64,000 nucleotides of DNA from Pristiophorus japonicus (lineage: Eukaryota): contig NC_091984.1 in the NCBI RefSeq assembly GCF_044704955.1, forward strand, positions 178,374,001 to 178,438,000, written 5' to 3'. Of the stretch, positions 1 to 64,000 are shown piece after piece; the stretch's first letter is position 1, and every line of letters starts with the position of its first letter. A program made the position numbers and the translations under genes. The notes beneath the pieces are model-generated. The model saw nothing but the letters and a program-made list of their open reading frames with translations. It was not told the DNA's origin and did not search any database.

Positions 1-729
1 AAATTAAGCAAATCAGGCCTCACTTGGAATACTGTGTCCAGTTCTGGTCTCCCCACATGATGGCTGATAGTGAGGCTTTGGAAAGGATGCAGAGGAGGGT
101 CACTAGACTAATTCCCAGTTTAAAGTAACTTCGTTATCAAGATAAGCTAAATGAGTTGGGACTCTACACTTTAGAGAAGCGTAGACTTAGGGGGATCTGA
201 TTGAGGTTTAAGAGATAATGAAAGGAATACATTTTGTGTTCCTGTTGACAGTTTGTTAGGTAGGACCAAGGGTCACAAATTTAAGTTGTGCAAGGCCAGA
301 TCTGGGTTAGATGTCAGGAGGTGATTCATTTCCCAGAGAATAGGGGACCTCTAGAACAGGCTGTCATCTCATGCAGTGGATGCTGATTCAGTGAATTCCT
401 TCAAGCAAGAGATGAACCGTTTCTCGCTGCGGCGGTGATCACCTCTTTCAGAAGGTAGGTACTGCAGGGAATTCAGGGCCAGTGTGATGTCCTGGACTAG
501 TTTTGATTGCCTAGTTGGGTCGGAGAGGAATTTCCCAGATTTCTCTTCCCCCCCCCCCCCAAACGGCCAGGGTTTTTTTTTAATCTGCTCTTGTGCCTCT
601 CCCAGGAGATCACATGTTTTGGGTGGGGTGGAGAGCAAATATTATGCTACATAAGGTATCACAATTTTGTGGGACAGGCTTGATGGACCAGAGGGTCTAT
701 ACCTGTCCATCATTGTTCGTAAGTCCGTA
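1..729 (+). mobile_element. CR1-type LINE 3' fragment
   Basis: Decayed RPHLEYCVQFWSP-type ORF2 C-terminus, CR1-like 3' UTR and short tail (ttcgtaagtccgtaa). Confidence 0.8.
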
Positions 730-1004
730 AATAAAACAGCAATTATCTTTCTTGGGCTGAAATCAAATGAATAAGTAATTAAAATAAAGAGATTTGAAAT
801 AAAAATAGATTGCAAGTAAATTTTCAAGCAGTTTTGAGCTTTATGAAAAAAAAATCAAAGCTGCACAAATTGCTTCTTCAAGTATCTCAATGGTTTCAGA
901 TGCCTTTGCATCCACCACTTATACAAGCAGCAAAAATATCAAACCACAACTGCAAGAACTTAAAGCAGTAAACAATGGTCTATTTTAGGAACATCCCAGA
1001 CAGA

Positions 1005-1180
1005 CAACTTGCATTTATGTAACACCTTTAACATACCAAAACTTTCCAAGATGCCCCACAGGGGCAAACAATTGGCACCAAGCCAAAGAAGGGGACATTA
1101 GGTCAGGTGACCAAATAGTCATAGGAAGTAGGTTTTGAGGAGAATCTTAAAAGGCGAGGGGTAGAGGTTTCGGGAGGAAA
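1005..1180 (-). mobile_element. L2 LINE 3' end remnant
   Basis: Resembles the L2 3' ends at 20720 and 29246 (caacttgcatttat...ggtgaccaaa...gttttgaggagaatcttaaa). Confidence 0.6.
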
Positions 1181-1989
1181 CACACACAAGCTTAAGTGCC
1201 CATTTGAATAACATGTTTTCTAACAATTCTGCAACAATCATGTCAACGTTCCAAGTATTTAAGTCGAGTACAAATGGAACACCCGTCCCTAGTAGTCCAA
1301 AGAAAGTGCCATTATAAACATGCAAGTTTTTCTTTGCCAAGTTAGGAGTCTTGCTAACTGCCCAATGTGACTCAACAGAACAACTGAAGTCATACAAGTC
1401 ACACAACAAAAATGAAAAATGTAAGTCATTCCAGTAACAGAAACTTTTTAGAAGTCATGGTTCAGCTGCTGGATTTCTAATCTCTCATCTCAATCCCTTT
1501 CCTTCTCTGGATCCTTGTACACATTAATTCAACGCAAACACTGCACTTCCTACCTACTGTTCCATGAAAGCCTCTCACTGGATTTTTGTAGTCCCATAGT
1601 TTCTTGTCCCAACAGCATAATCCCTGTGGATGACTGGCCCATTCTATACGCAATCTTTGAGGTCGACTAGTACATATATTGTACAATACCCATCCTTGAC
1701 CTCAATCTCTCTGGACCCAGAGTCAGGTCTCCATAGACCATTGCTGTCCCTCTGGATACCAAGGCAGACGTGTGTATCCCATCGCTACTCCGTCAGACTC
1801 CCTGCAGGGTCTGATTGTCCCATCACTCATTCTGGCTCTTGGACCCCTAGATCTCCATGTCCCCCCCATTCACATCTCCATGTCCACTCCCACTCATCTC
1901 CATTCCAGCCCGGGTTTCTGTCGCTACCACAATCCCATTCACCCTCCTGCAGCTCCAAGCCCTTCCCGCACCGTCCCAGTCCCAATCCC

Positions 1990-2285
1990 AATCCCAATCC
2001 GAGATCACCCTGCCCTCACACATCCTCCCGTCACCGCGCCCGCTCACCATTGTGATGGACCCAAGCCGGTTTAAGCAGCTTCATGCTGGGTGGCGACGCC
2101 TGGGGCTCACGCTGCACCTCACTCGGTCTCGGTGTCACTGTCCCGGGGCGGCCCCGGCCTCTCGCTCCGCTCCCGCCGGAAGGGAGCAACACCCTCAGCG
2201 CTCCCCAGAAAGCCACGCGCCGCCGACGCAGCGCTCCGGGGACAAATCGGGGTCAGGACAAAGGTTCCTGGTGCAACAAACGATT
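1990..2285. promoter_or_regulatory. CpG island / HIRA promoter and 5' UTR
   Basis: GC- and CpG-rich stretch around the HIRA start, with an ETS-like CCGGAA. Confidence 0.65.
2048..2084 (-). CDS. HIRA: HIRA (histone cell cycle regulator) coding exon 1; the gene continues left of the window
   Basis: ATG at 2084 reads MKLLKPAWVHHN-G, matching the HIRA N-terminus MKLLKPTWVNHNG; 37 coding nt then a GTGAGC donor; CpG-rich context; head-to-head with MRPL40 as in human. Confidence 0.93.
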
Positions 2286-2669
2286 AGAAAGAAAGACTTG
2301 CATTTACATAGCGCCTTTCACGACCACCGGACGTCTCAAAGCGCTTTGCAGCCAATGAAGTAGCTTTGGTGTGTAGTTACTGTTGTAATGTGGGAAACGA
2401 GGCAGCCAATTTGCGCACAGCAAGCTCTCACAAACAGTCATGTCAAAATGACCATATAATCTATTTTTTTTGTCATGTTGATTGAGGGATAAATATTGGC
2501 CAGGACACCGGGGATATCTCCCCTGCTCTTTTTCGAAATAGTGCCATGGAATCTTTTACGTCCACCTGAGAGAACAGACTCAGTTTAATGTCTCATCTAA
2601 AAGCCGGCACCTCCGACAGTGCAACACTCCCTGAGCACTGCAATGGAGTGTCAACCTAGATTTATGTGC
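2286..2669 (-). mobile_element. SacSINE1-like DeuSINE (body and tail); head continues at 3630-3688
   Basis: Deu-domain-like gatgagacattaaac...gattccatggcactatt and L2-like tail aggcgctatgtaaatgcaagt; split by an RTE with atgtgc at both junctions. Confidence 0.8.
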
Positions 2670-3629
2670 CCTAGTTATTTTCACCGCGTGACAAATGCAA
2701 GAAAAATGTAGGAAGCAGCAACAATCTCTGTTCACGGCCTTCTATAACCTCACAAAAGCCTTCGACTCTCAACTGAGATTATGGAGTGTCCTCCTCAAAT
2801 TCGTTTGTCCTCAAAAATTTGTCACCATCCTCCGCCTGCTTCACGATGATATGCAAGCCCTGATCCTTACCAATGGATCCACCACAGACCCAATACAAGT
2901 GCAGACCGGGGTCAAGCAAGGCTATCTCATTGCACCAACACTCTTAATCTTTCTCGCTGCAATGCTTCTTTTAACCTCCAACAACCTCCCCACTGGGAAA
3001 TTGTTCAACCTCCATCGCCTCCAGTCAAGTACCAACCTCTGTCACTGAATTACAGTATGCAGACGACGCATACACTTGCGCACACTCAGAGGTCAAACTC
3101 CAAACCATTGTTGGCAAACAGCAGAAGGAGCGTACGAAAAACCAAGCACCCCATCCGTCCCTTCAACCATCACCTGCCCCACCTGTGACAGAGTCTGTAG
3201 ACCCCATTGCTCCACCGGTACGCTCGCGGCCTTCCGCGAGAGGTGGGCACCGGAGGGACTGCAGTGCATCATCAGCCCCGGCAAGCAAATTTTAATTTGA
3301 TTTTATGTTTTAAAGTTTAATTTGTTTTAATTGCCGGTGTTTTTAGTGTCCCCCTCCCCTTTTATAGGGGGCACTTGGAGAAAAAACTATGATTTCATGC
3401 CCAAAAAAAAACAAAGAAAAAGCACAAAAATCACCAAAAAAAACAACAACAAAACCAGAAAAAAGGGCCTTGTGAAATGTTTGTAGTGTCCCCCAGATCG
3501 GGGGGCACTTGATCTAATGTTTGCCTGTTTACTTTAAAAGAGTTGTAGACCCCATTGGACTCATCAGCCATTTTAGAATTCATTATGTGGAAGCACGTCA
3601 ATCTCAACTCCGGGTGAGTGCTTAAAAAG
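2670..3629 (+). mobile_element. RTE-clade LINE, 5'-truncated and internally deleted
   Basis: QEKCRKQQQSLF...LTKAFDS...GVKQG RT motifs, C-terminal CPTCDRVC zinc knuckle, RTE-like tail ggaagcacgtca. Confidence 0.8.
3210..3543 (+). mobile_element. Tx1-clade LINE 3' fragment inserted in the RTE
   Basis: Encodes STGTLAAFRERWAPEGLQCII..QILI*, like the end of ORF 4983-7265; 14-bp TSD tgtagaccccattg at 3196-3209 and 3544-3557. Confidence 0.9.
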
Positions 3630-3688
3630 ATGTGCTCAAGTTCCTGGAATGGGACTTGAACCCACAATCTTATGACCCAAAGGTGAAA

Positions 3689-6600
3689 CTCTTTTTGGAG
3701 TTCACCTGCAAAAATATAAAACATTAAACCGTGCCACCCGACCTGGGTGACACACCAGACATTTACAAGGCCCTTTTTTCCTTTTTTTTGTTTTTTTTTT
3801 GTGTTTTTCATTTTTTGGGGGGTTTTTTTGGGCGCTAAAATCACATTTTTCCAGTGCCCCCTATAAAAGGGAAGGGGACACTAAAAGCACCGGCAATTAA
3901 AACAAATTAAACTTTAAAACGTAAAATCATATTAAAATTTGGTTGCCGGGCGTGATGATGCACTCCAGTCCCTCCGGTGCCCACCTCTCGCGGAAGGCCG
4001 CGAGCGTACCGGTGGACACCACGTGCTCCATCTCCAAGGACACCCTGGACCGGATGTAAGAGCGGAAGAGAGGCAGGCAGTCAGGTTGAACGACCCCCTC
4101 GACCGCCCGCTGCCTGGACCGGCTGATGGCACCCTTGGCTGTGCCCAGGAGCAGTCCTACGAGGAGGCCCTCGGACCTACCCGCTCCCCTCCGCACAGGG
4201 TGCCCAAAGATCAGGAGAGTGGGACTGAAGTGCAGCCAGAATTTCAGGAGCAGCCCCTTCAAATAATGGAACAGGGGCTGCAACCTCGTGCACTCGATAA
4301 AAACATGGAACACGGACTCCTCCAGACCGCAGAAATTGCAGGCGGCCTGGGAGTCCGTGAACCGGCTTAAAAATTTATTGCACGGCACTGCTCCGTGCAC
4401 CACCCTCCAGGCCAAGTCCCCGATGAATAGTGGGAGGACCCCTGCGTAGAGTGCCCTCCATCGGGGACCCCCGCCTCCTCCGGACGGCAAGATGGTATGC
4501 CATGGCGTGTCCGGACGGCCGGCGAGGATGGCAAAGTTGAGTACCCAAAGGTGAAACTCTTTTTGGAGTTCACCTGCAAAACATAAAACATTAAACGGTG
4601 CCACCCGACCTGGGTGACACTCCAGACATTTACAAGGCCCTTTTTTTTTTTTTCCCCCTTTTTTTTGTTTTTTTTTGTGTTTTTCTTTTTTTGGTTTTTT
4701 TTTGGGCACTAAAATCACAATTTTCCCCAGTGCCCCCTATAAAAGGGAAGGGGGACATAAAGGTGAAACTCTTTTGAGTTAACCTGCAGAAACATAAAAC
4801 ATTAAAACCATGCCACCCGACCTGGGTGACACACCAGACATTTTCAAGGCCCCTTTTTTTTTTTTGGTTTTTGGTTTTTTTTTGGGGCGCTAAAATCAAA
4901 TTTTTCCAGTGCCCCCTATAAAAGAGAAGGGGGACACTAAAAGCACCGGCAATGAAAACAAATTAAACTTTAAAACGTAAAATCAAATTAAAATTTGGTT
5001 GCCGGGCGTGATGATGCACTCCAGTCGCTCCGGTGCCCACCTCTCGCGGAAGGCCGCGAGCGTACCGGTGGACACCGCGTGCTCCATCTCCAAGGACACC
5101 CTGGACCGGATGTAAGAGCGGAAGAGAGGCAGGCAGTCAGGTTGAACGACCCCCTCGACCGCCCGCTGCCTGGACCGGCTGATGGCACCCTTGGCCGTGC
5201 CCAGGAGCAGTCCTACGAGGAGGCCTTCGGACCTACCCGCTCCCCTCCGCACAGGGTGCCCAAAGATCAGGAGAGTGGGACTGAAGTGCAGCCAGAATTT
5301 CAGGAGCAGCCCCTTCAAATAGTGGAACAGGGGCTGCAACCTTGTGCATTCAATAAAAACATGGAACACGGACTCCTCCAGACCGCAGAAATTGCAGGCG
5401 GCCTGGGAGTCCGTGAACCGGCTTAAAAATTTGTTGCACGGCACTGCTCCGTGCACCACCCTCCAGGCCAAGTCCCCGATGAATAGTGGGAGGACCCCTG
5501 CGTAGAGTGCCCTCCATCGGGGACCCCCGCCTCCTCCGGACGGCAAGATGGTACGCCATGGCGTGTCCGGACGGCCGGCGAGGATGGCAAAGTTGAGGGT
5601 GTGCAGGAGCAGCCCGTACAGGAAACCCCTCCGCGCGGAACTGAAAGGCACGGAGGGGATTTCCCCGAGGCGGCTCAAGTTGTGAGGCGCCGGCCCCCGA
5701 GGGAGGTTCCGGGGTTTGGCGCCAATGAGGAATTCCGTCCGGACCGGGGTCAGTTCGGACGGGATCTCCCCATGTGCTTGAGCCTCCTCGATGCACCTAA
5801 CGGAGTCAGGGCCCAGAGCTGTTTTTAGCGACTCGATGGCATCGGCCGCGTGGCGGACGTTGGCAGAATTTAGGCGCCGCGCCAGCGTGTCTGGCGCCAT
5901 CCAGCCCGCTCCTCCGCCATCGAGCAGGTCCCTGACCCTGGTCACCTCACCAGCCACAGCCCTCTCTTCCGACCGCCACATAAAACCTCGGCCGTGGAGG
6001 TACGGATTCCCGAGCAGCGGTTCCTGCAGGACGGCCGCCACTCCAGCCGGCGGAGAGCTGCGCTTGGTGGAGACTTTGTTCCAGACCCTGATGAGTTCCC
6101 TGTAAAAGACAGGCAGCTCCCGGAGGGCGGTCCTGGCACCCCCCAAGTTCACAAACAGGAGCTGCGTGTCATAATTGAGGTCGAGCTGCTGGCGGAAGAA
6201 ATACCTCGCCAGAGCGCACCACCTAGGAGGGGGCTCGACATAAAGGTATCTCTGCAGGGTCTGAAGACGGAAAGTCGCGAGCTGGGCGCTGACGCACACC
6301 AACGACTGACCGCCCTCCTCAAGCGGGAGACTCAAGACCGCGGCAGAGACCCAGTGCTTCCTGTTGTTCCAGAAGAAGTCCACCAGCTTCTTCTGTATCT
6401 TGGCGACAAACGCAGGGGGAGGGGTCAAAGTGACCAGCCGGTACCACAGCATTGCGGCCACCAGCTGGTTTATGACTAGCGCTCGACCCCTGTAGGACAG
6501 CACTCGGAGCAGTCCTGTCCAGCGCCCTAGGCGAGCGGCAACCTTGGCCTCCAGCTCCTGCCAGTTCGCCGGCCAGGCTCCCTCGTCGGAGCTAAGGTAG

Positions 6601-7346
6601 ACTCCCAGATAGAGGAGATGGGTCGTGCTCCAGGCAAAAGGCCTGAGCTCCTCCGGCAGGGAGTCCACCCGCCACTGACCCACCAGGAGTCCGGAACATT
6701 TCTCCCAGTTGATCCTGGCGGAGGACGCGGCCGAGTAAATCTCCTGGCACTCACGCATCCTCCGCAGGTCAGCGGGATCCTCTATCGCGAGGAGCACGTC
6801 ATCGGCGTAAGCCGAGAGGACGACCTCCACGCCCGGCCCTTGCAGAGCCAGTCCCGTCAACCTCGTCCGCAAGAGGCGCAGGAAAGGCTCCACGCAAACG
6901 GCGTATAACTGGCCGGACATGGGGCATCCCTGGCGCACCCCTCTCCTAAAGCGAAGGGGCGCCGTCAAGGACCCGTTAACCTTAATCAGACACTCCGCGG
7001 CGGCGTACAAAAGTCGGATCCGGGCGACGAAATGCGTCCCGAACCCGAAAGCGCGCAGAGTTCCGAGCAGATAGTCGTGATCCACCCTGTCGAACGCCTT
7101 CTCTTGGTCGAGGGATAGGAAGGCGACCGACAGACCAGCCTCCTGGGAACAATGGATGAGGTCCCGGACCAGATGGATGTTATCGTGGATTGTCCGGCCC
7201 GGGACCGTGTATGACTGGTCGGGGTGGATCATGTGGTCCAGCACGGCACCAAGGCGAGCAGACATCGCCCTGGCGAAGATTTTGTAGTCCGTGCTGAGGA
7301 GGGAGACCGGGCGCCAGTTCTTAAGGAGGCGGAGATCGCCCTTCTT
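3689..7346 (-). mobile_element. Head-to-tail array of three 5'-truncated Tx1-clade LINE copies (4769-7346, 4557-4758, 3689-4542)
   Basis: Near-identical 3' UTRs ending ...AAAAGAG, each followed by TTTCACCTTT(GGGT); copies are separated only by this duplicated target sequence. Confidence 0.9.
4983..7265 (-). CDS. Tx1-clade ORF2 reverse transcriptase (frame open to the 5' truncation at ~7346; endonuclease missing)
   Basis: NWRPVSLLSTDYK, LDQEKAFDRVDH, GVRQGCPMS, YADD, YLGV and C-terminal CNFC..EESVFHVFIEC knuckle; 760 uninterrupted codons suggest a young insertion. Confidence 0.9.
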   Translation of the reverse strand: MSARLGAVLDHMIHPDQSYTVPGRTIHDNIHLVRDLIHCSQEAGLSVAFLSLDQEKAFDRVDHDYLLGTLRAFGFGTHFVARIRLLYAAAECLIKVNGSLTAPLRFRRGVRQGCPMSGQLYAVCVEPFLRLLRTRLTGLALQGPGVEVVLSAYADDVLLAIEDPADLRRMRECQEIYSAASSARINWEKCSGLLVGQWRVDSLPEELRPFAWSTTHLLYLGVYLSSDEGAWPANWQELEAKVAARLGRWTGLLRVLSYRGRALVINQLVAAMLWYRLVTLTPPPAFVAKIQKKLVDFFWNNRKHWVSAAVLSLPLEEGGQSLVCVSAQLATFRLQTLQRYLYVEPPPRWCALARYFFRQQLDLNYDTQLLFVNLGGARTALRELPVFYRELIRVWNKVSTKRSSPPAGVAAVLQEPLLGNPYLHGRGFMWRSEERAVAGEVTRVRDLLDGGGAGWMAPDTLARRLNSANVRHAADAIESLKTALGPDSVRCIEEAQAHGEIPSELTPVRTEFLIGAKPRNLPRGPAPHNLSRLGEIPSVPFSSARRGFLYGLLLHTLNFAILAGRPDTPWRTILPSGGGGGPRWRALYAGVLPLFIGDLAWRVVHGAVPCNKFLSRFTDSQAACNFCGLEESVFHVFIECTRLQPLFHYLKGLLLKFWLHFSPTLLIFGHPVRRGAGRSEGLLVGLLLGTAKGAISRSRQRAVEGVVQPDCLPLFRSYIRSRVSLEMEHAVSTGTLAAFRERWAPERLECIITPGNQILI

Positions 7347-7501
7347 AAAAAGACAGCACCTCCAACAGTGCAGTATGCCCTCAGTGCTGCACTGGGAGCA
7401 CTAGCATAGATCTTTGTGCTCAAGTCCCTGGAGTGGGATCTGAACCCACAGCCATTCTGACTCAAAGGCAAGTGCGCTACCCACTGAGCCACAGCTGACA
7501 C
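7347..7501 (-). mobile_element. SacSINE1-like SINE 5' head (tRNA-derived)
   Basis: gtggctcagtgggtagc (A box) and gggttcagatccc (B box) continuing into the SINE body. Confidence 0.8.
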
Positions 7502-7767
7502 TAATTAATTCAATAGCTGCACTTAGATGATGAGGTTTGGGACACTATGCATGTTTTTGAAATTCATAGTGAATAATTTAAACATATACTAATCTTATTA
7601 CTTAATTTTGTTGTATATTTTGCATTAAAGATAATATATGAAGGGCTTGTGTAACTACCCAAAGCTTCAGCAAACCTAAATTCCCCTGCATATTTGGCTG
7701 CAACTTGTGTGTTCAGCATTTTGCAAAATCTTCATCACCAGTAACTCCCTAAAGAGGATTCCATTTA

Positions 7768-8150
7768 TAGAAAGAAAGAACTTGCATTTACATAGCGCCT
7801 TTCATGGCCTCGGGACATCCCAAACCGCTTTACAGTCATATTTGAAGTGTAATCATTGTTATAACATAAGAAGCACATCAGCCAATTTGGGCACAGCAAC
7901 ATCCCTCAAATCACAATGAAATAAAGAGCAGATATCTATTTTAGTGATGTTGGTTGAGGGATAAATATTGGCCACGACACCGGGGAGAATTCCCCTGCTT
8001 TTCTTCAAATAGTGGCATAGGATGTTTTACGGTAGCCTGAGAGGATAGACAGGGCTTGGTTTAACATCTCATCTGAAAGACATCTACTCCCACAGTCCAG
8101 CACTCTCTCACTACTGCACTGAAGTATCAGCCTAGATTTTGCGCTCAAGT
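7768..8150 (-). mobile_element. SacSINE1-like DeuSINE
   Basis: Aligns by eye with 2286-2669. Confidence 0.8.
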
Positions 8151-8429
8151 TACTTCAAGTTATAAGAAAATGTAAGGAAATTATACTTTATATATTTGGG
8201 GGAAAAGTACACTTTGATGTGACATAGTTGAAGTTTTGAAGATTATTTTATGGGGAACTGACAAACTGGCTGAGGTCAATTATTCACCATGATGAAGAGT
8301 TCAAATTATAAGTAGATAGTATACAGTATAAGCTTTGGAAGAAAATTATTATTGCATTTCTAGAGAGAAAAGCATTTAGAGATGTGGCAAGAGCTTGGGT
8401 AGCATAAAAATAAAGGATGGATTTGTTGG

Positions 8430-9200
8430 TGATAATAGCCTTTTCCTGTTCCTAAAATTTGTTATGTTACTTCATCTTTATTAGTTGTCCCAATGCTCTC
8501 TCAAGATGAATAATATCCTTCCTATCGTTAGAAGAACAGATCTGCACACAATACTCCTGAATAAATGATGAAGCACTCTATTCCTCTGCAACCAAGTACT
8601 GTATGTTTTTGCCAGTTTAGTTAATTTATCCACTGTAATCCCAAGATCTAATTGACATAATTGACCCATTTAGCATTTATCCACATTGAATTACATCCAC
8701 CACCATTAGACCGGTTGCCTACAAGGTCCTTTTTTATGAATCTGGGTGTATTGTTTTCCATTATTTGCCCTTACACATATTATGGTATCTTCCGCAATTT
8801 GAAAATGTTCCCCTGTGCCATTTTCAAAGTCATTAGCATTTATTAAAGAAACATGGTTTCTAAGACCAACTCTTTAGTTAACCCATTTAAACTCTTTCTA
8901 GCTTGGAAAGTTGTCATTGATGGTAACATTCTGTTTCCTCTTGCTCACCGAGTTATTTATCAAACTTAATACTTTACTGTATTTTCAGTGACTCCCTACC
9001 TTTGCTCTTAATCACCACTGAGAAACGTTGTCAAAAACTTGCTGAAAGTCCAAAAATACCACAATTACATTCTGTCGTGAAAGGCGCTAGATAAATGCAA
9101 ATTCTTTCTTTTTTTGGAAAATTCCAACAATATTTCCCTTTCCTGAATCCATGCTGCATGCCTTTAAAACGTTATTTTTTAAGTATTCGTCAACTCAAAT
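8430..9200 (-). mobile_element. Old CR1-like LINE remnant
   Basis: Degenerate RT-like pieces (minus-strand gtatttttggactttcagcaag; tttgcggaagatacc; gatcttgggattacagtggat). Confidence 0.5.
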
Positions 9201-9459
9201 ACCTAATTGTTTCACATTATAAATAAAGCTATTAATTCCCATTTTTATTTAAAGTTTGAATTTAAAAATTGAAAGTTTGTTACACTAATTGAACCATAAA
9301 ATTAGGTGTTTAGTTAGCTTGCTGTAGATTTAGTTTATAAAAAGAATAAAACATGTTAACTAGTTAATTTTAAAATTTACTTTAATTTAAAAAAATTTAA
9401 AACAAACCTTTGGGTTTTAGTGTATCTGCTCTTGACTGTGTGGGCTCGGAACAATAATC

Positions 9460-9750
9460 GTGAATTGTGCACCCGAGTCGGACTGCATTCCTGTGGGGAT
9501 GAGTTGATAGCAGCGGTGCGCCGCTGAAGGTGACTCGGGTGGAGTGGACACCGGGACCGGGGAGAGGCCGAGCGTGGGTCGGTGAAGGGAGCAGCGAGAG
9601 ACCGAAGAACGTGTGGGATAAGGAGGCTGTGTGCGCGAGCGCTTGGCCGCGGCCCCACACGGGCAACATGTCCTGGCTGGTCCGGCCGGCCCTCGGCCTG
9701 GCGTGAGTACTGGGCCGGGGAGGGGAGAGGCTGCGGGCCGCGGTCTCCAT
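9460..9750. promoter_or_regulatory. CpG island / MRPL40 promoter and 5' UTR
   Basis: Abrupt GC/CpG-rich island containing the MRPL40 start codon. Confidence 0.65.
9668..9702 (+). CDS. MRPL40: MRPL40 (39S mitoribosomal protein mL40) coding exon 1
   Basis: ATG TCC TGG... MSWLVRPALGL(A), 35 nt, GTGAGT donor, phase 2 fits exon 2; presequence-like composition. Confidence 0.8.
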
Positions 9751-9900
9751 GAGTCAAATCTAACTGAGGGTTGAGTGGATTTGGGGTCAGGGCAGTTTTA
9801 CTGATCAAACATGTCAATCGTATGTACAGCTTCCATTTCCATTAACGGGGGGAAAAACACCCCGAGGCGCCTCAAAGAGAAACAGGCACCCAGCAGTAAT

Positions 9901-10324
9901 TGAAAGAACTTGCATTTCTGTATCACCTTCCACAACCTCAGGACATCCCAAAGCGCTTTATAGCCAATGAAGTACTTTTGAAGTGGCGTCACTGTTGCAA
10001 TGTAGGAAATGCGACAGCCACTTTCCACAGAGCAAGCTCACACAAACATAATAACCAGATAATCTGTTTTTAGTAATGTTGGTTTAAGGATAAATATTGT
10101 CCGACAGAAATCCCCTGCCCCTGCTCTTCTTGGAATAGTGCCATGAGCTCTTTTGAGTCCGTTTGAGAAAGTAGACGGTATCTGGCTGAACGTCTCACCC
10201 AAAATATAGCACTCAGTGCTGCACTGGAGTGTCATCCTGGATTATGGGCATGTGTCACTCAAGTGGGGCTTGAATTGCCTTCTGATTCAGAGGCGAGAGG
10301 GCTACCACTGAGTCAAGACTGACA
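9901..10324 (-). mobile_element. SacSINE1-like DeuSINE, near full length
   Basis: Head, Deu domain and tail all recognisable. Confidence 0.8.
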
Positions 10325-10329
10325 GTAGA

Positions 10330-11090
10330 ATGGTTAGTGGAGATGACTAAATGCATCGCCCTAAAGGTAGGTTTTGAGCAGGTTTTCGAAGAGGCGAAGG
10401 AAGTAGTACGGAGTTTAAGGACAGATGGGAAGTTGAGAGGAGGGAAAGGGCAATAAGCAAGGGCCAGGATCGCATAACTACAGAGCGGGAGGAGGTTTCA
10501 GAGATGGCGTGGGGTGGGTCAGTGGAGGCTTTGTAACCAAGAATAAAGATTTTGAATTCAATGCATTGAGAAATGGTGATTCAGTGGAGGATGGGACAAT
10601 GAGTGAACATTTAGGTGTCTGTGCTGGAGTTTATGCACAGTGCAATGTAAGAGGCTGGCTAGGAGCAAGTTGCAGGCGTTAAGCCTGAAGGTAAGTAAAA
10701 CATGAACAAAGGTTTCGGTGTCAGGTTGAGGCAAGGACTGAGATGGACAATGTTGCAGAGGGGGTAAATAATCGGTGTTGGTGATGGATAAAGTTTGAAG
10801 CTCATGATGCCCTTTGATGTCCCTGTTGACACTCACAGAATCCTTACCCGTGAGGTACAGTATATGATGGAACAGGCTGTTAATTCTTCCTGGGTCAACC
10901 AGAGAGATGGCATCAGGGCAAGGATACCTGACTTTTAACTGGAGCGAAATAATTTTTGCCACTATTAGTTTGGAGAAAGTTCTACCTTATCCAGACAAGC
11001 AATCTAACAGCACATTGGTGAATGTGGAGTCAATATTGCTGGCGGAGAACGGGCACAGCTCAGTGTGGTCAGCACTTGTGTGTTGAGTGG
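10330..11090 (-). mobile_element. Old L2 remnant
   Basis: Degenerate similarity to the L2 at 29246-30200 (PDTETFVH..LTFRL..CN.LLA.L peptide). Confidence 0.6.
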
Positions 11091-11308
11091 CAGAACTGTG
11101 TCATTGAGATGCAATTACTTTAAAGCGGAATTTTTTCCAGGATTTCTCGGGAGGCCAGTTTTTGACTTCCTCCACTGTTACTATCCGAGTTAGATGCAGC
11201 TGCTGGGAGGAGGGATTAACTTTGTTAAAGTAACAGCTATCAAACTTCAGTAAGAATGTATAGATCTCGTAACTAAAATCTAGAACATTGTCTCTCCTTC
11301 TCTTGCAG

Positions 11309-11392
11309 TCCTCGTGCAGTGTGGAATGCTTCAGTTCGAGGTAGTCATTGGCAGAGGTCCCTGTTGGCACTCCGAGAATCCTTACCCATGAG
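11309..11392 (+). CDS. MRPL40: MRPL40 coding exon 2
   Basis: Polypyrimidine acceptor ctctccttctcttgcag; PRAVWNASVRGSHWQRSLLALRESLPMR resembles human ..RETHQRASLLSFWELIPMR; 84 nt; GT donor. Confidence 0.88.
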
Positions 11393-12892
11393 GTAGAGTA
11401 TATGATGGAACAGGCTGCAATTCCAAAAGAAAACAGTGCGAGAGACAATTTAGAAAACAAAAATAAACGCCTCTTTTACTTTTCTAAATTCTCTCTCATG
11501 ATGTTTCCTTTTTGTATTTTGGCAGTTTTACAATTGTGTACTGTTTTTCTCTCTTTCTTACTTGATCTTCCTCATAGTTTTGCCTTTATCGAATTTTGGT
11601 TTCTCTGTCTCCTTTTGCTAAATATTCCGTAATATGTTTGTTCAGTCTCTCAGCTGACCTGGGTTTGTCTTCTGCAACCAGTTGACTTGTATCCAATATT
11701 TTCAGCTGGATCCCCTTCAACTCAATACGTTTCTAAAGTTATGGAAGCTGCTCCTCTCTCTCTCTCAAATTATTAGTTAAATTCTGCCCCAATCCTTTCT
11801 TTAAAGCTGTTGAGAGTTGAGTTAACATGAGCAACAAGAGCGTCAATGGAACAATCATGATGAGAATGGTCATGGCTTTTCCACTTGTGATCTGGTTGCC
11901 TAATCATGTGCCGTTGTTTTTGACATCTCCAAAGCCTTTTGTCAAGGTCTGTACCATGCACTTCTAAACAAGCTTCAACCATATGGTGCCTGCCTGGAGC
12001 TATATCCACAGCTGTGTAGTTTCCTTTCAAATCACCTTATCTGTGCTGCCGTTGAAGGCTCACTCTTTAATTCTTTCAACATTAACTCGAGGGTTTTCCA
12101 AGTCTATGTTCCTTTTTCATAACAGTGACCTCCATTTATTATCCAACCCTATAGACTCTTCAACTGATGATTCCACTCTATATTCATCAACTTCCTTCAG
12201 AGAATATAGTCCTCACAGCTCCAGTTCTGGCCCAGTGCAATGGCTGAGTCACGACAACTTGATATCCTCTCTACCCTTCAATGGTGCCGTAAAAAATATC
12301 TTTCGCTTTGTTAAATCTAATTTCCTAATTTTTCTCTCAAACCCGATCTGCAGCTACCACTTCTGAACTTAATGGCCCTGCTCCTAGTTGTCTTGCACTA
12401 TTAGCATTATTGGTCTTGCTGGTTCCTCTTGCTAAAGCTACTTCTGAGGAACTTGATTTCCTGTTTTGTGCCAAACATCTTTTCCTCAACAATTCTTACT
12501 CCTCTATAAACCCCAAGTCCATTGAAGACAATTACTGTTCTTGTGTCCAAGCAGACTCTTCTAGCACCTCTCATGAGCATAGAGATGATACAGGAAAAAA
12601 CTTGTTATCTGATAGGTGATCCCTTTCTCATTTGTAGCCTCTGGCCCAACTTCTAGTCTTTTTTTCTATTCTTAAATATTACTATGGCCAGTTCTCCTCT
12701 GAACTTTTCTCTCTCATTTCTTCTAAGCTCCAAATATGCCATTGTGCACACTCTTCCTCCTCCCAACATCTCACTGTATCGAAATCAAGACTCATCGAAC
12801 AGTATCTAACTCAAACTCATTCTTTCCCCAGACATCAAAACTGTGGAACTTCTTGCCTCCATCATGTCTTTCCTTCCTTGGGCTTTTCAAAG

Positions 12893-13277
12893 CCAGCTGG
12901 GTGGGACTGCACTCGCCTGGTTCCATTCATATCTATCTAATCGTAGCCAGACAGTCTGCTGAAACGGCTTATCTACCCCGCTCCCCCCCCCCCCCCCCCC
13001 GCATCGTTACTTCTGGTGTCCTCCAAGGATCTGTCCATGGCCCCCTCCTATTTCTCCTCTATATGTTGCCCCTTGGTGACATCTTCCAAAAACACAGCGT
13101 CAGTTTCCACATGTACGCTGATGAGACCCAGCTCTACCTCACTACCACTTCTCTCGACCCCTCCTCGGCCTCTAAATTGTCAGACTGCTGGTCCGACATC
13201 CAGTTCTGGATGTACAGAAATGTTCTCCAATTGAATATTAGGAAGACCAAAGCCATTGTTTTCGGTCCCCGCCACAA
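12893..13277 (+). mobile_element. L2 RT fragment
   Basis: SGVLQGSVHGPLLFLLYMLPLG...HMYADETQLY...LQLNIRKT. Confidence 0.8.
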
Positions 13278-14166
13278 GGTACCTTGCAGCAGGTGGAAAA
13301 ATTGACAAGGAAAATGCAGCTTGTGTTCATGAAGAGGGATTTCTGTTTCAGTTTCTCTATGTATATGTCAAGTTTAAAATCATTACATTTGCCTAGGTCA
13401 TCACCTTGCGTACATCACTACAGTTTGAAAGGATAAATTGTACAAAAAATATACTTTACATTGCATCAAAGAATGACTGAATTCATTAATATTGGTACGT
13501 GATACTTTTGGGAGCTAGTACTGTAGAAAAAGAAAAGCAAAATACTGTGGATGCTGGAAATCTAAAAAAGAAGCTGCAACGCTATAAATGATGCACATCA
13601 ACTTCTTTTGAGTCCCAGGTTCTGATCCTGCCGAGTTATGAGGAGCCATATGCATCTCTGGGGACGGGATAGAGAGGAGCACCCAGGCTGCACGCGACCA
13701 TTTTGCAGCAACTGCTTTTACTGGCAGAGGTCAGAAAGCAGAAGTATGGGTGAGCTGAATTAATCTCTCACATTTAGGGAACATAACAGGAAACGTTTAA
13801 ATAACGAGGGTAAAAAAACAAATTGGATGTGGCTTGAAAGTTCTTTCCTCCAATGATGCCTCTGTCTGGAATCCTTGTATCAAATGGGTACTGTACTGTG
13901 TTGGCACGGAGCCAGTCTGGGCCTGTGAGTTCAGCTTGGCACAATCTCAACTTTGACTGCTTATTGCAGGGAACAATCGAAGGAAGACCAGTGGATGAGG
14001 CACTGCTGCCCCATCTCTGCACTTCCTCGTGGCTGGGTTAAAGTGGCAGCAGCAGAAGCTGGGAACAGGTCTCCTCGCCACCCCGTTGCTTGGGAGGTGT
14101 CTGGGAGATGAAAGTGCAGCCAAAATTCAATCTTTGTTCAATCTCTGCGGTGGATTTGTTTTGCAG

Positions 14167-14322
14167 AGCTGAACCAAAGAAAAAAAAGAAGGTGGATCCC
14201 AGGAGAGAACAGGCAGCGAGAGACCGTCTGAGAAAGAAACTGAAAAAGTTGGAACGTGTTCCTCCAGAGCTGATCCCGATCGAAGATTTCATCACGCCCA
14301 CTAAGTTCCTTGATGAATCCAG
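14167..14322 (+). CDS. MRPL40: MRPL40 coding exon 3
   Basis: ttttgcag acceptor; AEPKKKKKVDPRREQAARDRLRKKLKKLERVPPELIPIEDFITPTKFLDES matches mL40; 156 nt; GT donor. Confidence 0.95.
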
Positions 14323-14735
14323 GTTTGTGTGGTCTGAGACAGAATAGTTAATCATTAATTAACAAAAGACAATAGTTCCAAAACGGACAAATGGCCTTCC
14401 CTCATCGCCTGGATGGGGTGGGAATTCGGTTCCTTTGTGGTGTATATTTTTTTGTTATGTTTTTTAAATTATTTTGGTGAGAAGACTTCCAACTTTCCAA
14501 GGTTTAAACATCCAAAATGTCTGACTTACATGGCCAATACTCCGACACAAAACTGGACTTTAGGAAAGGCCTCATACAGAGCTTAAACAGAACGAAATGG
14601 CACGAGTGTAACGTTTAAGTGCCTGTTTAATCCAGGCATTTGGCTTGACGGTGCTGGTTCTAGAAGAGGCGTTTTTTCAACAACTGGGTGTCTGACATGT
14701 GCAGGGACCTATCAACTTAAGTAGAAACCGCATCT

Positions 14736-15368
14736 GGAGTTGGATTTTCGGCTTTGATGTTTTTGGGGCGATAATGGCGGTGGGGCGGGAAAGTTAGCGC
14801 CCAGGAATAGTTTGCACCTCAGTAATTAAGTTTGGGCAGCTGGGCCCTGCGTCCAGGGGTGCAGCACTAAGGGAGGCGTTGTACATCTCTCTTGGATGCT
14901 AGCATGGAAAATTCCCAAGCTAAAGAGCTAAAGAGCTAAATGCTCCGAGCGACATCTGGGGGGCGGGGGGCGGGAGGGGAAAAGCAAACCTAAATACCAC
15001 AAAAACATTGGCCACACCACCGCAACACAAATCACTAAAAAAATTAAAAGAAAAACCAGCCACACTTACCTTGGGAGTCCATTGCTCACCTCTTCGCCAG
15101 TGGGATGGTTGGACCACTCTGATTTCCCAGGCAGTCAGTGCAAGACAAGCTTTCCGGCGGATGGGTCAGGCAATAGTCAAAACTCGTGCTGGTGTCGTAA
15201 CCAGAGGCGTTGCACACCGGATGCAGCTCTTCCGGGCGGTGCTGCTCCGTGCCACCGCAAAACCAGACCCGAGGATCGCTGCAGAGCGCTGGAGGCTGAC
15301 CACCCGGATAAAACACCTCACCACCGCCGGGATTAAAAAGAGCGGAGAAGACCAAGAAATACAGCCCC
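14736..15368 (-). mobile_element. Harbinger-type MITE (same family as 41459-42101, opposite orientation)
   Basis: GGGCTG(G/T)ATTT-like termini; internal similarity (ccgcccggaagag...ccggtgtgcaacgcc...cgacacc) to 41540-41650. Confidence 0.65.
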
Positions 15369-16004
15369 TGTAGTTTATACTTGATATAATTGTGTATGAG
15401 AAGTGATTGGAGTACAACAACCTGCTGAAATTGTATGTGGAGAGGTCTTGATGCACATAACATGTAGTTACAGTGACTAATCGGAACGCCTAATTAAATC
15501 CAGTACTAATGCTGGGAGCAGGCTACCCAGTGCTTGAAAGGCTGGGTTGAGATTTGATGCTTTTATGTTCTTTAAATACTTGCTACTATTCACGCTGAAC
15601 TGTTGTTTCCATTCTGGAATTTGTTTTGCAATACTGCTGGTAAGAGTTTATTTTCAGACCAGGATTTTTTTTTCTTCTGATTGGATTATCTTTGCGTTAT
15701 CACCATTATCTGTCTACTAGCTGGGAAAAGGGCAGTAGGTCCACCATCTGGGCTAGGGAGAGGGGGATAATGGGTCTAGGATATAGGTGTAGGAAAGGGG
15801 ACAGTGAAGGCCAGGTAAGAGGGGACAATGGTATGAGATCTCGGCAAGAGAGGAGGCAGTGGGTGCAGGTCAAGAGAGGACAGTGGATCTAGGGATCAGA
15901 TGGCTAATATGTTCTGCACAAGAGAATTAAAGAGCTGATAGTTTACCTCTCCAGTCTATGGCGACACGGGGTTTTTGTGTATCTCGTATGCCATCTTCAG
16001 CTCA

Positions 16005-16372
16005 ACTAATGGCCCTCTGAGCTCATAATCCAAGCAGACGCTCCACTCAGATGCTGTCCTGCGGATGAGATGTTAAACCCAAGGCCCCCTCTGCTCTCAG
16101 ATGGATGTAAAAGATCCCACGGCACTATTTCGAAGAAGAGCAGTATAATTACTCTGGTGTCCTGGCCAATATTTATACCTCAACGACACAATTAAAACAG
16201 ATTATCTGGTCATTATCACATTGCTTTTAATGGAGCTTGCTGTGTGCAAATTGGCTGCCGTTTCCTACCTTACAACAGTGACTACACTTCAAAAGTACTT
16301 AATTGGCTCTAAAGCACCTTGGAATGCCCTGAGGTTGTGAAAGGCGCTATATAAATGGAAGCCTTTCTTTTC
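16005..16372 (+). mobile_element. SacSINE1-like DeuSINE
   Basis: gatgagatgttaaaccc...aaagatcccacggcactatt...aggcgctatataaat. Confidence 0.8.
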
Positions 16373-16729
16373 TTAAGGCATTGAACCAGGATTCCATCTG
16401 TCTATTCCGGTCACCAAATCCCCTTTCTATTATTTGGAGAAAAGTGAGTGAGTTCTGGTATCTTTCCTTAATCAATATCACAGGAACAGATTAGCTGGTC
16501 ATTTGTCTAATTATTGTTTGTGGAATCTTGCTGTGCACAAAATGGTCATTGTGTTTGGTTACAATAGTCACTGAACTTTCAAGTGATTAACCGTGTGAAG
16601 CACTTGAAACATTTTTGAGAAATATGATATACAAATGCAGATATTGACAGATTGCATTGTGAATAATATGTATTAATGAAGACTAAGCACAGAGAGCCTG
16701 CAATAACATAATGTCTATGGTGCCTACAG

Positions 16730-17039
16730 AGTCCGAGACCCTGACAAGCTGACAGTGGAAGAGAGCGAGCGGCGAGCACTTCTGATGAAGGAGTGGTCGC
16801 GGTATAAGAAGAAAGAGCACAAACAGGAAGCGGAAATGATCCAGTCCATGATGGAGGCGCAACAGCAGGCCCTGAAGGAACTGCGGCTCGAATCGGAAGA
16901 ATTGTACCAGGCTGCCGTTAAACGGGACCAAGGACTATTTCCATTGGAGTTACAAGGGACTAGTTTTGCTCCGCCCATAGCTGACTACCAAGCACCTGAT
17001 GGAAAATACAGAGATATCACCAAAGTATATACACAGTGA
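16730..17039 (+). CDS. MRPL40: MRPL40 coding exon 4 (terminal); joined CDS 585 nt = 194 aa
   Basis: cctacag acceptor; VRDPDKLTVEESERRALLMKEW...YQAPDGKYRDITKVYTQ* matches the mL40 C-terminus. Confidence 0.96.
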
Positions 17040-17081
17040 CATACACGAGACCCTCGCACTGCTTTTAAGCTGATTTTTCTA

Positions 17082-17087
17082 AATAAA
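17082..17087 (+). terminator. Candidate MRPL40 polyadenylation signal
   Basis: AATAAA about 40 nt after the stop codon. Confidence 0.6.
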
Positions 17088-18790
17088 GTGAATATTGACT
17101 TGTGTATATTACACACCACACTTCTACTGTATTAATGTGAATATCATGCTTCTAATGTATAAAATATATCCAGAAAAGGCGCTGGGTTTTCTTACTAGAT
17201 TTGTTAATTTTTCGATGTCAGTTGTCGCTGTTACTGCATTGTGGTAATCTGCTGTCTGATGACCAGGTGGCAATATGCATATTGCACTCTCTGTACCCCA
17301 TTGTGGTAATGTACATAGTCTTAAAACCAGTATGTGGCAGGTGTCTTCAGTAGTCAGTACCGTAAAAAGGATGTAAATTCCTTCATAATGAAAATGATTG
17401 TAGATATTGTAGGGTTCGCTTGCAGAAACGTGCTGTTTCCAGTGCATGTATTGTATTGGTGCTAGTCACTTTATGCAAAGAGTACAATTTAGTCTTCTGT
17501 GCCCACAATTTTTCTCCCTTCTTTCCAGGAGTTATTGTGATAGTTTTACATACAGACCGCGTTGAAAATCTGTCATTGCAGATGGCCACCCATCATAAAA
17601 GCATATTAAAAATAAAATAATAATTTGAAGGTAGGATCATTGAGATGAAGGGGGAATCTTGTGGAGCAAAGAAGTATGGCAGAGATATTAAATATTTTGT
17701 ATCAATTTTTACAAATGATGGTGGGAGTGAGACTTTAGGAGTACTAGAGTGGGATGTGGAAATATTGTTTGAGATAACTATAGAAGGGGAATTAGTTATG
17801 GTAAGTGATGGTGTTAGCTGTTGCATTTATCTTTGCAAACATCTGAGTGGAGCTCGAATTATCTGTTAGAGGAGGTTATAAATAATTGTGGAATAATATT
17901 TACACAGACCACCTGGAGTGTTTGCAAGTTTTCTAAAGCCATAATGGATACTTCAGTTTATAACATATTGCTTTTTACAGAATGAATGCTGGGGGGGGAA
18001 AGGACAAAGTTTTCCTTTACAAACACATTTGTGGTGAGAACTTCTTGCCTCACACCTGCAATGGTTTGAAACTGGTGTATAAGTGTTGAAGAAGCTCCCT
18101 TGGTTTTAGCTACTTCCTGTTGATGAACTAATGCAGTGCCTTGTGTTGCACTATTTCAGTTGATGCGCTTAAGAAGTGCATCTTGTATGGACTAGCTGCA
18201 ATTCCATGAATTTGCTTTTCTTCAACAGTGTTGCTCAATGTTTTCACCCTTATTGGTAAAAAAAGATAGTTCCCAAATTCCTCTTCAACTCTGACACCAA
18301 GAGTATCTCTCTGGCCAACTCTTAACACCAAGAGGATCTCTGTTTGGCCCCCTCCACCCCGAGTCAATGGACGCTGAATTCCTGCACGGGTCCTCCTAAT
18401 TTCCAGTTGCAAACTCAGAGGGAGATTGGCAGATTTCTTATAAGCGGTGTAAATAGCTATTCACACTGTTTCCCTGGGGGTTCGGCTTATCTGCGAAGCT
18501 ACAGCGGGAGATCAGGACAATCCACCATGGAAATTCAGGGCCATAGTATTCAACCTCCTCTGTCAAACTAGTTTCCAAGTGCAAATCTTTGTTCGTGTCA
18601 TTTTCACACTGGTTCTCTAACTAAACCCCACCCAAACTGGTCACACAACAATCTCACCCAAAATCTTCACTTCAAATGAGTTTTGGACGCCTCTGATCAT
18701 CATCTTTCAAACTAAGCGTATCTAGAATCGCAGGTGTAAAATAAGCATTTGCAAGAACTTGGCAGTCAAATAAAATGAATATGCTGACGT

Positions 18791-18800
18791 TTTATTTATT
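18791..18800 (-). terminator. Candidate C22orf39 polyadenylation signal
   Basis: Overlapping AATAAATAAA on the minus strand, about 300 nt after the stop. Confidence 0.5.
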
Positions 18801-19099
18801 GAACACAGATCTTTAAGGCAACATTGCCTCAATGACACTTCTTGTCAGTATCGTATCAGGCTCATGTCAACATTATTCTAAGTGCAAGACAGAAGTTGTA
18901 CCAACCCCACCTAGTTCCTACAAAAGTGAATCCAGGTTAACAGGTTACGACCCTGAGAAAGCTGCTTCGAGTTGGGTTACCATAAATCCAATGTTATACA
19001 GGATGCACAGCAGGGAGGAGTCAACGTGCTTTCACAGGCCCCGTTGCACCTTATCCCAACAATCCGGCAGCTTGTGACACTTGGCATAGCCAACTCCCA

Positions 19100-19225
19100 C
19101 TATTTCCCTTTTCCGTCACTTAGGGGCAGATTCCATTCAGCTGGTGGATTCTTCCTCATCTCCCAGACTGGGAAGTGCCTCTTCTGTTCTTCTAACCTCC
19201 TCTTCTCGCTCTCGCATAAAGCTTT
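19100..19225 (-). CDS. C22orf39: C22orf39 (UPF0545) coding exon 3 (terminal)
   Basis: tctacag acceptor; KALCESEKRRLEEQKRHFPVWEMRKNPPAEWNLPLSDGKGK* matches human ..SLCESERAR..VWAPRQSPPPDWHLPLP. Absent from the ORF track; translated by hand. Confidence 0.92.
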   Translation of the reverse strand, partial: KALCESEKRRLEEQKRHFPVWEMRKNPPAEWNLPLSDGKGK

Positions 19226-19735
19226 CTGTAGATTTAAAACAAACTTTTAACAGTTAGATCCACATTAGCAACGCCTTCTGGTTAAAAGCTAAAACTGTTG
19301 TGAAAGAATCCCATTGAGGCAGCGCATAGTAGAAAGACCACTGTGGGGAGCGCAACAGCAAAACAAAAACCACAAGATATGACTCCAAGCTAGGATACAA
19401 TTCCTTGGGTAACTGCCAGTATCTTACCCAAGAATCCATTATTCAAGTGCACACCTCAACACGGTATCTTTTTATTTGATAAGGTGCCACACAAGAGATT
19501 ATTAAACAAAATTAGGGTTCATGGGATTGGGGGTGATATATTAGCATGGACTGAGGATTGGTTAAGAGACAGAAAACAGTAGGAATAAATGGGTCATTTT
19601 CAGGTTGGCAGGCTGTAACTAGTGAGGTACCGTAAGAATCAGTGCTTGGGCCTCAGCTATTCACAATCTATTAATGATTGGGATAAGGGGACCAAATGTA
19701 ATATATCCAAGTTTGCTGATGATACAAAGCTAGTA

Positions 19736-20416
19736 GGGGAGGAGCTGGTGCGGCTGTTGTGGTGCATGTCACTCTGGGAGGGTTTCTGTCCCGGTGTAGC
19801 TACAGGGGACACTCCCGGGGTGACGTGCCGCGGCTCCTCTTCCCTGCCGGTATGAACGGTGCCAGAACTGCTTCACTGACACATCGACACAGGCCTGGAG
19901 CAAACTCTGGTCCTCCAGCATTGTAATGATCTTCAGAGACTTCTCCAAACGTTGGTCCTCCAGCATTGCAATGGTCTTCCTGTAACATCGTGGGCCGCCC
20001 CGACCTGTGTGAGAACACAACCGCAGGTCGGGGCTATAAATAGAACTGGAGCGCCGGGCCCTGGAATATCGTGGGCGAAGGTGCGGCGAATGAGGGTACG
20101 GGGCCCAGAAGAGCCAATGGCCCAGGGGCAGCACAGGCCAGCCCACACTGCGATATGTGTGCGCACTAGGTCTGTGCAACAGAGTAGGTCTCCAGTCGTC
20201 CTGGTTCAACCCTTGCCACTGGATAAAGCCCGAGCCCTGTCAAGCCTGTGAGGTGGCTGATGTGCAACGTTCACCACACGTTAAAAAATTCCACACACAG
20301 GCATCTTCCATTCCCTCAACTGGAGTTCAGGACTGGAACATTGGGTCCTTCACTGAAACATCTGTGAACTCTTGTGAAAGCAAGTCATCCTCATTCGAGG
20401 GACCGCCTATGATAAT
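19736..20416 (+). mobile_element. Non-autonomous RTE-tailed retroposon with a GC-rich head
   Basis: RTE tail aagcaagtcatcctc..gagggaccgcctatgat; core shared with 32801-33135. Confidence 0.7.
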
Positions 20417-20719
20417 AGAGTGGGAATAGAAATTGTGAGGAGGATGAAAAGAGACTTCCAAGGGGTATAGACAGGCTAAGTGAATGGGCAAGAACATGGC
20501 AAATGGAATATAATGTGGAGAAATGTGAAGTTATCCACTTTGGTAGGAAAAATAGAAAAGCAAAGTATTTTTTAAATGGTCAGAGATTGGGAAATGCTGG
20601 TGTTCAGAGGGACCTGGGTGTCCTTGTATATGAATCACTGAAAGTTAACATGCAGGTACAGGAAGAAATTAAGAAAGCAAATGGTATGTTGGCCTTTACT
20701 ACAAGAGGATCTGAATATA

Positions 20720-21517
20720 ACAACAACTTGTACTTATATAGAGCCTTTAACGTAGTGAAGCGTCCCAAGGTGCTTCACAGGAGTATTAAGAGATAAAAAA
20801 TCTGACACCGAGAAATTAGCGCAGGTGACCAAAAGCTTGATCAAAGAGCTATGTTTTAAGGAGCGTCTTGAAGGAGGAAAGAGAGGTGGAGAGGTTTAGG
20901 CAGGGAGTTCCAGAGCTTGGGGCTTAGGCAGCAGAAGGCATGGCCACCAATGTTTGAACGATTATAATCCGGGATGCTCAAGAGGGCAGAATTAGAGGAG
21001 CACAGACATCACGGGGGATTGTGGGGCTGGAGGAGATTACAGTGATAGGGAGGGGCAAGGCCATGGAAGGATTTGAAAATAAGGATTAGAATTTTGATAT
21101 CGAGGCATTGCTTAACTAGAAGTCAATGTAAGTCAGCGAGCACTGGGGTGATGGATGAGCGGGACTTGGTGCGAGTTAGGCCACAGGCAGCCGAGTTTTG
21201 GATCACCTCTAGTTTACATAGGGTAGAATGTGGGAGCCCAGCCAGGAGTGCGTTGGAATAGTCAAGTCTAGAGGTAATGGATGAGGGCTTCAGCAGCAGA
21301 TAAACTGAGGCAAGGACGGAGACGGGCGATGTTACGGAGGTAGAGATAGGCGGTCTTAGCTATGCTGCGGATATGTGGTCAAAAGCTAATTTCAGGGTCA
21401 AATATGACACCAAGTGTGCGAACAGTCTGGTTCAGCCTCAGACAGAAGTTGGGGAGAGGGATGGAGTCAGTGTGGCTAGGGAACAGAGTTTAAGTTTATG
21501 GCGGGGTCCCAAAACAG
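20720..21517 (-). mobile_element. L2 LINE 3' fragment
   Basis: Closely similar to 29246-30050. Confidence 0.85.
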
Positions 21518-22244
21518 TAAGAGTAAAGATGTCTCATTTCAATTTTAGAGGGCCCTGGTGTGTTACGTTTGGTCTCCTTACCTAAGGAAGGATATAGAGG
21601 GAGTGCAATGGAGGTTCACCAGACTGATTCCTGGGATGGGGGGGGATTGTCCTAGGAGGACAGATTGAGTAGTCTAAGCCTATATTCTCTGGAGTTTAGG
21701 AGAGGTAATCTCATGGAAACATACAAAATTCTTACAGGGCTTTACAGGGTAGATGCAGGGAGGATATTTTCCCTGGCTGGGGAGTCTAGAACCAGGGGTC
21801 AGTCTCAGAATATGGGGTCGGCCATTTAGGACGGAGATGGGGAGAAATTTCTTCACTCAGAAGGTGGTGAATCTTTGGAATTCTCTAACCATAGGGCTTT
21901 GGGTGCTCAGTCGTTGAGTATATTCAAGACAAAGATCAACAGACTTTTGGATATTAAGGGAATCAAGGGATATAGAGGTGGTGCAGGAAAGTTGAGTTGA
22001 GGTAGATCAACCATGATCTTATTGAATGCCATGATCAGCCATGATCTTATTGACTGGCAGAGCGGGCTCGAGGGGCCGAATGGCCTACTCCTGCTCCTAT
22101 TTCTTATCTTATGTTCTTATTCCTACATGGGGTGAGAGAATCTGGGCCAAACCCGACCCTCTGCCACTGTCCAAACCCGTGCATATCCAGCAGGGGTTGA
22201 TAGTGAGAGATCAGGAGCAGAAACTGTAGCTGATTTTTCCGTCT

Positions 22245-22625
22245 TGTAATGTATTCACCTGTGAGTATGCTCACAGGTTTGTAGAGCTGTTGCAAACCAA
22301 ATTTGAATTTGATTGTAAAGTTTTATTTGTTAATTTGGCTGTTGTAGTGTCCCCTTAATAAGGGGGCACTCAGCTTTAAGTTCTATTTAAAATAGTTGTA
22401 GAGCTGTTGCATTGTGAGTTGCACGTGATGTTCACAAGACTCAATAAAACCCCAGTCAGTTGAGTCTAGGTCATTCATGATGAGTTATGCAGTTGTTAAC
22501 CTAGTGGATGAACTGGTAATGTGTTTTGTGATTGTTAAACCTCTGTTAATAAACCAACTCGTTCTTAATCGCAATGTGTTACTTTGAACTCTTAAACAAA
22601 GAACCCATGAAGCAAATACATTACA
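22245..22625 (+). mobile_element. Solo LTR
   Basis: TGTAATGTATT...AATACATTACA 11-bp inverted termini and internal AATAAA; TSD not clean. Confidence 0.7.
22295..22395 (+). mobile_element. Tx1-type 3' end fragment (101 bp) within the solo LTR
   Basis: aaccaaatttgaatttga (NQILI*-like), agtgtcccc..gggggcact stem-loop; 16-bp TSD ttgtagagctgttgca at 22279-22294 and 22396-22411. Confidence 0.8.
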
Positions 22626-22890
22626 CTTCCCTGCCCCAGGGACACAAGAGGCCAATTGTACCACCCCTAATGCTGCCCTAGCTCAAATCGAGTAATTCAG
22701 TAGTCCAGGGATCAAACTTGGGACCTTCCTGATCTGTACAGCCAAATCAGGATTGGTGGGGGAGGAAGAATAACAATACAGGTTTATTTTATTCTGATTC
22801 AAAACAATTCAATTATCCTGCAATACATTTCCCTAATTGTAATATATATTGAACAGCTGCGCAGGAACTTGTCACAAGATTGTAACTTTT

Positions 22891-23028
22891 TCCAGTTCTG
22901 ACGAAAGGTCATCAACCTGAAACTTTAACTCCGTTTCTCTCGCCACAGATGCTGCCTGACCTGCTGAGTATTTCCAGCGTTTTCTGTTTTTATTTCAGAT
23001 TTCTAGCATCCGCAGTATTTTGCCTTTG
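22891..23028 (+). mobile_element. Penelope-like terminal repeat with a minimal hammerhead-like core
   Basis: AGTT-CTGACGA-A-AGGT(catca)ACCT-GAAA-CTTT-AACT; same repeat as 25094-25330 and 29073-29190. Confidence 0.6.
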
Positions 23029-23479
23029 ACATACTCAAGGGGTTCAGATGACAAACCATGACAGCAAAACACATGCAGTTTATCATCTGAACCCAAACAG
23101 TTATGTCTATGCATGGTTTCTGTTCCCCTTCCCATCATTATACCTCTCCCTTGGAGTTCTGCTGCTTGGCATTTGTCGAATTAATGCTTGGTGACATGTG
23201 AGTTTTGTAATGCGTTTCAGCATCATGAATCAACATATTCCAAAAACAATTTGATCATCTCCATTCATTCTTACCCTATGACCCTCAATTATGTTTCTTA
23301 TCCAGCACTTTGTTTTAAGAAGTGCAATATCAACTGTTTTTGCTGGTACTTTACTACATAGTCACTACTGTGGGGTGAAAACCTCTGAAGTCACTAGCTT
23401 CAATGAAGATTTAACTTTGTACTCATATCCTCTAGCTCTGTAACCCCCTTACAGCCTCTCAACACTGTTCTAGCATTCA

Positions 23480-23870
23480 ATTAGATCATGACTCATCTGT
23501 ACCTCAACTGCATTTACCTGCCATTGCTCCATATCCCTGAATACCCTGACCTAACTAAACTTATCAATGTCAGTCTTGAAAATGTCAATTGGCCCAGCTT
23601 CCACAGCCTTTTGGGAAGAGTTCCATATTTCCACTGTCTTTTGTGTGAACAAGTGCTTCCTGATTTTACTCCTAAATGTGTGAGCTCTAATTTTAAGATT
23701 ATGCCTTCTTGTTCTGGTGTCCACACCAGAGGAAATAGTTTCCTTGTATCTACCCTACTGAATCCCTTTATCATTTTAAAGACCTCAATTCACTCTCAAC
23801 CTTCTAAACGCAAGGGAATACAGACCAAGTTTATGCAACTTGTCCTCATCATTTAACCTTTTGAGCCCTG
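23480..23870 (-). mobile_element. CR1 3' fragment
   Basis: IKGFSRVDTRKLFPLV peptide plus CR1-like 3' UTR. Confidence 0.7.
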
Positions 23871-23929
23871 GGTTCATTCTGAGAGTATGGTAGTTCTCCA
23901 GGTGTCTTGGTGAATACTAATTCCTCAAA

Positions 23930-24110
23930 CAGAAGCAGATTATCTGGTCATTTATGTAATTGCTGTTTGTGAGACTTTGTTGTGTGCAAATTGGCCACCG
24001 TGTGTCCCTACATTACAACAGTGACCACACTTCAAAGTTATTTTGTTGGCTGGAAAGTGCTTTGGGACATCCTGAAAGGTGCCAAATAAATGCAAGTTTG
24101 TTTGTTCTTT
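23930..24110 (+). mobile_element. SacSINE1-like 3' half
   Basis: cagattatctggtcatt...acattacaacagtgac...ataaatgcaagt. Confidence 0.7.
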
Positions 24111-24640
24111 CTTTACTAACATGTTATTTCTGTTGCTGTATGCTTATCAAATAATTCTTCCATAACAGCAGCAGTTCCCTTTGGGTAGCTGAAACAATCT
24201 TTCGGTAGTTAGTACAAGGGGTTCCTGATAGCTGCTGGGACCCCCTGCCCCAACAATCCCAAACTAGGGAGGTGAACCGTCAACCATTTCATGAGCACCA
24301 GTCAGTGCACCCAAATGACATGTTCACTTGGATATCAGGCAACAAGGTTAGCTTCAGCTGTGATGCCTCCCTCAGAAACACCCACTGTTAAAGTTTACAC
24401 ATTAAAATGATTACTTCAATTGGAGGCCCGCTGCCGCTCGTACACCTGTATCCAGCACAAATCACTGTCTTCAGACGAAGAGAGAAATGTCAAGAGAATA
24501 ACTTTTAAAAAACAAAATAGGGATTCAAAGAAAATGGAAAGCATCTTTCTGAAAGTAATCCCAAGAAAAATCAGGGTGTTATTTGGCTAAATCCAGAAGT
24601 ACTGCGTGCATAATATACAACTCATTTTCACAAATCTCAC

Positions 24641-24808
24641 CTTAGCCTCTCCAGACTTATGTTTTTCCCATTCCCTGCAACTTTTGTAATCTATTTTCCA
24701 CTGCTTACATGAGGGGAACTCTCCATATGTGTAGTAGTGATGAAAGAAATTCCCCAGACTCTGACAGTGCTTCCACTCACACCAGTAATCATCGCACATC
24801 CGAGGAGG
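24641..24808 (-). CDS. C22orf39: C22orf39 coding exon 2
   Basis: ttacag acceptor; PPRMCDDYWCEWKHCQSLGNFFHHYYTYGEFPSCKQWKIDYKSCREWEKHKSGEAK matches human PPRPCEAYRAEWKLCRS..HHYY..C..W..D..SCRDWEE; 168 nt; GTGAGA donor. Confidence 0.95.
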
Positions 24809-24949
24809 CTGTAATGACACGATTGGTAGTTACAGGTCAGGGGAAGTTGACAAAACACAAACAGACATTATGAAAACAGCTTAGGTCCGGGAGCAAGAAT
24901 TCTGTAAACCCCTATTTAATGTTGTTGCTCAATCCCAAGAACCAGAGTT

Positions 24950-26547
24950 CATACTGTCTGTGTGAATTCAGAGCTGAGCTGTATTGTGTCAGTACTGTCT
25001 GTGTGAATGCAGAAACTGTACCATACCAGTACTGTCTGTGTGGATGCAGAAACTGTACCAGGCCAGTACTGTCTGTGTGAATGCAAAAACTGTGCAAAAG
25101 CAAAATACTGTGGATGCTGGAATCTGGAATAAAAACAGAAAATGCTAGAAATCTCAGCGGGTCAAGCAGCATCTGTGGAGATAGAAAACAGAGTTAACGT
25201 TCCGGGTTGATGACCCTTCATCAGAACTGCATTCTGACGAAGAGTTATCAACCCGAAACGTTATCTCTGCTTTCTCTCCACAGATGCTCCCTGACCCGCT
25301 GAGATTTCCAGCATTTTCTGTTTTTATTCCATCCCAGTACTGTCTGTGTGAATAAAGAAACTGTACCATGCCAGTACTGCCTGTGTGAATACAGAACTGT
25401 ACCATGCCAGGACTGTCTGTGTGAATAAAGAAACTGTACCATGCCAGTACTGCCTGTGTGAATACAGAACTGTATCATGCCAGTACTGTCTGTGTGAATA
25501 AAGAAACTGTACCATGCCAGTACTGCCTGTGTGAATACAGAACTGTATCATGCCAGTACTGTCTGTGTGAATAAAGAAACTGTACCATGCCAGTACTGCC
25601 TGTGTGAATACAGAACTGTACCATGCCAGTACTGCCTGTGTGAATACAGAACTGTACCATGCCAGTACTGCCTGTGTGAATACAGAACTGTACCATGCCA
25701 GTACTGCCTGTGTGAATACAGAACTGTATCATGCCAGTACTGTCTGTGTGAATAAAGAAACTGTACCATGCCAGTACTGCCTGTGTGAATACAGAACTGT
25801 ACCATGCCAGGACTGTCTGTGTGAATAAAGAAACTGTACCATGCCAGTACTGCCTGTGTGAATACAGAACTGTATCATGCCAGTACTGTCTGTGTGAATA
25901 AAGAAACTGTACCATGCCAGTACTGCCTGTGTGAATACAGAACTGTACCATGCCAGTACTGCCTGTGTGAATACAGAACTGTACCATGCCAGTACTGCCT
26001 GTGTGAATACAGAACTGTACCATGCCAGTACTGCCTGTGTGAATACAGAACTGTACCATGCCAGGACTGTCTGTGTGAATAAAGAATCTGTACCATGCCA
26101 GTACTGTCTGTGTGAATACAGAACTGTACCATGCCAGGACTGTCTGTGTGAATAAAGAAACTGTACCATGCCAGGACTGTCTGTGTGAATACAGAACTGT
26201 ACCATGCCAGGACTATCTGTGTGAATACAGAACTGTACCATGCCAGGACTGGCTGTGTGAATACAGAACTGTACCATGCCAGGACTGGCTGTGTGAATAC
26301 AGAACTGTACCATGCCAGGACTGGCTGTGTGAATACAGAACTGTACCATGCCAGGACTGCCTGTGTGAATACAGAACTGTACCATGCCAGGACTGCCTGT
26401 GTGAATACAGAACTGTACCATGCCAGGACTGCCTGTGTGAATACATAACTGTACCATGCCAGGACTGTCTGGGTGAATACAGAACTGTACCATGCCAGGA
26501 CTGTCTGTGTGAATACAGAACTGTACCAATCCAGGACTGTCTGTGTA
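24950..26547. repeat. 36/37-bp minisatellite in C22orf39 intron 1
   Basis: Unit ctgtgtgaatacagaactgtaccatgccagtactgc; about 33 units at 25331-26547 plus about 4 degenerate units left of the inserted inverted repeat. Confidence 0.95.
25094..25330. mobile_element. Back-to-back inverted pair of Penelope-like terminal repeats
   Basis: About 100-bp arms forming a long palindrome centred at ~25230; each arm starts with a hammerhead-like core. Confidence 0.65.
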
Positions 26548-27010
26548 GATGCATGCAATGCATTATCAGTCCTGATATCTGAAAAACTGCCGACCATCTA
26601 CATTTAACATTTGAAATTTATTAAATTCCGAACCGATTTTTGTAAAAAATAAATCCGGCTGCTCAGCAACAGGCCAAGCAGAACCCAGTGTGCTGTCCTA
26701 TCACTGTGAGATTTTCGCCTTTGCTAAAATTATTTATTTCATCTGACCCTCGAATGACATTCTGTCCAGTTGGAGAACTTTCTAAAACCGAAAGCTGGTC
26801 GATAATTTTTCAACCAGATGTGAGCACATTCAGCATGAGCTCCTGTGACTTGTGATGTGGAGCAATCAGGTTATTTAACCTTTGCACCGAATGTTCAACA
26901 AGAAAACAACAATATCAGAACTCAGGCCACTTTCTGTGTAATAGACTAAACCCGCGGTCTATTCTGCAGCCTCGGCCTGTCTCCTGCCCATAGTCCGGAG
27001 CCGCACTCAC

Positions 27011-27034
27011 CCTCCACATTCCCTGGTCCGCCAT
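27011..27034 (-). CDS. C22orf39: C22orf39 coding exon 1; joined product 105 aa
   Basis: ATG GCG GAC CAG GGA ATG TGG AGG (MADQGMWR; human MADGSGWQ), GTGAGT donor, phase 0 fits exon 2. Confidence 0.88.
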
Positions 27035-27084
27035 CCTGTGCCTGCCGGCAACTTATCCGCAGCCTGCTGAAGGACATCGCACGC

Positions 27085-27275
27085 ATCCAATTGGAATCAC
27101 TCTTCCGCTCCCTCCCTCCTAACTGACAGTAAGTCAACCAATCAGTGTTGAATGTTTCTGTGGGGCTTCACCTCCGAATGGAAGCTTCACCAATCAGCGA
27201 TAAATAAACCGTCGTATATTAATATCCATAAGCAGCTTTAGCCAATCAGCGCAAACATAGAGTGGGGCTTCTTCA
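27085..27275 (-). promoter_or_regulatory. C22orf39 promoter with multiple CCAAT boxes
   Basis: CCAAT at 27087, 27138, 27190 and 27242; the last three in NF-Y-like CCAATCAG context. Confidence 0.6.
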
Positions 27276-27654
27276 AACGTGACCTCGTTGCCTCCAGTCT
27301 GGCAGTGGTGCACTTGCTCAGCTCAGCAGCAATGTACGTTTAAAGGCACAGTTACTGGAACTTCCTGTTCTACTAAATAACGAACACAGATCTATATAGA
27401 CTATATCAAGCTGCTCACTGTAGCTTTATATAGACTAACTACATTTAGTTTGAGTTTGAATCCAGTAACAGAAATGCTCTGAGTTTTGTTTGATTTATCT
27501 TAGGGTAAAAAATAAACTTTCCAGGTTTTGTTCCTCAAGAGGTTGGGGTAGAGTGCACGAGAGAGCAGATTGTAGCTCCATGAGACAAACCCCGCTGTGT
27601 CAGACAACTGGCCCCTCCCTTCATCTCCTGTTGCACTGTCCTTTCAAGCTCCCT

Positions 27655-29056
27655 GCTGGAGTGTAACTAAACTACAGAACCAGTGGGAACCTGTTCAACC
27701 TTCGCCATCGCCAGGCCAGGTCCAAGACCACCCCAACCTTTGTCATCGAGCTACAGTACGCGGATAACGCCTGCGTCTGCGCACATACAGAGGCTGAACT
27801 CCAGGACATTTACTCGACATATTCACTGAGGCGTATGAAAACATGGGCCTTACGCTAAACATCCATAAGACAAAGATCCTCCACCAGCCTGTCTTTGCCG
27901 CACAGCACTGCCCCCTAGTCATCAAGATCCACGGCGCGGCCCTGGACAATGTGGACCATTTCCCATACCTCGGGAGCCTCTTATCAACAAGAGCAGACAT
28001 TGATGACGAGATTCAACACTGCCTCCAGTGCACCAGTGTAGCCTTCAGCCACCTGAGGAAAAGAGTCTTTGAAGACCAGGCCCTCAAATCTGCCATCAAG
28101 CTCATAGTCTACAGAGCTGTAGTAATACCTGCCCTCCTGTATGGCTCAGAGACATAGATCATGTACAGTAGACACATCGAAACATAGAAATTTACAGCGC
28201 TGAAGGAGGCCATTCTGGCCCATTGTATCCGCCCCGGCCGACAAAGAGCCACATGGCCCCCGGTCAGCAGCCCTAAAGGCCTCACATAAACCCATGAACA
28301 ATGACGGAAAGGCAAAGAGCACCCAGCCCAACCAATCCACCTCACCACAACTGCGACACCCTTATACTAAAACATTCTACACTCCACCCCAACCGGAGCC
28401 ATGTGATCTCCTGGGAGAGACTAAAACCAGAAAAAAACCCAGGCCAATTTAGGGAGAAAAAATCTGGGAAAATTCCTCAAGTCGCTGGAGAAATATCACC
28501 AATGATGCCTCCACAAGATCCTACAAATCCCCTGGGAGGTCAGACGCACCAGCATTAGCGTCCTCGTCCATGCCAATATCCCCAGCATTGAAGCACTGAC
28601 CACACTTGAACAGCTCCGCTGGGCAGGCCACATCATTCGCATGCCAGACACGAGACTCCCAAAGCAAGCACTCTACTCGGAACTCCTTTTGTGGAAAATG
28701 AGCCAAAGGTGGGCGGAAGAAACGTTACAGGGACACCCTCAAAGCCTCTCTGAAAAAGTGCAACATCCCCACTGACACCTGGGAGTCCCTGGCCAAAGAG
28801 CGGCCTAAGTGGAGGAAGTGCATCCGAGAGGGCGCTGAGCACCTCGAGTCTCGTCGTTGAGAGCATGCAGAAATCAAGCGCGCAGTGGAAAGAGCATGCA
28901 GCAAACCTGCACCACCTACCCTTTCTCTCAACGACTATCTGTCCTACCTGTGACAGGGACTGTGGTTCTCGTATTGGACTGTTCAGCCACCTAAGGACTC
29001 ATTTTAAGAGTGGAAGCAAGTCTTCCTCGATTCCGAGCGACTGCCGATGATGATAA
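27655..29056 (+). mobile_element. RTE LINE 3' part (with a minus-strand LINE/SINE 3' end inserted at ~28180-28475)
   Basis: ELQYADN, GLTLNIHKTK, FPYLGS, LLYGSET, CPTCDRDCGSRIGLFSHLRTH; tail (gat)n. Confidence 0.88.
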
Positions 29057-29072
29057 TGTCCTTCCATCTTCT

Positions 29073-29190
29073 ACAAAAACAAACTACTATGAATGCTGGA
29101 AATCTGAAATAAAAACAGAAAATGCTGGAAATACTCAGCAGGTCAGACAGCATCTGTGGAGAGAGAAACAGACTTAACGTTTCCAGTCGA
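29073..29190 (-). mobile_element. Penelope-like terminal repeat, truncated
   Basis: Same repeat as 22891-23028 but lacking the CTGA half of the core. Confidence 0.6.
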
Positions 29191-29245
29191 TGTTCTGTCT
29201 GCCAGCCTGCAAATCTGTGCTATCAGCCCTGTGTCGAGTCTGCTC

Positions 29246-31960
29246 AACAACAATTTGGATTTATATAGCGCCTTTAATGTAGTAAAACGTCCCAAGGCAC
29301 TTCACATGAGCATTCGAAAACAAAATTTGACACTGAGCCACATAAGGAGAAATTAGGTGAATGACTAAAAGCTTGGTCAAAGAGATAGTTTTTAAAGTGC
29401 GTCTTAAAGGAAGAAACAGTGGTAGAGAATTGGAGAGGTTTAGGGAGAGAATTCCAGAGATTAGGGCCTTAGCAGCTGAAGACATGGCCACCAATGGTGG
29501 TGCGATTAAAATCAGGGATGCTCAAGAGGCCAGAATTTGAGGGGTGCAGACATTTAGGAAGATTGTGGGGCTGGAGGAGATTACAGAAATAGGGAGGGTT
29601 GAGGCCATGGAGGAATTTGTAAACAAGGATGAGGCATTTGAAATAAAGGCATTACTTAACCAGGAGTCAATGTAGTTCAGCGAGCACAGGGGTGATGGGT
29701 GAGTGGAGCTTGGTGCGAGTTGGGGCACGGGCAGCAGAGTATTGTATGACCTCAAGTTTACGGAGGGTAGAATATGGGAGGCCAGCCAGGAGTGCATTGG
29801 AATAGGCGGGTCTAGATGTAACAAAGGCATGGATGAGAGCAGATGGGCGGAGTCGGGAATGGGCGGAGTCAGGCGTTGCTATGGAGGTGGCATTAGGCGG
29901 TCTTACTGATGGTGCGGATATGTGGTCAGAAGTTCACTTCAGAGTCAACTATGACACAGAGGTCGCGAACAGTCTGGTTCAGCCTCAGACAGAAGTTAGG
30001 GAGAAGGATGGAGTTGGTGGCTAGCAAATGGAGTTTGTGGCAGTGACCGAAGATAATGGTTTCAGTCTTCCCAATATTTAGTTGGAGAAAATTTCTGCTC
30101 ATCCAGTACTGGATGTCGGACAAGCAGTCTGACAATTTAGAGGCCGAGGAGGGGTTGAGAGAAGTGGTAGTGAGGTAGAGTTGGGCGTCATCAGCGTGTG
30201 GAAACTGACGCTGTGTTTTCAGAGAATGTTGCCGAGGAGCAGCATGTAGATGGGAAATAGGAGGGGCCAAGGATAGATCCTTGAGGACACCAGAGGTAAC
30301 GATGCGGGAGTGGGAAGAGAAGCCATTGCAGGTGATTCTCTGGCTATGATTAGATAGATAAGAATGGAACCAGGCAAGTGCAGTCCCACCCAGCTGGACA
30401 ATGGTGGAGAGGCATTGCAGGAGGATGCTGTGGTCAAATTCTACAGACAGGTTGAGAAGGAGGATGAGGGATAGTTTGCCTTTGTCACAGTTACATAGGA
30501 TGTCATTTGTGACTTTGATAAAAGCTGTTTCGGTACTGTGGCAGGGGCGGAAATCTGATTGGAGGGATTCAAACATGGAGTTCCGGGTGAGATGGGTATG
30601 GATTTAGGAGGCGACAACACTTTCAAGGACTTTGAAGAGGAAAGGGAGGTTGGAGGAGGGACGGTAGCTTGCAAGGACAGAGGGGTGAGGGTTTTTTTTT
30701 AGGGGACGGGTGATGACGGCAGATTTGAAAGAGAAAGGTCAGTACCTGAGAAGAGAGAACTATCAACAATGTCCGCTAAGATGGAAGCCAGAAAAGGAAG
30801 TTGGGTGGTCAACAGTTTAGTGGGAATAGGATCGAGGGAGCAGGAAGTGAGTCTCATGGACAAGATGAACTTGCAGAAGGCATGAGGGGAGATTGGTGAG
30901 AAACTGGAGAAATATGTGAGTTCAGGTTGAGGGGAGGGTAGACCTTCAAGGAAGTTTGGCCCGGTGGGCTAGGGAAAGGAGGGGAAGTGGCAGAGGCAGC
31001 TGATTGGATGGTCTCAATCTTAGTGACAAAGAAGTCCATGAGTTTCTCGGAGTTGTTGGAGGTGAGGGTGGAGGAGACTGGGGAGAAGGATTTAAGAAGA
31101 CGGTTTGCTGTAAAGAAAAGAAACCAGGGGTTATCTTTGTATTCCAGAATGACCCTGGAATAGTGAGCAGTTTTGGAAGATGAGAGGAGGACACGATACA
31201 GCCAGATCTGGCAGTGAATGGCTAAACCAGTTATCCACCACATCCGTTCAAGTCTGTGTCCCTTGTACTTGAGGGAGCGGAGGTGAGGCCTGGACCAGGG
31301 GTAACAGCCAGGGTGAGAGCGAGTAATGGTTTTAATGGGGACTAGGGCATCAAAGGTGGTGGGTGTGGGTGCAGCTGCAGAAATGTCATGGTGAATGGAC
31401 GGCCAAAGATTGGGCAGTTGGGATTTTGAAAGTGCAGTTGCAAGTGAGTTTGGAGAGAATTCTTCCAGGAGAGGACATAGAAAGAAGTAGGGTTGGGAGG
31501 GAGAAGGGGGATATGGGTGGAGAGCAATACAAGGAAGTAGTCAGAGATGACCTTATCTGTGATTGGCATGATGGGATTATCACGACCACGTGAGATGGCA
31601 AGGTCAAGGGCATGTCTGTGATTATGGGTTGGGGAGTTTACATGGAGGGATAGATTAAGGAAGGTTAGGAGGGCAGGTAACTCAGAGGAGAGAGTGAATG
31701 ATGAATTGAGATGGTGTTGACATCACCGAGGCTGAGAAGACACTTGGTGCAGAGGCTAAGGGAGGAAAGCAAGGAAGATACTTCGGTGAGAACATGTTTA
31801 TGGTACTTGGGTGGCCAGTGGAGAATGAGGATTTTAAATGAGAGGTGAGGGGGTGGAACAACTTGAGATGCTCAAAGGAGGAGAAAGTAGCAGGAGAGTA
31901 GGGGGATAGACAAAAGTGTGATTTGGTCATAAGAGCTACGCCACCAATGCGACGGTATGG
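29246..31960 (-). mobile_element. L2 LINE, about 2.7 kb, frameshifted ORF2
   Basis: QSDFRPCHSTETAFIKVTNDIL, ADDAQLY, LQLNIGKTE motifs; L2 tail at 29246. Confidence 0.9.
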
Positions 31961-32029
31961 GCGGGGCGAGCGGTTGGAAGTATAGCCAGGCGGGGAGGCT
32001 TCTTTTGGGGGAAGGTGTTATTCCCCTCT

Positions 32030-32465
32030 CAGCCTGCTCACTGAGATATCAGCTCTGTGTCACATTTGCTCACTCTGGGATATCAGCCCTGTATCATGCT
32101 GCTCACTCTGTGATATCAGCCCTGTGTCATGCTGCTCACTCTGTGATCAGCCCTATGTCATGCTGCTCACTCTGTGATATCAGCCCTGTGTCATGCTGCT
32201 CACTCTGTGATCAGCCCTGTGTCATGCTGCTCACTCTGGGATATCAGCCCTGTGTCACATTTGCTCACTCTGTGATATCAGCCCTGTGTCATGCTGCTCA
32301 CTTTGTGATCAGCCCTATGTCATGCTGCTCACTCTGTGATATTAGCCCTATGTCATGTTGCTCACTCTGTGATATCAGCCCTGTGTCATGCTGCTCACTC
32401 TGTGATCAGCCCTGTGTCATGTCTGCAGCTTTGTGAGATCAGTTCTGTGTCATGCTGCTCACTCT
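32030..32465. repeat. 31-34-bp minisatellite
   Basis: Unit ctctgtgatatcagccctgtgtcatgctgctca, about 13 copies; degenerate blocks also at 29195-29245, 42510-42750 and 43855-44000. Confidence 0.9.
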
Positions 32466-32469
32466 AGAA

Positions 32470-33880
32470 TTCTGATAGAGGTCTTCAAAAATTATGAAGG
32501 GGTTCGATAGTCTAGATGTAGAGAAGATGTTTGCACTTCTGGGAGAGTCCAAAACTAAGAGCCATAAATATAAGATAGTTACCAATAAATCTAATGAGGA
32601 ATTCAAGAGAAACGTCTTTACTCAGAGAGATGTTAGAATGCAGAACTCGCTAACACATGGAGTGGTTGAGGTGAACAGCATTGATGCATTTAAGCAGAAG
32701 TACATAAGTACATGAGGGAGAAAGGAATAGATGGATATGTTGATAGGGTGAGATGAAATCAGGTGGGAGGAGGCTCATGTAGAGCATAAACACTAGCGTA
32801 CCATCATCATCATAGGCAGTCCCTCGAAGCGAGGATGACTTGCTTCCATGCCAAAAAGGGATGAGTTCACATGTGTTTCAATGAAGGACCTAATATTCCA
32901 GATCCCGAACTACATCGTGAAGGATGGAAGATGCCTGTGCGTGGATTTTTTTAACGTGTGGTAGCCATTGCACACCAGCCACCTCACGGCTTGACAGAGC
33001 TAGGTCTTCGTCCAGTGGCAAGGATTACCCAAGACTAACTGGAGGCCAGCTCTGCTGCACGGACCGAGCGCGCACACATATCACAGTGTGGGCTGGCCCA
33101 TACTGCCCCCTGGACCCTCACCTCTTCTGGGCCCCAGATTCATACCTCATCTGGGCCCCAGTCACTTCCCTTTATGGACTCTTGCTGCTCCTTCGCTCTT
33201 CCTGCTGTGCCTACCCGCACTGCAATCAGCATCCCGATGTTGGGGAAGTCCAGAACCAGGGACACAGTCTAAGAATAAGGGGTAAGCCATTTAGGACCGA
33301 GATGAGGAGAAACTTCTCCACTCAGAGAGTTGTTAATCTGTGGAATTCTCTACCACAGAGAGTTGTTGATGCCAGTTCGTTCGATATATTCAAGAGGGAG
33401 TTAGATATGGCCCTTATGGCTAAAGGGATCAAGGGGTAGGGAGAGAAAGCAGGAAAGGGGTACTGAGGTGAATGATCAGCCGTGATCTTATTGAATGGTG
33501 GTGCAGGCTCGAAGGGCCAAATAGCCTACTCCTGCACCTATTTTCTATGTTTCTATGTTTCCATGTTTCGTAGCCGTCGCCCTCCTGCAGCAGCACGCAC
33601 TGCTCCCTGCAGTGGTATGCCGCCACACGCTGCTCCCTTCAATGGCCCCGGCCTGCTAATGGTCTTGCAGGCCAGGACCGTGCCAATTTCTGGGCTGGGC
33701 CGCTGCAGGCTGCTCCATCCAATGGCCCCGGCCTGCTTCGTATTCTCCACGCAGCAGCGCCGATGTAGGCCCTGGCGTAGCGCAGCAGAACGCGTGGGGG
33801 GGCGGAGCCAGGTCCCGGCGCTGCACTATCAGGCTGAATGACCAGTTTCTGTGCTGTAAATTCTATGTAATTTCAATGTA
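32470..33880 (+). mobile_element. CR1 3' end interrupted by an RTE-tailed retroposon (32801-33830, minus), itself interrupted by a CR1 3' end (33236-33568, plus)
   Basis: MKGFDSLDVEKMF / GHSLRIRGKPFRTEMRRNF peptides; reverse RTE tail catcatcatcataggcagtccctcg. Confidence 0.75.
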
Positions 33881-35160
33881 GAATCATAGAGTGATAGAGT
33901 ACAGAAGGAGGCCATTCGGCCTGTGCCGGCTCTTTGGTAGAGCTATCCAATTCTGTTATTTTTTTAATTTGCGCACCTTCCGGTAGCTTCCGGTTCGTTG
34001 CCATGAATCACTCCGTAAATGGATGTAAATGTTATTTTTAAAATTTCCCCGTTAGTTTTTTAATTTGCATGGCTTCCGATAGCTTCCGGTTCATTGTTAG
34101 AAGTCACTCCGATCCAATTAATCCTACTCCCCAGCTCATTCCACATAGCCCTGTAAATTTGTTCCATACCAGTATTTATCCAATTCGCTTTTGAATGTTA
34201 CTATTGAATTTGCTTCCACCATCCTTTCAGGCAGCACCTTCCAAATCACAGCAACTCGCTGTGTAAAATATGTTACTTCATGTTGCCTCTGGTTCTTATG
34301 CTATTCACTTTAATTCTGTCTTCTCCGGTTACCAACCCTTCTGCCACTAGAAACTGTTTCTCTTTATTTACTCTATCAAAACCATTCATGATTTTGAACA
34401 TCTTTATCAAGTCTTCTCTTAACATTCTCTACCCTAATGAGAACCACAGTTTCTGCAGTCTCTCCATGTAACTAAAGTCCCTCATCCTTGGTACCGTTCT
34501 AGTAAATCTTCTCTGCGCCCCCTCCAAAGCCTTGACATCCTAATAAGTGTGGTGCCCAGAATTGGCCACAATTCTCCAGCTGGTGCCTAACCAGTATTTT
34601 ATAAAGGTTTAGCATAACTTCTTTGCTTTTGTATTCTATGCCTCTATTTATCAATCCAAGGATCTCCTATACCTTGTTAACAGTCTTCTCAACTTGTCCT
34701 GCCACCTTCAAACCCTGTGTACATACACACTCATGTCTCTATTCCTTTAAACTGTTACCATTTAATTAAATTGCCTTTCCACATTCTTCGTACCAAAATG
34801 TGTCACTTCACATATCGCTGCCTTAAATTTCATCTGTCATGTCTCTGCCGATTTCACCAGTCTGTCCATATCCCTCTGATGTCCGTTACTATCCGCATCA
34901 TTGTTTACTACATTTCTGAGTTTCATATCATCTGCAAACTTTCAAATTATGCCCTGTATAACCGAGTCCAAGTCATTAATATATTTCAAAAAGAGCAGTG
35001 ATCCTCACACACACCACTGTATATCTCCCTCCACTCTGAGAAACAATTATTCACCACTACGCTCTGCCTTCTGTCCCTTAGCCAATTTTGTATCCATGCT
35101 GCCACTGTCCCTTTAATACCATGGGCTTTAATTTTGCTTACAAGTCTATTATGTGGTACT
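33880..35160 (-). mobile_element. CR1 LINE 3' part (5' part at 40703-42505)
   Basis: KVPHNRLVSKIKAHGIKG onward to the CR1 tail; joins ..YMDFQRRL at 40703. Confidence 0.8.
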
Positions 35161-35365
35161 TTGGAAGCAGTGTAGTTGATGTGGTGTATATGGATTTCCA
35201 AAAGACGTTTGATCAAGTACCACATATTCGGCTTGTTAGAAAAATTGAAGCCCATGGGATCAAAGCTCTTCTTAAGGGTAATTAGAGATGGGCAATAAAT
35301 GCTGGCCTTGCCAATAGTGCCCACATCCTGTGAATGTGAAAAAAAGGCAGTAGCAGCACAGATAC

Positions 35366-38300
35366 TGATATGTCCTTACTATACAGTATAAATGCACACG
35401 AGGCCCATACTTGAGAGAAGGTCACTCTGTGACCAGTTATCTTTATTACCAATACCTCAAGTGATGAAGGTGGGTGGAGCTTCCCCTTTTATACTGGAAA
35501 GTCCAGGTTAGGAGTATCTCCCACAAGTTCACCCCTTGTGGTCAATGTTCTAAAGGTGCACAACTTAGGTCAGCTTATACATGGGTTACACTGAAAGTTG
35601 AATACATGACATTACCTCCCCGGCAAAGTCTTTTTGGGATCACAGGTTAAGTCTTTCTGGTGGTTTACGCTCCCTTGTAGAGTGCCTGAGTTTGGGCTCC
35701 GGTTGTTGGGCGCTGGCCTGAGTGTCTGCTGTTTGCGGTGCCTCAGGCCTGCCCGGACTGCCCACAGTGACTGGGCTCTCCTCCACTTGGTTCCAGTGTT
35801 CGGTCACCTGTAGTGGAGTAAACTCTACGCGTGTTCTTCCTCTGCTTCTTCTATGGGGTTGCTGAACCTCCTTTTAGTTTGATCCACGTGTTTGCGGCAG
35901 ATTTGTCCATTGGTAAGTTTAACTACCAAAAGCCTATTCCCCTCTTTGGCAATCACAGTGCCTGCAAGCCATTTGGGTCCTGCAGCGTAATTAACGACTA
36001 AAACAGGGTCATTGACATCAATACATCGCGCCCTCGCATTCCTGTCATGGTAGTCACATTGTGATTGGCGCCTGCTCTCAACAATTTCTTTCATAGTAGG
36101 GTGTATAAGGGATAACCTGGGTTTGAGCATGCTTTTCATTAGCAGCTCTGCGGGTGGAACCCCTGTGAGCGAGTGTGGTCGGGATCTATTGGCCAACAGG
36201 AGGTGTGATAAGTGGCTTTGTAGGAAACCCCCTTGGATTCTGAGCATCCCCTGTTTGATTATCTGCACTGCTCGTTCCGCCTGGCCGTTTGAGGCCGGCT
36301 TGAACGGTGCCGTTCTGACATGGTTGAGTCCATTGCCTGCCATGAAGTCCTGGAATTCAGTGCTTGTGAAGCATGGGCCATTGTCGCTGACCAAGACATC
36401 TGGTAGACCATGGGCGGCGAACATTGCCCGTAGACTTTCTACCGTGGCAGAGGATGTGCTTGAATTTAAAATGGCACACTCAATCCATTTGGAGTAGGCG
36501 TCTACTACAATCAAAAACATTTTTCCCATGAAAGGACCTGCGTAGTCTACATGGATGTGTGACCATGGCTTGGCGGGCCAGGACCAGGGGCTGAGGGGAG
36601 TTTCCCTGGGTGCGGTGCCCAACTGAGCACACGTGTTGCACCTGCGAACACAAAGTTCCAGCTCACCAAACTTTTGACCTGGCAATTGCCTTCATCATGA
36701 CAATGCCCGGGTGCTCATTGTGAAGTTCTCTGATAAACACCTCTCTGCCCATCTGGGGCATGACTACTCGGTTTCCCCACAGTAGGCAATCAGCCTGAAT
36801 CGAGAGTTCATCCTTGTGCTTATGAAACGTTTAAATTCCTCGGGGCATGGCTGCCCAGTCCCCATTCAGGACACATTTCTTAACTAAAGACAGTAGCAGG
36901 TCTTTATTTGTCCAGACTTTAATCTGATGGGCTGTCACAGGTGAGCCTTTGCTTTCGAAAGCTTCAACAGCCATGACCATTTCAACATCATGCTCAGGTG
37001 TCCCCTCAGTGGTGGCTAGTGGGAGCCTGCTGAGTGCATCTGCGCAGTTTTCAGTGCCCAGCCTGTGCCGAACTGTGTAGTCATAGGCGGCTAACGTGAG
37101 TGCCCACCTCTGTACGCGGGCCGATGCTTTCACATTTATGGCCTTGTTGTCGGCCAAAAGGGACGTTAGGGGTTTGTGATCTGTCTCCAGCTCAAATTTC
37201 CTGCCAAACAGGTACTGTGCATTTTTTTTACTGCATATACATATGCTAGCGCTTCCTTTTCTACCATCCCGTAGCCCCTTTCTGCCTGGGACAGACTTCT
37301 GGAGGCATAAGCTATCGGCTGTAACTGACCAATGGCATTCACATGCTGCAACACACACCCGACCCCATAGAATGATGCATCGCATGTTAAAACATGTTTC
37401 TTACATGGGTCATATAACGTTAACAGTTTGTTGGAGCATAACAAATTGCGTGCTCTATCAATAGCCCTTTCCTGGCTGTCCCCCCAGACCCAATCCCGAC
37501 CTTTGCGTAGGAGCACGTGTAGCGGCTCTAACAGTGTGCTCAATTTGGGAAGAAAGTTAGCAAAATAGTCCAGGAGCCCCAAGAACGAACGCAGCTCCAT
37601 TGTATTACGGGTTGTGGGTGCTCTCTAGATCGCTTCCATTTTGGATGCAGTAGGTCTGATCCTGTCTGTTGCTACCCTCCTCCCCAGGAATTCTACCTCT
37701 GGAGCTAAGAAGACGCACTTCGCCTTTTTCAGTCGCAACCCTACCCGGTCCAGTCTGCGTAGCACCTCCTCCAGGTTGTGGAGGTGTTCTTCAGTATCGC
37801 GACCTGTGATGAGGATGTCGTCTTGAAAAACCACCGTCCTTGGAATCGACGTGAGAAGGCTTTCCATATTTCGCTGAAAGTTCGCGGCGGCCGAACGAAT
37901 CCCAAACGGACATCTGTTATACTCAAACAATCCCTTGTGTGTCGTGATGGTGGTCAGCTTCTTCGACTCACTCGCCAGCTCCTGGGTCATGTAAGCTGAG
38001 GTCAGGTCCAATTTTGAAAAAGGTTTGCCACCGGATAGCGTCGCAAAGAGGTCCTCCGCTCTCGGTAGCGGGTACTGGTCTTGGAGTGACACCCGATTAA
38101 TGGTGGCCTTGTAATCACCACATATCCTGACCAACCCATCCGCCTTGAGCACCGGCACGATCGGGCTCGCCCAGTCACTGAATTCGACTGGTGAGATGAT
38201 GCCTTCCCTCAGCAGGCGGTCCAATTCGCATTCTATCTTTTCCCGCATCACATACAGCGCCGCTCTAGCCTTGTGGTATACTGGCCTGGCGTCCGGGTTT

Positions 38301-40085
38301 ATGTGAATCCCTACCTTGGCCCCCATGAAAGTGCCGATGCCAGGTTGAAATAATGAGTCAAATTTGCCCAGGACCTGTGAGCATGATACTTTCTCCACAG
38401 AAGAAATTGCATTGACATCGCCCCATTTTCAGTTCATGACAGTAAGCCAACTCCTCCCCAGCAGTGCGGGACCGTCCCCTGGGACAATCCAGAGTGACAA
38501 CCTGTTCTCCGAATCTTTGTGGGTCACGACTACTGTGGCGCTGCCTAGCACCGGAATGATCTCCTTTGTATATGTCCGTAGCTGTGCGTCAATCGGCAAT
38601 AATTTTGGCCTCCTGGTTTGGACACCCACAACCTTTCGAACTGTTTGATACTCATCAGGGACTGGCTGGGCCCCGGTGTCTAGCTCTATTAATACTGGGA
38701 TGCCATTGAGGAGCACTTTCATCATTATCGGTGGCGTCCAGGTATATGAACTGTATATATCCTCCACATGAACTCGCTGAACTTCAGCTTCCAGCGATTT
38801 CCCCTGGTATTCATTTGGCCTCGTAGGGTTTACATCGGGCCCGTCCTCCTCGTACATCAACCTGGCTGCAGGCTTCCTGCACGTACGCGCCAAGTGACCG
38901 CTGACGTTGCAGTTTCTGCAGGTATATTGCTGATACTGCAAGCTCTGACTGGGTGTTTGCCTCCACACCTCCAGCATGAGCTGGAGGCCCCGTTGTAGGA
39001 AACAAAAGATTCATTACCAGTCGATCTCTGACTGTCTCTGACTGTCTCTGTAACTGTCCTTAAGTGCACCATTAACAGGTGTTGATGGCCCCATTATCTA
39101 TTGCGATGGCATGAACTGCCATTCAGCTAACCATTGTCAGTGTTGAATTCCCCCTTGGGTTCGACTACATGATGGGGCATGTCCGATTGCCCTTGGCTGC
39201 CTAGAGAACTGTGTGCGTGTTAACAATGTTGACTCTCTGGTCGTTTGCCGCATTTGAGCCAAGATTTTTGTCATACAACATTCTGGTCTCTTCCTCCCCT
39301 GAGATAAATGCCTGGGCTATCAGAGCTGCCGCTTCCAAGGTTAAGTCTTTGGTCTCAATCAGTTTCCTGAAAGCCCCAGCGTGCCAGATGCCCTCAATAA
39401 AAAAGTCTCGCAGCATCTCCACTCTGCATGCATCTGGGACTTACATAGGCTCGCCAGTTGCTGGAGATCTGCCATGAAGTCCGGAATGCTTTGCCCTTCT
39501 CGCCGCCGGTGTGTGTAAAACCGCTGTCTCGCCATGTGCATGCTGCTCGCTGGTTTAAGGTGTTCCCTGATCAACTTACTGAGCTCTTCGAACGTCTTGT
39601 CCGCCGGCTTCTCTGGCGCTAGAAGGTCCTTCATCAGGGAGTACGTTCTGGATCCACAAACCGTCAGGAGACGAGTCCTGCGTTTGTCAGCCGAATCCTG
39701 TCCCAACCATTCCTTAGTGACAAAACTTTGCTGTAGTCTCTCAATAAAGTCGCCCCAATCATCACCAACACAGTACCTCTCTTCTGTGCTGCTAGTGGCC
39801 ATGCTCCCGTGGTTTAAATCCCAGTTTTTCATCGCCAATGATATGTCCTTACTATACAGTATAAATGCACACGAGGCCCATACTTGAGAGAAGGTCATTC
39901 TGTGACCAGTTACCTTTATTACCAAGACCTCAAGTGATGAAGGTGGGTGGAGCTTCCCCTTTTATACCTGAAAGTCCAGGTTAGGAGTGACTCCCACAAG
40001 TTCACCCCCTTGTGGTCAATGTTCTCAAGGTGTACAACTTAGGTCAGCTTATACATGGGTTACAATGATAGTTGAATACATGACA
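35366..40085 (-). mobile_element. Full-length decayed Gypsy (Mag-type) LTR retrotransposon
   Basis: LTRs 35366-35611 and 39839-40085 (TG...CA; about 11 substitutions + 1 indel by eye); 5-bp TSD GATAC; PBS TGGCGATGA (tRNA-Ser-like); purine tract beside the 3' LTR; PR-RT-RH-IN order. Confidence 0.95.
35825..39802 (-). pseudogene. Gypsy gag-pol, frameshifted
   Basis: Gag with two CCHC knuckles, protease LDTGA, RT FQDD, RNase H FELETDHKPL, integrase HVDYAGPF / VSDNG / SNGQAER, split over several frames. Confidence 0.9.
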
Positions 40086-40702
40086 GATACAAATTTGGCT
40101 GAGGGACAGAAAGCAAGGTGTTGTCGTGAATGGCTGTTTTTTGGACCGGAGGGAGATATACAGTGGAGTTCCCAAAGTTCAGTATTAGAACCAATTTTTT
40201 TTCTGATATACATTGATGACTTGGACTGGGGGGTACAGGGCACAATTTCAAAATTTGCAGATGAAGCAAAACTTGGAAGTGTAGTAAACAGTGACTGGGG
40301 TTGTTCTCCTTAGAGCAGAGAAGGCTTAGAGTAGATTTGATAGAGGTGTTTAAAATCATGAAGGTTCAGATAGAGTAAATAAAGAGACACTGTTCCAATG
40401 GTCAATAATGAAAGGGCACAGATTGAAGATAACTTACAAAAGAACCAGAGGCATTATGAGGAAAACCATTTTGATGCAACGAGTGGTTAGGATTTGGAAT
40501 GCACTGCCTGATAGGGTGGTGGATACAGATTCAATAGTAGCCTTCAAAAGGAAATTCGATAAGTACTTGAAGGAGAATGAATTTCAGGGATATGGGGAAA
40601 GAGCGGGGGAGTGGGACTAACAGGAGTGATCAAAAGAGCTGGCAAAGACTCGATGGGCCAAATTACCTCTTTCTGTGCTGTACTATTCTATGATTCTATG
40701 AT
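40086..40702 (+). mobile_element. CR1 3' part (begins at ~35163, split by the Gypsy)
   Basis: FLIYIDDLD..ISKFADEAKL, KGHRLKI; (ttctatga)n tail. Confidence 0.8.
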
Positions 40703-42505
40703 TCGTCAAACGCCTTTGAAAGTCCATGTATATAACATCAAACGCACTAGCCTTCTCAACCCTCTCCGTTACTTCATCAAAGTATTTGATCAAGTTAGTC
40801 AAACACGATTTGCCTTTAACAAATCCATACTGACTTTCATTGTCTCTAAAACTTTTCCCCACAGTTAGGTTGACTGCCCTATGACCTGACCGACCAGGCT
40901 TATGCTTCTTGCCTTTTTTAAACAGGGGTGTAACAATTTCTATACTCCAGTCTTCTGGCATCACTCCCATATCCAAGGAAAATTGTGGCCACAGCCGCCG
41001 CAATTTGATCCTTACTTCCCTCAGTAACCTAGGATGCATCCCATCAGAACGGATGACTTTTCGACTTTGAGGACTGCCAACCTTTTAAGCACCTCATTCT
41101 TATCTATTTCTACCCTATCCAATATCGCTACTGCAACCTCCTTTACTGCTAGATTGGCACCATCCTCTTCACTAGTGAAGACAGATGCAAAGTACTCATT
41201 TAGTACCTCAGCCATGCCCTCTGTCTCCTCAAGAAGATCTCCTTTTAGGCCCCACCTTTCTTTGACTACCTTTTTACTATTTATGTGTTTATAGAAGACT
41301 TTTGGGTTCCTTTTATGTTAGCCGCTAATCTATTCTCATACTATCCCTTTGTCCCTCATTCCCTTTTTTAGATTGCCTCTGTACTTTCTATATTCAGCTT
41401 GGTTCTCTACTGTATTATGAACCTTATAATTATCATTCTGTAACATTTTAATCTCTATGGGCTGGATTTTTGGCTCCTGACTGCCTCTGTTTTTGCCCCG
41501 GAGGAGCGGCAATGGCAGCGGTAAGCTCCTCTGGGTGGGCGGCCAGTTTCCAGCACCCTGCCGGAGTTTTCGGGGCCGGTTTTGGTGGAGCGCGGAGCAT
41601 TACCGCCCAGAAGAGGTGAGCCGGTGTTCAACGCCCCAGGTTGCGACACCGGATCAATTTTTGCCTCCCAACCGACCCGTAGCGCTGCGTAGAGCGCCGT
41701 GCTGGGACCACCTGTGAAAACGGGTGGTCCAACCTGTAGCAGCTGCAGTGAGGTAAGTAATGTCGACCTCAGGTAAGTTTGATTGGGTTTTTTTGCGATT
41801 TATGTTGTGGTGGTGTGAGTTATGTATCGGGAATGTTTTTGGTGTTTTTTTTTCAGGTTTTGTTTTCTCCCCAGGCCTCTCTCGGAGCGCTCCCAGGCCG
41901 GTTGTTTAGCTCAGGATTTTCACATGCTCAGGCGGCCTAGCGCCCTAAGAAAGGTGTGCAACCCTTCCCTTAGCGCTCCGCCCCACACTCAGGGCCCAGC
42001 TGCCCAATTTTGCTGACTGAGGCGCAAACTTTTCCAGGCGATATCAGGACCGCCCCACCGTCATTTATGTCCCAAAATCCTGAAAACTGAAAATCCAGAA
42101 CAATATCTTTCGTCATTCAGAGAGCTCTCGCTTTGGATGCCCTTTCTTTCCACCTCATTAGTCTACTTAGTAGCTGAACCATCTCCTCTTAGAAGGCCTC
42201 CCATTGTTTAATTACTGTTTTGCTTACCAACTTTTGATTCCAATCTACCTGGGCCAGATCCTTTTTCAACTCACTGAAGTTAGCCCTCCTCCAGTAAAGT
42301 ATTTTCACACGATTGTACTTTGTTATTTCCACAGCTTGATGATGTTATGATCACTGTTCCCAAAATGCTTTCCCACTGAAGCATGCTCCACTTGCCCCAC
42401 TTCATTCCACAGAATAGAAGCAACACTGCTTCCTTCCTCATTGGGCTGGAGACACACCGATCAAAAAAGTTCTCTTGTACAGATTTTGGGAATTCCTCCC
42501 CCTCT
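40703..42505 (-). mobile_element. CR1 LINE middle part, interrupted by a MITE
   Basis: MAEVLNEYFASVFT, HPRLLRE, PLFKKG, QYGFVKGKSCLTNL, YMDFQ. Confidence 0.8.
41459..42101 (+). mobile_element. Harbinger-type MITE
   Basis: Termini GGGCTGGATTTT...AAAATCCAGAAC; GC-rich, non-coding; related to 14736-15368. Confidence 0.7.
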
Positions 42506-42754
42506 TTGTCCTCTGTGCTATCAGCGCTGTGTCATGTTATGCCTGTTCACTTTGTGCTATCAGTCCTGTGTTATGTCTTTTCTGCTCACTCTGTGATATC
42601 AGTCCTGTGTCATGTCTTGTCTTTTCATGCTAAGATATCAGTCCTGTGTCATGCCTGCTCACTCTGTGATATCAGCCCTGAGTCACATCTACAGCTTTGT
42701 GAGATCAGCCCTGTGTCTTGTCTGCTCACTCTGAGAATCAGTTCTGTCTTCACA

Positions 42755-43850
42755 CTGAGGACACCCTCCATTGTGTGGCACTACCATCATGCTAAATGGG
42801 ATAGGTTCGAAACAGATCTAGCTCAAACTGGGCATCCATGAGGCGCTGTGGGCCATCAGTAGTGGCAGAATTGTATTCCACCACAATTTGTAACCTCATG
42901 GCGCTGCATATCCCTCACTTTACCATTACCATCAATCCTGGGGACCAAATCTGGTTCAATGAGAAGAACAGAAGAGCATGCCAGGGGACTCATTTCTCTT
43001 ATATGGAAGGAGTAGAGCATGCCAGGGGAGCTCAGAGACGCTGTAATCGGGACCATCTTCAAGAAAGGTGACAAGTCTGATTGCGGTAATTACAGAGGAG
43101 TTTCCCTGCTATCTGCCAAAGGGAAAGCCATTGCAAGAATCCTCCTCAATTGCCTTCTCCCAGTGGCTGAAGAGTTCCTCTCAGAGTTGCAATGTGGATT
43201 CCGCCCACTAAGGAGCACAATGGACATGATCATCACCGTGTGTCAAATCCAAGAAAAATGCAGGTAGCAGCATCAACCTCTGTACATGGCCATCAAGCCT
43301 GGGGACCAACTTTGGTTCAATGAGGAGCGCAGAATAGCATGCCAGGAGCAGCATCAGGCATATCTAAAAATGAGGTGCCAACCTGGGGAAGCTGCAACAC
43401 AAGACTACATGCATGCTAAACAGCGGAGGCAGCATGCTTTCGGCAGAGATAAGCGATCTCACAATCAACGGATCAGACCAAAGCTCTGCAGTCCTGCCTC
43501 ATCCAATCGTAAATGGTGGTGGACAATTAAACAGCTAACAGGAGGAGGAGCACCTTCCAAACCCATGACCTCTACCACCAAGAAGGACAAGGGCAGCAGG
43601 TGAATGGGAACAGCATCACCTTCAAGTTTCCCTCCAAATTACACACCATCCTGACTTTGGAACTATATTGCCGTTCCTTCATCGGCGCTGGGTCAAAATC
43701 CTGGAACTCCCTCCCTAACAGCACTGTGGGAATACCTTTACCACACAGACTGTAGCAGTTCAGAAAGGTGGCTCACCACCACCTTCTCACTGGCAATTAG
43801 GGATGGGCAATAAATGCCAGCGACGCCCACACCCCAGGAATTAATTTTTT
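42755..43850 (+). mobile_element. Composite LINE remnant (CR1/L2-group fragments with an RTE RT piece at ~42990-43290)
   Basis: IFKKGDKSDCGNYRGVSLLS..QCGFRP..QEKC (RTE); PGDQLWFNEE..KWWWTIKQL and 3' end gcaattagggatgggcaataaatg. Confidence 0.65.
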
Positions 43851-46800
43851 AAAATGTCCTGTGTTTTGTCTGCTCACTCTGAAATATTAATCCTGTATCG
43901 TGTCTACATACTCTGTGATATCCTTTTGTGTGATGTCTGTTCACTCTGTGATATCAGCCCTGTGTCATGTCTGCAACTTTATGAGATCACAGCTGTCTCA
44001 GTGTTGTCACTGGCCTTAACCCAACTCAGGATTTGGGACATTAATCTCGGCTGGTACTTCTCTGCATTATTGAGGAAGTGAGACAATGTCGGATGTGCAG
44101 CTTTCAGATGAGCTGTTGAACCAAGGCCCTTGCCTGTCTGTTCCAGTGATGGAGTACAATGTTCACCAAACAAGCAGTTCTCTTGTTTTCCTAATCAATA
44201 TTTCTCCATCCTAGAAGCGTGGATACCACAGAGAAACAGGACCGGTGAAATATAATGAGCTAAAACTGAAAGAGATGCACTCGATTTTCAAAGTTTAAAA
44301 CAGGATCAGAATTCGAAGACGTTTTAAAATTTTCTTTGTGCAACTATTGAGTTTGTGCACATGGAGAGTCTGTGAATAAAATTTAAACAAATAAAAATAG
44401 TTAAAATGAGGGTAGAATTCAACTGATTACATGTGAGTAATGGTTCCACTTTAATATTGGGCGGCATGTGAAGGGGGTAGAGCACAAAGTAAGTTAATAT
44501 GCCTTGGGCTTGTAAGCCTCTCAGCAGCCGAACAAGATTAGATCGTGAATGGCAGAGATCAGGGAGCCAGTCACCCACTCTAAATCGTGTGGTACAAGGA
44601 CCGCAGCAACGGTCTTAGTAAGGGCTAGATTTTACACTTTGTGCAGATCGCCCAAAAATGGGCGTTATTTCCGGTGTGAGCAGTAAAAATGGGTTTTCAG
44701 ATCGCTGGCTTCTCGCCCATTCTCAAAGCACCTAGTCTCCATTTTTGAAATTGGGCGTTACCGCAAGCGATATGAAATGGGCAGTAGAGTTAAATCTCGC
44801 TGACCTTCTACCGTAAGTGTCGCCGTCCTTAGCAATGGCATGGCAACGCTCAATTCCCGCAATTCAGGAGGTCAAGGGTCATCATGACATGCGCAGAAGA
44901 GGAGACAGAGAGAAAGGGAGCTGAGAGGGACTGAAGGCGAGTGTGGGTGTGGTGTGGCTGCTTTGGGAGGAAGGAGGGAGACTTTAGAGCTTTACAGAAA
45001 ATAGAGAAACAAAAATTAGCTGTTACCTGCCACATATTTGCCTAAATTTGGCCTATAATGGAGGGAGAGGAGGAGGCATCACAGCACGCTGTGGAGACTG
45101 ATGATGGAGAGAGCAGTGAGGTGGGAGAGGAGCACATTGGAGGGCGCAAAAGAGCGAGGAGGTTCTCAGACGAGGCAAATGCCTCCCTCCTGAAGGAGGT
45201 CAAGTTACGCTGGGGTGATTTGACACAGGGAGGGTGTGGGAAGCCCACCTCAAAGGCCTACCAGAAGAAATGGACCAAGATAGCAGAGGTGGTCGCGTTG
45301 GCGACCAACGAGGTGCATGAGGGCAACCAATGCCGCAAACGAGGGAACGACCTTGTGGGATCCGCAAGAGTAAGTATGATATTGATTTACATGACTTATG
45401 TATTTATATAATTTGATTTGTAACAGTCATGAGTGACTATCAGCAGATGTGAGGTCTTTCACTTTTAGCGGGAATGTTGTACTCAAAGCCTGCGGTCACG
45501 GTGCACATCTTTAGGTCAAGAATGATAATTATCTTAATAAGCATGATTACATCTGTCGGTTATATGTTGTATCAGTCTCTGTGACAGTACCTAGCAATGA
45601 TATCACGCAATTATCTCATGCCATGTCGTCCTGTCACCTTTTACAGAAGAAGCTATCGATGATGAGGTCCGTGCAGAGGCGAACGGGTGGGGGGCCATCA
45701 GTCCCCAGCAACATCACTGAGACAGAGGAACGGGTGCTCGCACTCATGGGGAAGCACCTCTGGACAGCCACGCAAGCAGCTGCAGACCCTGAAGTGATGC
45801 CACATGAGTAAAGCTTACACCATTGCATGATGTAAAGTCAATAGATGCCACACCCACTCATATCCGAACAATCATATATGATAGATGATTTCTAAAATTG
45901 TCCTAGAAATAATGCTGGCCTAATGAAAATCATTGCAATGCAAATATGTTGATGACCATGAAATGTGATGTCTGTGATGATTCTGATAGCGGTGGTGCTT
46001 TTGTTGTGTATATGCTGTGTGTAGCGCTGGACTCACCTTGTGACCCTAGCGCCCCCTTCTCCTCTAATAATCTCATTTGTGTTTTGCAGCTCAGCCAGCA
46101 GCGCGTCCCAAAGCAAGACCACACGGGCCAGTAGGTGGGGGCGTGAGGCCCGACTCTCCGGACGATCCTACATCTGGTGCTGAGGAGCTCCGATTCTCTC
46201 CCGTCAATCCGCTGGGTCTGTTCTCCACGGATGAGTGCGTGGATTTCTAGGAACCTGCATCGCCACGCTCCAGAAGCCATTCCACCCCAAGGCCATCTAG
46301 TGCTCCTCCGGTCATTCCCGTCTCCACTCTGGAGGTACCGGCCCCAAGCACCTCGCCACAGGGCACCCCATTTGTCCCCAGGACAGCGCCGATCCCACGG
46401 AGGCCTCGTGGATGCGGCAGCTCTGGTCCACGAGCGTCACATGAGAGCGGAGAGATGGTACAGTTGTCCAGGAGGACTGTAGACATTGGTGACCAGCTCA
46501 TCGAAGCATTGGGGGGCATATCCCGACAGCTGTCCACCATGACTGAGATGGCAGAGATCCTGGATGCGATAGCCAGGAAGACTGCTGGCACAGGCCTCCC
46601 AGTGTCCCAGAGCGCGGCACTCCAACCCTAGGTTCCACACCGCCACTGCGAACGACAGATGAGAACAAGGACCAAGATCCTGCTTCTGCATCAGAGAATG
46701 TTGCCCCCTCGCCACCTCTCCCGCTCCCATACCTATGCAACCATTGACTCTGCCTTCATCCCCCCCAATGAGGTATCGCCCAAGGAGCTCCTCGGCCAGG

Positions 46801-49599
46801 CGCCGTGGAGCGCGGAGGGGAAGGTGTAGAGGTGGTAATACGGATTCTTTTTCCCTCAACCTGTTTCAGCGAATACACTGACACACGAACACCTTGTTGC
46901 CTTTTCTGTAAAAGACCTTTATTGAAGATATCCATTAGGTTTAGGTTAAGTAGTCGCTGACGCACCCCAAATTATATCCTTTCTTTAGATTCTTTTATTA
47001 CTAGCACCCCCCCCCCCCCCCGCTTTTTTTCTGTTCTGTTCCCACCCTTCTGTTTCTTGCGGGTGGATTTGGCTGCTTGATTTGCGGCTTCGTCTGCCCA
47101 GGCATGAGCTTCTAGAACTGAAATTCCATCCAGTTGGATTTCTGCGCCCTTCCCCTTTTGGTCCTATGAACTTGCTCCTGTTCTCGGAATCTACTGGCGC
47201 CCATGGCATCGGCAGCCTGCTGCATTACAACCTTACTTAATACACTATACATAGCCATACGTTAAAATAAGTTCTGTCCTTGCTCCAGTCCTTGGCTGCT
47301 GGGATGCATATTTTGGCAGTTAAATTAAACAAAGCTAGTTCATGTAGTTGTGTCTTTCCTGCATGTGCTATATCTCTCGTAGTCCATCTGTATTGTCCAG
47401 TGCCTGCGTGGGCCTTAAGGTTCTCAGTATCCTGAGTCTCCAGAGTCGAAGTAGCCGCTGTGGTCCCATCTCGGTGAGTGTTTTATCTGCAAATTTTAAA
47501 CAGATAGCCTGGTCGTCACCAGGTGTTAGGTTCTGGTCTACTCATCTTTTATCCATGCATATTGAGGTCACTCTGTGAAATCGGAGGTAAAGGTTAGGTT
47601 TGTAGACTACACTTACCCACCGTGAGGTACATTGGCTCTATTGCCGTAGGTGATGGTGCTATGGCTGCACACTGCACTATCCATTTGGCCCCGTTTATTT
47701 TTAAACCTCTTCCAGCTTATTTATCTTAACTTTTAACTCTTGAATTTATTTTGTTTGAGTATCTTTCTTTTATTTGTATCAGGCGAGTATTATTACATAG
47801 GCTAGTTCTGTTTTTATTTTTATTCTGACTATCGCACCATTTCCTCTGTCAGGTGAGTCTTTTTTATTCTATTAAGAAATCCAAATTAATAATGTCCAGT
47901 ATAAAACAGCTGTCAATGGAAAGGGTTAACTCCTTTACAGGTTTGTAAGAAAGCCTGATGTCATTACGTGATTTCGCGTAATCATCCGAAAAATTATTTT
48001 TTTAAGTCTTCTCATCAGGAAAGACGACATTTTAGATTAAACTCCAATTTTTTCTTAACTTCTAATTCAAGTACTTGCCAAAGGTTTTTTTTTATTGGTT
48101 TACACCGAGACCACACATTTATAATAGCTATTTTGTTTACTGAAATCCAATTTTCACACACGCTGTGTACATTCCAACATTTCGTTTTATTTTACGGTCC
48201 CGTTCACTGGGCAAATCTTGTGTTTTATTTCTCTCTCAGCACAAAATCTAAACATCCGTGCCAGTTCCATTTTCTATAAGAATTTTAAAATTTAGTAAGA
48301 TTCTCTAATTCCCAGTTTTTTCTTTCTGTGCTGAGTTCGCATAGCTTAGATCTTTTCTTCTCAGTATTTTCAAAACCCTCCTGCTTGTTTAGACTGTTCA
48401 GGACGTTTCTTGATAAACAACGTCCATTTTGGAAATCTTTCAAACTGCAGTGAAACTTTCTCGTAATTTAAAATCATTATCAATGGAGAGTGTCTTTTAC
48501 TTCTTCAAATTATTTTTTTTCAATTAAACCAATATCTTTTTCACAGCCGATATCAACTAGGATTTAGTAAGTTATGTCTTTTTCCATCGCAAACACCCCT
48601 TTTTTTTTCCCAGCACCTAATTAGTGCGTTACGTCTTTTTTCCAGATCACCTTTCTTCAAATTAGGTTTTGTATTTTACATGGAGGGCTCATGTCTCTGT
48701 AAATTTGTTAATTTAAAATCATCAGACAATCAAAGGCACTTTTCCTTTCAAATTCATTCAATTTGTTTACTTTCAAAGTTGCGTCTTTATCTTTTTCTTT
48801 TCTCCATAATTAGAACGGAGTCTAGCACGTAGGCTTTGAGGACTGCTTTTCGTTATCTCAAAATGTTCCAGTTTCAATGTCGTTAAAATGTCTTTTTTTT
48901 AATTGCTAAAGCTTGCTGTTTTAACATTTTCAAAAGTCCTTTTTACACCTTCTCAGATAGCTCGCAACTCGCCGAGGAGTTTGACCTGATCCCTGAAGGT
49001 ATTTCTAGATTGTTTCCAAACCTTTTAGTTTTATTTCCTCCTTTTTCTTTATGAGATCAGATTTAATTTAATAACTTTTTTTTTAGTTTGAATCCACCTC
49101 AGTATTTTGCTGTGCCTTCTCTTAATATCTCAAAATCCCAATTCAAATTTTGTAATTTCAATCTTTATTTAAAACTCTTTTTTTTTGAGCTAGAAGCTTT
49201 TTTAAAAAGCATTCTTTATCTCATTCCTAGACTAAATTTGTGTCTTTCAACCCAATGTAATCAATCCTCTGTGCATTTCCTAGCTCCGTAACTTATCATA
49301 CAAATAAATCCACACCTGCGTTTCTAACTTAAAATGTCTTAAAACTTCCCACATACAGGACGACACTACAAAGGGTTGAAAAAACTTTCACTCTGTTTGG
49401 AAATGTGGGTGGAGCTAAAATAAACAGACAGCTGCACCACTCTTCCAAACAGGCTTTAGAAACATGAAAACATAAAAAATTCATTCCGCAGTCAAAAAAA
49501 ATCACACAAGGACACTCACTCAACGACAGACATTCACAAAAGTCTCTCTTCATTCAACAAAGCTTATTAATTTTTTTTTTTTGGCCGGCTCTATTTTTG

Positions 49600-49900
49600 G
49601 ATCCATGATTGCCCATTCCCACGTTGCCCCGTGGTAAAGAAACATTTTATCCTTACACAATTTCTTTTATCCTTGCACAATTCCTCGCATCGCCCCGCGA
49701 TTTAGTTTTACACAATTCCTCGCGTCGCCCCGCGATTTAGTTTTACACAATTCCTCGCATCGCCCCGCAATTTAGTTTTACACAATTTCCCTTTCCTCGG
49801 GATCGCCCCGCAGTGTTCCTATTCACGTTGCCCCGCGATAGTCTATTTCCCTTTCCCTCCGCGTTGCCCCGTGGTGTTCCTATTCGCGTCGCCCCGTGAT
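49600..49900. repeat. 35-bp tandem repeat and shorter gccccg repeats in the ERV leader
   Basis: ttttacacaattcctcgcatcgccccgcgatttag x3 plus degenerate copies. Confidence 0.85.
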
Positions 49901-50115
49901 TTCCTAAGTTAAAAGGTATTTGCCAGATTGACCTGGATCTCATTAGGATGCTACCTGAGAACCAGCGAGTGGCAAAACTTTCTTCAAGACTTTTGGGACT
50001 GGAGGAAACCGAGGTAGTATTTAAAAGGTATTCACTCGGGTGGCCATTTTCCTCCCGTCTCGTCCGAGGCTAGTTCAGCTCTTAATTCGCAAGTCCCCAG
50101 CGGTCGTCCGTTGAG

Positions 50116-50133
50116 ATCCCACTTCTGACACCA
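50116..50133 (-). other. Primer-binding site complementary to tRNA-Leu 3' end
   Basis: TGGTGTCAGAAGTGGGAT, 2 nt after the LTR; complement of ...ATCCCACTTCTGACACCA of vertebrate tRNA-Leu(CAA). Confidence 0.85.
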
Positions 50134-51160
50134 AATGTTAATACGGATTCTTTTTCCCTCAATCTGTTTCAGCGAATACACTGACACACGAACACCTTGT
50201 TGTCTTTTCTGTAAAAGACCTTCATTGAAGATTCTCCGGCCGGGACTTGTCAAGACAAAGGAACACTCTCTGTCAGAGCTTGTTCACCTTCCTCTGGACA
50301 AGCCCCTTTTCAGCGCGAAAACACAGCAGTTATACATTTTCAAAACATAACACATTTGATTAGCACTTGGTCTATCCACTCCCTTTCTTCCTCCCCCCCG
50401 AGTATGTCCAATGGCAGGCGAGGAAGTCTCCTAATTAGGGCTGGCCCCAAGGTCAGCTTGTTTATAGCTTCATTACATTATCCTTCCTTATCAGTAAAAA
50501 CCATTTCCTCCTTATCAGTAAAAACCATTACATTACCCTCTCCTATCCGTGATTGCTTTTTCTTTCGCGTGACCCGTGTTTAACCTCAACTCTCAGTAAC
50601 CCCTTTTTTTTTCTGTCGATTCTGCAATTGTCTGCATCTTGACATTTCTTGAGCTATTTTCCCATGATTCCCTATCTCCATCCCTCTGCCACATTCACAA
50701 TCCTTCTGTACACATTCTCAGAGGTGGGGAGAAGAAGGGGAAGGGGGAAGGAAAGTGAGGTGCATGTCCGCAGGTGATGGCTGTGTTATATCTCCATCTG
50801 GATGTATGCAATTTGTTGTAACATATGGGGGGAGGGGACCACCCTCCTGCTTTGCATTTGTATTCTGTGTTGCTGGACATGTGGAAAAAGTTGGGTGGGG
50901 GTTGGGTGTTTTTGCCTGTGATACTTATGATTTTAGACCAATGTTGGTATAAATTTTTTTTATTGAACATAACCTTGTTGCGCATTGTCTCAGATAGCTG
51001 GGCCATTACACACTGGTGATTCCTTAACATGAAAGGGTTAAATAAAATGTAACTTCAATCAACGTAAACTTTAACTGGCACCAACGTGATGGGCACCATT
51101 GATGTCTGAGCTGCACACACACAGCAGTGTGTCAGCGTTGTTATTCACAGCAACGTTCTT

Positions 51161-52365
51161 TCAGGCAAATTGTTCAGATATCAGCTCCTGACGTAAGAGA
51201 CTTGCAGCTATGCAGCCACCACGAGCCCTTTCCTGCGGTCTGGAGGGAGTCGTGGGCATAGTTGCATAGCCAGCCTGATTGTCTGGCCCTAAATCAGCAT
51301 CCAGCCCTTCATCGCCCTCTTCCTCTCTCTCCTGAAGTGGAGCATCTGTCCCTTCTGGCAATTCTTGGCCACTCCTGATAGCCAGATTAAGCAGCATGGA
51401 GCACACGGCCAGGAATTTAACTACTTGCTCAGGGTTGTATTGTAGCTCCCCTCCTGAGTGTTCCAGACATCTAAAGTGCTGCTTCAGCACAGTTATTGTT
51501 TTCTGGACCACATTGTGTGTGGCTCTGTGGCTCTGGTTGTATTGCTTCTCGGCCTCGGTGTGGGTGTCACACAGGGGAGTCATCAGCCAGGTGGCTAGGC
51601 CATATCAGTTATCACCAAGCATCCAGCAATGTCCTTGTGGCTGACTCTTAAAGATGTCAGAGACAGCGCTCTCACGCAGGATGTGAGCCTCATCGAAGGT
51701 GCCCAGACATTTGGCATTCACTGCCATGATGATCTGGTTGTGGTCGACAACTAGTTGGACCTTCAGGGAATGAAATCCTTTTCTGTTACGAAAATGCTCC
51801 AGGTCCTGAGAAGGTGCCCGCATGGCGATGTGAGTGCACTGTATAGCTCACTGCACCCTGGGGAACTTAGCAATGCTGTAGAATGCTCCAGCCCTGTCAG
51901 TCTGAGCTTCCATGGTCACGGGGAAGCTGATAAAGTCCATCCTTCTCGTGTACAGGGCCTCCGTGACCTGTCTAATGCAGTGATGGGTGGTATGGTGAGA
52001 CAGAGGGCAAAGCTCGACCGTGGAGGCCCGAAAGGAACCGGACGCGTAGAACGACAGTGCCGCGGTGACCTTGACCTCTACGGACAGTGATGTCCTGATG
52101 GCAGGCTGCATATGTGGCCTGATGAGCTCACATATTTCATTGATCACCACCTTGTGGAAGCGCAGTCTCCGAAGGCAGGTGTGGTCGGACACGTCGCGGT
52201 AAGACCTCTTTTCTCTGTACGTGCGAGCTGTGTATGGTCTGGCCTCCTCCTCATTCTTGCACATCTTAAATTGGGGACATAATGATGTGCATCACACATT
52301 GACCCATGTGCACTCTGCAGCATCTGCTTTTAATCGATGCAGGCTGAGAAATGGCTGGCCCCATT
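51161..52365 (-). pseudogene. Harbinger (HARBI1-like) DDE transposase, disrupted
   Basis: CLRRLRF, AALSFYASGSF, FRNRKGFHSLKVQLVVD, WMLGD, YNQSHRAT, VLKQHFRCL across three frames with stops. Confidence 0.9.
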
Positions 52366-52981
52366 GTAATGAAAGTATAATAGCAATTGATCAGAAGGAA
52401 TCATTTCCTCACTAAAATACACCTAGAGTAAACCCCCAATAGTCCAGTAATGAAAATATGTCTGTTGAGATGGTCACTTCACCTGAGAAGAACTCCAGAG
52501 TCAATGAAAACTCCCCCGAAGTTGAAGCAGCGTTTTGAATGAAGCAAACTTCAATTTTAAAAATGGCAGCCACACCGCTGGCTTTAGTTAGAACAGTTCC
52601 ACTTTTTCTGGGTGGTTATTTGGACGAGCGATATTGTGGGAGATATGTGTGAGAGGTGGTGAAAGTGACGGTGGGCGATCTCCTGGGTGTTAGTTTCGGC
52701 AAATGTGCTCTTTACGACAATGGGCAGGTGGTATTATTGAATCTCGGCATTAATTCCGTGCGGAAAGTAATGCTGGGCGATATTATGGCCATTGATTTAG
52801 TCCATTCTGATGATTCCGCCCAAAAATGTGGGGGGACGGTATTATTTTTTCCCGGTGTTACGCACATGGGGAAAGTAACGTTCGCCGATAAGTTTCCGAA
52901 AAATGCTCAACAGTTTCCATTTTGTGGCTAAATGGGTGATATATGGGCGTTATATGTCATTTCAGCGGTAAAATGGACGTT

Positions 52982-54795
52982 AAACAGGTTATCAGCCTTC
53001 GGTAATGGGTATTGATCCTGTTTCAAAACTCGGTTGATTGTAACCTTGTAGTTTTCACAAATCCAGACAGTGCCATCACTCTTCAACACAGGAACAATGG
53101 GGTGGCCCATTCGTTAAATTCGACGGGTGATATGACCCCTTCACACTAGAGTCTGCCCAGTTCTATTTCGACCTTCTCCCTCATCATGTACCGAACCGCC
53201 TGAGTTTTATGATGGACGGGTCTTGCATCCGAGTCCACTTGGATCTGTGCCTTGGCTCCCGTGAAATTGCCGATGGCTGGTTCAAACAATGAGGGAAACT
53301 TGCTCAGCACTTGAGCACATGGAGTATCATCCTCCGATGACAATGCTTTGATATCATTCCAATTCCATTTGATTTTTACTAGCCAATTCCTGCCGAACAG
53401 CATTGGACCATTGCCTGGAACAATCCATAACGGTAAATCATGAACTGCACCATCATACGACACCTAGACTACTGCACTGCCAATCACTTTTATGAGTTCT
53501 TTAGTGTACGTACGCAACTTGGCATTGACTGGACTCAGCTTAGGCCTCACAGCCTTAGTATCCCACAGCTTGTCAAATGTCCTCTAGCTCATTATTGATT
53601 GATTCACACTCGTGTCCAATTTCATCGGTACCGGCACACCTTTAAGTTTCACATTAATCATTATCGGTTGGCTCTTTGTTAGGAATGAATACAGTCCATA
53701 CACCTCCTCCTCTGGTATCTCAGATTGCATATCCGGATCTGCGCTATACTGGTCATCATCCTCCACGTGGTGTGTCGCAGCACGCTTGCTCAGTTGCGGA
53801 CACATGCGCTGGAGATGCCTCAGTCTCGATCAGCCTTTACAAATATACTGTTTAAACCGCTGATGAGGCCGATGATTGCCCCCACAACGCCAACATGGTG
53901 AAATCAGATTCATTCCCATTGGCGGACTTTGGGTAGCCACAGATTTCGCATACTCTGTTGAGTAGGCCCTGCCATATGCAGCTCTGTCAAACGATGATAC
54001 AATCTTGTTTACAGTACTTGCCGAGTTCCGATTTTTTGATGATATCTGCTTTAAGTTTTTATCCGTCATCATGCATGCCTGGGCAATCGTGATGGCCTTG
54101 CTCAAATCCAGCATCTCCGCCGCCAGTAGCTTACACAGGATCACCTCGTGGTTGATGCCAATTACAAAGAAATCCTGCAGCATGTTCCCAACATGTTTTT
54201 GAACTTATACAGTCCAGCTAGGTGTCTTAGGTCGGCAATGAATTCCGGCACATCCTGTCCCCCAGAACGAACGTGCTTGTAGAATCAATATTGTGAGATG
54301 ATGATGTCTTCTTCTGGTTTGTGATGATCACATACTAGAGCACACAATTCCTCATAGCCCTTGTTCGTTGGACGTGCAAGCGAGAGAAGATTCTTTATGA
54401 GTCCATAGATTTTTGGACCGCAAATCGTGGGGAAGACCGCCCTGCGCCTAACTGCGTCAGTGGGTACCTCCATTTTGTTGGCCACGAAGTACTGGTCCAG
54501 GCAAGCTACAAAATCTGCCCAGTCCTCTCCCTCCACAAATCTCTCCAGAATTCCAATTGTGCTCATTTTTGCATGCGAAAGTTCTTAAGTTACCTCGTCG
54601 CCAAATGTTATGTATGTAATAACTCGATAGACTGAATACTGTAAACTAACACAGGTACAAACCTGGCTTGGCTTTATTAGGGCCCAAAGTGATTACATTA
54701 CAAGATGGCTTGCCTTTTATACCTGGTCCGCGCACACGTGCGCACAGGCCAATAACCTCCTGGTGGCTAGTATCCCCGAGCATACATACATGACA
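52982..54795 (-). mobile_element. Second Mag-type Gypsy: 5' LTR (54606-54795), gag, protease and start of RT; 3' half missing
   Basis: LTR tgttatgtatgta...tacatacatgaca; PBS TGGCGACGAGG (tRNA-Ser(GCT)-like); QYFVAN, CWRCGGNH, MKLDTS, PIVPVLKSDG..YPLP. Confidence 0.88.
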
Positions 54796-57780
54796 ATGTG
54801 CATAATGGTATCTGTACCCATTCTTGATATAACACATCTAACTCATCTCTTTGCTCTCTCACAGGTCCATCAAGAGACCCCACCACCCCCGCCCACTAAC
54901 CAGGAAGAAGAGCAAGACGATTCTTCAGAGGAACCTCCAGCCTCTGAGGGCTCACCGTCAGCAGACATAAGCACACACAGCACCAGCGCAGATACGCATA
55001 CCTCGGTGGGTGTAACACGAGATAGAGTAGTGTTGTCACCTAGTGCCTCAAAACTCACAAATGAGCAAGAGCAGATGGTGGCGACAGGGACAGCAGTGGA
55101 TACTCCTCGCCAGAGGGCACAGGACGCTCCCAGCTCTGCTCAGCTACATGCAGACACTGAGCCTCGGGGCCATCCAGAAAGAGGGCGATCCAGGAGTTGC
55201 AGCAAGAAGTGCAGGAGGCTTTGACAGGTTTTGCGACCGCGATGTCTGCAAATATGCAGAGAATGGAGGAGTCCATCTCCAACATGAGAGCCACAGGCAA
55301 TGACGACTGTTGGCTCTTCCATGGATAGGATGGCCACCTGCATGGAGCAGCTGATGTGCCACTCTCAGGAGCACATGGCCTCTATGGAGAATTTATGGTA
55401 GATGTTGATAGATCTCTTTTCTAGGAGGGATGTTAATGTAGACTTGGGTCCATATGACCCCACTGCTGTGCAGCAAGGTGCTCTCCAGCTCCTTGCTATC
55501 AGGGAAGTGTGGGTGGCCCATGAGAGGGATGATGGTGAGAGGGGACATAGAAGTGGGGGCTCCTCTCAAAGTGCTCACACTTCTCAATTTTGCCGCCGCG
55601 CCCCCATCCCCCCCACCCCCAGCCCCCAACCCCCCGCAGTCACATGGCTCCTCGGATCGCAATGGTCGAGTCTGCCCCTACAAGTCACAGAAGGAACAGA
55701 CTTTGGCGGGGCCATCACAGGCTCCAAAACCCAGAGGAAGTCCGCCAAAAATGTCTAAGCAGGGTAGAGAGCCGGCTGCCTCTACCTCTGCTGAAACCAC
55801 AGGGATAGCAGCTCGTAGAAGCACACATAAGAGAAAGATGAAGCACATGTAGATGCACAAGTGTTGTTTTAATATATGTTTCTGTAAAATTTCCGTTACT
55901 GTAATGTCATGCATAAAACTATTTATTTTCACCACATGGACAAATTTGTGTGCAACTTTGGAAGTGGCTCAGTGAGTTGGAGTGAATGGTGAGACATAAC
56001 TTTACCTCCAGCAATGGTGGTCAGTGTGAAAGGAATGGTTTGGTCATTGTAGGGATGCTTTATGGTGTTGCTGTGGGGTGGGGTGAACCTGGTGCAGCAC
56101 GTGTCTGCCATATGGGTGTAATGCATGAAGTTAAGTAAATTTGTTCATCTGGGCAGCAATGCACTCGGGCGCTGGTGGGATCTGGACTGCAGGTTCCTCC
56201 TGCTCCTCTGAAGAGGCTGTGCACTCAGAGCCTTGCTCCTCATGCAGTGCTAATCCTCGCTCCTGCGCTATGTTGTGCAGGGGGAAGCAGAAGACCCTGG
56301 CTGGTGCGTACTGAAGAGCTCCTCCAGATCTGTCAAGACATCTGAAGCGCATTTTCAGCATGATTGTTGTCTGCTCTATGATACATCTGGTGGAACTATG
56401 GCTTTCATTATATCTCTCCTCGGCCTCAGTACTTGGCCTCCCCAAGGGCATCATGAGCCACATCTTCAGTGGCTAGCCCTTGTTTCCAAGCAGTATGCTG
56501 GAAAGTCTGTTTGGAGGAGCAAAGAGCCGAGGAAGGGTGGACTGGTGCAGGACGAAAGAGTCATGGCAGGGAATTTGGCGCACACATGCATGATGATCTT
56601 CCTATGGTTGCAGACCAGCTACACATTGAGGCAGTGGAAGCCCTTGTGGTTGGCAAAGCCTCCTGGGTGATGATGGGTGCCCTGATGGCAGTCGATGACG
56701 CTCTGCACCCGTGGGAAGCCAACCAGAGCGGCAAAGGCCAGCGCCCGCTCAGTAACACTGGCTTAAAGTTGATACAATTGTCTGACCTGTCAAATAGGGC
56801 ATTGGTGACCTGTGTGATGCATCTGTGGGCGGCCGACTGTGAGATGCCACAGATATCTGCTGCAGATCCCTGGAAAGAGCCTGAGGCGAAGAAGTTGAGG
56901 GCGCTGGTAACGCATGTCCACCTGCTCCTCTGGGCTGCAGATCTTGCTCCAGCAATGTGCAAATGTCTGTAACAACCTGGCTGAGCCTCCTTTGGCACTG
57001 CTACTCTGTCATGTTGAAAAGGCTTATCCTCTGCCTATATTCCCAGTGATGGGAGTATTGCCTCCGGCGCAGTGCAGCCCTGCACTCATGCCGTCTGTCC
57101 TGTGCAGCATCAGGTGGTTGAGGGGAAGGTTTGCGGTGTTGGTGTTGGTGCTGCTGGTGCGCCTAGTGCTGCTGGTGTTGGGGCTCATCATGGTCCGATT
57201 CTGAGGCCCAAGGTGAGAGAGTATAAACAGCACTCATTCTGATGTAATAGATGGCAGGACAAGTAGAGATCAGTGGTGTGATACGTTCTACTAATGAGGT
57301 GACAGTGGATCCTTACTTTGTTGGAAACCCTTGCAACCTCTGGAAAGCTAAATCTGTGCTGACAATGCACTCAGCAACAGTATCTGCCTGAGGAAAGTGA
57401 CCAACTGTCCGGTGGAGTTTTCATGCTGGGCACAAATGAGCTGGATCAATGGCCACTGAACTTCCACCTCAGGTTCACAGACATGGTTCCCAAGCTCCGT
57501 GATTCCTGTGCACAACCGGGGAAATTTGAAAGGTAGGGTTAAAAAGTAGCTTAAGGGTCTGACAAGTACCTCACAATGATCTCAATTACGTTGGCCGCAT
57601 CTGCCGGTCGGGCCGCTGCCACACTTTGATACGGGCCAGAGGGAAAGGCACGTGGAAGCGGGATGACAGTGGATTCCCGACCCGCTCCATGGTTTTTCAA
57701 ATTTCCCTCCAATCACCGGGTTTATGGCTCCACTTGTGCCAACAGCTTTCCAATAGCTCACCCAAGGGACCGAATGAGCC
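54796..57780. mobile_element. PIF/Harbinger transposon 2, right part (last exon of accessory gene ~54865-55852 plus; transposase minus)
   Basis: Same convergent layout as element 1; ctctcacag acceptor; basic C-terminus RRSTHKRKMKHM*; termini not identified. Confidence 0.75.
56131..57190 (-). pseudogene. Harbinger DDE transposase 2, disrupted
   Basis: [36 protein letters not shown]; WLMMPL..AEERYNESHSSTRCIIEQT..LKMRFRCLDRSGGALQY. Confidence 0.88.
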
Positions 57781-57781
57781 T

Positions 57782-59984
57782 AGAATTAGGAGCAGGAGTA
57801 GGCCATTCGGCCCCTCGAGCCTGCTCCGCCATTCAATGAGATCATGGTTGATCTTCTACCTCAATTCCGCTTTCCTGCATTATCCCCATATCCCTTGATT
57901 CCCTTAATTTCAAAAATCTATCGATCTCTGTCTTCAATATACGACTGAGTAGAGAATTCCAAACATTCAGCACCCTCTGAGTGAAAAGATTTCTCCTCAT
58001 CTCAGTCCTAAATGCCCGACCCCTTATTCTGAGACTGTGAGCCCTGGTTCTAGATACACCAGCCAGGAGAAACATCCTCCCTACATCTACCCTGTCAAAT
58101 CCTGTAAGAATTTTGTACGTTTGAATGAGATCACCTCATTCTTCTAAACTCTAGAGAATCTCTACTCAATCTCTCCTCATAGGACAATCCCCCCATCCCA
58201 GGAATCAGTCTGGTGAACCTTCGTTGCACTCCCTCTATGGCAAGTGTATTCTTCCTTAGGTAAGGAGACCAAACCTGTACACAATACTTTTGGTGCGGTC
58301 TCACCAGGGCCCTATATAATTGCAGTAAGATGTCTTTACTCTTATACTCAAATCCTCTTGTAAAAAAGCCATCATACAATTTGCTTTCTTAATTGCTTGC
58401 TGTACCTGCATGTTAACTTTTAGTGATTCCTGTACAAGGACACCCAGGTCCTTCTGAACACCAACATTTCCCAATCTCTCACCATTTAAAAAATACTCTG
58501 CTTTTCTATTTTTCCTACCAAAGTGGATAACTTCACATTTCTCCACATTATATTCCATTTTCCATGTCCTTGCCCACTCACTTAGCCTGTCTATACCCCT
58601 TGAAGTCTCTTTTCATCCTCCTCACAATTTATATTCCCACCTAGCGTTGTATCATCAGCAAACTTGGATATATTACATTTGGTCCCCTCATCCAAATCAT
58701 TTATATAGATTGTGAATAGCTGGGGCCCAAGCACCGATCCTTGCTAGTTATAGCCTGCAAACCCAAAAATGACCCGTTTTTTCCTACTCTGTTTCCTGTC
58801 CGTTAACCAATCCACGCATATTATCCCCAATCCCAAGAGCACTAATTTTGTTCAATAACCTCTTGTGTGGCCTTCTGAAAATCCAAATACACCAAATCCA
58901 AAGGTCCCCCTTGTCTATTGTGCTAGTTACAACCTCAAAAACCTCTAAGGTTTTGTCAAACATGATTTCCTTTTCATAAATCCATGTTGACTCTGCCCAA
59001 TCCTATTATTATTTTCTAAGTGCCCTGCTACCATGTCCTTAATAATGGATTCTAGCATTTTCTCTACTACTGATGTCAGGCTAACTGGTCTGTAGTTCCC
59101 CATTTTCTCTCTCACTCCTTTCTTAAATAGTGGGTTACATTTGCTACCTTCCAATCCGCGGGAACCATTTTAGAATCTATGGAATTTTGGAAGATGACAA
59201 CCAATGCATCCACTATCTCTACAGCCACCTTTTACAAAACCCTTGGGTGTAGGCCATCTGGTCTAGGGGATTTATCGGCTTTCAGTCCCATCAATTACTC
59301 CAGTACTGTTTTTTTATTAATATTTTCTTTCAGTTCCTCATTCTCGCTAGACCCTTGGTACTCCACTATTTCCAGAAAGTATTTGTTTAATTTCTTTGCT
59401 ATTTCCTTATTCCCCATTATAATTTCTCCTGCCTTGGCCTGTAGCAGATCCACATTTACTTTTGTTAATCTTTTCCATTTTACATATCTATAGAAGATTT
59501 TACAATCCGTTTTTATGTCTCTCGCTAGTTTACTCTCATAATCTATTTTCTCTTTCTTTATCAATTTTTTGGTCCTCCTTTGCTGAATTCTAAAATCCTT
59601 CCAATCCTGAGGCCTTTTTGGCAACATTATAAGCCTCTTCCTTTGTTCTAATACTATCTTTAATTTCTCTTGTTTGCCATGGTTGAACCACTTTTCCTGT
59701 GGGGTTTTTGTGCCTTAAAGGACTGTATGTTTGTTCGAAATTATATATTCATTCTTTAAATGCTAGCCATTGCTTATCTACCGTCATATCTTTTAACGTA
59801 GATTCCCAATCTATCTTATCCAACACTCCCCTTATAACCACGTAGTTTACTTTGTTTAGATTTAAGACCCTAGTTTCAGATTTAACTAAATCACTTTCAA
59901 ACTTAATGTAAAGTTCTATAATATAATGGTCACTCTTCCCTAAGGGCCCCTTTACTACAAGCTTATTAATTATCCCTTTCTCAT
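57782..59984 (-). mobile_element. CR1 LINE ORF2 and 3' end; 5' part continues at 61528-61850
   Basis: EKGIINKLVVKGPLGKSDH, NYRPVSLTSVV, QHGFMKRKSCLT, MEYNVEKCEV, HSLRIRGRAFRTEMRRN. Confidence 0.9.
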
Positions 59985-61527
59985 AGCCCCTCCCACGTGA
60001 TATTGCTGGTGTGGCAGGCAGATGCGGCGTGGCAGATTGAAGCTGGAGCACGGCCCAGGCTGCTCGCGGTGTGTGAGGCCCGGAGCTAGCACCATACGAA
60101 GCGGTGCTGGAGAAGCTGCGTGAGCACCAGCTGCAGCGGGGCAGGGCCTGCGGACCGACCATGGCAGCCCTGCCCCTACAGCAGCCGAGCTACCTGCTGG
60201 TGAGTGTGCAGGGGCCCGGCAGCAGTCGCCAGCCCCGCCCCGTGCTCGGCTCCTCTGCGCTTAACTTGTTCCTCCTGTGACCGCGGCTCAGGCCCGCTCC
60301 ATTCTCGCAGCGGAGACTGAAGCCTTCAACCACCCGAGCTCCCCTCCCACTTGCAGTTGGGCTCTGCCTGAGCGTTCTGTTCCCCGGGACCAGCTCGGAT
60401 TGCGGAACAGGCTTGGAGGGGCTGAATGGCCTACTCCTGTTCCTATGAATATTGTCACCCAGAGCTCAGCCCGACTGTGAAACTGAATCATTTGCATTGC
60501 TGGAATCACCTTCAGTATGAAAGCATACATTGGATAGGCTGGGTTTGTTTTCTTTGGAACAGAGGATGCTGAGGGGGTATCTTACTGAGGTGTATAAAAT
60601 TATGAGAGGCCTAGATAGAGTGGATAGGACGGACCTATTTCCCTTAGCAGAGGGGGTCAACAACCAGGGGGCATAGATTTAAAGTAATTGGTAGAAGGTG
60701 TAGAGGGGATTTGAGGGGAAATTTCTTCACCCAGAGGGTGGTGGGGGTTTGAAACTCACTGCCTAAAATGGTGGTTGAGGCAGAAACCCTCACCATATTT
60801 AAAAAGTACAGAAGAACATAAGAACATAAGAATTAGGACTAGGAGTAGGCCATCTAGCCCCTCGAGCCTGCTCCACCATTCAACAAGATCATGGCTGATC
60901 TGGCCGTGGACTCAGCTCCACTTACCCGCCCTCTCCCCGTAACCCTTAATTCCCTTATTGGTTAAAAATCTATCTATCTGTGACTTGAATACATTCAATG
61001 AGCTAGCCTCAACTGCTTCCTTGGGCAGAGAATTCCAGATTCACAACCCTCTTGGAGAAGAAATTCCTTATCAACTTGGTTTTAAATTGGCTCCCCCGTA
61101 TTTTGAGGTTGTGCTCCCTAGTTCTAGTCTCCCCGACCAGTGGAAACAACCTCTCTGCCTCTATCTTGTCTATCCTTTTCATTATTTTAAATGTTTCTAT
61201 AAGATCACACCTCATCCTTCTGAACTCCAACGAGTAAAGACCCAGTCTACTCAATCTATCATCATAAGGTAACCCCCTCATCTCCGGAATCAGCCTCATG
61301 AATCGTCTCTGTAACCCCTCCAAAGCTAGTATATCCTTCCTTAAGTAAGGTGACCAAAAACTTGGTACTTGGATGTGCACTTGAAGCGCTGTACCCTACA
61401 GGGCTACGGACCAAGAGCTGGAAAGTGGGATTAGGCTGGATAGCTCTTTGTCAGCTGGCACGGATACGATGGGCCAAAATGGCCTCCTTCGTGCTGTAAA
61501 TTTCTATGATTTCTATGATTCTATGAT
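59985..61527 (+). mobile_element. Chimeric retroposed insert: GC-rich gene-derived head + CR1 3' end (with a minus-strand CR1 nested at ~60812-61360)
   Basis: Splits the host CR1 exactly at LDLVLCN|EKGIIN (ctcat|tgcacaat); ends in a (ttctatga)n CR1 tail. Confidence 0.8.
60161..60199 (+). pseudogene. SMPD4: Captured SMPD4-like first coding exon
   Basis: ccgaccATGG Kozak; MAALPLQQPSYLL versus recalled human SMPD4 MAFPHLQQPSFLL; GTGAGT donor follows at 60200; no downstream SMPD4 exon found in the window. Confidence 0.6.
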
Positions 61528-61850
61528 TGCACAATACTAGATCTAAAATAGTCTGTTCTCTACTTGGTTCCTCAACATACTGATCTAGAAAACCATCTTG
61601 TATATATTCCATGAATTCATCCGCCACACTATACTGCAAATTTGGTTTGCGCAGTCTATATGTAGATTAAAGTCCCCCATGATTACTGCATCACCTTTGT
61701 TACATGCGCCTCTAATTTCCTGATTTATACTGTGCCCTACATTACCATTACTTTTGGGGGGCCTATAAACAACTCCCACCAATGTTTTCTGCCCTTTGCT
61801 GTTTCTTAGCTTCACCCAAACTGATTCTACCTCTTGATTTTCCTAGCTAG
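61528..61850 (-). mobile_element. CR1 endonuclease fragment (5' part of 57782-59984)
   Basis: LVGVVYRPP, IMGDFN, FLDQYVEEPSREQTILDLVLCN. Confidence 0.85.
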
Positions 61851-63021
61851 AGTTAGTGTTGACTGGCTATTAAAGTCAAAGTCAATCCTGACCCTCACTT
61901 GGCATCGGCTTTATCAGAGAAGGTGCTCACTAGATAGAAATTAGGTGCAGAAAAGCTGGCTCATTTTTTCCCCTCACTAACTGAGATCAACAGTAGCATC
62001 ACTACCCTGATAGAGATCTGCTAAATCAGCACAGACTAAGATGGAACTTTCCTGGTTTGTGTGGCTCAGTAACACACAATGTGATGCCATTACTAATGCA
62101 ACCATCAGGTGCGTCCCCATTCCTCCATCAGGTGAGTCATCTTTCTTCTAATTTTCATTCCGACCATTATTCTGCTCTGACCATGATAATGTTCTTTTTG
62201 TTTCAAAGAGTCAAACATGGTTTTGAGTGCACCTGAGTCACTTGAGCAGATATGGAATACAATTTTTTTAATCATTTATCCCTACTTATTTAACTCTACA
62301 TCACTGCTTCCAAATGTTCCCTTCAGCCAGCTGCTAGGAGACATGAGGTACGACATTCTCATCTCAATAGAGAGATAGCACAACCTCGATCTGGAATGTT
62401 GCTCTCAGAATGAAAGGTTTCCTCCCATTTCACGGCAATGAATCTTAGTATTCTACTGAAGAGGCAGTGCACCAGGCAAAAAACACCAAACAATCTAACC
62501 TATTTGTAAATATATATATTTAAGCATTTCAGTTCAGTTTGAATTGCTGAGCCATGTTCAGCTCTGCACACAGATTTGCAAACTACTTTTAATGAACAGT
62601 TTGTAGATATCTCAAACCCAGCATAATCTGAAGCAAGTTTTTATTTAAATCTGAAATGGATGTCTCTTTATTAGGATTAGGATTCATCTCCATTTATATA
62701 AAATCATACTCCCCAATATTACAGCAGAAATTCCTATTGTCCACTTCCAGGTTATAATCTGGGAAAGAAAAATATGAATAGAATTAGAAAATATGAATAT
62801 TAATAGCAATAAGCAGCAATAATCATGAGCATACAAAACACCATGTAGATCCTTTCACCGATCAACACTTGGGGTACATAACAGAGATTGGAAAGATTCC
62901 CAAAAGGCAAAAAGACTGGAACTGGAAAGAGCAGAGAAACAACATGACAAAGCAAAGAGGGGAGTGATAGAAGCAGTGAGACATCCTATTAGCCCGGTCT
63001 GGACTATCCTTCTCAATGATT

Positions 63022-64000
63022 ATGGGGCTCAATTACCAGCAGAGTTTTCACGCCTGTCCACTGTGACTTCAGCGGAGAGTCATGGAAACCCTGAAGAAAT
63101 CCATCAGGCCAGATCTTGCTGGAAAATAATGGCATGTAAATGACACACGCCATTACTAATGTGCAAATTGGCCAGCAAAGTCAGGAGATTAAGAGATATG
63201 CCATAAATTGAGAATCTCCAGAACTTGCTGGGTGCTTCACACAAACAGCATCTTGCCCTTAGCCTGCTTGTTATTTTTAAGAACTTGCTGGATTTGCACA
63301 TTAATTGTCCATAAACCCCGCCACAAAAAGTTAAGTCTGGTAATAATGGGCCCAAGTTTCCACAAGAAAAAAAACGGGCGCCCCTCCGAACTGGGCGCCC
63401 GTTTTTCGCGCCTAAAGCGGTATTCTCCACCTACTTACAGGTCCTCTGGCCCTCGGCGCAGCCAGCACGAGCTGTGGGGGGGGGGGCGGAGCCAGGTCCC
63501 TGCGCTGAAAACAGTGCCGGGACCTCTGCACATGCGGCGCTACAGTCGGCACGCAAGTGCAGTAGCTCCAGGCGCCGAACTGTGTGGGAGGGGCCCGAAG
63601 CACGCAGCCCCTAGCCCTGGCTGAATGGCCTCACTGGGGCTACGTGAATAAGGCTCCTCCCACGGCCAGCTCCTGCTCCCCGCCCCCGACAAGACCCGAC
63701 ACCCGCTCCCCACCGCCCCCCCCACACCGACCAGACCCGACCCGACACCCGCTCCCCCCACCCCCCCCCCCCGCCGACCAGACACCCGCTCCCCCCCCCC
63801 CGCCCCGCCGCCCCGACCCGAGACCCGCGTCCCCCCTCCCCCTCCGACCCACCCGCGCTCCTGTTCCCCGCCCCGCTCCCCCCCCCCCCCCCCCCACTGG
63901 ATCCGAATCCAGGACTGGTCCGAAGAACGACCTGACCTCTCCCTCCGCCCCCCGCCCCCCCCTCTCTCTTCTCCCCCCCTCCCCTCTCTCTCTCTGCCTC
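63022..64000. mobile_element. Nested Harbinger-type MITE-like elements (starts at ~63024 and ~63349), running into C-rich low-complexity sequence
   Basis: GGGGCTCAATT and GGGCCCAAGTTTCC starts; internal palindrome aaaaacgggcgccc..gggcgcccgttttt; far ends lie outside the window. Confidence 0.5.

What the first reader, a model, noticed from the sequence alone, without database searches (positions are those of the whole stretch)
59985..61527. CR1-tailed chimera carrying the unspliced 5' end of an SMPD4-like gene
Seen: a 1.5-kb insert splits a CR1 exactly at LDLVLCN|EKGIIN. Its head is a CpG-rich ~175-nt leader, a strong-Kozak ATG, 13 codons MAALPLQQPSYLL, a GTGAGT donor and ~330 nt of intron-like sequence, fused to a CR1 3' end with a (ttctatga)n tail. 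Known (from recall): SMPD4 begins MAFPHLQQPSFLL-ASLKAD and lies in the same conserved linkage block as Hira in mouse. Inference: CR1 RT switched template onto, or was 5'-transduced from, SMPD4 pre-mRNA, depositing a portable first-exon cassette (start codon + donor) that could splice to downstream exons. CR1 is usually considered stringent for its own RNA, so host-exon capture is notable.
Basis: partly seen in the sequence, partly recalled or inferred. Interest (0 to 1): 0.7.

Follow-up and report, generated by a model that had tools for sequence, protein, structure and literature searches.

The report
CR1 chimera carrying SMPD4's first exon
A single, decaying copy of the start of the SMPD4 gene (first exon plus the beginning of its first intron) sits fused to the tail of a CR1 jumping element 12 million bases from the real gene, likely made when the element's copying enzyme jumped onto an unspliced SMPD4 transcript, and it is probably not used as an exon.

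Summary
Window 59985-61527 interrupts an older CR1-like element and carries a copy of the 5' end of the one SMPD4 gene found, which lies 12.1 Mb away on the same contig. Anatomy: leader, 13 codons, donor, 248 nt of intron 1, 82 nt of unknown origin, then a CR1 3' end with ATTCTATG repeats. The true intron 1 holds a same-family CR1 end at the matching place, but it carries five lineage alleles that the window's CR1 lacks, and the two share no non-CpG derived site. That favours a template switch from another CR1 RNA onto SMPD4 pre-mRNA, likely tethered by the intron's CR1 (0.6), over read-through 5' transduction (0.25). A tree test does not separate them. The copy lacks the gene's CCAAT array, loses CpGs 11:3 against the gene and faces away from both neighbouring genes, so a working portable exon is unlikely. 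A rare, dead, mechanistically informative chimera.

The parts
57790..59984 (-). Older CR1-like host element, 3' part (left flank)
   Evidence: Kin at 88-91%; 43 of 582 sites (7.4%) from kin majority over 59401-59984; its own 3' tail near 57790-57820; family name recalled from sequence look
59985..60160 (+). Copy of SMPD4 5' leader; homology starts at about 59988, 3 unmatched nt before it
   Evidence: 28 of 147 aligned sites differ from the gene's leader; starts 20 nt behind the last of 9 upstream CCAAT boxes of the gene, none copied
60161..60199 (+). Copy of the 13 coding codons of SMPD4 exon 1
   Evidence: Gene has MVALPLQQPSYLL, copy MAALPLQQPSYLL; 4 of 48 nt differ incl. donor; gene's exon 2 follows in phase 0
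60200..60405 (+). Splice donor and unspliced start of SMPD4 intron 1
   Evidence: Collinear with the gene, which lacks several blocks (32, 28, 5, 19 nt) present here
60406..60447 (+). 42-nt 3' tail (stem-loop) of another retroelement, already in intron 1
   Evidence: Many genomic matches at 83-98%; present at the same place in the gene; folds as a hairpin, z -2.8
60448..60529 (+). 82-nt spacer of unknown origin; inferred: ancestral intron since lost from the gene, or junction filler
   Evidence: Only itself found in the genome search; weak likeness to the CR1 5' part, 87 of 2000 shuffles as good, uncorrected
60530..60809 (+). 5'-truncated CR1, end of ORF2 (first piece)
   Evidence: Kin at 91-93%; longer kin encodes RVT_1, E 9e-33; 7.0% from kin majority
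60810..61364 (-). Younger CR1-like element inserted later, flanked by a 4-nt duplication (GTAC)
   Evidence: Kin at 96-97%; 14 of 521 sites (2.7%) from kin majority; ends read
61365..61527 (+). CR1 3' end with ATTCTATG-type repeats (61500-61527)
   Evidence: octamer ATTCTRTG is the CR1 tail in PMC8665684
61528..61840 (-). Older CR1-like host element, upstream part (right flank); right limit approximate
   Evidence: Continues the left flank as in 19 of 19 kin; 19 of 323 sites (5.9%) from kin majority

Best explanation
The insert is a single-copy, decaying chimera of the SMPD4 5' end and a CR1 3' end, likely made when CR1 reverse transcriptase, primed in an older CR1-like element, copied about 440 nt of a CR1 RNA and then likely jumped onto an unspliced SMPD4 transcript and copied it back to about its start. 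The jump was likely tethered by pairing of the new cDNA with the same-family CR1 copy in SMPD4 intron 1 and favoured by the gene lying on the same chromosome. Shown: anatomy, source gene, single copy at search sensitivity, CR1 in the source intron, allele mismatch between the two CR1s, CpG decay, later nested insertion. Inferred: RNA template, the jump, the tethering, loss of the 82-nt spacer from the gene, silence of the copy. Split of the 0.6: homology-tethered 0.5, untethered with a coincidental later CR1 in the intron 0.1.
For: (1) 3' end exactly at the CR1 tail repeats, 1-2 nt overlap with the target, host unbroken in 19 of 19 kin: target-primed insertion. (2) 5' end 20 nt behind the last CCAAT box, none of 9 boxes copied, intron unspliced: fits a pre-mRNA. 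(3) In the shared span the intron's CR1 has five alleles (window positions 60545, 60583, 60613, 60637, 60711) of a lineage also seen in 2 of 3 copies not chosen by likeness; the window's CR1 has none; 0 non-CpG derived sites shared (17 in window, 18 in gene); linkage 414-454 p 3e-4, 454-485 p 7e-5 over 58 kin. (4) A same-family, same-strand CR1 just behind that tail is unlikely by accident: 4 other copies in 374 kb, 0 of 22 other tails directly followed by one, 3 of 52 kin start behind a tail; my arithmetic gives about 0.7%. (5) Source within 12.1 Mb: 0.4% of the genome (post hoc). (6) Ages agree: host 5.9-7.4%, inserted CR1 7.0%, nested 2.7% from kin majorities; head 12.1% vs CR1 parts 8.6% non-CpG from the gene, p 0.16. 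(7) The gene's 5' region loses blocks readily (7 gaps against the copy; its CR1 also has indels), so loss of the spacer there is plausible. (8) Template switching is reported for stringent LINEs (PMC4476161 section 10; PMC5729268 passages).
Against: The AU test does not reject window + intron CR1 as one clade (p 0.42, careful tree, 58 rows x 390 columns, bootstrap unsettled; p 0.78 with a failed quick search). The family is reticulate (51 of 55 site pairs four-gamete incompatible), so later gene conversion of the intron's CR1 is possible, and similar-lineage copies lie 79-367 kb from it. Kin sets were chosen by likeness to one or the other copy, which inflates allele sharing. A clean homologous switch would have carried the intron CR1's 183-nt 5' part; the window has 82 unexplained nt there instead. 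The transcription start of the gene is not known, so RNA versus DNA template is not shown. No outgroup genome was available.
Confidence: 0.6

Rival explanations
1. 5' transduction: a transcript from the SMPD4 promoter ran through exon 1 and intron 1 into the resident CR1 end, was recognised in trans by CR1 protein and copied whole; the two CR1s differ today because the intron's copy was later converted by neighbours.
For: Same family, same strand, same place; lengths alike (969 nt in the gene, about 985 nt here); AU test does not reject common origin; family reticulate and related copies nearby; obeys CR1 stringency; mechanism described for SVA and L1 (PMC4859970, PMC8232201 passages).
Against: 0 shared non-CpG derived sites and five discordant lineage alleles, with lineage alleles also upstream (column 155) and non-lineage sites in between, which fits another master better than one conversion tract; needs 183 nt of CR1 skipped or replaced as well; does not explain why the copy landed on the same chromosome.
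Confidence: 0.25
2. DNA-level capture: either the CR1 cDNA invaded the intron's CR1 in the chromosome and copied DNA upstream (strand-annealing route, recalled for L1, not read here), or a repair event first placed the SMPD4 piece in the host element and a CR1 later inserted at its end.
For: Same chromosome, intron retained, start site unknown; spacer could be junction filler.
Against: Copy stops right behind the CCAAT array rather than at an arbitrary point; a two-step route needs a CR1 exactly at the junction plus a second, coincidental CR1 in the gene.
Confidence: 0.11
3. The cassette is a working first exon (the real SMPD4 exon 1, or one recruited by a neighbouring gene).
For: ATG context, 13 open codons and donor intact; 10 CpGs kept in both copies; head CpG o/e 0.60.
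Against: SMPD4 has its own exon 1 with CCAAT array and in-phase exon 2, 12 Mb away; CpG to TpG/CpA 11 here vs 3 in the gene; 4 of 48 changes fit neutral decay at about 7%; C22orf39/PANTS-like and UFD1 are on the minus strand, CDC45 exon 205 kb away; of 294 non-repeat plus-strand frames of 45 aa or more downstream, the 150 longest were scanned and only a retroelement protease hit.
Confidence: 0.04

Closest known systems
U6-L2 / U6-L1 template-switch chimeras (PMC4476161, section 10 and passages read)
   Same: Cellular RNA head fused to a short 3' end of a LINE, also for stringent LINEs (L2), with small or no target duplications; one unresolved U6-CR1 case in turkey.
   Different: Head here is an unspliced protein-coding pre-mRNA 5' end, single event, and the source intron holds a same-family element.
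5' transduction of SVA and L1 (PMC4859970, PMC8232201, passages read)
   Same: Upstream host sequence beginning near a promoter carried in front of the element; source locus holds the element behind that sequence.
   Different: Element part here does not match the source copy's alleles; CR1, not the poly(A)-binding L1 machinery.
SVA_F1 (MAST2 first exon joined to SVA; PMC4859970 passages)
   Same: CpG-rich first exon of a host gene on a retroelement tail.
   Different: SVA_F1 arose by splicing and amplified as a subfamily; this copy is unspliced and single.
PittSINE, tRNA head gained by a CR1-mobilised SINE through template switching (PMC5729268 passages)
   Same: CR1 reverse transcriptase proposed to switch to a cellular RNA.
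   Different: Pol III head that founded a family; here a Pol II pre-mRNA head with no amplification found.

Membership tests
CR1-clade LINE (3' part) | 3' octamer microsatellite ATTCTRTG | tested here: met
   Tail repeats at 61500-61527; motif as given in PMC8665684
CR1-clade LINE (3' part) | 3' hairpin before the microsatellite | tested here: inconclusive
   A hairpin is predicted at 61460-61497 but z -0.87, 35 of 200 shuffles fold as well
CR1-clade LINE (3' part) | Belongs to an RT-encoding family | tested here: met
   Longer kin L052 gives RVT_1, E 9e-33
CR1-clade LINE (3' part) | RT phylogeny places it in CR1 rather than L2 | not tested
   No reference RT set on hand; clade name rests on the tail and on recall of ORF2 C-terminal sequence
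LINE template-switch chimera | One insertion: head and LINE tail inside one target site | tested here: met
   Host continues across both ends as in 19 of 19 kin
LINE template-switch chimera | Head from a cellular RNA, same orientation as the LINE | tested here: inconclusive
   Orientation met; RNA origin inferred from the 5' end behind the CCAAT array, start site unmapped
LINE template-switch chimera | LINE part not templated by the source locus | tested here: inconclusive
   Five discordant alleles and 0 shared non-CpG sites versus AU p 0.42
5' transduction | Source locus holds the element behind the carried sequence | tested here: met
   610-nt CR1 end 168 nt behind the donor, same strand
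5' transduction | Copy's element descends from the source element | tested here: inconclusive
   Site evidence against, tree test neutral
Processed pseudogene | Introns removed, poly(A) tail, target duplication | tested here: not met
   Intron kept, CR1 tail, no duplication over 2 nt
New SINE-like family | Multiple copies of the same head + tail | tested here: not met
   Head found at 2 places only, window and gene; 0 of 52 kin show a gene-like head, one GC-rich repeat-like flank; counts are lower bounds
Functional alternative first exon | Spliced transcripts from the donor | not testable with these tools
   Needs RNA of this species

The most novel reading that the evidence does not exclude
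Stringent CR1 elements capture host first exons by a local, homology-tethered jump: cDNA begun on a CR1 RNA pairs with a same-family copy in the nascent pre-mRNA of a gene on the same chromosome and copies it to its start. This would be a general route to exon shuffling in CR1-rich genomes that are thought to make few retrocopies, and would predict more such chimeras, enriched near their source genes.
Probability: 0.25. Interest if true: 0.65.

Novelty: new variant of a known kind. Interest (0 to 1): 0.38.

Why it matters
CR1 is described as generally unable to make retrocopies because it recognises its own 3' end (PMC5470649, PMC8232201 passages). This locus shows host coding sequence moved with a CR1 tail without breaking that rule, and it keeps both product and source, so template switch and 5' transduction can be told apart once an outgroup is read. 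It also warns that a same-family element at the source is not proof of transduction. As a single, decaying copy it has no shown effect on the host.

Tried and rejected
No RNA holder listed: no evidence either way on expression. The 82-nt spacer and the right junction were not shown bridged by short-read contigs (no depth at 60488-60516, 60466-60508); contigs drop such pieces, so this proves nothing, but the spacer is unverified. Runs of two other organisms (X5, X6) gave no cover of the head at 80%, so no outgroup. Horizontal origin of the head considered because it is 17.1% from the gene versus 9.5% for the CR1 parts (p 0.002); rejected since the excess vanishes without CpG sites (p 0.16). Spacer as a worn piece of CR1: local score reached by 23 of 500 and 87 of 2000 shuffles, several targets tried, gene's copy ranks 7 of 59; not accepted. 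My rate-based odds for chance alleles are overconfident given the reticulate family and were not used. Pfam gave no hit for 4 short CR1 pieces of the window. Rows left out: L062 (near-identical to L061), L128 and L136 (same loci as L068, L056), L044 and L049 (over 13% from majority, interrupted), and 1 of 4 unselected copies (split). Earlier findings: nothing by place, words or sequence. Literature: 10 searches listed no report of a CR1 carrying an unspliced protein-coding 5' end; two returned 0 papers, the library lacks most subscription journals, and Suh 2015 was not held, seen only as cited. No supplements were read.

Full report
Observation. The flanks are two halves of one older CR1-like element on the minus strand; 19 of 19 kin copies run unbroken across the site, and the only overlap is 1-2 nt shared with the tail. 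Lack of a target duplication is usual for this family: 29 of 52 kin show no flank repeat of 4 nt or more. Short-read contigs of one sample span the left junction and head with 0-2 differences.

Source. The head matches one other place in the 5.9-Gb genome, G000:C8:166320312 downward (counts are lower bounds). All 14 matches of Pfam mit_SMPDase lie directly behind it on the same strand, and exon 2 opens in phase 0 after the 13 codons. The gene has 9 CCAAT boxes within 803 nt of its ATG; homology to the window begins 20 nt behind the last one. The copy follows the gene through leader, exon, donor, intron and a 42-nt retroelement tail. Behind that tail the gene has a 610-nt CR1 3' end of the same family and strand; the window has 82 unmatched nt and then a CR1 that starts 183 nt further in.

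Age and decay. Host 5.9-7.4%, inserted CR1 7.0%, the gene's CR1 7.7%, nested element 2.7% from kin majorities. Head versus gene: 60 of 350 sites differ, but 34 of 281 outside CpG, not different from 35 of 409 for the CR1 parts (p 0.16). CpG has become TpG or CpA 11 times in the copy and 3 times in the gene, as expected of a methylated, unused copy (inference). The gene lacks seven blocks of 1-32 nt present in the copy, the copy lacks two.

Transduction or switch. A same-family CR1 right behind the tail in the gene is unlikely to be unrelated: 4 other such copies in 374 kb of unselected DNA, 0 of 22 other tails followed by one, 3 of 52 kin starting behind a tail, about 0.7% by my arithmetic. 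But the two CR1s do not look like parent and copy. They differ at 50 of 430 sites, like ordinary kin, share 0 non-CpG derived sites (17 and 18), and the gene's copy carries five linked alleles also found in 2 of 3 copies not chosen by likeness, none of which the window has. Against this reading: the AU test does not reject a common origin (p 0.42), the family is reticulate (51 of 55 pairs), related copies lie 79-367 kb from the gene's CR1, and the kin sets were chosen by likeness. The source lying within 0.4% of the genome (post hoc) fits capture in the nucleus better than an exported particle. I therefore favour a jump of CR1 reverse transcriptase from an active CR1 RNA onto unspliced SMPD4 RNA, likely tethered by the intron's CR1 (0.6), over read-through transduction with later conversion (0.25) and DNA-templated routes (0.11). 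The 82-nt spacer is unexplained in all of them; the simplest guess is ancestral intron lost from the deletion-prone gene.

Function. The insert lies between MRPL40 (plus, 14-17 kb) with a PANTS-like/C22orf39 exon (minus, 24.6 kb) on the left and UFD1 (minus, last coding exon 133 kb to the right; located with recalled motifs and Pfam); HIRA domain exons lie left of the window and a CDC45 exon 205 kb to the right. Of 294 non-repeat plus-strand frames of 45 aa or more downstream, the 150 longest were scanned and gave only a retroelement protease; short exons would be missed. With no promoter array, CpG decay and no same-strand partner found, use as a first exon is unlikely (0.04). The intact ATG, frame and donor are what 7% neutral change over 48 nt would often leave. 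Gene names MRPL40, C22orf39 and SMPD4 are recalled equivalents of the Pfam families hit.

Known relatives. CR1 is described as recognising its own 3' end and rarely making retrocopies (PMC5470649 passages; PMC8232201 passages; PMC3747384 passages; PMC8665684 passages). Template switching is reported for stringent LINEs with U6 (PMC4476161 passages and section 10), for CR1 with a tRNA (PMC5729268 passages) and for SINE heads (PMC4494074, PMC7245038 passages); 5' transduction is known for SVA and rare for L1 (PMC4859970 passages). Ten searches listed no CR1 chimera with an unspliced protein-coding 5' end, in a library that lacks most subscription journals. It works like a U6-LINE chimera or a 5' transduction; it is not a processed pseudogene and not a family (0 of 52 kin with a gene-like head).

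Verdict. Real, single, dead chimera; new variant of a known kind; interest 0.38. Its value is mechanistic: product and source are both preserved, and a genome-wide scan would show whether CR1 captures first exons of nearby genes as a rule.

Noticed in passing
L002:1700-2050 (G000:C8:166320310-166320660) and L021: SMPD4 promoter has a tandem-like array of CCAAT boxes, 8 within 488 nt of the ATG, several about 40 nt apart.
   Followed up: partly
L121, L122 (G000:C8:166183268, 165952680); copy at about C8:166240900: The two best matches to the intron CR1 among 40 scored lie 137 and 367 kb from it and share 6-7 derived alleles; suggests local hopping or local gene conversion in this CR1 family.
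   Followed up: partly
G000:C8:178255114-178264816: The same part of the Hira Pfam domain (positions 167-210) matches twice, 9.6 kb apart: possible duplicated HIRA exon.
   Followed up: no
window 3927-7400 (-): Non-LTR element with an 805-aa open frame and a near-identical second copy of its 3' end next to it (3927-4736), CpG-rich, probably young.
   Followed up: no
window 35825-39961 (-): LTR-retroelement-like frames (gag, protease, RT, integrase look) broken by stops; described only.
   Followed up: no
L027:4269-6182 (+): 638-aa open frame with a retroelement aspartyl protease match, about 47 kb right of the insert.
   Followed up: no
window 25329-26546: 36-nt tandem array, 33.6 copies, 93% matches, next to the PANTS-like exon.
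   Followed up: no
G000:C969:13031-13174: Best CDC45 match lies on a separate small contig while another lies on C8 at 178640579: part of the gene may be unplaced.
   Followed up: no
L067, L148, L149: 3 of 52 copies of this CR1 family begin just behind the tail of another retroelement, roughly tenfold more than tail density suggests.
   Followed up: partly
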